Assembly (NCBI GenBank): GCA_963769025.1
Contig: CAVYKI010000003.1
Location: forward strand, 224,001-288,000
From: an uncultured Verrucomicrobiae bacterium
GTDB lineage: Bacteria; Verrucomicrobiota; Verrucomicrobiia; Chthoniobacterales; Chthoniobacteraceae
Direction of reading: 5' to 3'
DNA: 64,000 nucleotides
Shown here: piece by piece, positions 1 through 64,000 of the stretch
Layout: each line of letters opens with the position of its first letter
Numbering within the stretch: position 1 is the first letter of the stretch
Translations under genes and position numbers: made by a program
Notes under the pieces: generated by a model
What the model saw: only the letters and a program-made list of their open reading frames with translations
Told to the model about the DNA's origin: nothing
The model's database searches: none

Positions 1-99
1 CCGCGCCTGCGCGTTAAGCGAACGAAATCCTCCGGGTGTCCCTCGAAGACGCGCCGCGAAGCGGGCAAATCGTCCACGCCCCCGAACCGCCGCTCAGGT

Positions 100-609
100 T
101 CAGGCGACCCGGGCCATCATGCCGGATCCACTCGCGTGGACGGACACCACATCGCGCGGCTCAAGGGAACCTCTGTCTCCGGACCGCAGCCGGTGCCTGG
201 CGAGTTCCAGCACGGCCATCGCGAGCCGAAAACCCGCCGAGGGACACGAGTGCCCCAGCATGCGAATCAGCACGCTCGTGATGGTCACCACCGTGCAATC
301 CGTCACCGCGACCACGTCGGCGCTGTGGCGCTCATTTTTCAAAAGCGCCATCTCGCCGAAAAAGTCACCGGCCTTGAACCGCGTGCATCGGAGGTCGAAC
401 GCATCCGGGAAACGGGTGACAGCCTGGGCCTCCCCCTCGGCCACCACGAACATCGCACCCCCGAGATCGTCCTTGAGGACAATCTCCATGCCCGCCGGAA
501 AAAGGCGGGGCTCCGCGAGGTTGAGCAGGCCATCCATATCCGAAGGACTGAAGTCCCGAAACAGGGAGCAGCCCATCAGCTTTGAAGTCGCAGGATGATG
601 CACCGTCAT
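100..609 (-). CDS. Cyclic nucleotide-binding domain protein
   Basis: cNMP-binding motifs (MFVVAEGEA...GDFFGEMALL...HSADVVAVTDC). Start placed at ATG 609 (MTVHHP). Confidence 0.8.
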   Translation of the reverse strand: MTVHHPATSKLMGCSLFRDFSPSDMDGLLNLAEPRLFPAGMEIVLKDDLGGAMFVVAEGEAQAVTRFPDAFDLRCTRFKAGDFFGEMALLKNERHSADVVAVTDCTVVTITSVLIRMLGHSCPSAGFRLAMAVLELARHRLRSGDRGSLEPRDVVSVHASGSGMMARVA

Positions 610-641
610 GCCTCTGACAGGAGCAGGACGGATACCGGATT

Positions 642-1451
642 GTGCATGAAATGAATCCGCACGATGCTCTGCGCCCAATGGCGCGTTCCGATCTGCCCGG
701 TGAGCCTCTCGAATGTCCGTATCCGCCCCGCATCGTCGCGGAGACGGACGACTTTCTCGTCGTGGACAAGCCGCCCTTCCTCCGCATCCACCCCAGCAAG
801 CCCGACCAGACCGACACGCTCTGGAACGAACTCCGCGCACTGCTCGCCTACGAAATCGCGAACGGCGGACAGGTGAGCATCATCAACCGCCTCGACCGCG
901 AGACGAGCGGGCTCGTCCTCGTGGCAAAGCATCGCGAGGCGGCGAAGAAATTCTCGCAGCTCATGGAAAGGCGCGGCATCGGCAAGGAATACCTGGCGCT
1001 CGCGTTTGGCTGGCCCGCGCAGGACGAATGGAGCGTGGATGCGCCGCTGCTGCGCCAGGGCGACATCCGCCCGTCTCCGATCTACCTGAAGCAAATGGTC
1101 CATCCCAGCGGCTCCGCGGCGCTCACGCGATTTCGAGTCGAGCGGCGCTTTGAAAAGGACGGCGCAAAGTTCGCACTCGTCCGCGCATTTCCTGAGACGG
1201 GACGGATGCACCAGATCCGCATTCACCTCGCGCACAGCGGGCACTCCGTCGTCGGCGACAAGATCTACGGCGCGGACGAGACGTGCTACCTCGATTTCAT
1301 CGAGACCGGCTGGACGCCCGCGCTCGCGTCGCGCCTGCTCCTTGCGCGCCACGCGCTGCATTCCTGCGCGCTCATCACGCAGGAACACGAATGGCGCACC
1401 CCTCTGTCGCCCGACCTCGCGGCGTGGTCAGACCTCCCACCGAAGGCGTAG
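642..1451 (+). CDS. RluA-family pseudouridine synthase
   Basis: Motifs VVDKPP, NRLDRETSG (catalytic Asp), TGRMHQIRIH, GDKIYG. Exact start uncertain. Confidence 0.92.
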   Translation: MHEMNPHDALRPMARSDLPGEPLECPYPPRIVAETDDFLVVDKPPFLRIHPSKPDQTDTLWNELRALLAYEIANGGQVSIINRLDRETSGLVLVAKHREAAKKFSQLMERRGIGKEYLALAFGWPAQDEWSVDAPLLRQGDIRPSPIYLKQMVHPSGSAALTRFRVERRFEKDGAKFALVRAFPETGRMHQIRIHLAHSGHSVVGDKIYGADETCYLDFIETGWTPALASRLLLARHALHSCALITQEHEWRTPLSPDLAAWSDLPPKA

Positions 1452-1573
1452 CAAAAATTTTTGCGGAGGAACGCCGTGGATTTCCGATTCGCAGGGATCC
1501 GCTGTTGTATTTTCGGACACCAATGTCGTTTCCGACGACGTTCTTCCCAAGCCGCAAACGGATTCCGCGGCTT

Positions 1574-2944
1574 CTAGGCGGAACCGGCGACAGCCTCATT
1601 CCGCTTGAAATGCACCTCGAGCACGCGGCGTCCGTCGGCCTTTGTCACCGTCGCCTCGAAATCCTCGATGCGCGTCCTCTCGCCCGTCTTGGGCAGGTGG
1701 CCGATGAGCTGCGTGACGTAACCGCCGATGGTGCTCACCTCCGTGCTTTCGAGGTCGAGGCCGAGCATCTCGTTCAGCTCATGCAGGCTCAGCGTCGCCG
1801 CGACGACAAACTCGTCCTTGCTGACACGCCGCATCTCGGGCTTCTCCGCGTCGAACTCGTCCTGGATGTCGCCGACGAGTTCCTCGATCACGTTGTCGAG
1901 CGTGACGATGCCGGCGGTGCCGCCGAATTCATCCACGACCAGCGCGAGGTGCGCGTGCCGGGAGAGGAAAAAGGTGAGCAGCTTTTCCAGCGGCATCATC
2001 TCAGGGACGTTGTGCAGCTCGCGCTTGATGCTCGTGATGTCGGGCTTCGGCTCGCGCATGAGGCGCAGGAGATCCTTGATGTGGACGAGGCCGATCGTTT
2101 CGTCGAGATGCTCGCGGCAGAGCGGGAAACGCGTGTGCCGCGACTCCATCGCGCGCTTCAGGTTTTCCTCGAAGGTGTCCTCCGTGTTCAGGAAAACCAC
2201 CTCGCCGCGCGGCGTGGCGATGTCGCGGACGACGCGGTCGCGGAGGTCGAGGGCATTCATCAACAGGTCCTTGCCAATGGCGGAGACTTCGCGCGCATCC
2301 GCACTTTCCGCGAGGATGAGACGGAGTTCCTCCTCGCTGTGCGCCAGCTCGTGCTCGCTCGCGGGCTGGATCTTGAAGACGCTTTTCAACAGCCAGTTTG
2401 CGGTGCCGTTCAGGAAGGAAATCGCGGGCTTGAACAGCACGTAAAACCATCCGAGCGGCGCGGAAACCCACAGCGAAACCCCCACAGGCTTGCGGATCGC
2501 GAGGGACTTCGGCGCGAGTTCGCCGAGGACGATGTGCAGGAAGGTGATCGTCGAAAAGGCGAGGATGAAGCTCGTGCTGCGGATGACGGTCTCGCTCTCC
2601 ACGCCGAATCGGAAAAAGAAGGGGTGCAGCATGTGCGCGAGGTACGGCTCGCCCACCCAGCCGAGGCCGAGGCTGGAAAGGGTGATGCCGAGCTGTGTGG
2701 CGGAAAGGTAGGCGTCGAGCTGGCCCACGGCCTTGCGCGCGGTGCCTGCACGGCGGTTGCCCTCCTCTTCGAGCGCCTCGAGCTGGCTGGAGCGGACCTT
2801 CACGAGCGCGAATTCCGCCGCGACGAAGAAGCCGTTCAGCAGCACAAGCCCGAGGATGATGAGAATCTCGACGAGCATCCCGCCCAGCGAAGTCCACTCC
2901 CGCGCGAGATTGGCGGAGTCAGCGAGGATCGTGTGGAGCGTCAT
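1574..2944 (-). CDS. Hemolysin/CNNM family protein (DUF21-CBS-CBS-CorC)
   Basis: LNGFFVAAEFAL, QLGITLSSLGLGWVGEP, GELAPKS, VVDEFGGTAGIVTLDN, C-terminal CorC-like TIGGY. Confidence 0.92.
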   Translation of the reverse strand: MTLHTILADSANLAREWTSLGGMLVEILIILGLVLLNGFFVAAEFALVKVRSSQLEALEEEGNRRAGTARKAVGQLDAYLSATQLGITLSSLGLGWVGEPYLAHMLHPFFFRFGVESETVIRSTSFILAFSTITFLHIVLGELAPKSLAIRKPVGVSLWVSAPLGWFYVLFKPAISFLNGTANWLLKSVFKIQPASEHELAHSEEELRLILAESADAREVSAIGKDLLMNALDLRDRVVRDIATPRGEVVFLNTEDTFEENLKRAMESRHTRFPLCREHLDETIGLVHIKDLLRLMREPKPDITSIKRELHNVPEMMPLEKLLTFFLSRHAHLALVVDEFGGTAGIVTLDNVIEELVGDIQDEFDAEKPEMRRVSKDEFVVAATLSLHELNEMLGLDLESTEVSTIGGYVTQLIGHLPKTGERTRIEDFEATVTKADGRRVLEVHFKRNEAVAGSA

Positions 2945-2948
2945 GTTG

Positions 2949-2988
2949 AAAAAACAAACGAGCCGCGGACGTGGCGCCCGCGGCTCGT
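2949..2988 (-). terminator. Probable intrinsic terminator of rpsN
   Basis: 11-bp stem ACGAGCCGCGG/CCGCGGCTCGT (2958-2968, 2978-2988) followed on the minus strand by TTGTTTTTT. Confidence 0.65.
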
Positions 2989-3010
2989 GAAAGTGTTCGG
3001 GATGGTGTTC

Positions 3011-3280
3011 CTACCAGCTCGACTTGGTCACGCCGGGGATGAGGCCGTTGGAGGCGAGTTCGCGGAATGCGATACGGGAAAGCTTGAACCGGCCCATGAA
3101 GGCGCGCTTGCGGCCCGTCGCGTTGCAGCGGCGGCTCAGGCGCACGGGGCTCGCGTTGCGCGGGAGCATCGAGAGGCCGATGTAATCGCCCTTCTTCTTG
3201 AGTTCAGCACGTTCCGCGGCGTACTTCGCCACACACTTGGATTTGCGTTTTTCGCGTTCGAGCCAGCAGGTTTTAGCCAT
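3011..3280 (-). CDS. rpsN: 30S ribosomal protein S14, 89-aa zinc-independent (C-) type
   Basis: LPRNASPVRL.RRC..TGR.R...SRIAFRELA..G.IPGVTKSSW; the CxxC pairs are absent. Confidence 0.95.
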   Translation of the reverse strand: MAKTCWLEREKRKSKCVAKYAAERAELKKKGDYIGLSMLPRNASPVRLSRRCNATGRKRAFMGRFKLSRIAFRELASNGLIPGVTKSSW

Positions 3281-3303
3281 AGGAAAGTAATTTAGGAGCG
3301 CGG

Positions 3304-3331
3304 AAACTAGGAGCGCGGCCCCGGAAATCAA
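3304..3331 (-). promoter_or_regulatory. Possible sigma70-type promoter for rpsN
   Basis: TTGATT-16 nt-TAGTTT on the minus strand just upstream of the start; motif match only. Confidence 0.35.
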
Positions 3332-3346
3332 GCCCTAATTTTGCCC

Positions 3347-3811
3347 TTACATCATCCGGGCCGGGATCGAAAACTCCAGCCGTCCCCCGCCCTTTCGCAG
3401 CACCAGCACCTCGATGCAGGTGAGAGATGCCTTCCGGACGTTGATGCTCCCGCCGTCGGCGCCGAGCAGGTGCGCGATGAGCTTGCCGAGATCAGGCTCA
3501 TGTCCCACGAGCATGACCGCAGCCACCTTCTTCAGCCCGTCCAACTCCGCGAGGATCTCCTCCGGCCTCGCGCCGCACTCGAGCCACGATGCGGTCGTGA
3601 CCCCGACGTCGAGTTCCTTCGCCACCGGCTTCGCCGTCTGCTGCGCGCGGATGAGCGGGCTGGCGAAAATCACCTTCGGCTGAATCCCGTGCGCACTGCA
3701 GAACTGCGCGACCTTCCGCGCCTGCTCCACGCCCTTTTCCGAAAGCGTGCGCGCGGAATCGGTCGCCGCGTGGGTTTCGGCGTCGGCGTGGCGGAGGACG
3801 TAGAGCTGCAT
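3347..3811 (-). CDS. sixA: Phosphohistidine phosphatase SixA
   Basis: LYVLRHADA, SPLIRAQQTA, LVGHEPDLG. Confidence 0.9.
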   Translation of the reverse strand: MQLYVLRHADAETHAATDSARTLSEKGVEQARKVAQFCSAHGIQPKVIFASPLIRAQQTAKPVAKELDVGVTTASWLECGARPEEILAELDGLKKVAAVMLVGHEPDLGKLIAHLLGADGGSINVRKASLTCIEVLVLRKGGGRLEFSIPARMM

Positions 3812-3818
3812 GCCGGGT

Positions 3819-4562
3819 TTACATCACGAGCCCGCCGTCCACCGTCAGCACCTGCCCGGTGATGTAGCCGGCCTCCGCGCTTGCGAGAAATGCGACCGCC
3901 GACGCGATGTCCTCGGGCTGCCCGAAACGCGCGAGCGGAATCTGCTTCACCACGCCGTCCTTGATCGCCTGCGTGAGCACCTCGGTCATGTCCGTGGTGA
4001 TGAATCCCGGGGCAACGGCGTTCGACGTCACGCCGCGGCTCGCGAGTTCGCGGGCGACGACCTTCGTGAATGCGATGAGCCCCGCCTTGCTCGCGGCGTA
4101 GTTCGCCTGCCCGGCATTTCCCATCAGCCCGGCGACGCTCGCGATGTTGATGATGCGCCCGCTGCGCTGCTTCATCATGCCGCGCACGACGCCCTGGTAG
4201 AAATTGAAAGCGCCCTTGAGGTTCGTCTCCATCACTGCGTCCCAATCCTCCGGCGACATGCGCATCGAGAGGCCGTCGCGCGTGATGCCCGCGTTGTTCA
4301 CGAGGATGTCCACGCGGGAAAAATCGGCCGCGATCTGCTCGCACAGCTTCTGCACCGCCGCGTGGTCGGCGGCGTCCACTGCGTAGCCCTTCGCGAGCCC
4401 GGCGTGCTTCGCGTTGATCTCTTCGGCGACGGTGAGCGCATTCGCCTCCGTGCGCGAGACGACCGCGACGCGCGCTCCTTCGCTCGCAAACTGGGTGGCG
4501 ATGGCCCGACCGATTCCGCGGCCTGCACCGGTGACGACTGCAACTTGGTTGGCAAATCTCAT
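3819..4562 (-). CDS. fabG: 3-oxoacyl-ACP reductase
   Basis: TGAGRGIG, NNAGITRD, GNAGQANYAASKAG, GQVLTVDGGLVM. Confidence 0.95.
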   Translation of the reverse strand: MRFANQVAVVTGAGRGIGRAIATQFASEGARVAVVSRTEANALTVAEEINAKHAGLAKGYAVDAADHAAVQKLCEQIAADFSRVDILVNNAGITRDGLSMRMSPEDWDAVMETNLKGAFNFYQGVVRGMMKQRSGRIINIASVAGLMGNAGQANYAASKAGLIAFTKVVARELASRGVTSNAVAPGFITTDMTEVLTQAIKDGVVKQIPLARFGQPEDIASAVAFLASAEAGYITGQVLTVDGGLVM

Positions 4563-4618
4563 GGGGCGGCGAGTCTCGAAAGCGCTCCCACTTTGTCCAG
4601 CGCGGAATCAGCGGGGTC

Positions 4619-4785
4619 ATCCGCAGATTGCTCAGATTTCCGCAGACGGAAAAATGAATCCGTCAAACGGCGGGGATGAAACCGCTGAAGGACACTCATG
4701 GGCTCTGATGTGGAAAGCGTTGCGGACGGCAGCCGATTCACCGGCCGGGCGAGTGCCCCAGTCAGTGCCTGCGGAATCTGCGGAT
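4619..4785. repeat. Intergenic inverted repeat with CGCAGATT-type tandem-unit arms
   Basis: ATCCGCAGATTGCTCAGATTTCCGCAGA (4619-4646) faces CTGCGGAATCTGCGGAT (4769-4785); the outer 11 bp are perfectly complementary. Confidence 0.55.
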
Positions 4786-4794
4786 CCTCTCCGC

Positions 4795-5935
4795 CTATTC
4801 TTCCTCGTCGCTTGCGCCCTTCTGCCGGACCAGTCCGCGCAGTTTTCCCTCCATGAATTTCCCGATGTCGCCGTCCATCACCGCCTGGATGTTCGAAGTT
4901 TCCACGCCCGTGCGAAGATCGAGCACCTTTTGATATGGCTGGAAAACGTAGCTCCGGATCTGGCTGCCAAAGCTGATGTCCAGCTTCGCGCCGTAGGCGG
5001 CCTCGACCGCTGCGCGCTTCTTGTCCTGCTCCATCTGGTAGAGCTTGGATTTGATCATCTTCAGCGCCGTCGCCTTGTTCTGCGCCTGGCTGCGCTCGAC
5101 CTGGCACGCGGCGACGATGCCGGTCGGAATGTGCGTGATGCGCACCGCCGTCTCCACCTTGTTCACGTTCTGCCCGCCTTTTCCTCCCGCGCGATAGGTG
5201 TCCACGCGGATGTCCACCTCGTTCACTTCGATGGGTGCGTCCTCCTTCATCTCCGGCACCGCATCCACGCTCGCGAAACTCGTGTGCCGCCGCTTGTTCG
5301 AGTCAAACGGCGAAATGCGCACCAGCCGGTGCACGCCGCGCTCGCACGCGAGGTAGCCGAACGCGTACTCGCCCTCAATGCGCAGCGTCGCGCCCTTGAT
5401 GCCCGTCTCCTCGCCGAGCTGGATGTCCACCGTCGAGACCTTGAAGCCGCTGCGCTCCGCCCAGCGCGTGTACATGCGCATGAGCATGTCCGCCCAGTCG
5501 CACGACTCCGTGCCGCCGGCGCCGCTGTGGATGATGAGGAAGCAATTGGCCCGGTCTGCCGGTCCCGAGAGGAATTGCAGCAGCTCGAACTGCTCCAGCT
5601 CCGCGACCAGCGCCGCGTGATCCTTCGCGACATCCGCCGCCGCGGCCGTCTGCTGCGCCGGGTCCGTCTCGGCCTCGGTGAGTTCGATGAGCACCTCCAG
5701 ATCCTCCACCTTCCGCTCGAGCGCGAGCAGCGGCTCCACCTTTTTCTTCAGCCCCGAAACTTCCTCGATCGTGGCCTGCGCGCGCTCCTGGTTCCCCCAG
5801 AAATCCTGCCCCGCCATGAGCGCATCCAGCTCGCCGATGCGCGCCTGCAGTTTCGGGACGTCAAAGAAACCTCCGCAGCCCGGCCACGCGGGCCTTCAGT
5901 GCGGAGGAGTCGAAAAGAGAGGAGTCAAATGCCAT
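4795..5935 (-). CDS. prfB: Peptide chain release factor 2 with programmed +1 frameshift
   Basis: SPF and GGQ motifs. A 24-codon first ORF (MAFDSS...RRFL) ends in GGAGG-TTT-CTT-TGA-C around 5860-5875, and the +1 frame continues [13 protein letters not shown]. Confidence 0.96.
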
Positions 5936-6117
5936 GGGAGCGCGGACGATACGCGCCGCTCCCAATGTGGCGAGGGAAAAGCTTTCGCGTCCATCGCCGG
6001 CGAGAGCGCAGATTTTGCAACCGTGCCCGACACCCGCGAAGGCGCGGCGGAGTGGCGCCACACGCACGGGAATCCCCTCCCCTTGCATTCCCGCACATGC
6101 CCGGGATACTCCCGCCC

Positions 6118-7443
6118 ATGCATTCCCCGGCACTGCGCGCCCTGATCACCGTTCGCGAATCCGCGATACCGGTCCTGCGCGCGTTAACGCTCGGCCTTGC
6201 GCTCCTCGCCTGCGCACTCCTGCCGCTGCGGGCGGACCCGCCACCGATTGCGGGCCTGCTCGATCCGAAGACGGCGGCGGAGGCATGGAATGTGATCCGG
6301 CTCGCGACGAAAAATATCGAGCGGCTCCTCGATGAAAACCGGCTGGCGGAAATCCCGGTGCAGGCGTCGTTTTGCAGCCCGGCGCTGCGCACGCTCGCAC
6401 GGGTGGTGACGGACGCCGCCGCCGCCGAGCACGTGGGCTTGCAGACGAAGCGCGCCCTCGGCTGGCTCGGTGCCATCGCGCGGGCTGCGGGTGAAAACAA
6501 TCCTGCGAGCACCAGGGAATCGCTCGGGAAGCTCCGCTTCCTGCTCGATGACATCGCGCGGTCGTTCGACCCGAAGGAGGTGGGCGCCGACATTTTTTTC
6601 TGCCCGATGCACTCCGACTTCCGCTCGGAAAATGCGAAGACGCCCTGTGCGAAATGCGGCATGGACCTTCTCACGCGGCGCATCCCGTACAGCTTCATCT
6701 ACACGAAGCCCGGCGAACCGTCGGTCCACATGACCTTGATCGCGAGCGGCCCGGTGGAGGCGGGCAAGCAGCTCACGGTGAAAGTCCGCATGGCGAAGGC
6801 GGACAAGTCGCCCGTCCTTCACGCCGATCTCCTGGAGATGCACACGCAGCCCATTCATCTGCTCATCGAGGAACCGGGGCTGGGCGATTACCACCACGAG
6901 CACCCCGTGCCGACGACGGTGTCCGGCGAGTACGAGTTCACTTTCACCCCGAAAAAATCCGCGCCCTACCGCATCTGGGCCGACATCGTGCCCGAGGCCA
7001 CGGGCGTGCAGGAATTGCCGTTCGCGGACCTGCCATCCACGGGCACCGCGGCGCCGGCTACTGACACGGCGAACCGGTTCACGTCATCGGCGGGCGGCTA
7101 TCAATTCACGCTGACCCTCGCCGGCGGAAATGACGAACCGGCCAAGGCGCAGCAGGCCCGCAACATGACCATCCACGTCGCCGATTCCGCCGGCAAACCC
7201 GTGACGCAACTCGAGCCGGTGATGAACGCATTCGCCCACCTCGTCGGGTTCTACGGCGACTACCAGGCGGTCGTCCACCTGCACCCGACCGGCGGCGATG
7301 TGCTGAACGGCTCCCTGCGCGGCGGACCCACGCTCGGCTTCATTTTCTTCCCGCCAAAGGCAGGCTTCATCCGCCTCTACTGCCAGGTGAGCATCGGCGG
7401 GGAGATGCTTTTCGCGCCGTTCAATGTGAACGTGGTGCCGTGA
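6118..7443 (+). CDS. Secreted heavy-metal-binding domain protein
   Basis: Hydrophobic signal, CPMH...PCAKCGMDL motif, His-rich motifs (YHHEHP, AHLV...HLHP). Start uncertain. Confidence 0.7.
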   Translation: MHSPALRALITVRESAIPVLRALTLGLALLACALLPLRADPPPIAGLLDPKTAAEAWNVIRLATKNIERLLDENRLAEIPVQASFCSPALRTLARVVTDAAAAEHVGLQTKRALGWLGAIARAAGENNPASTRESLGKLRFLLDDIARSFDPKEVGADIFFCPMHSDFRSENAKTPCAKCGMDLLTRRIPYSFIYTKPGEPSVHMTLIASGPVEAGKQLTVKVRMAKADKSPVLHADLLEMHTQPIHLLIEEPGLGDYHHEHPVPTTVSGEYEFTFTPKKSAPYRIWADIVPEATGVQELPFADLPSTGTAAPATDTANRFTSSAGGYQFTLTLAGGNDEPAKAQQARNMTIHVADSAGKPVTQLEPVMNAFAHLVGFYGDYQAVVHLHPTGGDVLNGSLRGGPTLGFIFFPPKAGFIRLYCQVSIGGEMLFAPFNVNVVP

Positions 7444-7463
7444 TGCCGCGCGGCTCCGGGCGG

Positions 7464-8195
7464 TCAGTGCGTAATCACGTCGTCCTCGGTGTACATCTCC
7501 CGGTCCGGTCCGGCGGAGCGGATTTCCATGCTCGTGCGGGATAGCTGGTGGAAGAAATACGGCGTGCCCCACCGGTCCATGAGTTCGCCATTCGCGTTCA
7601 ATGCCTGGCCCTCGGGCGGCCCGAACGTCGCGCCCTTCGGATTGCCGCCCATCACTGCCTTCATGATCTCGGCATTGGTGCCGACAGGGTTTTCCCCCAA
7701 CCGCGTGCGGTAGTCGCGGAGCATCAGGGTCACCTTATCCGTTTCGATCGCCCCGGCCTTCCTGTCTTCATCCCCGGCGAGGGGATCGCCCGGGGACATG
7801 CGTGCCCGCTGGATGCCCGAGGCGACCGTCGCCGGTCGCTGCATTGGCACCCCGGCGGGAGCCGCCGTGGACCGTTGCCCCGAAGGCATCGCAGCCACGG
7901 TTCCTGTGCTCCGGGTTGGCCCAGCCTGCGCAGGCGGTGAAAGTGGCGACGACGGCACAGGGAGCGTGGCTGCGGGATTCTGGACGGCGAGCACTGGCGG
8001 GGATTTCGACCCGTCATTTTGCACGGCGGACGGCTCGCCGGGATTTACCACTCCCGCGCCCGCCACGGGCCGGGGTGCAGTCCCGCCGTCGTCGGGAACA
8101 CCCCGCCAGTCGCGGAAAAATGCCATCAGCGCGACGACCAAGGCGACCGTCGCGAGGAGCGCGCCGACCCGGAGCTTTATCGAGATGCTGCGCAC
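7464..8195 (-). CDS. Membrane-anchored protein with GspG-like C-terminal motif
   Basis: N-terminal TM helix, Pro/Ala linker, DRWGTPY...IRSAGPD.....DD. Directly downstream of the DUF1501 gene. Confidence 0.65.
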   Translation of the reverse strand: MRSISIKLRVGALLATVALVVALMAFFRDWRGVPDDGGTAPRPVAGAGVVNPGEPSAVQNDGSKSPPVLAVQNPAATLPVPSSPLSPPAQAGPTRSTGTVAAMPSGQRSTAAPAGVPMQRPATVASGIQRARMSPGDPLAGDEDRKAGAIETDKVTLMLRDYRTRLGENPVGTNAEIMKAVMGGNPKGATFGPPEGQALNANGELMDRWGTPYFFHQLSRTSMEIRSAGPDREMYTEDDVITH

Positions 8196-8201
8196 AACGG
8201 C

Positions 8202-9836
8202 CTACGCCATGAAGCCCAGGTACCCGCCTGCGTACGAGCCCGGGAACCGCGTGAGATTTGGGAAGACCGTCGTCATTTCCGTGCCGCTCAGGCCAAACCA
8301 CTTTGCAAGCGTGGCCGAGTATTGATCGACGGAGGTCGTGGGGATCCATCGCCCGGTGCTGGTGTCATCCGGGCCACCCACGGTGAGGGTCGGGAAGGTG
8401 CCGTACGTCTGCCGGCCATTGACGGCCCCACCCACGACAAGATGGTGGCTGCCCCAGCCATGGTCGCTCCCCAGGCCGTTGGCCGGGAAGGTGCGGCCGA
8501 AATCGCTGGCGGTGAAACAAGTGACGTTGTTCACGAAATTCGCCGAACCCTGCGCGACGCCGACCTGCTTGATGGCCTTCATGAACGAGCAGACGCACTG
8601 GCTGATCTCGGCCAGCAAATTGGCCTGGGAGCCGATGACGACCGCCGCGTCGTTGGTCGTCGTCTGGCCGGCGTTGGCCGTCTGCCCTGTGTGCGTGTCG
8701 TAGCCGCCCACGGTTACAAAAAAGATCTGCCGCTTCATCCCGATGCCGTTGCTCACGCCAGCCGCGCGGGAACTGCCTTCGATGATCTGGGCGACCATCT
8801 TGAGCTGCTGCATGAGGCCGGAGGTGAAAGTGGAGCCGCCATTGGGAGTCACCACCTGATGCGCGGTGCCCGTCTTGCTCCAGTTTGCGATGGTGGACCA
8901 GTACGTCGGGATCTGCGAGCTGGTGAGGGCCAGGCTCAGGCCCGCGCCGGTATCAATCGTCGCCTTCAATGCCTTGGCGTAGCTGCTCGTGTAGGGATTG
9001 GCGTGGGCGTTATTGATGCCGAGGATGTTGTTCAACGCTATCTGCCTCGCAGCCGTCGCAGACGTGGGGCTGTTGGGATTGGTGACCGAGACCACTCCGG
9101 TCGTTCCCACCGTATATTGCTGGGCAAAAGCGCCGATTTGGAACGTGTTCGCCCCTGCGATCGTGATGCAGGTCGAAAGCGCGTCCAGCGCGTCGTTCGG
9201 GACCGGCTGCTTGGGGTTTGCCGAATGCACGATGTCGGCGATCCGTCCGCCCCAGCCAGTCGCAGGCGGTTGATCGGGGATCGAAGTCTGCCACTGCGTC
9301 ACCTGATCGGCGTGGGAGAAAAGCTGCGGCGGTTTCGCGATCGAGTTCGCCAGGTACTGCGCCTTGGTCATGGGATAGACCAGCGTTCCGGAATTGAGGA
9401 TCGCGCCGACGTTGCCGATGTCGTCGAACCCGGGGGCCTTGTTAAACATCTGCTGCAACTCGAACATCGCCGGGTGCAACCCGTACTCGCGCCCCGCGCC
9501 GTCGATGTAATTGCCGCCGCCCGCCTTCGTGAGCTGCAGCGCCCTGGCGGTGCTGCCGTCGGCGTTCGGGATGGCCAGCACGGGCGTCCGAATGTTCGCG
9601 AAGCTCGCGTATTCCCCGGCGACGGTGGGGATGATCATGTTGTTGGAATCGTTGCCTCCGGCGAGAAAGATGCACACGAGCGCCTTGTAGCCCGTCGTGT
9701 CCGCGCCCATCGCCGAATTGATCAGGAACAGATCGCGGAAACAATTGTTCATCGCCGCCGTGCCGATGCTCGCGCAGGCCGCCTTGCGGATGAATGCGCG
9801 GCGGCTCATCGCCGCCAGGATGCTGTCGTTTTTCAT
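8202..9836 (-). CDS. DUF1501 family protein with Tat signal
   Basis: SRRAFIRK Tat motif; [55 protein letters not shown]. Confidence 0.9.
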
Positions 9837-9843
9837 GGGAGGA

Positions 9844-12800
9844 TTATTTCTGAACTGCGTATTCGGCTGAGGTGACGATGAGATGGATGATCGCCCTCAC
9901 ACGGTCACGCATCTGCTGGTTCGTCGGCGTGGGCGTCGTGTAGGGGAAGTAGGTGGTGTTCGCGACAAAGTTTTGAATCTGCGTTTTTGTCTCGGCGACC
10001 AGCGGCCCTCCCACCAGAAGGGCGGCGAGTTCGTCGATCAGGGCCGGGATGCCCACGTTCGATGTCTTCGCCGGAACCAGGAAGGGCTGAATGCTCATCA
10101 CCACCGACCCGCTGCCGTTGTTGAAGCTGCTCAGCCCGTTGAGATTTCCGTTCCCGCCCCCCGTGCCGATGAACACGTTGGTCAGGCTGTTCGTGAGGTT
10201 CATCACGTTGGTATCGGTCGTAAGCTGGAACTCGGGCGAGTCGAGGCCCTGGTTCGAGAGATCGCCCGGGAATTTGTAGTCGGGCAGGAAGTAGTTGAAC
10301 ACCGTCGGGGCGTTCAGCGGGGACTGGGTGAGGGACCCCTCCGTGTTCCCCACGTTGAAGGTGCTTTGGTTGATGGTCACTACGCCCGAGCGTCCCGTCG
10401 GCGCCGGCGCCAGCGGGTAAAGCGTGACGCCGTTGTTGGACCCGGAAGGCTTCGGATAGGTGCCGAGGGCTGAGCTCACGGGCAGATACGAAGTCTTGAA
10501 GTGGTCGTCGTCGGCCGTGTTCGTGATCGTGTATTCGCCGTCCGACAACGGCGTGGTCACAACCGGCACATCGACCCACACATTCTGCCCCACGAGCATG
10601 CTGTGGTTCACATTGGTATTGAACTGGACAATCGTATTGCTGGTTTGCGGCGTGTAGCTCGTGCTGACCTTCGGCATGAGGACATTTCCGGTCCTCGTCG
10701 CCGTCGGCACGTCGGCGGTGGCGACCGTGAACGAGGTCGTTCCCGTCGCGGACTGCACCTCATAGACGCCATCCGTCGCGACAGGGCCGAACGCGCCGGT
10801 CGCCGTTCCCGCAGCGGTCGGGCTCGCGGTGCACTGCGCCGGGACCGTGAAGGTGTCCGCATCGAGAACCGTGACCGTGTGGGTCTTGTTGATCACGTTC
10901 AGGCTGGTGACGCCGCCGCTGATGAATGTGCCGCCGGTGACTCCGCTGATCGCGATCGTGTTCCCCGTCGCCAGCCCGTGCCCGGCCTTGGTGATGGTCA
11001 CGGGATTCGTCGCCGCCATGCTGGTCAGCGCGAGCGAGGCGTTCCGGGTCAAAACGCCGAGATACACCTTGCTCTTCAGCGTCGTCGTTCCGCTGTTTGC
11101 CGCGGGAATGACGACATCGGTCTGCGGCCCGCCGGTGTTCACGGTCATGATGCTGCTCCCCGCGTTCTGCGTGTAGGTCACATTGACCATGCCGGTCGCA
11201 TTCACATCCAGGGTGTTGCCTCCGACGATGCTGCCAGTATTGGCCGACGAGGCCACCGCACAACTGGACGCGATCGTAAAAGAGGACGGATCCACAACGG
11301 TGACCGGGAAGGTGCCGTTGATGGTCGGAGTGAAAGAGCCGCCCGAGACGCCGGAGATGGTCACGCTGCTTCCATCGCTCAGTCCATGCGGCACCACCGT
11401 GGTGACGACGCACGGATTGCTGACCTCGCGCCATGTGGTGTAGCTGGTGGGGACGGCGGTGCAATTGACTCCGGTGACCGTGAACGTGTTGGGGCCGGTG
11501 CTGACGACCGACAGGTTGGTCGCGTTGATGGTGCCGGCGAACGTTCCACCGACGACGCCGTTGATGGTGACGCCGGTCGTGGTGCCCGCGGACAGGCCGT
11601 GCGGGGTCGTGGTCGTCACGGTGCACGGGGAACCGATCGAGATGGATGCGACCTGAAAGACGCGGGACGTCGTAATCGGGACCGTAAAGGTGTCGGGCCC
11701 GGTCACTGTCGCCGTGATCCCGGCGTTGATGGATGCCGAGAAATTCCCGGATAGGCCGGTGGGCCATACCGTCCTCGTCTGCCCCACCGTCCCCAAGCCA
11801 TGAGGCTTGGTGGTGGTGATCACCGTCGGATTGCCCGTGCCGATGCTGGCGATGTCGAGGTGCGTGGCGGCGATGGCCAGCGTGGCACTCGTGGTGTAGG
11901 TCGTGCTCGTGGGATTGTTGTAGGGATTTGGCGGGGTTGTCTGCGTGTAGTTGCCCAGGAAATTCAGGCTGACGCTGAACGATGCGCTGAAATCGTTCGG
12001 CGTGCTCGTGACGAGGCGGAGCTTGTTGGAATTCACACCGGTCAACTGCGTGTAGGTGCCGGTGTAGGAGGCCGCCGGAAACGCCCGCGCGGGTCCGGTC
12101 AGGCGGAGCATCGGCTCACGCTGTTTGCCGAACTTGTTCGGGAATTCGGGCGTTACCGCGCGCTTCGCCATCCAACAGGATCTGCCGCACGACTGCCGCC
12201 ATGTCTCCGCGGACACCGGAACCGTTGTCCTTGAACTTCTGCACCACGCGGTAGAGGTAGCCGGGGCTCGGATCGCTGGTCACCAGCCGCTGGATGAGCT
12301 GCCGGCAGATGTAAGGCGGGACGTTGTCGTTGTTGACGATGTTATCGATGGCAACGTCCAGCTCCTTGAGTCCGAACTGGTCGTACGGATGCGGCAAGGT
12401 GGTGCCGGTGCTGTCCGCCTGCGAACCGGTGACGACCGGAACGACGTTGTTGGCAAACGTGGGCGAAACGACCGTCGCCCCGGTGACCGTTCCGGTGCCG
12501 CTCGATGGCGCGGTCGTGCAGTTGACCGGGACGGTGAATGTCTTCGCCCCCGTTACGGTCACCTGGAAGCTCGCATTGATCGCTCCGCCCGGGAAAACCC
12601 CGCCGCTGACACTCGCGATCGTGACCGTGTCGCCGGTCGTCAATCCGTGGACCGTGGACGTGGTCACCGTGCAAGGGTTCCCGATCGCGACGCTGGTGAC
12701 GCTCACCCTCGGCGTCAGCCCGGTCGCAGCCGGGGTGACTACATTGTCCAGCAGCAGCTTGGCATTGATATCATGGTAGTTCGGCACGAGGACCATCGGA

Positions 12801-15800
12801 TTCAGGGTGTCTGCAGCCGGGCTGAAGCTGGTCGGGGCGCGTCCGTTCCCCTGGTTGGCCTGCGCGTAGTTCCAGCCGGTGAGCAGCGCAGACATGCCGA
12901 GGACGCTCGACTGGCTGTAGGTCGGGATCAGGTTTGCATTGGAATCGAGCACGAGCTTCCCGTCGTCCCACATGCGGTTCAGGCCGATGGAGAAGAGCTG
13001 CAGGATTTCCCGCGCGTAGTTTTCATTCGGGTGCCGGCCGATGGTGGGATCGCCCTTCTGGTTTGCCCGCATGTCGAGGTACAGGCCCATCGCGGGCGTC
13101 AGCGTGACGGCCTTTAGGATGCCGCGGAAATTGCCGCTGTTCGCCAGCCCGGGCGTGGGGAGGCAATAGTCCACGAGCTGATCGTAGTAGTCCGCGAGGA
13201 TGCGCCCGTTGTTCTGCAGAGGGCCGGTGTCGTCGGCCCACGAGACCACCAGAATCTCGCTCAGCGCAAATGCCAGCCGCTGGCGCAACTGGTCCGGTCC
13301 GGTGATCGAATATTTCCACCACGCGTTCGTGAAGAGCGATGACGGGTAAGGCGAATTGATGTCCGCCGTGAGGCCGTTGACCACGTCTCCCGAGGCATAG
13401 CTCGCGGGCTGCAGGAGCTGGTCGTCGATCCACGCCGAAAAGCCGTTGGCCTTCACGTACGCGACATCCGATGGGCTCGCACCGAAGGTGGCCTGATTCA
13501 GGAACCGCGCAGCGGCCGCACCCGTGGAGTCCGAGGCGACATCCGTCATCGCACGCGCCGGGTAGAGCGCCGGACTCGGCGGCGTCTGCGAGCCATCGAC
13601 CAAATGCAGGTTCCCGCGAATTTCCCCGCCGGGGAACATGACGGAGTGGACGTTGATGTACACTTTTCCCTTCTTGAGCGCATCGAGGAGCGTGTCGCTC
13701 CCGGTGTTCAGGAATGACCCGAGGGCGGCCAGGTCCCAGATGAGTCCGCCGTCCGGAGTCCGGAGCTCAGGCTGCACTTCCGCCGAGTCGATGTCGTAAA
13801 CGATCTCCCCGTTCGGGTGGATGACGTTGCCGCCGTCGGTGTAGCCGTCCACGTGCAGATGGTAGTTGGTCTTCGGCGTCGTGAGGTTCTGGTAGTTAAA
13901 ATACAGGATGGCCTGAGTCCCGGCCGCGTTCACCCGGAGGTTCGCCGAGCCGCTGCCCTTCGTGCTGACTGCCCCCTGCGGGCCGAGGTTTGCGGAATAC
14001 AAGCTGCCTCCCGTCGCCACCAGGGCGGGATAATCATATGGCTGGAAGATGTAGCTCGGCACCGTGCCGCTGCGCGGGTAACCGTCCAACGCGGCTCCGC
14101 CGTTCGGAATCTGCGTCGTTGCACCGGCCGCATTGGGCGCCGCCGCAGTGGAAGGAACGGTCCCAATGTCATCCTGGCACCAGCCCATCGAGACGTAATC
14201 GTCCGCCCCGCCGCCCGGCGTATTATGCAGGACGTCGAAGTAGTATTTCTGGCCCGCCTTCAAGGACAGCCATTGGGTCTTCTGCGTCGGGAAAACACTC
14301 CAGACCCTCTTCCCCGTGTTCCCCGAGACGGTCGCACGGCGGACGCGATTCACGTACTCCGCGTCGTTGGAAATCCACAGCTCCGCCGAGTTGTTCGCGG
14401 CCAGCCAGAAATAGTAGTTCCCGGTCTTCGGAGGGACGATGTAGCCGCGCAGACGCCGCACCGTGGCGCTCGCGTAATTCGTGTCATCGTCCAGCGTGGA
14501 AATCGTGCCGTCCGGCGTGAAGGTCCCGTTCGCCGCGACATCCTTCTCACGCGTGAGGCTGCCGGTCGGATAGATGGTGATGATGACAACGGAACTGCCG
14601 GTCACGGTGCCGGCCGCCGCGTTCGTCGCGTTGATCGCGACATTGTAGGTGCCCGCGAGGGTCGGTGTGCCGGTGATGGCGCCGCTCGCGTTCATGCTCA
14701 GGCCGGGCGGCAGCGGCGCGCTGCTCGCATCCACTGCGTAAGTCACGGCCCCGCTGATGTTCGGAGCGACGACGTTGAAGCTGAACGGAACGTTCTCGTA
14801 GCCCACCGCGACGAGCGAATGCGTGAGCGCCGTCATTTTCTCCGCCACGGCACCCTCCGGGAAGAGGCGGTTCTGCGGAATGATTTGCTTCGTCTGGCTC
14901 GCGCTCCACCAGTAGAGGCGCGCCTCCGCGCTTCCGGTGCCGTTGTAGTACTCGATGACGATGTCGTACGGAACCCCTCCCGTGAGGTTGATCGTGTTCA
15001 CGTAGTCCGTGGCACCCTGTGCGGCCCACCGGTCGATGAGCAGCACGCCGTTCACCCACACCTTCGCACTGTCGTCGCTGCGGAAGTCGATGGAGTACTT
15101 CTCCGTGTACTGCGGGAGGATCTGGCCGGTCCAGCGGACCGAGAAAGCCCCGGTCGTCGAGGCATCCGACATCCCGGTCGGACCGGCCGTCGCACCCCAT
15201 CCGTTGACGCCGTTGGTGAAGTCCACCGTCGCATCCGTGCGGGTCATCTTCGCCGTCCCGGCAAAAATGGTCGTCTGGGTCGTGTAGGTGGAGCTCGATG
15301 TGTTGTAGTACCTTCCCGTCAGCCCGGTGCCGTTGGCGAGGCCCGCCGGATTGATGACCACGCTGGCGCTGTTCGCGGCACCGAGGCTGTAGTCCGTGCC
15401 GGCCATGGCCTTGACGATTGCCGTCACGTTCGTTTTCCGGGCACCGTGGTACCTCGGGTTCACGCTGAAAGTCTGTGCGGTCGCCCCGAGCGAACTGAAG
15501 GTGACCGATGACGGCAGGCTATCGTAATCCGTGCCCTCCGTCGCTGTGCCGGCCTTCTGCAGCGGTACCGTGATGGGCGTCTTGGCGGTGAGCGTGCCGA
15601 GCTTGGTGATGCCACGGGAGACGGTGATCGAGCCCACTTCCTCCGGTGCCGTGATCGGATCCGCCGGCTGCGTCGCGTTCGCCTTGTTCACCGTCACGGT
15701 GACCCGATTCAGCGAAGCCAGGGCCTCGGGAATCGCGGCGGAATCCAGCGTCTGGCCGTCGGTCATCTGCGTACCCGTGTTGTATCCCAGGATTTTCTTC

Positions 15801-16366
15801 GCCCAGTCACTCACGCCGCTGCCGCTGGAGTCCTTGTCGTCCACCAGGATCCGGAAAAACGTATTCGCGGCATAGGTCACCACGATCTGTCCCGGGTTGC
15901 CGTCCCCGACCAATTCCGAGGGCGTCTGTGCCGGAACCACCCAGCTCGCGGGATTCGAAAGCGTCGTCGTCGATTGCGCCCGGTACCGTTTGCCGTTCTC
16001 GGTGGGAAACTGAAGGGTCACATTCGAACCGCTCGCCGTGATGCTCGAAATCTTGATCGTGTTGCTCCTGCTGAACGGATTCGTGCCCGCGGCCAGCTCC
16101 TCCTTGTTCTTGATACCGTCCCCATCGTCATCCGCATTCATCCACGCGGTGTTCAGCCCCTGCGCTGGATCGCCACTGGTGTAAAGCTGGCCATTCGAAA
16201 CGGCGAACTTCATCTGCCAGACCTGCTGGTTGATGGAGTTGACATCCGCGTGCGCGAACCGGGCAAATCCGAAAAGAACCAGAGCCGCCAAGGCGAGCGC
16301 ATTCAGGATGCGAGCCGAGCGCTGCAGGACCGGGACGCGATTACGGGGGAAGGAGGGTACTTTCAT
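9844..16366 (-). CDS. Giant secreted DUF1800 protein (Calx-beta-like, PA14, putative Ig, CHRD, DUF1800 with inserted beta repeats); one frameshift near 12149
   Basis: [55 protein letters not shown]. Removing one C joins [10 protein letters not shown] to [12 protein letters not shown]. Ends [12 protein letters not shown]...SAEYAVQK. Confidence 0.85.
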
Positions 16367-16996
16367 GGTGCAGTGAGGTACAGCCCCCGGAGCAGCGACG
16401 GCGGGCAACCGGCAGTGGGGGAGGGGGAATCGCCTTTTGGGCAATTAGTTGTGGAAAGTATTATGCGGAAACCATCCAGCAAGATAAAAGATTTCACATA
16501 ACGATTACGACACGATTGCCGAAACCCACCACTCTCCCACCCGGGGCATGCGTGGGAACGGCGGACGGATGCTTCCCTGGCCTTCGCCGCACGAAGCCAA
16601 CCACGCGCCCGAAGCCTGCACCTCTTCGCCGTCCCTTACATCGCTAAAACGTTCGAGGCGTGAGCGACGCACCCCCTTTCTCGGCTGCGACTACGGCGGC
16701 AGGCAGGGGCGCGAGATCGCCCCGTCCGAGAATGTCGTGTGGAGCTACGCGTGCATGGATCCGGCGTACTGGGAGTCGGCCTCGCGAACGGCGCCTGCGC
16801 AAACTCCGGATAAAAAGATCGTCCGTCAGTGCGGCGATCCCGCAATGTGACAAAGCGAAATCCCCGGGACCCGGCCCGGAGCGCGGGGTCAGCGGCAAAG
16901 ATTGCGGCACCGCGCGATTTCCGCAGAGAAGGTGGCGTCGGTGAAAGGCACGGTTTCTCCGCTGGCGGACTCGCATCGCAGAGATACCTTGCGCTC

Positions 16997-17641
16997 ATGT
17001 CGGACGCCCGCCCGGATCCCCAAGTCACCGCGACCCTCCACTCGCGTGTCGCGCAGGCGATCCTCGAGGTGATCGGGCACATTCCCGGGACCGAGGAAAG
17101 CGAGAGCCATGCTCCCTGCGACCAGGCCCGGCGCATTGCCTCCGCCGCCGCGACGCGGGCGGCCCTCGCCGCCGGGGGGCTGGCCACATTCCCGGGGCCC
17201 GCGGGTTTGCTCACGCTCGTCCCGGAACTCCTCGCGGTCTGGCGCGTCCAGACCCAGATGGTCGCGGACATCGCGGCCATCTATGGGAAAAAATCCGCGC
17301 TGACGAAGGAGCAGATGCTCTACTGCATGTTTAAGGCGACGGCGGCAAAGGCGGTCGGCGAACTGGTCGTCATCCTCGGCGAAGGCGTGCTGATCCGGCG
17401 CCAGACGTTGCGGGTTCTCGAGCGCGTCGCACGGCGGGTCGGGATCAAAGTCACCCAAAATCTCCTGGGCAAAGGCATCGCGCGCTGGATGCCCATCGTG
17501 GGAGCCGTGGGCGTGGGCGCCTACACTTTTTACGAAACGCGGAAGGTCGCGCAGACTGCGATCGGGCTCTTTGACGCGGCCATCGAAGTCGAGACCACGG
17601 TCTCCCCCGTCGCGCCGCCCATCATCGGCTCGAAAAACTAA
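16997..17641 (+). CDS. EcsC-like protein
   Basis: AAGGLATFPGPAGLLTLVPELLAVWRVQTQMVADIAAIYG...RWMPIVGAVGVG pattern. Confidence 0.7.
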   Translation: MSDARPDPQVTATLHSRVAQAILEVIGHIPGTEESESHAPCDQARRIASAAATRAALAAGGLATFPGPAGLLTLVPELLAVWRVQTQMVADIAAIYGKKSALTKEQMLYCMFKATAAKAVGELVVILGEGVLIRRQTLRVLERVARRVGIKVTQNLLGKGIARWMPIVGAVGVGAYTFYETRKVAQTAIGLFDAAIEVETTVSPVAPPIIGSKN

Positions 17642-17652
17642 CCAGCGGCCGC

Positions 17653-18964
17653 TTACCGGGCCTCGACGCGGAAGCAAAAATTCTCCGCGCTCGCGGCACC
17701 CTTGCGGTCGCGGACGATGGTGAAGACGCGATAGTTCCCCGGCTTCGAGGGCGTGCGGATGACCGCCTCGCTTTTGTCGGCACTGACGACGGCATCGGGG
17801 AACGACGGCGGTTCCGATTCCTTGTCTCCGCCGACTTTCAAATCCGTGCTCTCGGCGGTGACAGTCCACTCCCAGACTAGTTCGTCGCCATCCGGATCGG
17901 TCGCCTCCGCACGCACCGTGCAAAGCTGGCCCGGCGGAAAGATGGCTTCCTTCAGTTCCGATTCGAAGCGCGTCACCCGCGGACAGCGGTTCGCAGGCCA
18001 TTTGTCCGTCCACGCGCGGCACATCGCGTCCACCTGCGGGAGCTTCTCGCCCGTTTTCAAAAACATGCCGTACCACGTCGAGGTCGTCTCCTGCTTCTGC
18101 CCCCACACGAAGCAATAGCTCCCGAGGCTGATGTCCGCGGCATCCTCGATCATCGTCTTCTGCGTGGAAAAATAGGCCGCGGCCTTGTCCCGGCTGGCCG
18201 GCTCGATGGGCGTGCCCCATTTCGTCTTCGGCACCTCCCAGTGTCCCGACGGGCCGAACTCCGCGAGCACGAACGGCTTCTTCCAGCCCGCCGCCTTCAC
18301 CGCCGCCGCCGCACCGCCCGCGCCCGAGTAGGCGTTCACGCCGAGGATGTCGATGTTCGGGTAGTGTTCGAGAATGCCCTTCACTTTCGTCGGTGCCGCG
18401 CCCGCGATGACGGTCATCACCGGGTGCGCGGGATCCTCCGCCTTCACGATGGCCGCGAGCTCGTTCAGTTCCTTCCAGATGCGCGGATCGCGCCCGTCGG
18501 AAGTCGGCCCTTCCATTTCGTTCCCGAGTCCCCAGACCAGCAGCGCGGGATGATCCTTGTACTTGCGCACCGCAGCGCGGACCGCATCGCGCTGTCGCTG
18601 GATTTGCGCCGGATCGGAGTAGTTGAAGCCGTGGCGCTCGTGGGCGACATGGATGCCCGCGGCGATCGTGATGCCGAGTTCCGCGCACCGGTCGATGAGC
18701 CGTTTGCCATCCACCTTCTGCTCGAGCGACTCGATGCCCCACGTGCGGATCGAGTTCCCGCCATGTTCCTTCAAAAGCGCGAGGTGACTCGAGCCTACCC
18801 GCCCCGCGGATGAAATACGGCTGGCCGTCGCGCAGCAGGACGAAGTGCCCCTTGTCGTTCTTGCCGACTTTCACCGTCGCGGCATCAGCGCCGCTCAGGC
18901 TGCACATCGTCGCGCAGACAACCGCGATGCCGCCAAAAAGCCGTGCCGGGGAAAACGAACTCAT
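17653..18964 (-). CDS. Secreted glycoside hydrolase (GH2-like TIM barrel plus Ig-like tail); frameshift near 18800
   Basis: Signal peptide then LLRDGQPYFIRGAG; the next frame gives GGNSIRTWG, HPALLVWGLGNE, AEFGPSGHWE, FVWGQKQETTSTWYG. Confidence 0.8.
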
Positions 18965-19008
18965 GGTCCGGGTGAAGTCGGCGGATTTCTCGGTGCCTCG
19001 GACGCGCC

Positions 19009-19473
19009 TCACTTCAGCGAGTCAAACTCCAGCGCCTTGATGCGCGCCTTCGCGCCTTCCGCCGGTTTCCAGAACCAGCCCTTCGTGTCCCAGCATTGCG
19101 CGAAGGGAACCTTCTCCACGAGCTGCTTGTAAGCCGCGAGCGCCTCCGCGCCCTTGTTCTGCTTTTCCAGCGCCTGGCCCATGATGAACAGGCACGTGCC
19201 CACGTCGTTGAGCGCCCACAGTTTCGCCACCGCGTCCTTGTCGCCGGTCACCGGCGCCTTCAGTTCCTTCTGCATGTCCACCGCCTGCTTCTCATACATT
19301 TCCACGCACTTCTTCGCGTAGGCGACGGCATCCGGGTAGTTGTTCGCATTCAGCGCGCCCCACGCCTTGCCGGTGATGGTCGCCGAGGAGTGGTCACCAA
19401 AATCCAACTGCGCCTGCGCCGACAGCGCGGTGAAGATGGCGATGACGAACGGGAGGATGCAGGTGTGTTTCAT
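19009..19473 (-). CDS. Small secreted TPR-like helical protein
   Basis: Signal peptide ending AQA; helical repeat WALNDVGTCLFIMGQALEK...AQCWD.KGWFWKPA. Confidence 0.7.
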   Translation of the reverse strand: MKHTCILPFVIAIFTALSAQAQLDFGDHSSATITGKAWGALNANNYPDAVAYAKKCVEMYEKQAVDMQKELKAPVTGDKDAVAKLWALNDVGTCLFIMGQALEKQNKGAEALAAYKQLVEKVPFAQCWDTKGWFWKPAEGAKARIKALEFDSLK

Positions 19474-19751
19474 TGGGGAATGGATCTGTGCTTGGAGTTT
19501 GGGAAAAGTGCCCGGGATCACGCTGAACATTCGGTTCGTCAGCGCACAGACCCAGAGCCGGCGGGAACCAATACCGATCGCCGTATTCTTGCAACATCAG
19601 GCTGCCCGCGGATGCGCTTTTATCGCCGGACGCACCTTCAGCCAGACAGAGCAAGCTCCGGTGGCAGCGCGTGGGAAAAAAGGCCAACAAGGGGCAGCAT
19701 CGGCCAATTTCCGCGGAGCGGAGGCGCGTGTTGCCGTGCTGAAGTGTAATT

Positions 19752-21264
19752 ATGAAACGCTTTCCCATATTCCTCACCGCACTCCTCGCACTCCTCGCGA
19801 CCTCCTTCGCCGCCGAACCGCCCTCTCCGACCACCGCCCCGCTGCCCGGATCGGAGGCCAAAGGCACCGACCCGGAAATTATCGGCGAGGAAAAGGCCGT
19901 GCTCACCGCCGCGCCGAATGTGCCGCCGCCGATCAAGCGCAAGCACTCGACGAAGGTCACGGTGGAGCTCGAGGTGGTCGAGGTGGTGAAGCGCATGGCC
20001 GATGGCGTGGATTATCTTTTCTGGACGTTCGGCGGCGAGGTGCCCGGACTTTTCATCCGCGTGCGCGAGGGCGACCTCGTGGAGTTTCATCTGAAGAATC
20101 ATCCGAGCTCGAAGATGCCGCACAATATCGACCTGCACGCGGTCACCGGGCCCGGCGGCGGCGCGGCATCGTCATTCACGGCGCCCGGACACAAGTCGCA
20201 GTTTTCTTTCAAGGCGATCAACCCCGGGCTCTACGTCTATCATTGCGCGACCGCGCCGGTCGGCATGCACGTCGCGAACGGCATGTATGGCCTCATCCTT
20301 GTCGAGCCGAAGGAAGGCCTGCCGGCGGTGGACCGCGAGTTCTACGTGATGCAGGGGGAATTTTACACGCAGGGCAAATTCGGCGAGGAGGGCCTGCAGC
20401 CGTTCGACATGGAGAAGGCCGTGGACGAGCGCGCGAGCTACGTCGTTGTTCAATGGCGCGGTCGGCTCGCTCGTCGGCGACAAGGCGCTGAAGGCGAAGG
20501 TCGGCGAACGCGTGCGGATGTTTGTCGGAAACGGCGGGCCCAACCTGCTCTCGTCGTTCCATGTCATCGGCGAAATCTTCGACAAGGTGTACCAGGAGGG
20601 AGGCGTGAAAGTTTCGCAGGAGCAGGTGCAGACCACGCTCGTGCCCGCCGGTGGCTCGGCGATTGTGGAGTTCGGCCTGCAGGTGCCGGGCACTTACATC
20701 CTCGTGGATCACTCGCTGTTCCGCGCGTTCAACAAGGGCGCGCTCGGCATGCTGAAGGTCGAGGGCGACCCGAACCTGATCGTGTATTCCGGCAAGGAAG
20801 TGGACGCCGTCTATCTCGGCGAAAGCGCGCTCGCCGGGCCCGGCGCCGGACAGAAGCTCGCGGAGATGGAGGCGCAGATGAAAAAGGCGATCGCCGGCGA
20901 CCCGAAGATCGCGGCGATGGGCAAGGAGATCATCATGGAAAAAGGGAAGCGCGTTTACACGCAGGTGTGCTTTGCGTGCCACCAGCCCGAGGGCCAGGGC
21001 ATGCCGGGCGTCTTCCCGCCGCTCGCGAAGTCCGACTGGCTCATGGCCGACAAGACCCGCGCGATCATGTCGCTCATCAAGGGCCTCAGCGGACCGATCA
21101 CCGTGAACGGCCAGACCTACAACGGCGTGATGCCGCCCTCGATGCTCAACGACGAACAGATCGCCAGCGTGCTCACCTACGTGCGGAATTCGTGGGGCAA
21201 CACCGGCGACATCGTCACCGTCGAGGAAGTGAAAAAAGTCCACGCCGAGAGTTCCAGCCAGTGA
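19752..21264 (+). CDS. nirK: Copper nitrite reductase fused to C-terminal cytochrome c; frameshift near 20447
   Basis: [51 protein letters not shown], and CFACH heme motif. Confidence 0.93.
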
Positions 21265-21266
21265 CG

Positions 21267-22052
21267 ATGCGCTTCGCAAGGATCGTCCTTTCTGTCTGTG
21301 CGGCTCTTTGCGCCTTCGCGCCTTCGCGTGACACCCGTGCCGCGGTGCCCGGCATGGCGCCGGTGCCCGGCGGAAAATACACGCCGCTTTTCCGCGGGGA
21401 AAAAGACGCGAAGGAGATCGCCGTCGCGCCTTTCCTCCTCGACGAACGGCCGGTGACAAACGGCGAGTTCCTCGCATTCGTCCGCGAAAACCCGAAATGG
21501 CAGCGCTCGCACGTGAAGCGCATCTTCGCCGACGAGCGCTACCTCGCGCACTGGGGCGGCGACCTCGATCTCGGAAAGGCGGACGCCGCGCAGCCCGTGA
21601 CCTACGTGTCGTGGTTCGCCGCGAAGTCCTTCGCCGCATGGCGCGGCAGGCGGCTGCCGACGACGGTCGAGTGGGAGTTCGCAGCCGGCGCAGGCTTCAC
21701 CGTCGCCGACGGCACGAAGGACGCCGAGTTCCAGAAGGCCGTCGCGCGTTGGTACTCCACGCCATCGCCCGACGTACTCCCCACCGTCGGCAGCGGACGC
21801 GCGAACATTTTCGGCCTCCGCGATCTCCACGGCCTCGTGTGGGAATGGACGAGCGATTTCAACAGCGCCATCGTCACCGGCGACGCGCGCGGTGACACGG
21901 GCCTCGAGCGCAATCTTTTCTGCGGAGCCGGATCATTCGGCGCAAAGGACACCGGCAATTTTCCCGCGTTCATGCGCTTCGGCCTCCGCAGCAGCCTGAA
22001 GGCCAGCTACACCGTCCACAACCTCGGCTTCCGCTGCGCGAAAGACCCATGA
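21267..22052 (+). CDS. Formylglycine-generating enzyme family protein (NirV-like)
   Basis: [43 protein letters not shown]; directly after nirK. Confidence 0.88.
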
Positions 22053-22678
22053 AAATCCTCCTTTTCCTCATCGCCCTCCTGCCCTGCGTCGCCTTGGCTG
22101 CCGACCCGCCAACGCTAAAAAAAGACGCCGACCTTCCCCCGTGCTGCCGCCCCGCCCTCCCCGCCGGAAAGCCGACCGACCGCTCGCTCTACCAGCTCGA
22201 ATCCACCTGGACCTCCGACGTCGGCCGCAAGCTGCAACTCTCCGTCCTCCGCGGCCGCCCGCAGATCCTCGCGATGTTCTTCACCCACTGCGAATACGCC
22301 TGCCCGATCCTCGTCAACGAGATGAGGAAACTGGAGGCAGAGCTGCCCAAGGACGTGCTCGCGAAAGTGGACTTCCTGCTCGTGAGCTTCGACACGAAAC
22401 GCGACACGACCGAGGCGCTTGCCGCATACCGCCGCAAGGAGCACCTCTCGACCGGTCGCTGGACGCTGCTGCGCGGTGAAAATGACGACGTGCGCGAACT
22501 CGCCGCACTCCTCGGCGTGAACTACGCCGCCGATTCCCGCGGCCAGTTCGCCCACTCGAACACCATCACGCTTCTCAACGCCGAGGGCGAAATCGCCTTC
22601 CAGCACAACGGCCTGAACCAGGATCCCGCATCGCTCCTCACCGCCATCACGAAGGCGGCGGCGAAAGCCCGGCGATAG
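22049..22678 (+). CDS. SCO family copper chaperone
   Basis: [10 protein letters not shown] (CxxxC) and the conserved His in FAHSN. Confidence 0.9.
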
Positions 22679-22815
22679 GCCGCATTTTCGGGCAATCGGG
22701 CTTTCGCGCTTGCGCCGCAGGCGGTGGTTGGGAAATGTCTCCGGTTCCCGGCCGGGACCATGTTTCCGGGCTTCCGGGTTGACCCACTTTTTCACCACCG
22801 AAACACCGCCCTGCC

Positions 22816-23945
22816 ATGCCCGTTGTCGCAAAAGGTCTCGAAGGAATCATCGCCAACTCCACCCGTCTCTCCGACGTGCTCGGAGACGTCGGCCAGCTCA
22901 TCTACGCGGGCTACGACATCAATGAACTCGCGGGAAAAGTGTCCTTCGAGGAGGTCATCCACCTCCTGTGGTACGGCGAACTCCCGAACTGGCGCCAGCT
23001 CAACACGCTGACCGAGGAGCTGCGCAGCCACCGCGAGCTTCCCCGTGGCGTCATCGATTTCCTCACCTCGGCCCCGAAGGACGCGGGACCCGATGGATGT
23101 GATCCGCACCGCGATCTCGATGCTCGGCCTCTACGATCACCATCTCGATGACACCTCGGTGGATCGCAATCGCGAGCGCGCCATCAGCATCACCGCGCGG
23201 ATTTCCGTCATCGCCGCGTACTACCACCGCGCGCGCATGGGCAAGAAGCTCCTCCCCATCCGCAAGGATCTCGGCGAAGCCGCGCACTTCCTCTACCTGC
23301 TCACCGGCGAAGAGCCGAGCGCCGAGGCCGCGCAGACGCTCGACGTCGCCTACGTGCTCCACGCCGACCACGGCATGAACGCCTCAACGTTCAGCGCGCG
23401 CGTCACCATCGCGACGCTGACGCGACATGTATTCCGCCATCACCTCCGCGATCGGCACGCTGAAAGGCCCGCTGCACGGCGGCGCGAACGAAGGCGTCAT
23501 CCACATGCTCCAGGAGATCGGCAGCGAGGCGAATGTGGACGCATGGGTGGACAACGCGCTCGCGCAGAAAAAGAAGATCATGGGCATCGGCCACCGCGTC
23601 TACAAGGTGCTCGACCCGCGCGCGCCGCACCTCCGCGCGATGGCCATCAAGCTCACGGAAAAGCACGGCGAGCCGAAATGGCTGCGCATGAGCGAGCGCA
23701 TCGCGACGATCATGAAGGAGAAGAAGGATCTGAATGCGAACGTCGATTTCTACAGCGCCACGGTCTATTACTCGCTCGGCCTGCCGACGGACATGTTCAC
23801 GCCCATCTTCGCCATCTCGCGCACCGCGGGCTGGACCGGCCACGTCCTCGAACAGCTCGCCGACAACCGCCTCTACCGCCCGCTCAGCGAATACACCGGC
23901 CCGGCCGTCGGCAAAAAGGTCGTCCCGCTCGCGATGCGGGAATAG
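22816..23945 (+). CDS. gltA: Citrate synthase; frameshifts near 23088 and 23420
   Basis: KGLEGI, LHADHGMNASTF, GPLHGGANE, MGIGHRVYK, NANVDFYSA spread over three frames. Confidence 0.92.
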
Positions 23946-23960
23946 TCGGCGTCAGCGGCG

Positions 23961-25100
23961 CTATTCCGCGTCGGCGCCCTTCCCGTCCTTCTCCTTTTCC
24001 TTCCGCTCCTCGCGGCCGCGCTCGATGGCCTTCTTGCCATCCGGCTTCGGAAATTTCGCGAGCTTCCCGCGGACGATCTCCGCGCGCAGCGTGTCGCGCT
24101 CCTCAGCCTGCAGTTTTTGCTGCGAACTTTTCTGCAGGTGCGCCGGCTGCGTCTCCATGAAGAGCTGATCCACCAGCAGCCGCCCTTCCTCCGGGAAAAA
24201 GCCGAGGTCCGTGCCGAGCTTCAGGCAGCTCAGCAAATTCAGCGCTTCCTTGCTCGCCATGCTGTGCGCGTGGCGGAGGATTCCGTACGCGCGCCCGATG
24301 TTGTCGAGCAGCAGCGTCGCCCGCTTGTCGAGGAGGCTCGCCCGCGCGTTCTGCTCGTGCTGGAGGATCTGCTCGATGACCTTGTTCAGCCGCATGAGGA
24401 TCTCGTCCTCCTTTTCGCCGAGCGTCGTCTGGTTGGAGATCTGGAAAAGATTCCCGAGCGCCTCCGTGCCCTCGCCGTAAAGCCCGCGCACGGCGAGCCC
24501 GACCTTGTTCACCGCGCCGATGACCTGGTTGATCTGCTCGCTCAGCACGAGGCCCGGCAGATGCATCATCGCGCTCGCGCGCATCCCGGTGCCGACATTC
24601 GTCGGGCACGCGGTGAGAAATCCGTACTGCTGGTGAAATGCGAAATCGAGCCGCTCGCCGAGCGCCGTGTCCACCTTGTCCACGAGCTTGAAGACGTTCC
24701 TCAGCTGCAGCCCGCTGCGGATGCCCTGGATGCGCAGGTGGTCCTCCTCGTTGATCATCACCGAAAGCGTCTGCTTGCGGTTCATCACCACCGCCGAGCC
24801 GATGCCCTTCGCCGCGTGCTCGCGCGAGACGAGGTGCCGCTCCACGAGCACCTGCTTTTCCAGCGCGCTGAGATCCTGCGAATACGCCGAATACGCATCC
24901 GCCATCTCCGGCAGCGACTCCACCTGCGGCTTCACGCATTCGAGCACCGCGATGCGGTCCGCCTTCTTCGCCCAGCCGGGGAATGAAAAGTTGCGCAGGT
25001 TCCGCGCGAGCCGCACGCGGCTGCTGATGACGATGTGGCTCTGCGGCCCGTCGCCGCTCAGCCACTCGCCGGATTCCGTGAGGATGTTGTGCAGCGCCAT
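23961..25100 (-). CDS. mcsB: Protein arginine kinase McsB
   Basis: ISSRVRLARN, INEEDHLRIQ, LTACPTNVGTGMRAS, VRGLYGEG, FQISNQTTLG. Confidence 0.93.
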   Translation of the reverse strand: MALHNILTESGEWLSGDGPQSHIVISSRVRLARNLRNFSFPGWAKKADRIAVLECVKPQVESLPEMADAYSAYSQDLSALEKQVLVERHLVSREHAAKGIGSAVVMNRKQTLSVMINEEDHLRIQGIRSGLQLRNVFKLVDKVDTALGERLDFAFHQQYGFLTACPTNVGTGMRASAMMHLPGLVLSEQINQVIGAVNKVGLAVRGLYGEGTEALGNLFQISNQTTLGEKEDEILMRLNKVIEQILQHEQNARASLLDKRATLLLDNIGRAYGILRHAHSMASKEALNLLSCLKLGTDLGFFPEEGRLLVDQLFMETQPAHLQKSSQQKLQAEERDTLRAEIVRGKLAKFPKPDGKKAIERGREERKEKEKDGKGADAE

Positions 25101-25102
25101 GG

Positions 25103-25600
25103 CTAGGTCCCTCCGGCGTTGCCCGGCTCGAACTGCTTGATCTTGTCGCGCAGTTCCGCGGCCGTCTCGTATTTCTCGTCGTCCACCGCCTTGCGCAGTT
25201 CGCGCTGCAGCCGCTTCAGTTCCTCCGCGTGCTGGCGCGCCTTCAGCAGACGCTGCGGCACCTTGCCGACGTGCGTCGTGCCCTTGTGCATGCCCTTCAG
25301 CATCGCCTCGAGCCCCTCGGCGAAGACCTCGTAGCAATTCGAGCAGCCAAAGCGCCCCGTCTTCTTGAAATCCGCCTGGCTGAACCCGCACATCGGGCAC
25401 TTCTGCCCCACGCCGCTGCGCTCCATCTCCTCCGACGCGCCGAGCCCGAGCAGCATGTCCGCGAGCGCAAATCCCTTCGGATCCGTCACGCCCTTCTCCT
25501 TCGAGCAGCCGTCGCACAGGTTCACCTTCTGCATCTTCCCATCCACGATCTGGGTGAGAAATACCGTGGCTGTCTTCTGTTTGCAGACGTCGCAGTTCAT
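25103..25600 (-). CDS. mcsA: McsA (CxxC zinc fingers plus UvrB/C motif)
   Basis: Four CxxC motifs, GRFGCSNCY, EKYETAAELRDKI. Confidence 0.92.
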   Translation of the reverse strand: MNCDVCKQKTATVFLTQIVDGKMQKVNLCDGCSKEKGVTDPKGFALADMLLGLGASEEMERSGVGQKCPMCGFSQADFKKTGRFGCSNCYEVFAEGLEAMLKGMHKGTTHVGKVPQRLLKARQHAEELKRLQRELRKAVDDEKYETAAELRDKIKQFEPGNAGGT

Positions 25601-25673
25601 TCCGAGGAAAAGATGGAACCGTCCCCGCCAAGGTCAAGCACTTCGCGCGACCGGAGGCGGAAACGGCGCGCGC

Positions 25674-26558
25674 CTATTCGTAAACCGGCGTCCCCGTCGA
25701 GTGCGCGATCTCGCGGAATTTCGCGACCACGCGCTTCGTGATCGGCCCCGGCTTCCCGTCGCCGAGCACCCGCTGATCCAGCTTCACCGCCGCGATGACC
25801 TCCGCCGCCGTGCCGGTGAGGAAGCACTCGTCCGCCGTGTAAATGTCGTGCCGCGTGAGATCGCGCTCGCGCAGCGGGATGCCGAGCGCCTCCGCGATTT
25901 CAAACACCACGCGCCGCGTGATTCCATCCAGCGCCCCCGCGCTCAGCGGCGGCGTGGAGATCGCACCGTCGCGAATCACGAAGATGTTGTCGCCCGTGCA
26001 TTCCGCCACGAGCCCCTGGTCGTTCAGCATCAGCCCTTCCTCCGCGCCCGCCTGGATCGCCTCCACCTTCGCCATGATGTTGTTGAGGTAGTTCAGCGAC
26101 TTCACCTGCGGCGGCAGGATGTCGTGCCGCGGACGCCGCGTCGCCACCGTCGCCATCACCAGCCCGTTTTCATAAGCGCTCTCGGGATAGAGCTGGATGC
26201 TCGCCGCGATGATGAACACGGACGGCTTCGGGCACTTGTAAGGCGAAAGCCCCATCGGCCCCACGCCACGCGTCACCACCGTGCGGATGTAACCATCGCG
26301 AAGCCCGTTCGCCTTCACCGTCTCCACCGTCGCGCGCATCATCTCCTCCGGCGTCATCGGGATGTTCAGCAGCAGCGCCTTCGCGCTGTCAAAAATCCGC
26401 CGCGTGTGCTCCTCGAGCCGGAAGACGCGCCCATTGTAAAACCGGATCCCCTCAAAGCACCCGTCGCCATAAAGCAGCCCATGGTCGAACACGGAAACCT
26501 TCGCCTGCGATTCAGGCACAATCTTTCCGTCGAGGTAAATGAGCAGTTCTTTGGTCAT
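25674..26558 (-). CDS. ilvE: Branched-chain amino acid aminotransferase
   Basis: DHGLLYGDGCFEGIR, VKSLNYLNN, LDGITR, FLTGTAAE. Confidence 0.93.
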   Translation of the reverse strand: MTKELLIYLDGKIVPESQAKVSVFDHGLLYGDGCFEGIRFYNGRVFRLEEHTRRIFDSAKALLLNIPMTPEEMMRATVETVKANGLRDGYIRTVVTRGVGPMGLSPYKCPKPSVFIIAASIQLYPESAYENGLVMATVATRRPRHDILPPQVKSLNYLNNIMAKVEAIQAGAEEGLMLNDQGLVAECTGDNIFVIRDGAISTPPLSAGALDGITRRVVFEIAEALGIPLRERDLTRHDIYTADECFLTGTAAEVIAAVKLDQRVLGDGKPGPITKRVVAKFREIAHSTGTPVYE

Positions 26559-26752
26559 GCGGGTCGCGGACGGTGGCAGCGTGCGCGCCGAATTCAAGCG
26601 GCGACATGCAAAACGCCCGAAAGACTGCCGCCCCGTTACGCTCCCAAAGCAACGCGCCCCGGCAGGATCGACGCCGGCCGCTTCACGTGGCCGAACGATT
26701 GACCCACCCCCTCCCCTTTGCTTATCCACTCCCGGCGGCTCCCCCTTTCCGC

Positions 26753-29605
26753 ATGGCCACTCCCCAGACCGAAATCCTCATCACAGTCTCCGGCACCGAA
26801 CACGGCCGCCACATCCTTCCGCCCGGCGTTTACGTCCTCGGCCGCAACCCCGACTGCGACATCCGCGTGGACGCCGACCTCGTCTCCCGCCGGCACGCGC
26901 AGCTCACGCTCAATTTCGACAACGCCCTCATCGAAGACCTCGGCAGCAGCAACGGCACGCTCGTGAACGGCAAGCCCGTCGCCGGGAACACGCGGCTGTG
27001 GCCCAACCAGAAAATCCAGATCGGCGCCGCCACCATCGAGCTGCACCGGCTGAAGACCGAGTCCACCCCCGACATGTCGCTCGCCCCGACCGCCGAGGTC
27101 GTGCAGCGCGTGCTGCCGGAGGAGTTCCTGCGGGAGAAAAAATACGACATCGGCGGAGTCGTCGCGCAGGGCGGCATGGGTGCCATCCTCGACGCCAAGG
27201 AAGCCACCATCGGCCGCACCGTCGCCATGAAGGTGATGCTCGACTCGAATTCCCCCGACGACCTCCTGCGCTTCATCCACGAGGCCAAGGTCACCGGCCA
27301 GCTCGACCATCCCAACATCGTCCCCGTCTATGAGCTGAGCGTGGATGAAAACGGCCAGGTCTTCTACACCATGAAAATGGTGCGCGGCATCACCTTGAAA
27401 AAGGTGATCGAACTGCTCGCCGCGGGCACCGAGGCCACGGTGAAAAAGTATCCCGCTCCCCGTGCTGCTCACCGTCTTCCAGAAGGTCTGCGACGCGCTC
27501 GCCTTTGCGCACAGCAGGCACGTCATCCACCGCGACCTGAAGCCGGAAAATATCATGCTCGGCGACTTCGGCAGCGTGCTCGTCATGGACTGGGGGCTGG
27601 CGAAGATCCTCGGCAAAAAGGACGCGCCTTCCGCGGGCAACGTCGCATCGGCGCGCGACTCCGCGCCTGCCTTGGATGCCACGATGGCCGGCACCATCAT
27701 GGGCACGCCGCAATACATGGCCCCCGAGCAGGCGCGCGGCGAGGTGGAGACGATGGACCACCGCGCGGACATCTACGCGCTGGGCGCGATCCTCTACACC
27801 ATCCTCGCCCTGCGCCCGCCCGTGGAGGGCACCGACGCCTGGGACATCGTCGGCAAAGTCGGCCGCGGCGAGATCGACCCCTTGGTAGGGCCGCCTCGCC
27901 GAGGCGGCCCACTTCCCGCCTCGTCCTCTCACGCAAACGCGAAAGCAAGCGTGGGCGCGCCCGGCGGTCGCGCCCTACCCCGCAGCGTCATCCCCGAGTC
28001 GCTCGCCGCCGTGGTGAAGAAGGCCATGGCCCTCCACCCGTCCGCGCGCTACCGCAGCGTCGAGGAGCTGCAGGCCGACATCCTCGCCTACCAGAACGGC
28101 TTCGCCACCGGCGCGGAGCGGGCCGGCTGGTTCAAGCGCGCCAGCCTCGCCATCAAGCGCAACAAGGCCGCCTCCATCGGCGTCGCCGCGGTGCTGCTCA
28201 TCGGCGGCGGGTTCGGCACGAAGGCCCTCCTCGAAGGCCGCCGCGCCGAGCAGGCCCTCGCCGACTTGAAAAAGAGCGCCCCCGCGCTGCTCCAGCTCGC
28301 CGAGAGCGAAGCCGACTCCCAGCGCTTCGACAGCGCGCTGGGAGAAGCTCGACGCCGCCCTCGCGCTGGACCCCGCGCTCCACCGCGCCCGCTGGCAGCG
28401 CGCGTGGGTGCTCCTCGCCCTGGAGCGCTGGAGCGAAGCCGCCGACGCCCTGCGCCTCGCGCAACAACACGACCCGGCCGGCGCGAAGCTCGCCAGCATC
28501 CTCCCCGCCGTGGAGAAAGTCGCCGCCGCCCCCGAGGCCGGGCGGTGGAAAAGCGACGCCGCCCGCGAGGTCTTCGCGCATCTGCAAACCGTCGCAGCCA
28601 CCGGCCCCGCGCTCGCCTTCTCGGGCAAGCTCAAGCTCGGTGCCGAGGAGCGGCGCAAGCTCGCCGACCAGCGCCTGCTCGCGGCCTTGGGTAAAGGGAA
28701 CTACACCAAATTCAGCGTAGACAATGATGGCCTTGTTGCCGTCGACGTGAATGGCAGACCGCTCCGGTCTCTTGAAGCCTTTCGAGGGCTTGCCAATCGA
28801 CAATCTAAATGCCAGCGTACCACACTCATTACCGACCTGGAGCCGTTGCGCGGGATGCGCCTCCAAGTGCTGTCCATCGAAGCTTGCAAGGCATCACGGA
28901 CCTTACACCACTTCGCGGAATGCCACTGCGCTCGCTGAACCTTGAATGCTACTCCTGTCCGCGATCTTTCACCGCTCGTTGGCATGAAGCTGTCAAAGCT
29001 CAACGCGTTCAACAGCCAGGTCGCCGATCTCACGCCGCTGGCCGGAATGCCACTCACGATTCTGGATCTCTCAGGCACGCCGGTTACTCGAATCGAAGCA
29101 CTCCGCGGCATGCCACTCACCAACTTGAAGGTCAGTTCGCGCGTTGTGGATTACTCCCCGTTGAAAGGCGCACCTCTCCAGGCCCTCTTCATCCAGGGGT
29201 GCAAACATCCCGATCTCTCCTTCGCCAAAGGAATGCCGCTACGCTCACTTTTCGCTCCCAGTTCAAGCTTTTCTAACATTGAGGGGCTGCGTGGGCTGCC
29301 GCTCGAAGACCTCAATTTGTCCTACACACCCGTCACCGACCTCTCCCCATTGGCAGGGCGCCGTTGAAAGATTGAACCTTCGCGGCTGCAGGAAGCTCAC
29401 CGATTACACCCCGGTGCTCACGCTGCCCCGGCTCGAACGGCTGCATTGCGACGTGCTGCCCGCGGCCCTGCTGCCGCTGCGCGAGAGCGCGACCTTGCAG
29501 AGCATCGAAGCCGACGCCTACCCCGGCGAAGGCTCCCAAGGCGCGCGCCCCGTCGCCGATTTCTGGCGCGCCTACGACGCCCACCAGGCGGCGCAGAAGA
29601 AGTGA
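26753..29605 (+). CDS. FHA-Ser/Thr kinase-TPR-like-LRR protein; several frameshifts (near 27452, 28341, 28790-28945, 29362)
   Basis: FHA (LGR...VSRRHA...DLGSSNGT); kinase (GGMG, VAMK, HRDLKPEN, DWGLAK, GTPQYMAPEQ); about ten 21-aa LRRs of the form DLSPLxGMPLxxLxL. Confidence 0.85.
27884..27979. repeat. 96-bp REP doublet (REPIN-like) inserted in frame in the kinase gene
   Basis: GGTAG-GGCCGCCTC-GCC-GAGGCGGCC ... GGCGCGCCCGGCGGTCGCGCC-CTACC: two inverted GTAG-led hairpins. Confidence 0.8.
29419..29461 (+). repeat. Direct repeat, copy 1 (inside the kinase 3' end)
   Basis: 41/43 identical to 30190-30232. Confidence 0.85.
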
Positions 29606-29646
29606 GCCCGGCTTGCCTTTGCGAGCGTGAACGGTAGGTTTCGCCC

Positions 29647-29856
29647 ATGAGCTTCAGTGAGATTCTCGATGAATTGCCGCATCTCAGTCCGCAGGAGCGG
29701 CTGCGTGTGGCGGAGCAGGCGCTGGCGCTGGATGCGCTCTCCGCAGAGGATGAATCAGTCGTCCGGGAGCGGCTTGCCGAACATGACCGGGCACCGGGGA
29801 CGGCGATTCCTCTGGATGATTTCCTCGCGCAGTTGCGCACGCGCCACGGGCTGTGA
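29647..29856 (+). CDS. Putative addiction-module antitoxin
   Basis: 69 aa, ILDELPHLSPQERL...RERLAEHD..P..AIPLDDF; overlaps the toxin start (GTGA). Confidence 0.75.
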   Translation: MSFSEILDELPHLSPQERLRVAEQALALDALSAEDESVVRERLAEHDRAPGTAIPLDDFLAQLRTRHGL

Positions 29857-30161
29857 GCTGGCGTGTGGTGGTGCGTCCGGAGGTCCGTGTGGATCTCGAC
29901 GAAGCAGCAGCGTGGTATGATGGCCAGCGCGCCGGGCTGGGAAGGGAGTTTGTCGCGGCAGTGGCGGGCGTTTTTCCTGAGTTGTCGGAGAACCCGTTTC
30001 TGAATTCGCGACGGCATCCCACGCGGCACATCCGCTGGCGCTACCCCGAGCGCTTCCCGTATCGGATCATCTATCGTGTGGATGAAGCAGACAATGCCGT
30101 GGTGATCGTGGCCGTCCTGCACGCCGCAAGACATGACCGCCGCTGGCGTGAGCGGCTGTAA
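29853..30161 (+). CDS. RelE/ParE family toxin
   Basis: DLDEAAAWYDGQRAGLGREF...RFPYRIIYRV...VAVLHAAR. Confidence 0.88.
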   Translation: MSWRVVVRPEVRVDLDEAAAWYDGQRAGLGREFVAAVAGVFPELSENPFLNSRRHPTRHIRWRYPERFPYRIIYRVDEADNAVVIVAVLHAARHDRRWRERL

Positions 30162-30189
30162 CGAATTCGCCGAACACTCCACGGGCGCC

Positions 30190-30232
30190 CACGCTGCTCC
30201 GGCTCGAACGGCTGCATTGCGGCGTGCTGCCC
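30190..30232 (+). repeat. Direct repeat, copy 2 (degenerate kinase 3' fragment)
   Basis: 41/43 identical to 29419-29461; weaker similarity continues on both sides. Confidence 0.85.
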
Positions 30233-30268
30233 CGTCGAAGGCCCAACGCGCGCGCGCCGACGCAGCGT

Positions 30269-30964
30269 TCAGCCGGCCACGGGCGCCGCTCCGTCCACGA
30301 TGAGGCCGTCGCGCATTTCCAGCGTGCGGTCGCCGCGCCGGGCGAGCGCGCGGTCGTGCGTCACCACCACGAGCGTTTTCTTTTCGGCACGCACGAGATT
30401 CAGCAGCAGTTCCACGATGCTGCCGCCAGTGGCGGAGTCGAGATTGCCCGTCGGTTCGTCGGCGAAGATGACCTCGGGATCGTTGATGAGCGCGCGCGCG
30501 ATGGCCACGCGCTGCTGTTCGCCGCCGCTGAGTTCCGCGGGCAGATGCTGCAGCCGTTCGCCGAGCCCCACGCGCCCCAGCGCGGCCTCCGCCGCGGCCT
30601 GCCGCCCGTTGCCGCCGATGAGCGCGGGGAGCATCACATTTTCCAGCGCCGTGAGCTCCGGCAGCAGGTGATAGGCTTGGAAAATGAAGCCGAACTTCGT
30701 GTTCCGCAGCTTCGCGAGATTCGCCTCGGACTGCGAATACACGTCGGTGTCGCCAAATTTCACGACGCCTTTCTCGGGACGTTCGAGGCCGGCGAGCGTG
30801 TAGAGCAGCGTGCTTTTTCCAGCGCCGCTCGCGCCGCAGAGGAAGAGCGATTCGCCCGGCGTGATGTCGAGCGTGATGCCGCGCAGCACCTCGATGGTGC
30901 GTTCGCCCATCTTGAACGAGCGGAAAAGTTCGCGTGCGGAAATGTGGGCGGCTGGCTGGTTCAT
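30269..30964 (-). CDS. lolD: ABC transporter ATP-binding protein, LolD-like
   Basis: GASGAGKST, FIFQAYHLLPELTALENV, LSGGEQQRVAIARAL, ADEPTGNLD. Confidence 0.8.
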   Translation of the reverse strand: MNQPAAHISARELFRSFKMGERTIEVLRGITLDITPGESLFLCGASGAGKSTLLYTLAGLERPEKGVVKFGDTDVYSQSEANLAKLRNTKFGFIFQAYHLLPELTALENVMLPALIGGNGRQAAAEAALGRVGLGERLQHLPAELSGGEQQRVAIARALINDPEVIFADEPTGNLDSATGGSIVELLLNLVRAEKKTLVVVTHDRALARRGDRTLEMRDGLIVDGAAPVAG

Positions 30965-31126
30965 CGTGCGGCGCGCACCGTAAGCGCCGCCGCGCGCAGC
31001 GGCAACCCCTGTGATGTGCGAGCGAGCTGGAACGAAGTGCGGAAAGAATCATGCACTCGCGCCGAAGCGTCTCATCCGGAGTCGCGAAATGTGCCCCGGT
31101 CGGAAGCCCCGACCGACAGGCCGTGG

Positions 31127-32163
31127 CTATTGCAGCTTCGGAATGCCCTTGAGCGCGTCCTGAATCTGCTTTTGCACCTGCGCCTCGATGTCGTCACCGA
31201 TGGCGTCCGGGGCCTTCTTTGCGGCGGGATCCGGCGCACCGTCGCCGCCGCTCCAGTCGAGGCCTTCGGTGAAAATCTTCACCACGCTGCCTGCCGCCGC
31301 GGGCTGGACCATGATCGTCAGCTTCGCATCGCCCTGCTCGCGCTTGAGGATCGCACTCTTTTTCCCCATCAGATTCCCCGCGCCGTCCTTCCAGCCCTGC
31401 GCTTTCAGGTTCGCCGAAAACTCCTTTGCAACCGTCTCGACCGGCGACGCGCTGGAAAACTGGATCTGCTTCACGAGCGCTTTGAATTCCACATCGGTCG
31501 CGTCCTTCGGGAAGGGCAGCTTCCGCGCGGGGATGAGCGGACCGGCCGCAGCCTTGGGCGCCTTGATCGCCGGTTCGCGCGGTTCGTTCGCAGCCGGCTT
31601 TGGCGCCGCCGCAGGAGCGTTGCGCAGCTTCGCCGGCAGGGGCGCGGCGAATGTCAGTTCCACCTCCCACTTTTCGCCAAACGTATCGAGTTCCTTCCCC
31701 GTGCTGACACGCCCGCTCACATTCCCGCCCGCGATCTTAAAATCGACCATCTTGATCTCGCCGAGCGAGTTGAACCCCTGCTTCTCGTGCGCGCTGTGGG
31801 CCACCTGGCAGCCGAAAATCCCGCCATCGTGAAACACGCGCAGGATCAGCGCGCTGCCGAGCTTCCCGAACACCGCGTCGAACCCGGGCTTCTTCGCCTT
31901 CGCAGGATCCTTCTCCGTGAAAATCAGCGAGATCGCCTCCTTGTCGTTGAACGGCTCGTGTTCCTCCACCGTCACGAACTTGATCGCCGCGTTCTTGCCG
32001 TTGCCGACAAATTTCCCGGTGACCGTCGGCTTCACCGGCGGATCGAGCTTCGCGCCGGAGCCGCCGGGTTCGCCGGCGGGCTGTGCGGTGGCGAAGTCAC
32101 GACGAAGAACGCGACAAAAGCCGCTGAGATCTGCAAGAATCGAAGAGAAGGAGAGGTCTTCAT
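31127..32163 (-). CDS. Secreted hypothetical protein; frameshift near 32095
   Basis: Signal-like MKTSPSLRFLQISAAFVAFFVVT joins the long frame ATAQPAGE...GIPKLQ, which has host-like codon usage. Confidence 0.65.
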
Positions 32164-32270
32164 GGGTTGGAGTGGTTGATGGATGCCATGGGTTTTGGCG
32201 TATTCGCGATCCTTTGCGAGCGAACATTCCTCCCGCGTCGCTGCCATCAAAATGCCCTCCTGGCAGGGAG

Positions 32271-32357
32271 CGGATGGGGAGGGATTCGAACCCTCGTAGA
32301 CGGTTAAGCCTAACACGCTTTCCAAGCGTGCGCATTCGACCACTCTGCCACCCATCC
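32271..32357 (-). tRNA. tRNA-Ser(GGA)
   Basis: GGATGGG/CCCATCC acceptor stem, CACGC-TTGGAAA-GCGTG anticodon arm, long variable arm, GGTTCGAATCC T-loop; CCA not encoded. Confidence 0.96.
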
Positions 32358-32496
32358 TGAAAGCTGCGCACATCCTGCGCGGAATTTGCAGCGGCGCAAG
32401 GAAGTTGTTCATCGGATCAGCCATCACGGATTCACCGTCGACGCGAAGTTCCCTCCTTCCGAAGGCGCGCCCGGAAATGAAAGCACGGCCAAGCGG

Positions 32497-33129
32497 TTAG
32501 GATACCCTTCCGACGATTGAGTCGAGAAGGACGCCCGCCTGTTTGATTCCGAGGGCATTCAGAATCGCTTCGTCTTCTAATCCAAGATCGCGAAGATAGT
32601 CCTTTTGCTTCTGCGTAGCTGGCCGTTCATCGGGCAATGCCTGCGGTATGGAGCGTAAAGCGTTTTCGATACGGGCAACTGCCAGCCTCTTCATCTCGCG
32701 GTCCATGTTTCGATCCGTCTCGACTTCACACCTCCCATCTTCGGTAAGGAACTCAGGAAAATGGTCGGCGATTACCCTAAACGCACCAACATCGCCGCCA
32801 CGGTTCCTGATGGTCTCAACTTTTTCGAAAATCGCCGCTTTTTCTTCCGGTTTGAGGCGCCTCACGAGTCTTGGCTCGGGATCATCGCTCTGAAGTTCAC
32901 GAAGATCCGACTTCAGATCGCGAAGGGCTTCTCTTCGCTTTTTTTCTTTCGCGCGATTCTTTTCCTCAGCGAAGAACGATTTGATCGGCTTCCATTCACT
33001 AAGTCCCTCGTGCCAGCCCCATTCTTCGCCGTTGAACGTGCGATTAGCCAGGCACTCACGCACATGGGATAATGAATAGCGCCCGAACTCTTGACCATTG
33101 CGCGCAAGATGCAGGTGAGAAGGTTTCAT
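32497..33129 (-). CDS. GYF_2/DUF4339 domain protein (lower GC)
   Basis: ARNGQEFGRYS...WHEGLSEWKPI at the N-terminus; PATQKQKDYLRDLG near the C-terminus. Confidence 0.7.
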   Translation of the reverse strand: MKPSHLHLARNGQEFGRYSLSHVRECLANRTFNGEEWGWHEGLSEWKPIKSFFAEEKNRAKEKKRREALRDLKSDLRELQSDDPEPRLVRRLKPEEKAAIFEKVETIRNRGGDVGAFRVIADHFPEFLTEDGRCEVETDRNMDREMKRLAVARIENALRSIPQALPDERPATQKQKDYLRDLGLEDEAILNALGIKQAGVLLDSIVGRVS

Positions 33130-33247
33130 CGTTTGGGGGACAGGTGAGATTTTTATTCGCAGCAACAGTGGACAGCAATGTGATTACACATGCTTTTCGC
33201 GAAGCGAAACTCGACACCGCAACCAATCCTTCCGAAAGTGCGCGACA

Positions 33248-34054
33248 ATGTTTCACGTCACCATCCTCGGCAGCGGCAGCGCGGGAAATTGCGCGCTCGT
33301 CGAGTCGGCGACGGCCCGCGTGCTGCTCGACGGCGGGCTGAGCGCAAAGCAGATGCGCGAGCGGCTCGCGCTGTGCGGCGTGAACCCGATCGAGATCGAC
33401 GCCATCCTGCTCACGCACGAGCACAGCGACCACGCGGGCGGGGTCGAGGTGTGGTGCCGGCAATTTGGCACGCCGGTGTACGCGAACGGCCTCACCGCCG
33501 AGGCGCTGCGCCGGGCGTCCGGCGAATCGAAGACCGACTGGCGCGTGTTCACGACCGGCGGGGATTTTCAAATCAAGGACATCACGGTGCAGACCTTCAG
33601 CGTGCCGCACGATGCGATGGACCCGGTCGGATTCATGATGCACCACGGCGGGGAATCGCTCGGCTTCCTCACCGACCTCGGCTTTGCCACGAAGCTCGCG
33701 TGCGAACGCGTGAAGGCGGCGCACACGCTGTTCATCGAGGCGAATCACGACGAGAAACTGCTCCAGCTCGACACGCGCCGGCCGTGGGCGACCAAGCAGC
33801 GCATCATGTCCCGCCACGGCCATCTCTCGAATGCCGCCGCCGCCACGGTGCTCGCCGAAATGCTCGGCACCAATCTCCGGCGCGCCGTGCTCGGGCACCT
33901 GAGCCGCGACTGCAATTCGCCGGACCTCGCGGCGCAGGCCGTGAGGGATCGTATCGCTGCGGCGGGTGCGGCGCCGGAGAGTGTGGAGGTCTTTGTCGCC
34001 ACGCAGCGCGAGGTCAGCCCGCGCTTCGCGGTCGGCGGCGCTGCGGTCGCGTAG
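33248..34054 (+). CDS. MBL-fold metallohydrolase (YycJ/WalJ-like)
   Basis: LGSGSAGN, THEHSDH, PHDAMDP, TDLG, EANHD, GHLSN, HLSRDCN. Confidence 0.9.
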   Translation: MFHVTILGSGSAGNCALVESATARVLLDGGLSAKQMRERLALCGVNPIEIDAILLTHEHSDHAGGVEVWCRQFGTPVYANGLTAEALRRASGESKTDWRVFTTGGDFQIKDITVQTFSVPHDAMDPVGFMMHHGGESLGFLTDLGFATKLACERVKAAHTLFIEANHDEKLLQLDTRRPWATKQRIMSRHGHLSNAAAATVLAEMLGTNLRRAVLGHLSRDCNSPDLAAQAVRDRIAAAGAAPESVEVFVATQREVSPRFAVGGAAVA

Positions 34055-34174
34055 TGCTGCGTGGCGGCCGGGCTTCCCTTCGTCCTGAATCACCATTCGC
34101 CGGAAAGGGAATCGCCACGGCGCATGCGTTGCGGAAAGGCCTCCGGCGGCGTATCCTAAGCGGCAGGATAACCC

Positions 34175-36250
34175 ATGAACCCGACCCCTCGAAAATTCAT
34201 CCGCTTTCTCGCCGATGAATTTCACAGCGAGAGCTGGTCGCTTTCGGCGAAACGCGCCGAGGAATTTGCGCCGGACGATCCGCTGAGTTCCTCCTACTCG
34301 CGTGCCGCCGAGGCGCTCGCCGCGCGGGACTTCACCGTGCAGCGAAACCGCGACACGCCCCTCACGCCGGAGCTCCTGGCGGAGGCGGACGTGCTCGCGC
34401 TGCTGCATCCCTGCGACCAGCGGTGGGAGCGCACGACCTCGTCCGCATCGCCGGCGCTCGCGCCGGATGAAATCAAGGCCGTGCTCGCATGGGTGCGCGC
34501 AGGCGGCGGGCTGCTCGTGGTGACCGAGTACGAGCACGACAAGTACGGCGACAATCTCAATGACCTCCTCGCGCCGGCCGGGCTGCGCATCGAGAACACG
34601 CGCGTCTTCGACCGCAGCGCGTGCGTCCCTGGGAATCCCGAGTGGATTTTTGGCGAAGCCGCGTCCGCCACTCCGCTCGCGCACCTCGCGACGCGCGCGT
34701 GTTTTTTTCGCGCCGGGTCCTGCACGATGACCGGCGACGGCGCGCGCGTGGCGTGGCGTGCGTCTGCGAACGCGCACCCGCCGGGTGCCTGTGTGATCGC
34801 GTGCGCGGAACTCGGCAGCGGGCGCATTGTGGTCGTCACGGACTCGCTGCTTTTTGGCGACGAACACGTCGGCGAGCACGACCACCTGCAGCTCTGGCTG
34901 AACATCGTCCATTGGCTCGCGGCACCGTCCTACGATCGCGCCGGCGAAACCGAGGCGCTGCGGCAACAAAGCGTCTCGCCGACCGTGACGTCGCCGTCGT
35001 GGACGCGGTTGAAGGGGATCATCAATACGCTGCGCGCAATTCAGGACAAGGACGGGAGCGTGGGCCTAGCGAACCACGACGGGGCGACCAAGCTCGTCGA
35101 GGCGGCGACCGGTGAAATCGCCGCGCTGGCCCGCCACTTTCCGCATCAGGCGGATTACTTCGCACGGCTGCCGGAGGATCTCGCGGCATGGCAGCGCGAC
35201 GGCTTTGGCCGACCGGATTTTGCCGCATCACTGGCTGCCTTCCGGCCGGAACTGAACCGCCGCGACGGCATCGAGCATCTCGTCGTCTTCCCGATGTACA
35301 CGCCGAATGCGTCGGCGGACATCCGCTTCGAGGCGCTGATCATCCGCACGCAATGGCCCGACTGGCTCGCGGCGCTCGAGGGCGGGCCTTATCCGGATTC
35401 GAAATTCGTCCCGCTCGGACTCGTGGACTTCACGGACGGATACGCGAGCGAATGCGCGGTGCTTTTCCCGGAAACGGTCTCCGTCGCGGGCCGCGCGACG
35501 AATCACTTCGGCGGCATTTTCTGCGACCGCGAGGCCCGCCGGCTGCAGTCCACCGCGGTGCGCGCTGCTTCCGAAATGGGCATGCGGCTTTTCCCGGAAC
35601 TGGAGTGCCTGCTTGCGTGCCGTCCGCTGCTCGAGTCGGTCTGCGCGCTCTGGGATCTCATCCACGACCAGTCGCACTCGCTCGGCGAACTCCCGTTCGA
35701 CCCGTTCATGATCCGCCAGCGCGCGCCATTCTGGATGTATGCCATCGAGGAGCTCCGCGTGGATGTGCGGGCGTTCGGCGAGGCGCACCGGCTCGCGCGC
35801 GAGGGGTTCCCATTCGCGCGCTACGTCTGCTGGGCCATCGTGCTCGACCGCATCCTGCGCTTCCCGATCACCGGGACCCGCGTGCGGAATTACGACGCGC
35901 TCGGCGGGCAGATCCTTTTCGGCGCGCTCCATCAAAGTGACGCCGTGGTGTGCCGCGACAACCATTTGGAAATCCGCTGGGAAGCCCTGCCCGATGCGGT
36001 GCGCTCGCTCGAAGCGGAACTCCACGCGCTTTACAAAACCGGCGCGGAGTGCTCGCGCGTCGCCCTGTGGATGGCCGCGCACGAACTCGTGAGCCGCCAC
36101 GTCCACCCGAACATCGGCTCCCGCTGGAAATCCGATGCCCTCCCCGACGAGGGCGACCCGAAGGCGTGGCTCGCGCTGGTCCACGAGGACGAGTTCCCGC
36201 TCGGGAATTTCCACCTGCTGCTGGGGAAAAGGTTGAGAGTCGAGGGTTGA
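34175..36250 (+). CDS. GATase-like N-terminal domain fused to a DUF6421-like domain
   Basis: N-terminal DEFHSE...WVRAGGGLLV...GRIVVVTDSLLF; C-terminal HLVVFPMYT, AVLFPET, GGIFCDREA, WDLIHDQSH, LPFDPFMI, EELRVD, RVRNYD (family recalled, not searched). Confidence 0.75.
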   Translation: MNPTPRKFIRFLADEFHSESWSLSAKRAEEFAPDDPLSSSYSRAAEALAARDFTVQRNRDTPLTPELLAEADVLALLHPCDQRWERTTSSASPALAPDEIKAVLAWVRAGGGLLVVTEYEHDKYGDNLNDLLAPAGLRIENTRVFDRSACVPGNPEWIFGEAASATPLAHLATRACFFRAGSCTMTGDGARVAWRASANAHPPGACVIACAELGSGRIVVVTDSLLFGDEHVGEHDHLQLWLNIVHWLAAPSYDRAGETEALRQQSVSPTVTSPSWTRLKGIINTLRAIQDKDGSVGLANHDGATKLVEAATGEIAALARHFPHQADYFARLPEDLAAWQRDGFGRPDFAASLAAFRPELNRRDGIEHLVVFPMYTPNASADIRFEALIIRTQWPDWLAALEGGPYPDSKFVPLGLVDFTDGYASECAVLFPETVSVAGRATNHFGGIFCDREARRLQSTAVRAASEMGMRLFPELECLLACRPLLESVCALWDLIHDQSHSLGELPFDPFMIRQRAPFWMYAIEELRVDVRAFGEAHRLAREGFPFARYVCWAIVLDRILRFPITGTRVRNYDALGGQILFGALHQSDAVVCRDNHLEIRWEALPDAVRSLEAELHALYKTGAECSRVALWMAAHELVSRHVHPNIGSRWKSDALPDEGDPKAWLALVHEDEFPLGNFHLLLGKRLRVEG

Positions 36251-36328
36251 AGGTTGAGAGGAGCAGGGATGCCACGGGCGCGACAACCAACGCCTAGGCT
36301 CTGCCTCTCAACCTTCAACTCTCAACTC
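36231..36328. repeat. Inverted repeat with heptamer (GTTGAGA-like) arms
   Basis: 36237-36261 and 36304-36328 are complementary at 23/25 positions; the upstream gene's stop codon lies in the left arm. Confidence 0.8.
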
Positions 36329-36381
36329 GCGCCGCTTTCCCCTTCCCTTGCGGAAATGCTTTCGCTTTCCTTCACGGCCCG

Positions 36382-37128
<747 letters not shown>

Positions 37129-37146
37129 CTCAAACACCCACGACTT

Positions 37147-37709
37147 ATGGACCCCGACGAAATCCTGCTGAACACCGAGGAAGGCGATGGAAAAGGCGTC
37201 CGAATACATGTCGCACGAATTCGCCTCCGTCCGCACCGGCAAGGCCTCGCCCGCGCTCGTGGAGAACATCGATGTCGAGGCCTACGGCTCGATGATGAAG
37301 CTCAAGCAGCTCGCGCTCATTTCCACGCCGGAGCCGCGCATGCTCGTCATCAGCCCGTTCGACGCCGCGACGACGCAGGACGATCGAAAAGGCGATCAAG
37401 GAATCCAAGCTCGGCATCAAGCCGATCGTCGATGGCAAGATCATCCGCCTGCCGATTCCCGCGCTCAGCGAGGAGCGCCGCCGCGACCTCGTGAAGACGG
37501 TGAAGCAGATCGCCGAGGAGACGCGCGTGCGCATCCGCTCGGCGCGCCGCGAAGGGATGGATCAACTCAAGAAAGCGCAGAAGGAAGGCGTCATCACCGA
37601 GGACGATCTCAAGCACTCCGAGAAGGAGGTGCAGAAGCTCACCGACGACTACGTGAAGAGAGTGGACGACGCCTTCGCACTGAAGGAAGCGGACATCATG
37701 AAAGTCTGA
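37147..37709 (+). CDS. frr: Ribosome recycling factor; frameshifts near 37183 and 37380
   Basis: [13 protein letters not shown]...[19 protein letters not shown]; follows pyrH. Confidence 0.93.
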
Positions 37710-37711
37710 CG

Positions 37712-38230
37712 ATGAGCATCCGACGAATCGTGCTTCCGTGCATCGCCGCGCTGGCGCTGCTCGCCACGCCGTCCCCGACCGTGCATGCAGCCGTCGTGCG
37801 CCCCGCACCGGCGTTCACGTTCGGCGGTGCAGGCGGGAAGAACTCGCTCGGCAGCCTGCGCGGGCAGCCGGTCGTGCTGGTCATCGCACAGGCCGGCAAA
37901 ACGAAGACTCTGCGCACGCAGCTCAAAAGCCTGAAGGCGGTCTATCACGACACGGCGAGCCGCGGCGCGGTCTTCATCGCGGCGATTGCCGATGGCAGCC
38001 CAGTGCCGAGCGACATCCCTTTCGCCCTCGCCAACAACGCCGCGGCAGTCGCGTCCGCGTACGGGATGCGCGGCGATTTCCTCATCGCAGTCATCGGGCG
38101 CGACGGGAACCTCGACCTCGTCACCGACCAGCCAATCCCCGGGATGCGCGTGCTCGAAGTCATCAGGAACAACTTCGACGTCCAGGACAAGGCGCGCCGC
38201 GAACTGCCCAAGGGACCGCCGGCACGCTGA
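37712..38230 (+). CDS. Secreted redoxin-like hypothetical protein
   Basis: Signal peptide; APAFT...[13 protein letters not shown]...VIGRDG thioredoxin-like pattern without catalytic Cys. Confidence 0.6.
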
Positions 38231-38236
38231 CCGGCG

Positions 38237-38665
38237 ATGCGCATCGCGGTCATCGCCGACACCCACGACCGGCTGCCGGAGAGCGTGTGCGGCGTCCTTC
38301 GCCACGCGGATGAAATCTGGCATCTCGGCGACGTGTGCTCGCCGGCGATTCTCGTCACGCTGGGACGCATCGCCCCGCTGCGCGTCGTGCGCGGCAACTG
38401 CGATTCCGAGACGGACTGGCCGCTGACGCTCGACTTCAAGCTCGCCAGCCTGCGCTTCCATCTCGAACACATCCCCTCGCGGAAGCCGCCGAAGTGCGAT
38501 TTTTTCCTCCACGGCCACACGCACGTGCCGCGCGATGAAACGGTGGGCGGCGTCCGCTTCCTGAATCCCGGCTGCATCACGCGCCCGAATCGCGGCGCGC
38601 CCGCGAGCCACGCGTGGCTCACGCTCGGCGACGGCGAGCCGATGTGGAAAATCGTGCCTGTCTAG
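38237..38665 (+). CDS. YfcE-like metallophosphoesterase
   Basis: IADTH, HLGD, VRGNCD, HGHTHVP, LNPG. Confidence 0.9.
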   Translation: MRIAVIADTHDRLPESVCGVLRHADEIWHLGDVCSPAILVTLGRIAPLRVVRGNCDSETDWPLTLDFKLASLRFHLEHIPSRKPPKCDFFLHGHTHVPRDETVGGVRFLNPGCITRPNRGAPASHAWLTLGDGEPMWKIVPV

Positions 38666-38991
38666 GCTCGGCGATCCGTCTGCGCGGCGACCCACGCGAG
38701 GTAGTCCGGCCAGCCGTCGCTCACCGGCAACTGCAGGATCTCCGGCACCTCGTACGGATGCAGCGCACGCAACCGCGCCTGCGCAGCGGGCGCTGAACCG
38801 ACGGTCGTCTTGCACATGACCATGGCCTCCGCCGCCGTCTCCAGCTTGCCCTTCCATTCGTAGATGGACTCGACGCCGGGGACGATGTTGCCGCAGGCGA
38901 TGAGCCGTTCCTCGACGAGCGTGCGCACCGCATTCCGAGCCGCCGCGACATCGGGGAAGTTGCTGAGAAGGATGACGACTTCGCAGCTCAT
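38662..38991 (-). CDS. cutA: Divalent cation tolerance protein CutA
   Basis: LVEERLIACGNI...SIYEWKG...HPYEVPEI. Confidence 0.92.
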   Translation of the reverse strand: MSCEVVILLSNFPDVAAARNAVRTLVEERLIACGNIVPGVESIYEWKGKLETAAEAMVMCKTTVGSAPAAQARLRALHPYEVPEILQLPVSDGWPDYLAWVAAQTDRRA

Positions 38992-38992
38992 G

Positions 38993-41252
<2,260 letters not shown>

Positions 41253-41254
<2 letters not shown>

Positions 41255-41366
41255 GAAGGATGAAGGGTGAAGGCTAAAGGATGAAGAAAGGCGGGCGAAG
41301 CGACATGGTGAAGAGCGAAGGAGAAGTGCGCCTGCTTCATCCTTCATCCCTCATCCTTCTACCTTT
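41253..41366. repeat. Inverted repeat with heptamer (ATGAAGG/CCTTCAT) arms filling the clpX-gmd gap
   Basis: ATGAAGGATGAAGGGTGAAGGCTAAAGGATGAAG (41253-41286) faces CTTCATCCTTCATCCCTCATCCTTC (from 41335). Confidence 0.75.
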
Positions 41367-41370
41367 GCCA

Positions 41371-42663
<1,293 letters not shown>

Positions 42664-42697
42664 TATCGGCGGCTATAAAGCGGGAAGTGTTCCCAAA

Positions 42698-43396
42698 TCA
42701 GTCGTTTTTACTCTTTGTCAATTCAGCGAAGTTCGGAACCTGCTTCCGGGAGTTCACCACCTCGTCCACAAGGCCGTATTCCTTCGCCTCCCCAGCGCTC
42801 ATGTAGTAGTCGCGATCGGAGTCGTCGTGGACCTTCTTTTCGTCCTGCCCGGTGTGGTGCGCGAGGATTTTGATCAGCCGCTTCTTCAGCTTGAACATGT
42901 ATTCCACGGTGCGCTCGACGTCGCTCGCCTGTCCCTGCGCGCCGCCGCTCACCTGGTGAATCATGATGTCGCTGTTCGGCAGCGCGTAGCGTTTGCCCTT
43001 CGTCCCGGCGGAGAGCAGAACTGCGCCCATCGAGGCCGCCATGCCGATGCAGTAGGTGTTCACGTCGGGCGTGATGAACTGCATCGTGTCGTAAATCGCG
43101 AGACCCGCCGTCACGCTGCCACCGGGGCTGTTGATGTACACGTGCACGTCCTTCTTCGAGTCATCCATCTGGAGGAAGAGAAGCTGGGCGATGACGATGT
43201 TCGAAATCCAGTCATCGATCGCCGTGCCGATGAAGACGATGCGATCCCGCAGGAGGCGGTCGAAGACATTGTGGCCGCGCTCGCCGCGCGCGTCGGTCTC
43301 ATAGACGCCCGGGACGATTGGCCAGTTGCCCTGGGGTGATTGGAAGCGATTGTTGGGTTGGATGATCATTTCGTTGTTTTCCTTGCGAGCCGTCAC
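42698..43396 (-). CDS. clpP: Clp protease proteolytic subunit
   Basis: YINSPGGSVTAG, AASMGA, MIHQ, DRDYYMSA. Start uncertain. Confidence 0.95.
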   Translation of the reverse strand: MTARKENNEMIIQPNNRFQSPQGNWPIVPGVYETDARGERGHNVFDRLLRDRIVFIGTAIDDWISNIVIAQLLFLQMDDSKKDVHVYINSPGGSVTAGLAIYDTMQFITPDVNTYCIGMAASMGAVLLSAGTKGKRYALPNSDIMIHQVSGGAQGQASDVERTVEYMFKLKKRLIKILAHHTGQDEKKVHDDSDRDYYMSAGEAKEYGLVDEVVNSRKQVPNFAELTKSKND

Positions 43397-44751
43397 TCCT
43401 TCGCCGGTTCCGCCGCGGGAGCCGGTGAATCAGGCGAACCCGCTTCGGAGGAGACGCTAGCCTGCGAGGCCACGAAATCAAGAGCCTTGGCGGTGATGAG
43501 CTCCTCGCGGACCTGATCCAGCACGCCGCGCTTCTGGAGTTCCTTCAGCATTTTTTCGAAGGTCATCTGCGAACGCTGCGCGAGCTGGGCGATGCGCCGG
43601 CGCATGTCCATCTCCGTCACGCTGATGTTTTCCTTCTCCGCGATGCGGAGCAAAATGAACGTGCCCTTGATGCGGTCGCGCGCGCTCTGTGCCGCGCTGC
43701 CGACGAGGTCCTTCTCGTGTTCCCGCAGGATTTCGTCGGCCACGCCGCGCTCCTGGTTTTCCTTCACGATTTCGTCGAGGATGCTCTGCGTCTGCTGCCG
43801 GACGAGGTTGGTGGGCAGCTCGCATTCGACCTTGGAGGTCAGGTGGGTCATCACGCTCGTGCGCTTCGAGGCATCGGCCTGGCGCTGCTTCTGGCGCTGG
43901 AGTTCCTCGCGCGCCATCACGCGCAGCTCCGCGAGCGTCTTGCCTTTCGCAATCGTCTCCGCAAACGCGTCATTCACCTCGGGCAGCTTGCGCTCCTTCA
44001 CTTCCTTCAGCGTCACCTTGTAGTGGACCTTGCTGCCGGGCATTCCCTCGACCGGGAAATCCGCAGGCACGTCCACGTCGAACTCCCGCGTCTCACCGAT
44101 GTTCGCACCGACGAGGTTTGCGCAGTAGCCGGGGAAGAACGCCTCCTCCGTCATCTTGATCCAGAAATCCTTGTTGTGCGAAAGCGGCTTGCCCGCCTTC
44201 GGGAATTTCACATGCACGGGCTCGCCGTCGATGGTGCCGTCGTAGTCCACCACGACGTAATCTTCCATCGCCGCGGGCCGGGCCGGAGTCACATCCGGGA
44301 AATCCGCCTGCTGCTCGCGCAGCCCTTCGATGGACTCGTCCACCTCCTTGTCCGTCACCTCGATGCTCGGGACCGACACCGGGATGCCCTTGTAGTCCGG
44401 AACGTCAAACTCCGGCTGCAACACGAGCGTCGCGCGGAACTTCAGCGACTTGTCGTCGCCCCACTCCACGTCCTCGATTTCCGAGAGCGAGAGCACGCGC
44501 AGGTTGCGCTCCTTGATGGCATCGCGGCACGCATCGCTGAGCACCTGCCGCGTCACTTCCTCGCGGATTTCCTTGGTGAATTTCTTCTCCACGACCGACC
44601 GCGGAGCCTTGCCGGGCCGGAAACCGGGGAGCCGCGCCTGCTTCGTGTACTGGCTCGTGATCTCGCCCATCTTTTTCTGCACGTCCGGCGGTTCCACCTC
44701 GATTTTGAGGTTCGCGAGACAGTTCGGTAGTGGTTCAAATGCGACGTTCAT
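43393..44751 (-). CDS. tig: Trigger factor
   Basis: LPGFRPGKAP motif, FKBP-like core, tig-clpP-clpX order. Confidence 0.95.
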   Translation of the reverse strand: MNVAFEPLPNCLANLKIEVEPPDVQKKMGEITSQYTKQARLPGFRPGKAPRSVVEKKFTKEIREEVTRQVLSDACRDAIKERNLRVLSLSEIEDVEWGDDKSLKFRATLVLQPEFDVPDYKGIPVSVPSIEVTDKEVDESIEGLREQQADFPDVTPARPAAMEDYVVVDYDGTIDGEPVHVKFPKAGKPLSHNKDFWIKMTEEAFFPGYCANLVGANIGETREFDVDVPADFPVEGMPGSKVHYKVTLKEVKERKLPEVNDAFAETIAKGKTLAELRVMAREELQRQKQRQADASKRTSVMTHLTSKVECELPTNLVRQQTQSILDEIVKENQERGVADEILREHEKDLVGSAAQSARDRIKGTFILLRIAEKENISVTEMDMRRRIAQLAQRSQMTFEKMLKELQKRGVLDQVREELITAKALDFVASQASVSSEAGSPDSPAPAAEPAKE

Positions 44752-45027
44752 GATGGTTTTCGGGCGAATTAAAGGGGCGCGAAAATAGCGGTCTTCGCGC
44801 GCTTGCCAAGCGGGGACTTTGCCTAAAACGAGCGTCCTCGCGCGAAGTGCCGCAAGCGGCCACCTCTGAGAAAACCTGTTGCATTCCCGCATGGGCTGCG
44901 CTTTTCTCCGCGGCTCTTGTAAGCGCACCCATAAATAGCGCTGTTGGTCCTCGGGCCCCGGTCGTCAGATCGCGGGTCGCATGCGCCGAGGGAAACCCAG
45001 CGACAGTAAATAAAGGAAACAAACACC

Positions 45028-46050
45028 ATGGCCGTACGTCTTGGCCGATTCGAACTACCCAAGCTGCCCGTCAAGGACGAGGCAACCGCAACACCCAACT
45101 ACGCCAAATTTGTGGCCGAGCCCTTCGAGGCCGGCTACGGCGTCACCATCGGCAACGCGCTCCGTCGCGTGCTGCTCAGCTCCGTCGAAGGCGGCGCGAT
45201 CACCAACGTCAAAATCACCGGCGCGAACCACGAGTTCCAGACGCTCCCGGGCGTCGTCGAGGACGTGACCGACATCATCCTCAATCTCAAGCAGGTGAAG
45301 TTCAAGTGCGCCGACCACGAGCCGCGCACGCTTTCCATCTCCGTGAACAAGGAAGGCAACGTCACCGCCGGCGACATCGAGGAAGTCACGGGCGTGGAAG
45401 TCGTGAACCGCAAGCAGATCATCTGCACGCTCGACAAGAAGACGAAGTTCGAGGCCGAACTCACCGTCCGCGTGGGCCGCGGTTTCGCGACCGGCGACGA
45501 AAACAAGTATCCCGACATGCCGATCGGCGTGATTCCGATGGACTCGATTTTCTCGCCCGTCACCCGCGTGAAGTACGCCGTCGAGGCGACGCGCGTCGGC
45601 CAGCGCACTGACTATGACAAGCTCATCGTCGAGATCTGGACCGATGGCCGCATCGATCCCGAGGAGGCGCTGAAGCAGGCCTCGAGCATCCTCCGCAAGC
45701 ACATCGAGCCCTTCTACAACTACGACGAGGCCCTCGTGCAGTTCGACGAGACGGCGCCCGCGCAGAACCAGGAAAACCAGAAGATGAAGAAGCTTCTGAA
45801 CATGTCCGTGAACGAGATCGAACTCTCCGTCCGCGCGGCAAACTGCCTGAACAACGCGAACATCACCACCGTCGGCCAGCTCGCGCAGAAGTCCGAGCAG
45901 GAGATGCTGAAGTACCGCAACTTCGGCAAGAAGTCGCTCAACGAAATCAAGGAAAAGCTCACCGGACTCGGCCTCTCACTCGGCATGAAGTTCGAGAGCG
46001 GGCTCGTCGAGCCGAACACCGCCGAAGCGCGGCCTGCCACCGAAGGCTAA
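45028..46050 (+). CDS. rpoA: RNA polymerase alpha subunit
   Basis: EPFEAGYGVTIGNALRRVLLSS, RVGQRTDYDKL, ELSVRAANCL, NFGKKSL. Confidence 0.97.
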   Translation: MAVRLGRFELPKLPVKDEATATPNYAKFVAEPFEAGYGVTIGNALRRVLLSSVEGGAITNVKITGANHEFQTLPGVVEDVTDIILNLKQVKFKCADHEPRTLSISVNKEGNVTAGDIEEVTGVEVVNRKQIICTLDKKTKFEAELTVRVGRGFATGDENKYPDMPIGVIPMDSIFSPVTRVKYAVEATRVGQRTDYDKLIVEIWTDGRIDPEEALKQASSILRKHIEPFYNYDEALVQFDETAPAQNQENQKMKKLLNMSVNEIELSVRAANCLNNANITTVGQLAQKSEQEMLKYRNFGKKSLNEIKEKLTGLGLSLGMKFESGLVEPNTAEARPATEG

Positions 46051-46074
46051 ACCAGGAATCGGGAACCAACTGAA

Positions 46075-46593
46075 ATGCGTCACCAACGAAAAACCGTAAA
46101 ACTCGGCCGCACCCAGGGGCACCGCAACGCGCTGCTCTCGAACCTGGCCGTGAGCCTCATCGACCACGGGAAAATCAAGACGACCGTCGCAAAGGCGAAA
46201 GCCGTGCGTCCATTCGTCGAGAAGCTCGTCACCAAGGCGAAGACCGGCACGCTTCACGCGCGCCGCATGGCCCTCGCCGACCTCCGGCACAATGAAATCG
46301 CAGTCCGCAAGCTCTTCACCGAGATCGGCCCGCTCAACGCGGAACGCAAAGGCGGCTACACGCGCATCGTGAAGCTCGGCATGCGCCGCAGCGACGCCGC
46401 CGAAATGGCGATCATCGAGTGGGTGGACATGCCCGCATCCTCGCAACCCGAGGCGAAGGCCGAACCCAAGGCCAAGGCCGCGAAGCCCGCAAAGGCAGCG
46501 AAGGCCGAAGCCGCCGACGCCCCCGCCGGCGAGGCTGAAGCGAAGCCCAAGCGCACGCGCAAAAAGAAGACCGAAGGCGAAGCGGAAGGCTAA
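46075..46593 (+). CDS. rplQ: 50S ribosomal protein L17 with Ala/Lys/Glu-rich tail
   Basis: MRHQRKTVKLGRT..HR, IKTT.AKAK, GGYTRIVKLG.R..D.AEMAIIE. Confidence 0.97.
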   Translation: MRHQRKTVKLGRTQGHRNALLSNLAVSLIDHGKIKTTVAKAKAVRPFVEKLVTKAKTGTLHARRMALADLRHNEIAVRKLFTEIGPLNAERKGGYTRIVKLGMRRSDAAEMAIIEWVDMPASSQPEAKAEPKAKAAKPAKAAKAEAADAPAGEAEAKPKRTRKKKTEGEAEG

Positions 46594-46615
46594 GCCGAAG
46601 TCATCATCAACTCAC

Positions 46616-46650
46616 AAAGGGCGGGTCTGCGAAAGCGGGCCCGCCCTTTT
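46616..46650 (+). terminator. Intrinsic terminator after rplQ
   Basis: AAAGGGCGGGTCTGC-GAAA-GCGGGCCCGCCC-TTTT. Confidence 0.85.
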
Positions 46651-46666
46651 CATGCGGTAGCGGATT

Positions 46667-46792
46667 TTTTGAAACGCAGAGACGCGGAGACGCAGAGGTT
46701 TTCGGAGTTGTTGCGAGCGTCCTGAGGTTTCAATGGGCGCGCAACGTCAGTCCGCTCTCTTCTCTGCGTCTCCGCGTCTCTGCGTTTCAAAA
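46667..46792. repeat. Perfect 31-bp inverted repeat with (GAGACGCA/G) tandem-unit arms
   Basis: TTTTGAAACGCAGAGACGCGGAGACGCAGAG (46667-46697) and its exact reverse complement (46762-46792). Confidence 0.9.
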
Positions 46793-46836
46793 TTGCATCC
46801 TTTGCAACTGCGCCGAGCCGGGTATGCAGGGCGCGA

Positions 46837-48019
46837 ATGAATTCCGGCTTCCTCGACAAACTCCTCGAACGCCTCGGCCGCGTCCGCCCCGAGGAGATCC
46901 GCGACTACGTCGTGCGGCTCGCCGACGAAAAGGGATTCTTCGAGACGATTTTCGACGCGCTGCACGAGGGAGTCATCGTCACCGACCCGACGGGCGCCAT
47001 CACTTATCTCAACCGTACCGCGTGCGGGTTTTTCGGCATCGAACGCGACGCCGCGATGGGGCGTCCGCTCGCCGAGCAGCTCCGCGGCCTCGACTGGAAC
47101 GCCATCGCCGCCTCGGAAAAATCCGTGTCGCGCGACATGGAGGTCTTCTATCCGCAGAACCGCTTCCTCAATTTCTACGTCGCGCCTCTGCGGGTGGAAA
47201 AGGCGCCTGCGAAAAAGGGCGGAACCGCCGAGCAGGAACTGATCGGCTACGCCGTCATCCTGCGCGACATCACCGAGAGCCGGAAGAGCACCGAGGAGAC
47301 GATTCAAAGCGAACGCCTCAACGCGCTCACGATGCTCGCCGCCGGGGTCGCGCACGAAATCGGAAACCCGCTCAACTCGCTGAACATCCAGCTCCAGCTC
47401 CTCGCGCGCCGCATGCGAAAACTGCCGGACAGCCAGCGCAAGGATCTCCTGAAAAGCGTGGACGTGGCGAAGGAGGAAATCTCGCGGCTCGACACGATCA
47501 TCCGCCAGTTCCTCGGCGCCATCCGCCCTGCGCGGCTCGAACGCCGCCTCGAAAACGTCAACCATCTCGTCCAGGAAAGCGTCCGCTTTCTCGATGCCGA
47601 GACCACGGACCGCAACATCATCGTCGAGACCGAACTGCGCGCCGATCTTCCGCTGCTCGAACTCGACCGCACCCAGATCAAGCAGGCGTTCTTCAACGTG
47701 ATCCGGAACGCCTTCCAGGCGATGAAAAGCGGCGGCATCCTGCGCATCCGCACGGACATGGACGACCGCTTCGTGAGCATCACCTTCGCCGACACCGGCG
47801 GCGGAATCCCCGAGGCGGAGATGAGCAAAATCTTCGAGCCCTACTTCACCACCAAGGCCGCCGGCAGCGGCCTCGGCCTGCTCATCGTCCGCCGCATCGT
47901 CCGCGAGCACGGCGGGCGAGATCGAGCTCATGAACGACTCCGGCAAAGGCCTCGCCCTCACGATGAAGCTCCCCATCGGCGACCAGCGCCTGCGGATGCT
48001 GCCCGCGCCGGCGGCGTAG
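46837..48019 (+). CDS. PAS-domain sensor histidine kinase (NtrB/AtoS-like); frameshift near 47913
   Basis: PAS, AAGVAHEIGNPL H-box, N-box, DTGGGI, FEPYFTTK, GSGLGL; the shifted frame ends ...RMLPAPAA with a stop at 48019. Confidence 0.9.
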
Positions 48020-48133
48020 GGCCGTCCGACGCCCACCGTCTCCCGGATTCCGGATGCCGCGACCATGCCACACGTGCCGCGTCCCGGTGCGGTGCGCCCG
48101 CTTTCCCGACCGAAGTTCCGATCCAATTTTCCG

Positions 48134-48163
48134 TTGACATTGCTTCCGCACGCCTGCTAGTCG
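48134..48163 (+). promoter_or_regulatory. Possible promoter for the large repeat protein
   Basis: TTGACA at 48134, 18-nt spacer containing TG, then a weak -10 (TAGTCG). Confidence 0.35.
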
Positions 48164-48196
48164 CGCCGCCGCTGGTCATAACTTTTGTCTTTGGTC

Positions 48197-51100
48197 ATGA
48201 ATCTTACCCCCCCCCGAACATTCCCGCTCATCGCGCGTGTCGCATTCCCGTCGCTGGCTTCGCGCCTGCCGAGTCTTCGCCATCTTTCTCTTCCTCTGCG
48301 CGCTTTGCTCGCGGGCGGACACGGAGGTTTTTGAGATTCGTACTTCAGCACCGTTTTTCGGGCGGACGCTTACTCAGACCGAGAACGTGGACAACACGAG
48401 CTGGCAGGTAGGGACGCTCGCATTTTCCCAGAGCTGGAATGGCCAGGCTGGCGTGTGGGACGGCTACGCGACGCTGCCCGGCATTGAATTCGACCTGAAT
48501 GCATACAACCACTTTACCTTCTCCCTGTCCGACTCGGACCTGCGCTGCGCGATAGGCCCCCTTGCCATTCAGGAGGCGCGGAACTCGGATCATGTCCTCT
48601 GGCTGGATTTCAAGCCGCAGTTTACCGGCCCCGCAACGTGGAGCTTCATGGTCCACGCCGATCTCGTCGGTCACGCACTCGGAGTCGCGCAGCCGGTGGA
48701 GGGCGGAGGCCCGCCCGTGGTTTCTCCCCTGTCTCTTGGCAGCGACTGGTTCTCGGCCTATCGGCTGGAAGGCGGCGGTTCGCCATTTTACGGGGTGCGC
48801 GCCTCGGCCCCCGTGGATCCCGCGAAGCCGTTCTGGGTCGTGGATTTCACCACCGGGCTGCGCGCCCCGGCCGGCGCGACGTATCTCCGGGAGGGGTGGC
48901 TGCCCGACACGGCCTCGTATCCGCTGGTGTCGGTTTCCATCCATCTCGACGCGAACTCCGCCGGCGATCGCTTCACGCTGCACTGGCAGTCGCCCGGACA
49001 GCCGGAGATGGTCCAGTCGCTGCTCGCCGCTCCGGGGGACACCGGCTGGCAGCAGATGGGCAATTGGGCCTGGGAGGATCTGGGCGGCACCGTCTCCGTG
49101 ACGGGGAGCGTCGCCCTCGGGGCAAACTATTGGCTGACACGCGACTCGGACGGCTGGACCTACGACTTCGGGATGCTGGATCCGTTTGCCCAGCGGCCCG
49201 ATCCGCTCCGGTGGTCGTTGCGCGGCATGGCCGCCCCGCCCGTGCAGTGGCAGACGGTGACGTTCCATATCGCCACCGGCTACGGATGGTCCGCGGGCGT
49301 GGTTCAGCCCGGCGGCATGAGATCGCTCAGCCCCACGTACAGCGGCACGTTCACACTGCCGGATGCCGACGAGTGGGGCAATCCGCACGACTTCTACTAC
49401 GAGGAATGGACGGCGCAGATCGACCCGCGCGAACCGTACTGGCTGTCGGTCTCGGGCACGCAACTCAGCTACGGCGACACCTGGTTTTTCAATGGCTGGA
49501 CGGCGATGGGCGGCGCACCGAGGGACATGCAGTCGGTCACCTTCGGCATCGAGAGCGGATTCCGGTGGATCAGCCCCTATGTGAGTCAGAGTTCCGGATC
49601 CCAAAATCTCACGCTCTCCGGGGAGGGATATCAAATCCAGGACTTCACCGCCGACGGCACACCGAATGATTTCCACTACGACCTGTGGAATGCCACGGTG
49701 GATGTGAACCGCCCCTACTTCCTCACCGTCAATGGCACCACGCTCGATGCCAACCAGACATGGTTCACCAACGGCTGGCAGTGGCAGGGCGGCAGTCCGG
49801 CACCGCAAAACTGGCAGACGCTGTATTTCACCATCGCGAGCGGCTGCGGCTGGTGGGGTTCCTACGTCACCCAGGGGAACAACTCCTGGGCGCTGAACTA
49901 TTCGGGCACCGGCGGCTACATCGAGGACTACTGGAATGACGGCAGCGGCACCCCGAATTTTTTCTACTACGATGTTTTTTCCGCGAATGTGAACCTGAAC
50001 CTCCCCTTCACGCTCACCGTCAACGGCCAGCAACTCGCACCCGGCGACACGACCTTTTACAATGGCTGGACGTGGCAGGGCGGGCAAAGGACCACCACCT
50101 TCACGCTCAATCTCACGGTGCCATCCGAGCGCGCCAGCCACGATTTCACCCTCACCGCACCGGACGGTGCCTCGGTCACGTGGACGCCCAATGGCTGGAC
50201 GAGCTGGCAGTGGATTTCCCTCTACGATCCGTGGAGGCTTCATTCGTGGGGAATGTGGGGCTCGCTCAGCAACATCTCGCAGACGCTCGACTGGAATGGC
50301 TCCGCCGGCTCTGGACGCTCACGGATACGGTGACGGGGGAAAATGTGCAGTTCGACCCCTCCGGCGCTGCGAGCCATGCGCTGGACCTCAGCCAGTGGTG
50401 GCTCCCGGCCACGCCCATCCAGTTCCAGGTATCCCTCTCCCGCTGGGGCCACGATCTCCGTCTCCGGCAAAAGGACGGCGGCGAATACTTCCTCACGCCC
50501 GGCAGCAGCCAGGGCGGGCTCGTGCAGACTCCCGACGGCTCGTGGGTGGAGAGCTACTACTATTTCGATGCCACCGGCTACCGCCGCGACATGCCCGGAG
50601 TCGACTGGTGGATTTACGACGCCACCACCGCCGAATACGCCCCCGCGAACACCTCGGACCTCACCGGCTGGTGCTGCACGCCAAGCCCGTGAACCTCGCG
50701 GCTGTGCAAAACGGGCTCGGCAGCGTGGACATCACCTGGGATTTGCTCCCGGCTGCGGCTCGGAACTTCTCGCGGGCTCCTTCACCATCACGCGCACTGA
50801 TGGCGGGCTGACCTATTCCACCGCCGCGACCGCGTTTCTCCGGGAAGATGGGAGCTTCGCGTTTCACTACACCGACGCCAGCCTGCAACCCGGCACCTAC
50901 ACCTATCACATCCGCTACTCGTACGGCTCGCAGACCGGCGAGGCCGCCGTGGTGGACGCCCCGGTGCTCGACGCAGAAGGCTACCTCAAGACCGTGGACA
51001 GCGACGGCGACGGCATCAGCGACTGGGATGAAATCCGCCTGGGCAGCGATCCGAACGACCCGGAGAGCGTGCCGCCGACCGACCCGCAACCAACAGAGCT

Positions 51101-52572
51101 GCCACCCCATCCGCCAGAGTGGCGGGCGATCACACGCGCGGTGGGAACGATCTTTCGGGACTATTCAGTAGAATCGGGAGGACCATACGGATTCGCAGGC
51201 ACTTGGATTCGGGGTGAGGACACCTATTGGTCCCTGCGTTCGCCCCTTGCCTGGACTTCGCTGGGAGCACTTCTGCAACGGAAGTCCCGTTTGATGGGGC
51301 TACTCCGGATTCGGAGAATCCAATTCCTGGGAGCCGGTGGCTACGCCGAGACATGGCCGGACCCTGACGGGCAGTATTACAACGCCCCAGGGTTGACCCA
51401 TCGCCGCGTCTGGCTCGAAGTGCAGCCCGCCGCCACCGAGGCCATCACTCGGCAAATGCTTAAGGTGACCAAGCGAACCATTGACGGCAGGGATCCTGGT
51501 GCTACAAGTGGAACCTGTGACGGTCACCATTCCAGCGGAAGCGACCAAATCCGCGCCAATAGACCTCCTTCCCGCATTCACCACATCCCCGACAGACGGT
51601 ACCCACACGGAGACTGTGAATGTGAGCCTCCTCCCGGTGGACATAACGGTGAGGAAGAAGGGTGAGGCGGTCGATCCGAAAGGAGCCTTGGTCAAGATGT
51701 TTGACACCGCTGAAATTGGGCTGAACCCAGGCTGCTTAGATCAAGACAAGCAGCTTGCGAATTTGATCACATGGGAATATCGCAGACTGTGGGGAGATGG
51801 CACCTTCACTGGGTGGGAAAACTTTGGGACGACCAACGCCAGCAAAGGAACAAAATTTGAATATAAATTCTATTCACCGGGTATCTACCAGATTCGGGCC
51901 AACATTACCTCTACCAATGGGCAACAAATATTTGATTACGTCAGAAAGAATGACGACCCTTTTGGGGCTGATTCCCACGGCACCTATAACAAACTCTACC
52001 GAAGAGGACAGGTGGATTACATTGGCGTCGCAAGGGCAGAACGTGACGCCGCGACTGGAGAAGGTGGCGCGAGCACGGCATTTGAGATTGTGAAGTCCGC
52101 ACGAGGAGCCCTCGATTCGAAGGCATGGGCAGAAGCTCCGGCATATACACTTTCAAACGGTTTTGTCGTACCGCCAGGAGCGTCGAAATGTAATATTTTC
52201 ATTTACGAAATTCTCAACCCATTAAAAGCGGTACCGGTTGACTCTGCAGGTGCTCCGCCGCGGGCGTATGAATGGTGGAAAGTTGATAAGAATATAAACG
52301 GCTGGACATGGCATGGAGGATCATGGTATGCGGAACCAGGAGTTGAAGTGGCCAGATACCAAGGAGGATTTCTGCAATTTAGACTCCCGATATTACCTGG
52401 CCATTGTGGCATTCTCGATTACGATGGCGCTTGGATTAGCGCTGGCTCCGCTAACGTGAATCGCAATCCGCATATTACGGATAAGGGCTTTCACTACTCA
52501 AATAATGGCATGAGCTATAATCAAACCACGCTTCTAGAAATCCACTATCAAACTGCCACGTTCCGTGACTAG
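48197..52572 (+). CDS. Large secreted repeat protein, candidate polymorphic toxin with papain-like C-terminus; several frameshifts
   Basis: Signal peptide, Trp-rich ~93-aa repeats, FN3-like segment, DSDGDGISDWDE, LLPVDI at 51628-51645, then a low-GC domain with KCNIF...EWW...GHCGILD. Joined from ORFs 48237-50333, 50072-50692, 50062-50811, 50343-51665 and 51481-52572. Confidence 0.65.
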
Positions 52573-52580
52573 ATTACAAT

Positions 52581-53189
52581 ATGCAACCAATCCTCCTTCT
52601 CTCAGCCGCATGTGCTATGATTTCTACCGGGCTCGTCCGTGCGGTGCCTCCTGAAACCATCAATTTCCTCTCGAATACAGAGAATAAAGTCTCCGAGGAC
52701 GGAATTCTACCGGACGAGGATCTCGACGTATTACCTTGCGCTCGCTATGTCGTTGCAAACTGGCAATCGGTTTTGACGAGTTTCGCGCAGCTTGCGCCCG
52801 ACACGCGCCGTCAGCGCTTAGTGGTGGTCGCGGCCGAGTTTCTGCCTCCGCGTGACTACGTCTCTTTTGTGAGTGGAATCGCAGACCTCCAAACCACGGG
52901 AAACGCTACGCTGCAAACGATCAAAACCGTCGCGATAGCGAAGATGTTCAAGAACGGGTTCCTAGCGTACAACTTTGACAAGCCAGAGGTCGTTGGTCTT
53001 ATCGCGAAACTTGAAACTATCCTGCAAGCTGGGGAACCGGGGACGTGGACAGCATTCTTCACGGCCATGAAGGCCGGAACGCTTAAACAAGCCATTGTAG
53101 CTGAACGAACACGCGACGGCAACCCCATGCCCGAAGCCCTCGCCGATGGACCCAGTGAAGCATATCGACAGCTAATGGGTAATCAGTGA
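52581..53189 (+). CDS. Secreted hypothetical protein, candidate immunity protein
   Basis: Starts 8 nt after the toxin-like stop, signal peptide (MQPILLLSAACAMISTGLVRA), lower GC. Confidence 0.6.
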   Translation: MQPILLLSAACAMISTGLVRAVPPETINFLSNTENKVSEDGILPDEDLDVLPCARYVVANWQSVLTSFAQLAPDTRRQRLVVVAAEFLPPRDYVSFVSGIADLQTTGNATLQTIKTVAIAKMFKNGFLAYNFDKPEVVGLIAKLETILQAGEPGTWTAFFTAMKAGTLKQAIVAERTRDGNPMPEALADGPSEAYRQLMGNQ

Positions 53190-53214
53190 GGTAACGCGGC
53201 TGAATACGAAACTC

Positions 53215-53598
53215 ATGCAACTTCATCGGTTGCCAGCCAGGAGCCGTGCTCTTATTGTGTGCATCGTGTGGCTTTCAACAGCTCTTGCATTTCAAGTATT
53301 CGTGAAGCCGGAAGCGGTAACTGTAACAGATCTGAGTGAGATACAACAGAGAATTCAATGGCTGTTCCTTACGCCGATGATGGCGGCCGCCGGTCTTGCT
53401 GAAGCGCTTGCGTGGCCTAGTGAGTTCACCGTCGGAGGTCTCTTAGTCTCACTTGTGTGCCTCTCCGCACTTTCAATTAACACGCTTATCGTAAGTAGCC
53501 GCAGAGCTTTTGTCGTAATGATCTGTATTAACGCCGTAGTTCTTGCGATCGCCGTTATTTACTTCATCCGATTTTCGCGACTGCCTTCAGCCGGATAA
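53215..53598 (+). CDS. Small multi-pass membrane protein, possible second or orphan immunity gene
   Basis: 127 aa, about 4 hydrophobic helices, low GC, co-oriented with the previous two genes. Confidence 0.55.
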   Translation: MQLHRLPARSRALIVCIVWLSTALAFQVFVKPEAVTVTDLSEIQQRIQWLFLTPMMAAAGLAEALAWPSEFTVGGLLVSLVCLSALSINTLIVSSRRAFVVMICINAVVLAIAVIYFIRFSRLPSAG

Positions 53599-53885
53599 CG
53601 CAAATTGAAGCGCCCGATGCAACCGCCTTGCCATTCAAGTGTGGCGGCGTCCCGCCGCGGCAACTGCCTGCGCAGCCGCCCGCCGTGCAGGCAGCTGCGC
53701 CGCCGCAGCGAGCCGCCCACTTAACCACCGGCACCCTGCGCCGTCACTCTCCTGCTAGCCGCGCCGCAGACCCCAACCCCCGCCCGCTCCGCCCACCGCG
53801 CGGCTGTCACGCCGGCTGCTTGCGCGAACCGCTGCGCGCGGCACTGGCCCGCCCATCATTCCGCCGGGCCAGTGCCGTGCTCGCT

Positions 53886-54012
53886 CAGCATACAACAGCG
53901 GTAAGGCAAAGTGCCGGCAGGCCGCTCCGCCGCTTCTCCACGCACCGGCGCCGCGCTCCAAGGGAGTCCTCCGGCGCCCCCGGCACTTTACCTTACCGCG
54001 CGTTGTATGCTG
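53886..54012. repeat. About 32-bp imperfect inverted repeat
   Basis: CAGCATACAACAGCGGTAAGGCAAAGTGCCGG (53886-53917) faces CCGGCACTTTACCTTACCGCGCGTTGTATGCTG (53980-54012). Confidence 0.8.
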
Positions 54013-54146
54013 TAGCGCGGCAGCCGTCGCGCCAGCCGCCCCGGAGGTGGAGCATCCGGCATTCACCCGCCCCGACACCACCGCTGCCGTTCATGAAGCA
54101 CAATTGGCTTTTGACGGCGGCATTACATCTGGCCATTCTCCCGGCG

Positions 54147-54773
54147 ATGCCGAAGCCGCTCACATGGGATTCCGATGACCCATCCCTCACCTGGGATGCG
54201 CCGGGGCTCACGTGGGACGGATTCGTGCCTGAAGACAACAACCCCAACCCACAGACTAATACCATGCTGCAAGACCTGATAGACCTGAACCTGAGCGATG
54301 CGGACTGGGCGGAGATTGATGCCGCCCTGACCACATTGGAAACCAAACTCGGCGCGAACCTGCTCGACCTGACGACCGAGCAGCGCATGAGCCTCAACAA
54401 GATGGGCGACCGGAGCGAGCCCTTCTGCCGCCAGTCGCTCATCATCGGCCGGCAGAACGCCGCCGAACTGACCGCGCGCGCCGCCGCCGCGCTGGCCAAG
54501 GCCGAGGGCGACCTGGCCGCCTGCGAAAAGCTGCGCCTGCGCCTGACCCGGCTGACTTCCCTGAACGAGAAGGCCAATGACTCGGAAATGGCGCTCGGCA
54601 GCGACGTGATGGAATACGCGCTCTTCCAATACGGCTTCCTGAGCGCCATCGGCGCCGGGGCCGGGCTGGACGATCTCTACGCCCAGCTCGGGCAGCGTTT
54701 CGCCAAAGGCTCCCCGCAGCCCGCACAGCCCGCACAGCCCGCACCGACGCCCACGCCCACGCCGCCCGCGTAG
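54147..54773 (+). CDS. Hypothetical helical protein (alternative start 54264)
   Basis: QDLIDLNL...IDAALTTLE...LT.EQR.SL.KMGDRSEPFCRQ...ALGSDVM; host-like codon usage; three LTWD units at the N-terminus. Confidence 0.7.
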   Translation: MPKPLTWDSDDPSLTWDAPGLTWDGFVPEDNNPNPQTNTMLQDLIDLNLSDADWAEIDAALTTLETKLGANLLDLTTEQRMSLNKMGDRSEPFCRQSLIIGRQNAAELTARAAAALAKAEGDLAACEKLRLRLTRLTSLNEKANDSEMALGSDVMEYALFQYGFLSAIGAGAGLDDLYAQLGQRFAKGSPQPAQPAQPAPTPTPTPPA

Positions 54774-54963
54774 CAAGGCAGCGGGTCGGTTTGCACCACC
54801 AAGGCGCCAAGGTCGGGAGGTGGGAAATCGACATCGCAACGTGTCCCCGAGAGACGAAGGAAATTTGCCGGTGGTGGAGCGAGCGCAGCGAGTGAGAACC
54901 ACCGGATCCCGTCCAACAAAACGATGCATCCCGGCAGCAACTGTGAGGTTGAGCAAGGATTTT

Positions 54964-56120
<1,157 letters not shown>

Positions 56121-56421
56121 GGTTTTGCTAACCGTGCAAGCAACTCACTAAAGCCGCCGCGCAATCAACGAATTCCGTCATACAAGGGACGGGGGAATTC
56201 CGGACGCGAGGCAGTTCCCCTCGCCCCATCCGGGGCGGATGACGTGTGTTGCATGGATCCGGTGGTGTTCGCTTCGCTCGACCACCGGCTAATTTCCGCG
56301 ACGCCTCCGGCGTCAGAAGGTGCATGACACGGTCTAGGCGGAAGGTGTTCCACGGGCGCGTGGAACGCATCGGAGGCGCATTTTTCAGGAAATGCGCAAA
56401 GTGTTGAAAACTCGGGGCTTT

Positions 56422-56484
56422 AACCTCCATCGTCGGAGGTAGAACTGCCAACGACGGGGGTAAGACTCCCATCGTCGGAGCCCC
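56422..56484. repeat. Degenerate 21-bp tandem repeat
   Basis: AACCTCCATCGTCGGAGGTAG / AACTGCCAACGACGGGGGTAA / GACTCCCATCGTCGGAGCCCC; units 2 and 3 match unit 1 at 15/21 and 14/21. Confidence 0.5.
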
Positions 56485-56671
56485 GGACCGCCGCGCTTGG
56501 GGCTTTGGACGCCGCCGCCGGGCCTCCGACTGTCGTCGCCGGGGGTCGGAGCCTCCGGGATCGGCACATTGAACCTCCGAAGCAGGAGCCTGTGACCCCC
56601 GGCCCTCGGGCAAAAAGCTCCGTCGCCGACATTCCGAACGCCGGCCCCGGAGCCGGGAACGCCGTGGGATC

Positions 56672-57147
56672 TCAGTAGCCCAGCTTCGCGAGCTGCTGGT
56701 CGAGGGCGACCTGGAATTCCTCCACTTCGCCGTCGGGCGGGCGGTAGCCCTGCTCCGGCGGGACCATCCCGAGGCGGCCCTGCTGGTCGAGATACCACGA
56801 GGCCGTCTTGGCGTCGCTGAAGGTCACGCTGCCGCTGACGATCGCACCGGGACGGGCGATCTGATCGACCTGCAGCGAGATTTTCCCCGCTGGCTTCGCG
56901 GCGGCGTCGGCGGCGAGCGGCGAGGGCTCCGCCGGTGCGGGCGCGGGACGCCGGCGGGCTCGGGAGCGGGGGGCGGGGCGGGCGGGTCGTTCGGGACGAG
57001 CTTCAGGTCGTCCATGAGGAAGCGCACGTCCATGTAGGTCAGCCGCAGGTCCCACTCCGCGGCGAGCCGGTCCTGGATGTCGGAAAGCTTCAGGCCGTCG
57101 GCCATCCACGCGGCGACTTTTTGTTTCTGCTCGTCGGTAAGTTGCAT
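56672..57147 (-). CDS. Hypothetical protein; frameshift in the Pro-rich linker near 56945
   Basis: MQLTDEQKQKVAAW...LTYMDVRFLMDDL joins VDQIARPGAIVSGSVTFSD...WYLDQQGRLG. Confidence 0.75.
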
Positions 57148-57206
57148 TCGCGGATCGGGCTGAATCCCGCGCTCACTGGCAAGCGCCGATTTCGATTCGG
57201 CGCGTT

Positions 57207-57662
57207 TTACTCGACCTCTGTCGTCACGTTGCCGCCGGGCTCATGGAGCGCCTGCTCGAATGCGCGCCACGCGAGCATCGCGCATTTCACGCGCTGCGGG
57301 AATTTCCGCACGCCCTTCAGCAGGATCAAATCGCCGAGGCCTTTCACCGCGGGCTCGGTCTCGGAGGTCACGAGCTGATGGAATGCGCGGAGAAACTCCT
57401 CGGCCTCGGCGCGCGGCTTGCCCTTGAGCTTCATCGTCATGAGCGAGGCGGATGCCAGGCTGATGGCGCATCCGCTGCCGGTGAATTTCAGGTCCTCGAC
57501 GCCGCCATCCGGGCGGAATTTCACGTGGAGATCGATCTCGTCGCCGCAGGATGGATTGTCGCCGTGGACGCTCACCGCGCCGGGGAGTTCGCCGTAGTTC
57601 CGCGGGCGCTTGGAGTGGTCGAGGATGACCTGCTGGTAGAGTTCTTCGAGTTCGGTATTCAT
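57207..57662 (-). CDS. sufU: SUF system NifU-like protein SufU
   Basis: LYQQVILDHSKRPRNYG, NPSCGDEI, GCAISLASAS, RVKCAMLAW. Confidence 0.93.
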   Translation of the reverse strand: MNTELEELYQQVILDHSKRPRNYGELPGAVSVHGDNPSCGDEIDLHVKFRPDGGVEDLKFTGSGCAISLASASLMTMKLKGKPRAEAEEFLRAFHQLVTSETEPAVKGLGDLILLKGVRKFPQRVKCAMLAWRAFEQALHEPGGNVTTEVE

Positions 57663-58885
57663 CGGTCAAAAAAGCGGTGCGCGTCGCGGAGGATGGCACC
57701 CATGCGGTCCACTTCTCCGAGCGTGTTGTAGAAGTAGAAGCTCGCGCGGGTCGTGCCGGGGAGCTTGAGCTTGCGCATGAGCGGCTGGGTGCAGTGGTGG
57801 CCGCCGCGAAGCGCGAGGCCGTGCTCGTTCGCGTAGGTCGTGAGGTCGTGCGGGTGCGCCCATTCGGCGTGGAATGCGGCGAGCGCGCCGCGCTGGGTCT
57901 TCGGGCCGAGGACGCGGACGCCGGGGATTTCCTCGAGGTGCCGCACGGCACGCTCGGCCAGCTCCGCGTCGTGCGCGAAAATATTCTGCCGGCCGATGGC
58001 TTCGAGGTAATCGATCGCGGCGCCGAGACCGATGGCACCCGCGATGTTCGGCGTGCCCGCCTCGAATTTCCCCGGCGGCTGCTTGTACGTCGCGCGCTCG
58101 TAGGTGACGCTCACGATCATCTCCCCTCCCCCGTGCCACGGCGGGATTTTCTCCAGCAGCTCACGCCGCCCGTACAGCGCGCCGATGCCCGTGGGCGCGC
58201 AGACCTTGTGGCCGGAGAACACGTAAAAATCGCAGCCGATTTCGCGGACATTCACCGGCATGTGCCCGGCGGATTGCGCGCCATCCACGAGCGTCACCGC
58301 GCCGACTGCGCGGGCGGCACGGCAGAGTTCGGCTGCGGGATTGATGGTGCCGAGCGAGTTCGACACGTGCACGAAGGCGAACAGTTTCACCTCCGGCGTG
58401 AGCAGTTCGCCGAGCTTGTCGAGCGCGAGCGAGCCGTCGTCCGCGACGGGCACGAAACGCAGCTTCGCGCCCGTTTTCCCGGCGAGGATCTGCCACGGGA
58501 TGAGATTGCTGTGGTGCTCCATCTCCGTGAGCAAAATCACGTCGCCGGCCTTGAGGTTCGCCGCGCCCCACGTGTTCGCGACGAGGTTGATGCCCTCGGT
58601 CGTGCCGCGCGTGAACACGATTTCCTCCGCGCTCTCCGCGCCGAGGTAGCGGGCCACCTTCCCGCGCGCGCCCTCGTAGGCATCCGTCGCGCGCGAACTC
58701 AGCTCATGCAGCCCGCGATGCACGTTCGCGTTGTCGTTTTCGTAGTAATGGACGAGCGCCTCGATGACGGCGCGCGGCTTCTGCGAGCTGGCGGCGTTGT
58801 CGAGGTAGAGCAACGGCTTGCCATTCACCTCCTGCCGGAGAATCGGGAAATCGTCGCGGACTTTCGTCCAGTCGGTCTTGGTCAT
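57659..58885 (-). CDS. sufS: Cysteine desulfurase SufS
   Basis: YLDNAASSQKP, NVHRG, EHHSN, SGHK, FEAGTP, RGGHHCTQP. Confidence 0.95.
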   Translation of the reverse strand: MTKTDWTKVRDDFPILRQEVNGKPLLYLDNAASSQKPRAVIEALVHYYENDNANVHRGLHELSSRATDAYEGARGKVARYLGAESAEEIVFTRGTTEGINLVANTWGAANLKAGDVILLTEMEHHSNLIPWQILAGKTGAKLRFVPVADDGSLALDKLGELLTPEVKLFAFVHVSNSLGTINPAAELCRAARAVGAVTLVDGAQSAGHMPVNVREIGCDFYVFSGHKVCAPTGIGALYGRRELLEKIPPWHGGGEMIVSVTYERATYKQPPGKFEAGTPNIAGAIGLGAAIDYLEAIGRQNIFAHDAELAERAVRHLEEIPGVRVLGPKTQRGALAAFHAEWAHPHDLTTYANEHGLALRGGHHCTQPLMRKLKLPGTTRASFYFYNTLGEVDRMGAILRDAHRFFDR

Positions 58886-59024
58886 CGCCGGCACCTTCTC
58901 ACCCCCGCGCCGCGGATTCAACTTCGGGCAGCGGATACTTTCCCAAAACATCGCGTCCCGGCAGCATGACACTGGCATTTTCGCGGGAGCGGGGTTATAC
59001 GGACACCCCTCCGCATTTCCCTAT

Positions 59025-59735
59025 ATGAACCCGCTCACCCGCCGCGACGCCCTCAAAACCCTCGTTCTCACCACCGGCGCAATCGCCACTTCGGGCGCCT
59101 TTGCGCAGCCCGCCGCCACGCCGCCGGAAGTCTTCAAGCTCCCCCCGCTCGGCTACGACTACGACGCACTGGAGCCGATCATCGACGCCGAGACGATGAA
59201 GATTCACCACGACAAGCACCACGCGGCGTACGTGGCGAAGCTGAACGCCGCCATCGCCAAGGAGCCGTCGCTCGCAAGCAAGACCATTGAGGATCTGCTC
59301 ACCAAGCTCGATGCCGCGCCGGAAGGTGTTCGCAACGACATCCGCAACCACGGCGGCGGACACTTCAACCACATGCTTTTCTGGCAGCACCTGAAAAAAG
59401 GAGCCGGCGGCGCACAGGGCGATCTGCTCAAGGCGATCGAGAAGACCTTTGGTTCGTTCGCAAAATGGCAGGAGCAGTTCGGTGACAGCGCGATGAAAGT
59501 TTTCGGCAGCGGCTGGACATGGCTCGTTCTCCGCAAGGGTGCGCTCGCCATTGAAAACACGCCCAACCAGGATTCACCGCTGAGCACCGGCGGCCAGCCG
59601 TTGCTCGGCATCGACGTATGGGAGCACGCGTACTACCTGAAGTACCAGAACCGGCGCGTCGAATACGTGAAGGCATTCCAGGACGTCATCCACTGGGAGT
59701 TCGTCGGCGCGCGCTACAAGAAGCTGAAGGCCTAG
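59025..59735 (+). CDS. sodA: Mn/Fe superoxide dismutase with Tat signal, likely Mn-type
   Basis: TRRDALK signal; HHDKHH, NHGGGHFNH, FGSGW, PNQD, DVWEHAYY. Confidence 0.9.
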   Translation: MNPLTRRDALKTLVLTTGAIATSGAFAQPAATPPEVFKLPPLGYDYDALEPIIDAETMKIHHDKHHAAYVAKLNAAIAKEPSLASKTIEDLLTKLDAAPEGVRNDIRNHGGGHFNHMLFWQHLKKGAGGAQGDLLKAIEKTFGSFAKWQEQFGDSAMKVFGSGWTWLVLRKGALAIENTPNQDSPLSTGGQPLLGIDVWEHAYYLKYQNRRVEYVKAFQDVIHWEFVGARYKKLKA

Positions 59736-59772
59736 GCGCGGCGAGGGAGTCCCGGCGGCGTTTCCGAGACCG

Positions 59773-60639
59773 ATGACCAGCCCTGCGATCTCGATCGAGA
59801 ACCTGACCAAGGAGTTCACGAACCCCTCGGTGTTCCGCCGCGGGAAAATCACGGCCGTCAACAACCTGACGCTCAGCGTCGAGCCCGGCAGCGTGTACGG
59901 CCTGCTCGGGCCGAACGGCTCCGGGAAGAGCACCACGATGAAGATCGTGCTCGGCCTCGTCACGCCGACCTCGGGCCGCACGTTCATCTTCGGCCGCGAC
60001 AGCCGCGACGTGGAGAGCCGCGAGGCCGTCGGATTCCTGCCGGAGAATCCGTACTTCTACAAATTCCTCACCGGCTCCGAGACGCTCGATTTCTTCGGCA
60101 GGCTCTGCGGGCTCGGCGGGAAAATGCTGCGCGACCGCTCGCGGGAACTCCTCGCGCTCGTCGGCCTGGAGGAGGCGGCGGATCGGCGCGTCGGCGGATA
60201 TTCGAAGGGCATGCTCCAGCGCATCGGCCTCGCGCAGGCGCTCGTGCAGGAGCCGCGGCTGCTCGTGCTCGATGAACCGACCGCCGGCGTGGATCCGGCG
60301 GGCTCGCGCGAGATTCGCGACCTGATTCTGAAGCTCAAGCAGCGCGGCATCACCGTCATGCTCTGCTCGCACCTGCTCAGCCAGGTGCAGGAAATCTGCG
60401 ACCGCATCGGCATCATGCACTACGGCAAACTCGTCCGGGAAGGGCCGCTCGATGAACTCATCACCATCGAAAACCAGACCGAGCTCGTCCTCGAAAACGC
60501 CACGCCTGCGCTGCTCGCCGAATTGCGCGAGCGCGCCGCAGCCGGCGGCGCGCGGGTGCTCGGCACGAACAAGCCGCAGCAAAACCTCGAGCGCTACTTT
60601 CTCGGCGTGACCGGCGAGGCGAAGGGCGAATACAAATGA
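59773..60639 (+). CDS. ABC-2 type transporter ATP-binding protein
   Basis: GPNGSGKST, YSKGMLQRIGLAQAL, LDEPTAGVD. Confidence 0.92.
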   Translation: MTSPAISIENLTKEFTNPSVFRRGKITAVNNLTLSVEPGSVYGLLGPNGSGKSTTMKIVLGLVTPTSGRTFIFGRDSRDVESREAVGFLPENPYFYKFLTGSETLDFFGRLCGLGGKMLRDRSRELLALVGLEEAADRRVGGYSKGMLQRIGLAQALVQEPRLLVLDEPTAGVDPAGSREIRDLILKLKQRGITVMLCSHLLSQVQEICDRIGIMHYGKLVREGPLDELITIENQTELVLENATPALLAELRERAAAGGARVLGTNKPQQNLERYFLGVTGEAKGEYK

Positions 60640-61556
60640 CTCCCGAAAGCTCCACCACCGTCGCGACGGTCCACGCCTCCGCGCACAAGCTCTTCTCCGG
60701 CCGGCGCACGTGGGCCATCGCGTCGAACACGTTCCGCGATCTCGTCCGGCAGAAGGTGTTCTACTTCATGCTCGTCTTCGCGCTGATCCTCATCGCGACC
60801 TCGCTCGCGATGGCCTCGATCTCCTTCCAGGGCCAGCTCCAGACGGTGATGGATGTCTGCCTCGGCGCGATGTCCGTTTTTACGATGCTCCTCGCAGTGC
60901 TCTCGACGGCGATGCTGCTGCCGAAGGACATGGAGGACCGCACGCTTTACACCATCCTCGCGAAGCCGGTCGCGCGCTTCGAATACGTCCTGGGGAAGCT
61001 CATCGGCGTCACGATGATCCTGCTCGTGGCCACGCTGCTGATGACGGCGGCATTCTGCGTCGTGCTCTACTACTGGCAGGGCCGGGAGATCGAAAACCTC
61101 CGGCTCACGGAAGCGCCCGAGCGCGCCGCGGCAGAGATCGCAGCCCTGAAGACGGGCACATTCACGCCGACGCTGTTCGGCGGCATCGGCGTGATTTTCC
61201 TCCGCTCCATCGTGTGCGCGACGCTGACGCTGATGCTCTCGTGCTTCTCGACCTCATGGCTGTTCACCGTGATCACCTCGCTGATGATGATCCTCATCGG
61301 CCACCTCGTGCCGATCGCACGGAGCGTCTGGCAGGGACCGTTCGGCGCGGCGGATGTGGCATTCCCCGTCGCGATCCTGCTGCGCTTCATCACGGTTTTT
61401 TTCCCGGACATGCAGCTTTTCAATGTGGTGGATGACATCGCCGTCGGCGTCACGGTGAGCGCGGACGTCTTCCTCCGCGTCGGCGCGCTCGGGGCCGGCT
61501 ACATCGCGATCTACCTGCTCGTCGGCTATCTCTTTTTTGCGTGGCGGGAGCTATGA
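60636..61556 (+). CDS. ABC-2 type transporter permease
   Basis: Multiple TM helices, RTLYTILAKPVARFEYVLGK, C-terminal FAWREL. Confidence 0.88.
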   Translation: MTPESSTTVATVHASAHKLFSGRRTWAIASNTFRDLVRQKVFYFMLVFALILIATSLAMASISFQGQLQTVMDVCLGAMSVFTMLLAVLSTAMLLPKDMEDRTLYTILAKPVARFEYVLGKLIGVTMILLVATLLMTAAFCVVLYYWQGREIENLRLTEAPERAAAEIAALKTGTFTPTLFGGIGVIFLRSIVCATLTLMLSCFSTSWLFTVITSLMMILIGHLVPIARSVWQGPFGAADVAFPVAILLRFITVFFPDMQLFNVVDDIAVGVTVSADVFLRVGALGAGYIAIYLLVGYLFFAWREL

Positions 61557-61575
61557 AGCCGGGAGCTGAACTCCG

Positions 61576-62436
61576 ATGAAGGGCCGCATCCTCGGCATCC
61601 TCGTGTTGCTCGCGTGGGGGATCATCAAGTCGCCCATCGAGGCGCACCTCGAGCAGAAGATGGAGGACGCGCGGCTCGGCGGGTTCAAGCCGACCGCGAG
61701 CCTCCGCCAGCAGGCGGGGCAGGCGGGATTCCTCGCGGCGCTCGGCGGGTTGCGCGCGGCGGTCGCCGACATGCTTTGGATCCGCGCGACCGTCGCCTGG
61801 CAGGATGTGCAGTACGGCCGCATGAAGCTGCTCTTCGACACGTGCACCGCCATGCAGCCGCGGCGCGTGAATTTCTGGGACATCAGCGCGTGGCACATGG
61901 CCTGGAACGGAGCCGCGTACATCGAAAACCACGAGCCGGACCCCGTCGCTCGGAGGGTGAAAATGATGGAGTTTTTCAAGCTCGGCGAAGATTTCCTGCT
62001 GCGCGGAATCGAGAGCAACCCGGACAGCTGGGAGCTCTACGACAAGCTCGGCCTGCTCTACCGGGACAAGTTCAAGGACATGGCGAAAGCCTCGGCGGCG
62101 TACGACGAGGCGTCGAAGCGCCCGGGCCGTCTCGATTACACGCGCCGCTTCGCCGCCTACACGCTCGCCGAGGTCCCCGGCCGCGAGCAGGAAGCGTATG
62201 ACAGGCTGATGGCGCTTTTCCGCGAGAGCGAACACGAGTGGCTGCCGACGCTCTTCCGCCAGATCCAGAAACTCGAGGCGCGGCTCGACATCCCGGACGA
62301 AAAGCGCATCTACCACGTCATCGTGAAACTCGCCGACATTCCGGGAAAGGAGGACTCCGCTTACACCGCGCTGCGCGATCTCATCAAGACCGGCGCGCGC
62401 CAGCCGGCGGTGCTCGATGCGATGCGGCAGTCTTGA
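61576..62436 (+). CDS. Membrane-anchored TPR-like protein associated with the ABC transporter
   Basis: LGGLRAAVADMLWIRA...AWHMAWN...GIESNPDSWELY; same operon as the transporter genes. Confidence 0.7.
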   Translation: MKGRILGILVLLAWGIIKSPIEAHLEQKMEDARLGGFKPTASLRQQAGQAGFLAALGGLRAAVADMLWIRATVAWQDVQYGRMKLLFDTCTAMQPRRVNFWDISAWHMAWNGAAYIENHEPDPVARRVKMMEFFKLGEDFLLRGIESNPDSWELYDKLGLLYRDKFKDMAKASAAYDEASKRPGRLDYTRRFAAYTLAEVPGREQEAYDRLMALFRESEHEWLPTLFRQIQKLEARLDIPDEKRIYHVIVKLADIPGKEDSAYTALRDLIKTGARQPAVLDAMRQS

Positions 62437-62509
62437 ACAAAAGATGGACATCCCCGCCGAGCGCCGGATTAAGTTGCCCGCTCACGACTAGCCCCCTCAG
62501 ACAGAACCG

Positions 62510-63235
62510 ATGCGAATCGCCATCTTCGGAGACATCCACTCAAACCTCGAAGCCCTCCAGGCAGTGCTGGCGGACGCCAAGGCGCATCACTGCACTCACT
62601 TCGTCTGCCTCGGCGACATCGTCGGCTACAATGCGAACCCGAAGGAGTGCCTCGACATCGTCCGCGCGCTGGAATGCCCGACGGTGAAAGGAAACCACGA
62701 CGAGCTCGCGTGCATGAGCAACCATCCGAGCAACGTCTCGGGCCTCGCCAACGAAGGCATCACCTTCACCCGGTCGCAGCTCACGCCCGAGGATCTCGTG
62801 TGGCTCGACTCGCTGAAATTCGTCCGGCAGGTGCGCGACTTCACGGTCGTCCACGCGACGCTCGATACGCCGACCAAGTGGGGCTACGTCCTGAACCAGC
62901 TCGATGCGGGCGCAAGCTTCAGCTACCAGCACACGCAGCTGTGCTTCTTCGGCCACACGCACGTCCCGCGCGCCTACATCCGCGATCACCATGTGCGGAC
63001 CGTGGATAGCTGGGACACGATCATCGTCGAAGCGGGGAAGAAATATTTCCTCAATGTCGGCAGCGTCGGGCAGCCGCGCGACGGCAACTGGCGCGCATCG
63101 TACGCGATTTATCATCCAAAAGAGCACCATGTCGAACTCCGGCGGCTGGATTACGACGTCGAAACCGCGCAGAAAAAAATCATCGCCGCCGGACTGCCGC
63201 CACGGCTCGCCACGCGCCTGGGCGAAGGACGCTGA
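62510..63235 (+). CDS. Metallophosphoesterase
   Basis: DIHSNLEAL, LGDIVGY, GNHD, GHTH, NVGSVGQPRDG. Confidence 0.92.
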   Translation: MRIAIFGDIHSNLEALQAVLADAKAHHCTHFVCLGDIVGYNANPKECLDIVRALECPTVKGNHDELACMSNHPSNVSGLANEGITFTRSQLTPEDLVWLDSLKFVRQVRDFTVVHATLDTPTKWGYVLNQLDAGASFSYQHTQLCFFGHTHVPRAYIRDHHVRTVDSWDTIIVEAGKKYFLNVGSVGQPRDGNWRASYAIYHPKEHHVELRRLDYDVETAQKKIIAAGLPPRLATRLGEGR

Positions 63236-63271
63236 ATTGCGGCGCTGGCGCTGCGGTGAACCGGCATTTTT

Positions 63272-64000
63272 GTGACGGACCCGCGATCCATCCTCATCAT
63301 CAAGCCGAGTTCGCTCGGCGACGTGGTGCATGCGCTGCCCGCCGTCGCGCGCGTCCGCAGACGCTGGCCCGCCGCGAAGCTCCGCTGGCTCGTAAACACG
63401 GAGTGGGCGCCCATCCTCGAAGGGAATCCCGACATCGATGAGATCATCGAATTCCCACGGCAGCGCTTTCGCGGCCTCGCGGGATGGGCCAGGCTCCCGC
63501 GTTGGATTCGCGAATTACGCGAGCGGACAAGCCCGGACCTGACGCTCGATTTCCAGGGACTGCTGCGCAGCGCGTGGATCGCGCGCGGCGTCGGCGGCGA
63601 GTGCTGGGGAACTTCCGACTCACGGGAATGCGCGCGCCTTTTTCACCGCCGCATGGTCAGCGTCCCGCCGCGCTCCGAACCGGTCCACGCGGTGAAGCGT
63701 TACCTTGCGCTCGTCGCGGCGCTGGGCTGCGACGTTTCGGAGCCGCTCGAATGGAGGCTGCCCGCCGGCTCGGCACCCGCGGGCTGCCCGTCCGGATTCA
63801 TTCTGCTGCACCCCTTTTCCCGCGGCGAAGGCAAATCGCTCACCGCCACGGAAGTCACCGAGTTTTGCCGCTCGCTCGCGCCGGCAAAAGTCGTGCTCGC
63901 AGGCCGCTCCGATCTCGCGATTTCGCCGCTGGAAAACACGACCAACCTGCTCAACCGGACCACGCTGCCCGAACTGTGCTGGCTGCTGCGGCGGGCAGCG
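63272..64000 (+). CDS. Glycosyltransferase family 9 (heptosyltransferase-like), runs off the window end
   Basis: From GTG 63272: MTDPRSILIIKPSSLGDVVHALP...DFQGLLRSA; no stop before the end. Confidence 0.88.
   Translation, partial: MTDPRSILIIKPSSLGDVVHALPAVARVRRRWPAAKLRWLVNTEWAPILEGNPDIDEIIEFPRQRFRGLAGWARLPRWIRELRERTSPDLTLDFQGLLRSAWIARGVGGECWGTSDSRECARLFHRRMVSVPPRSEPVHAVKRYLALVAALGCDVSEPLEWRLPAGSAPAGCPSGFILLHPFSRGEGKSLTATEVTEFCRSLAPAKVVLAGRSDLAISPLENTTNLLNRTTLPELCWLLRRAA

Follow-up and report, generated by a model that had tools for sequence, protein, structure and literature searches.

The 64,000-nucleotide stretch of Chthoniobacteraceae DNA analyzed here (the window) contains a string of open reading frames that ends in a low-GC segment followed closely by a signal-peptide gene and a membrane gene, raising the question of whether the locus encodes an antibacterial toxin with its immunity protein and, as the initial annotation proposed, a distinct class of toxin delivery. 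Our analysis favors, with a probability of about 0.55, a Sec-exported, modular polymorphic-type effector that hydrolyzes peptidoglycan and is paired with a periplasmic immunity protein in an accessory island of ~8 kb (Table 1).

Table 1. Features of the effector locus and its surroundings (positions in the window)
Feature	Coordinates	Strand	Basis
Predicted Sec-type signal peptide	48237..48317	+	About aa 1-27, GTG start
Conserved beta-rich N-terminal region of scaffold family	48318..49241	+	Homolog identities
Three tandem ~94-aa repeats	49242..50087	+	Local alignments, DNA repeats
Conserved domain, frame 2, SLSRWGHDLR...YYYFDAT...WWIYDATT	50312..50689	+	Homolog identities
FN3-like segment, frames 1 then 0	50690..50990	+	Pattern only in window
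Bacterial TSP3 calcium-binding repeat with DSDGDG	50997..51062	+	Pfam TSP3_bac
Linker / pre-toxin region, host-like GC	51102..51627	+	blastp
LLPVDI, conserved first element of tail module	51628..51645	+	Family search, GC change point
Ig/PKD-like beta-sandwich domain	51646..52065	+	AlphaFold2 model, Foldseek
Papain-fold Cys-His-Asp domain, NlpC/P60- and CHAP-like	52072..52569	+	Structural alignment, conservation
Candidate periplasmic immunity/inhibitor protein, 202 aa, signal peptide	52581..53189	+	Position, homologs
Small membrane protein, 127 aa, last low-GC cassette gene	53215..53598	+	TM-like stretches 10-32, 69-126
IS110-family transposase	54964..55992	-	Pfam DEDD_Tnp_IS110 2.4e-20, Transposase_20 5e-18

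Three-frame translation joins positions 48237–52572 (4336 nt, plus strand) into one gene of ~1445 codons read through frames 0/2/1/0/1, with frame changes at about 50288–50312, 50683–50689, 50733–50766 and 51495–51508. Mechanical ORF calling yields 4–5 ORFs here, and we rejected the scarcely credible reading of each piece as a separate gene: the single-ORF homologs P0153, P0154, P0155, P0164, P0165 and P0001 align collinearly through frames 0, 2, 1 and 0, P0031 and P0056 continue through the fourth change, and the pieces have no conserved starts of their own. Intact homologs thus cross every frame change, as the earlier joining of the ORF pieces presumed. The four breaks are most likely assembly or sequencing errors because strict frame switches relative to a same-genus genome occur at 0.40 per kb across orthologous coding DNA (44 in 110.9 kb, in 25 of 72 orthologs), with 5–6 switches in the most affected genes. 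There is a slim chance that the frame changes are real and the gene is a decaying pseudogene, the downstream genes alone perhaps remaining functional; all four changes fall within 1.2 kb, a tighter clustering than the mean rate would give, and the sole public run found covers 50758–51019 and usefully bridges none of them. Against decay stand the switch rate over the 72 orthologs, with up to 6 in one gene, an assembly completeness of 83% despite only 13 contigs, and the pieces themselves, which contain no in-frame stop or deletion and keep 50–68% identity to homologs throughout.

The first ~950 residues form a scaffold comprising the signal peptide and three repeats, followed by a conserved domain and by FN3-like and TSP3 segments. 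A Kyte–Doolittle scan read by inspection places the hydrophobic segment of the predicted signal peptide at aa 6–26, overlapping a helix at 4–23 in an N-terminal structure model that at pLDDT 48.1 is too poor for use. The conserved beta-rich region that follows has no Pfam or NCBIfam match and is 51–58% identical to P0153–P0155 and P0164–P0166 and 23–35% identical to P0001, P0071, P0077 and P0031. The ~94-aa repeats align pairwise with z of 20–30 (200 shuffles each) and are mirrored by DNA direct repeats spaced 291 nt, and the frame-2 domain shares 51–68% identity with P0153–P0155 and P0164–P0165 and 40% with P0001. The DSDGDG motif lies inside a TSP3_bac match (E 1.1e-7, 31.9 bits versus a cut-off of 25). 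The signal peptide, repeats and calcium-binding motif of the initial annotation are all present. Its FN3-like segment fares less well: Pfam finds no fn3 in the window at E ≤ 0.1, and the equivalent region of P0031 gives a match under the cut-off (E 7.3e-4). Scaffold-family homology stops at ~51086–51101 by tblastn end points, just past the TSP3 repeat.

This scaffold is rare and is covered by no Pfam model. Its relatives end in Amidase_3, in an alpha/beta-hydrolase, in either of two unknown modules or without any module, bearing out the expectation that a shared N-terminal region would carry unrelated C-termini. The last 500 aa of P0153, P0154, P0155 and P0001 match neither one another nor the tail studied here at E ≤ 1e-3; P0001 ends in Amidase_3 (5.3e-13), P0154 has weak alpha/beta-hydrolase matches, and P0153 shares a further C-terminal module with P0173. 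Scaffold and tail are retained together in P0071, P0077 and P0031 at 23–39% identity. Three relatives (P0165, P0168 and P0169) have no enzyme module at their end and the C-terminal region of P0174 looks non-enzymatic, so that the scaffold cannot be regarded as a carrier of toxins only.

The LLPVDI motif had been proposed as the junction between constant and variable parts. It does head a mobile tail, and in the closest homologs the homology with the tail begins at this element, the best-matched stretch starting at query aa 44–53 in these proteins and in about half of the 150 that were listed among 226 tail-family representatives. The pattern L[LVIMF]P[VIL][DEQ][IVLM] occurs in 68 of the 150 listed proteins, lying 272–324 aa before the C-terminus in each of the 60 whose positions were listed. 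As the end of the constant region, however, LLPVDI was rejected, since scaffold homology stops ~180 residues earlier; the linker between the two matches pre-tail parts of P0056 (5e-10), P0105 and P0031, a subset of the tail-family proteins. Among four inspected long relatives with other C-terminal modules (P0153, P0154, P0155 and P0001), LLPVE occurs in one, P0154, and the genome contains no second relevant LLPV site, no paralogs and no orphan toxin or immunity cassettes.

Base composition also changes at LLPVDI, in agreement with the reported fall in GC toward the end of the gene. GC is 0.64 upstream versus 0.49 in the tail and GC3 0.81 versus 0.51, and the maximum-likelihood left change point at 51679 has a support interval (51435–51740) that includes LLPVDI. 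The right change point, at 53643, lies just past the stop of the membrane gene, which has GC 0.50 and GC3 0.48. Between these points GC3 is 0.48–0.58 compared with 0.8–0.9 outside, and the segment holds LLPVDI, the Ig/PKD-like domain, the Cys-His-Asp domain, the signal-peptide gene and the membrane gene. The tail and the two downstream genes are a compositionally foreign, horizontally acquired cassette, and recombination in or close to the sequence coding for LLPVDI may have brought it in.

We modeled the tail with AlphaFold2 (mean pLDDT 87.4) and compared it with known structures. Foldseek matched the Ig/PKD-like domain to CARDB, PKD and Ig domains, and the C-terminal domain aligned best to NlpC/P60 and CHAP enzymes, as anticipated from its Cys–His order. 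These two hydrolase types fill the 17 best VIA-align rows at Z 6.4–7.8, values that, being below 8, are middling by the tool's own scale; over model residues 151–316, their matches span Z 5.8–7.8 with 104–125 residues aligned, among them C. difficile Acd24020 (7cfl), B. subtilis LytE (8i2e) and the LysGH15 CHAP domain (4olk). The Cys, His and Asp codons lie at 52189–52191 (TGT), 52402–52404 (CAT) and 52423–52425, with EWW at 52270–52278; C190, H261 and D268 do not vary among 39 tail-family sequences, upholding the Cys and His first noted at 52189 and 52402. No Pfam, NCBIfam, PHROGs or PDB-sequence match was obtained for the tail itself, including Pfam CHAP and NLPC_P60, and relatives match below the cut-off only (CHAP in 9 of 39 members). 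The tail family numbers 226 representatives at E ≤ 1e-3; the 150 listed are 92–2920 aa long and have the matched region at or close to their C-terminus. N-termini vary among the 24 tail-family proteins scanned, and the closest tail relatives sit on unrelated N-termini. The tail is present in 11 of 400 other genomes of the phylum, with no convincing find in 29 same-genus genomes.

Both downstream genes described in the initial annotation are present, and the pairing recurs. The 202-aa partner gene, which encodes a hydrophobic N-terminus, begins 8 nt past the effector-gene stop and has six homologs at 36–60% identity, of which two carry a C-terminal TM anchor. Of 10 loci examined, 8 have a signal-peptide ORF within -20 to +19 nt of the tail stop. 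In two of the eight, those of genomes G119 and G186, the ORF directly 3′ of the tail gene is a remote homolog of the partner (Prob 91.8 and 86.1 by hhalign, versus ≤1.5 for five control ORFs); the downstream ORFs at the other six of the eight tail loci have no detectable kinship to it. Synteny places the cassette and the IS110-family transposase in the same ~8-kb accessory island, the kinase-to-sufS gap being 9.8 kb here versus 1.1–1.85 kb in G002 and G014. The adjacent histidine-kinase gene is also frame-broken.

The same fold evidence (pLDDT 87.4; NlpC/P60 and CHAP matches) would also suit a secreted or surface peptidoglycan hydrolase that remodels the cell's own wall as an autolysin or digests dead or prey walls as food, with the downstream protein as a regulatory inhibitor rather than interbacterial immunity. 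LytE–IseA, a known hydrolase–inhibitor pair, appears at structural ranks 7 and 9, some scaffold relatives have no enzyme module, and dedicated contact-dependent secretion genes are absent nearby, and a search of the genome found no TssC. We nevertheless consider this explanation unlikely: a low-GC cassette in an island missing between the same flanks in G014 and G002, the 0 of 29 convincing same-genus finds, and C-terminus swapping among close relatives would all be unexpected of a housekeeping autolysin. More doubtful still is a papain-fold enzyme with a target other than peptidoglycan (a protease, deamidase, or lipid or protein acyltransferase), a variant that retains the effector–partner pair. 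The domain fails all CHAP and NlpC/P60 sequence models, its Z values are middling, and the position of the third NlpC/P60 residue is apparently Ser, the invariant Asp lying 7 residues past the His. Cell-wall hydrolases nonetheless fill the 17 best structural rows, the other identifiable scaffold cargoes (Amidase_3 and the lipase-like hydrolase) point to the cell envelope, and a signal-peptide partner suits a periplasmic site of action.

Comparison with characterized systems further places the favored effector–immunity pair. Like NlpC/P60 and CHAP hydrolases, the tail domain has Cys before His, and local alignment gives a post-His stretch, G-H-x-G-I-x-x-x-x-G-x-x-I, that we take to resemble the NlpC/P60 consensus; unlike in those enzymes, the third conserved residue is the Asp 7 residues past the His and a conserved Ig-like domain with its LLPVDI head precedes the fold. 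Type VI Tae/Tai pairs likewise combine a papain-fold Cys–His enzyme presumed to attack periplasmic peptidoglycan with an export-signal partner directly downstream, and the tail aligns with Tae3 (Tae3–Tai3, PDB 4hz9) at Z 6.3 over 111 residues. Unlike Tae, the protein here has its own Sec signal and ~1445 aa; the window shows no association with PAAR, VgrG or Hcp, and TssC was not found in the 83%-complete genome. Colicin M/Cmi and pesticin/Pim are modular bacteriocins in which a C-terminal domain hits peptidoglycan or its precursor and immunity is exported to the periplasm; colicin M and pesticin are not known to carry a signal peptide and enter by TonB-dependent import through a receptor, and in contrast we found no import element of this kind at the locus.

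The closest parallel is with the Sec/T2SS polymorphic toxins of Zhang et al. 2012 (PMC3482391), a paper that describes signal-peptide toxins with lineage-specific N-terminal domains and lists a papain-fold Tox-NlpC/P60 class. Both are already described there, and the proposed distinct delivery class is unsupported. The locus shares the layout of these toxins, in which a signal peptide precedes a lineage-specific N-terminal region with repeats and the protein closes with a variable toxin domain; an immunity-like gene likewise lies next to it, and the C-terminal cassette is of foreign composition. It differs from that description in that the scaffold, the LLPV–Ig–Cys/His tail and the partner have no Pfam or NCBIfam model, orphan cassettes are absent and some scaffold relatives have no toxin module; Pfam found none of the RHS, HINT, PT-VENN, MafB-N or other trafficking and pre-toxin domains listed in the same text.

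In the favored model, Sec would carry the protein across the inner membrane, the protein would leave the cell, perhaps by a route that depends on a secretin, and the scaffold would bind or present it at the target cell. No route across the target's outer membrane is evident. The C-terminal domain would then cut peptide or amide bonds of peptidoglycan, and the 202-aa partner would block the enzyme in the periplasm of the producer and of its sister cells. On this reading, the locus adds a new family to the known polymorphic toxin theme and does not constitute a separate kind of system.

Three-frame translation of the locus gives a single gene of about 1,445 codons that passes through frames 0, 2, 1, 0 and 1 (see table), and the proposal in the initial annotation that the pieces form one joined gene is upheld by intact single-ORF homologs that run collinearly through the frame changes. 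Genome G022 encodes P0001, an intact 1,780-aa ORF collinear with the frame-0 and frame-2 pieces; the relatives P0153 (1,680 aa), P0154 (1,893 aa), P0155 (1,533 aa), P0164 and P0165 align across frames 0, 2, 1 and 0 with 51–68% identity, and the last frame change is bridged by P0031 and P0056. For 72 orthologs drawn from 200 kb of G014, a same-genus genome, comparison with the source genome (5.34 Mb, 13 contigs, GC 64–65%, completeness 83%) gave matches in more than one frame in 26 cases. Under a strict adjacency rule, the 110.9 kb of coding sequence shared by the orthologs contain 44 frame switches (0.40 per kb), which affect 25 of 72 genes and show that frame errors are pervasive in this assembly; some other genes in the comparison contain five to six switches each, and the PAS histidine-kinase gene beside the locus (46837 onward) is interrupted by a frame change near 47914, where there is a GGG run. 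Because intact homologs are collinear, switches occur at this rate and the neighboring kinase gene is broken as well, the four breaks in 4.3 kb can most simply be read from the sequence as assembly indels, and they cluster within 1.2 kb in a manner that the mean rate does not predict. One public read run (9% of sampled words) yielded a single identical 262-nt contig spanning 50758–51019 that bridges no frame change usefully. Elsewhere in the window, a 172-aa ORF at 23427–23942 covers only positions 199–356 of the citrate synthase model and probably represents a further gene split by an error of frame. An error frequency of ~0.4 per kb bears on every gene call in this assembly and requires frameshift-aware handling.

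Coordinates of features at the locus (window positions)
Feature	Position	Strand	Detail
Locus gene	GTG at 48237 to stop 52570–52572	+	frame 0 to ~50300, 2 to 50689, 1 to ~50750, 0 to ~51500, 1 to end (three-frame translation)
Three ~94-aa repeats	49242–50087	+	z 20–30 against shuffles
LLPVDI	51628–51645	+	sequence
Cys codon TGT	52189	+	sequence
EWW	52270–52278	+	sequence
His codon CAT	52402	+	sequence
Partner gene	52581–53189	+	202 aa
Membrane-protein gene	53215–53598	+	127 aa

The locus protein begins with an N-terminal trafficking signal, recognized by inspection as a hydrophobic stretch at residues 6–26 followed by SRA/DT, in agreement with its earlier description as a Sec-signal protein, and the repeats noted there are three clear copies. 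The proposed calcium-binding motif DSDGDG lies within a stretch assigned to Pfam TSP3_bac (E = 1.1e-7, above cut-off), the only family above cut-off in a Pfam scan (E ≤ 0.1) of the toxin pieces and three downstream ORFs. The same scan detected no CdiA, Rhs, LXG or MuF N-terminal or repeat domain in any piece, as the initial annotation had stated, and support for its FN3-like segment is weak and indirect. Apart from the TSP3 repeat, the first ~950 residues, here termed the scaffold, have no match in Pfam, NCBIfam, PHROGs or ESM Atlas; PDB sequence searches with the relatives P0153 and P0155 also returned no match, and the quality of an AlphaFold2 model built from 8 sequences was too low to support searching by fold (mean pLDDT 48.1, pTM 0.35). 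The scaffold family is rare: database searches identified three longer and six near-length relatives, and the scaffold occurs in 3 of 29 other same-genus genomes, at one locus (in G022) among 185,579 species genomes, and on one 2.5-kb fragment in JGI metagenomes. At 12119–16444 (−) and 8205–9836 (−), a second very large exported-looking protein, unrelated to the locus, contains TSP3_bac, PA14, GLEYA, CHRD and DUF1800 and adjoins a DUF1501 protein; TSP3 repeats thus recur among large proteins of this genome.

Homology between the scaffold and its relatives stops at ~51086–51101, directly after the TSP3 repeat, and beyond this point the conserved N-terminal region is joined to unrelated C-terminal domains. 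P0153, P0154 and P0155 share 51–58% identity with the locus protein over the first ~950 aa and carry private C-terminal parts of 383–758 aa, and in P0001 the private part is 967 aa long and includes an Amidase_3 domain (5.3e-13). The end of P0154 has weak alpha/beta-hydrolase matches and an LLPVE motif 600 aa before its end, P0153 and P0173 have a common end module (35% identity over 387 aa), P0155 and P0174 have private ends, the former transglutaminase-like by eye only, and P0165, P0168 and P0169 have no further module past the scaffold. The last 500 aa of P0153, P0154, P0155 and P0001 match neither one another nor the C-terminal tail of the locus protein, and the homologs collected here combine a shared N-terminus with Amidase_3, alpha/beta-hydrolase-like, other or no end modules, the kind of variability that the initial annotation had proposed to look for, rather than a C-terminus common to all. 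More distant scaffold members, P0071, P0077 and P0031 (23–32% identity in the scaffold), bear the same tail family as the locus protein.

Several features of individual relatives were also observed. P0165, P0168 and P0169 stop shortly after the TSP3 repeats and have a similar-looking short hydrophobic terminal peptide (L-x-V-hydrophobic), which might act at the C-terminus as a signal for sorting or as a strand signal. In P0154, LLPVE at residue 1295 is followed by VDANRDG, ahead of the ~600-aa alpha/beta-hydrolase end. The scaffold gene of the same-genus genome G439 (L037:2700-5598) falls from GC 0.61 to 0.52 in its last ~300 codons, and GC remains at 0.52–0.56 through two downstream exported-protein genes with a near-identical C-terminal membrane anchor. 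The G022 scaffold gene has no GC break.

For the tail of the locus protein, composed of LLPVDI, an Ig/PKD-like domain and a Cys-His-Asp domain, HMMER run in full against 1.84 billion representatives identified 226 proteins at E ≤ 1e-3 (138 at 1e-10, 42 at 1e-30). Among the 150 matches listed of these 226, the tail match occupies the C-terminus, or a place close to it, in proteins of 92–2,920 aa. The best-matched stretch begins at query residues 44–53, corresponding to LLPVDI, both in the closest homologs and in about half of the 150, and a relaxed LLPVDI-like motif is kept in 68, positioned 272–324 aa from the end in the 60 of these that were listed. The N-termini of 24 scanned tail proteins are diverse, with TSP3 in 12 and Big_1, cadherin-like, RCC1 and LamG domains also represented, and P0004, the closest full-length tail homolog among the matches listed (53% identity), has an unrelated N-terminus. 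In a sample of 400 other genomes of the phylum, the tail was found in 11; the 29 same-genus genomes yielded no convincing tail and one marginal match with three stops.

LLPVDI and the Cys and His codons named in the initial annotation are all present (see table), and the evidence on its interpretation of LLPVDI as a junction points both ways. LLPV[DE][IV] heads the tail module and falls within the support interval of a GC change point; against a strict junction, scaffold homology ends ~180 aa upstream of LLPVDI, and LLPVE was found in only P0154 of the four long other-ended relatives inspected. LLPV[DE] might nevertheless stand at the start of terminal modules of more than one type, the sole sign in these sequences being the LLPVE of P0154. 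In the source genome we found no other relevant LLPV site or second LLPV-headed toxin, no paralog of any locus piece and no orphan toxin–immunity cassette. Orphan cassettes and multiple paralogs are frequent, not obligatory, in polymorphic toxin systems.

An alignment of 39 tail sequences reveals invariant Cys (KCNxF), His (GHxGIxDYDG) and Asp residues, C190, H261 and D268, in line with the proposed Cys–His site. The tail AlphaFold2 model (pLDDT 87.4, pTM 0.87) places an alpha+beta domain behind an Ig-like one. A Foldseek search of the PDB picked up the Ig-like part alone, and in an exhaustive VIA structural search the 17 best rows were NlpC/P60 and CHAP wall hydrolases aligned to tail residues 134/151–316, with Z-scores of 6.4–7.8 over 104–125 residues (rmsd 2.6–3.7) that are middling on the scale of the tool, where a clear match is 8; Tae3, a T6SS (type VI secretion system) amidase, scored Z 6.3. 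The window tail has no match to Pfam CHAP (PF05257) or NLPC_P60 at E ≤ 1, and sub-threshold CHAP matches occur in 9 of its 39 relatives (best E 1.1e-4; P0077 at 20.5 bits versus a cut-off of 26). Pfam, NCBIfam, PHROGs, PDB sequences (single and profile) and ESM Atlas returned nothing useful for the tail, the partner or the membrane protein. The suggestion of a papain/NlpC-P60/CHAP-like hydrolase is thus consistent with the Cys–His order and the structural rows and lacks a family-model match; because the structural rows and invariant Cys, His and Asp point to these enzymes, yet its own sequence misses the models, we describe the tail as likely to work like a CHAP/NlpC-P60 enzyme and do not assign it as a Pfam member. 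In genome G119, a 251-aa membrane-anchored protein (L007:29-784, −) encoded downstream of the tail gene and a partner homolog has a Cys...His pattern typical of NlpC/P60; hhalign comparison of the tail profile with an NlpC/P60-like ORF of G119 was not significant (Prob 1.6; post-His strand alone aligned).

The tail and the two genes that follow it form a cassette of foreign composition. GC is 0.64 before LLPVDI versus 0.49 after and GC3 drops from 0.81 to 0.51, confirming the reported fall toward the gene end, and change points at 51679 (support 51435–51740) and 53643 (53576–53653) bracket the tail together with the genes for the 202-aa protein and the 127-aa membrane protein. As previously described, the partner gene begins 8 nt past the tail stop and encodes a hydrophobic N-terminus, and a small membrane-protein gene comes next. 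The partner has six homologs with 36–60% identity, two of which have an extra C-terminal membrane anchor. Pairing of the tail with an exported protein is conserved: across 10 tail loci from 8 genomes of the phylum, a same-strand signal-peptide-like ORF lies −20 to +19 nt from the tail stop in 8, three of which come from one genus and are not independent. Profile comparison identified the adjoining ORFs in G119 (Prob 91.8, E 7.5e-7) and G186 (Prob 86.1, E 5e-6) as remote partner homologs, and the other six gave Prob ≤2.7 against the partner (five control ORFs, Prob ≤1.5). These two were found by profile comparison alone, as blastp detected no partner or membrane-protein homolog beside distant tail genes, and the 127-aa membrane protein shows no similarity to the membrane protein encoded downstream in G119. 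Where a relative has an Amidase_3 or P0173-type end, the downstream genes encode different envelope proteins, exported and membrane-anchored. P0004 and the partner homolog P0158 each have a longest contig of 66,445 nt, a hint, not proof, of a shared contig.

The locus sits among housekeeping genes (clpP, clpX, trigger factor, rpoA, rplQ, PAS histidine kinase, sufU and sufS). The distance from the kinase gene to sufS is 9.8 kb in the source genome versus 1.85 kb in G014 and 1.1 kb in G002; the remaining three genomes checked have the two genes on different contigs. An IS110 transposase is also encoded in the additional ~8 kb; no direct or inverted repeats were found flanking this island or the cassette, and promoter and terminator scans were uninformative. 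Within the island, a 225-aa ORF at 54096–54773 (+) with a hydrophobic N-terminus and host-like GC of 0.66 matches no family; a paralog with 34% identity is encoded on contig C10.

The observations of the initial annotation are confirmed and its interpretation is borne out in part. Zhang et al. 2012 (PMC3482391) report that among polymorphic toxins those with a signal peptide ('T2SS/Sec') are the most prevalent class, and describe lineage-specific N-terminal domains, pre-toxin domains and a Tox-NlpC/P60 toxin class; the locus fits toxins of that kind and gives no support to the proposed distinct delivery class. Unlike T6SS Tae/Tai pairs, the locus protein has a Sec-type N-terminus, and no VipB/TssC match was found in the source genome (83% complete). 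The sequences show the anatomy of the gene, the swapping of modules, the foreign composition and a conserved pairing of genes. In the mechanism we propose, the protein would be exported by Sec and released, possibly via a secretin, as secretins are present in the genome; the scaffold would then mediate binding, the Cys-His-Asp domain would cleave peptidoglycan, and the periplasmic partner would neutralize the enzyme. At the family level three parts are new (scaffold, LLPV-Ig-Cys/His tail and partner), and no title or abstract retrieved in our literature searches describes such a system in Verrucomicrobia. We assign a probability of roughly one in four to the broader reading that the locus represents an unnamed Sec-exported modular effector class of Verrucomicrobiota and other phyla, in which a TSP3-linker-LLPV[DE][IV]-Ig 'pre-toxin' unit is the swap point for envelope-degrading cargo (a CHAP-like peptidase here; an amidase or lipase-like enzyme on sister scaffolds), each with its own periplasmic immunity protein, and the diderm periplasm is reached without T5, T6 or Rhs machinery.

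Verrucomicrobiota are abundant in soil, freshwater and guts, and to our knowledge their interbacterial weapons have been little studied. The locus raises the question of how a Sec-exported wall hydrolase would enter the periplasm of another diderm cell. If the proposed mechanism is correct, the locus would provide a tractable toxin–immunity pair for periplasmic expression and a function for three unannotated families: the scaffold of ~950 aa, the partner, and the LLPV-Ig-Cys/His tail, which has at least 226 representative clusters.
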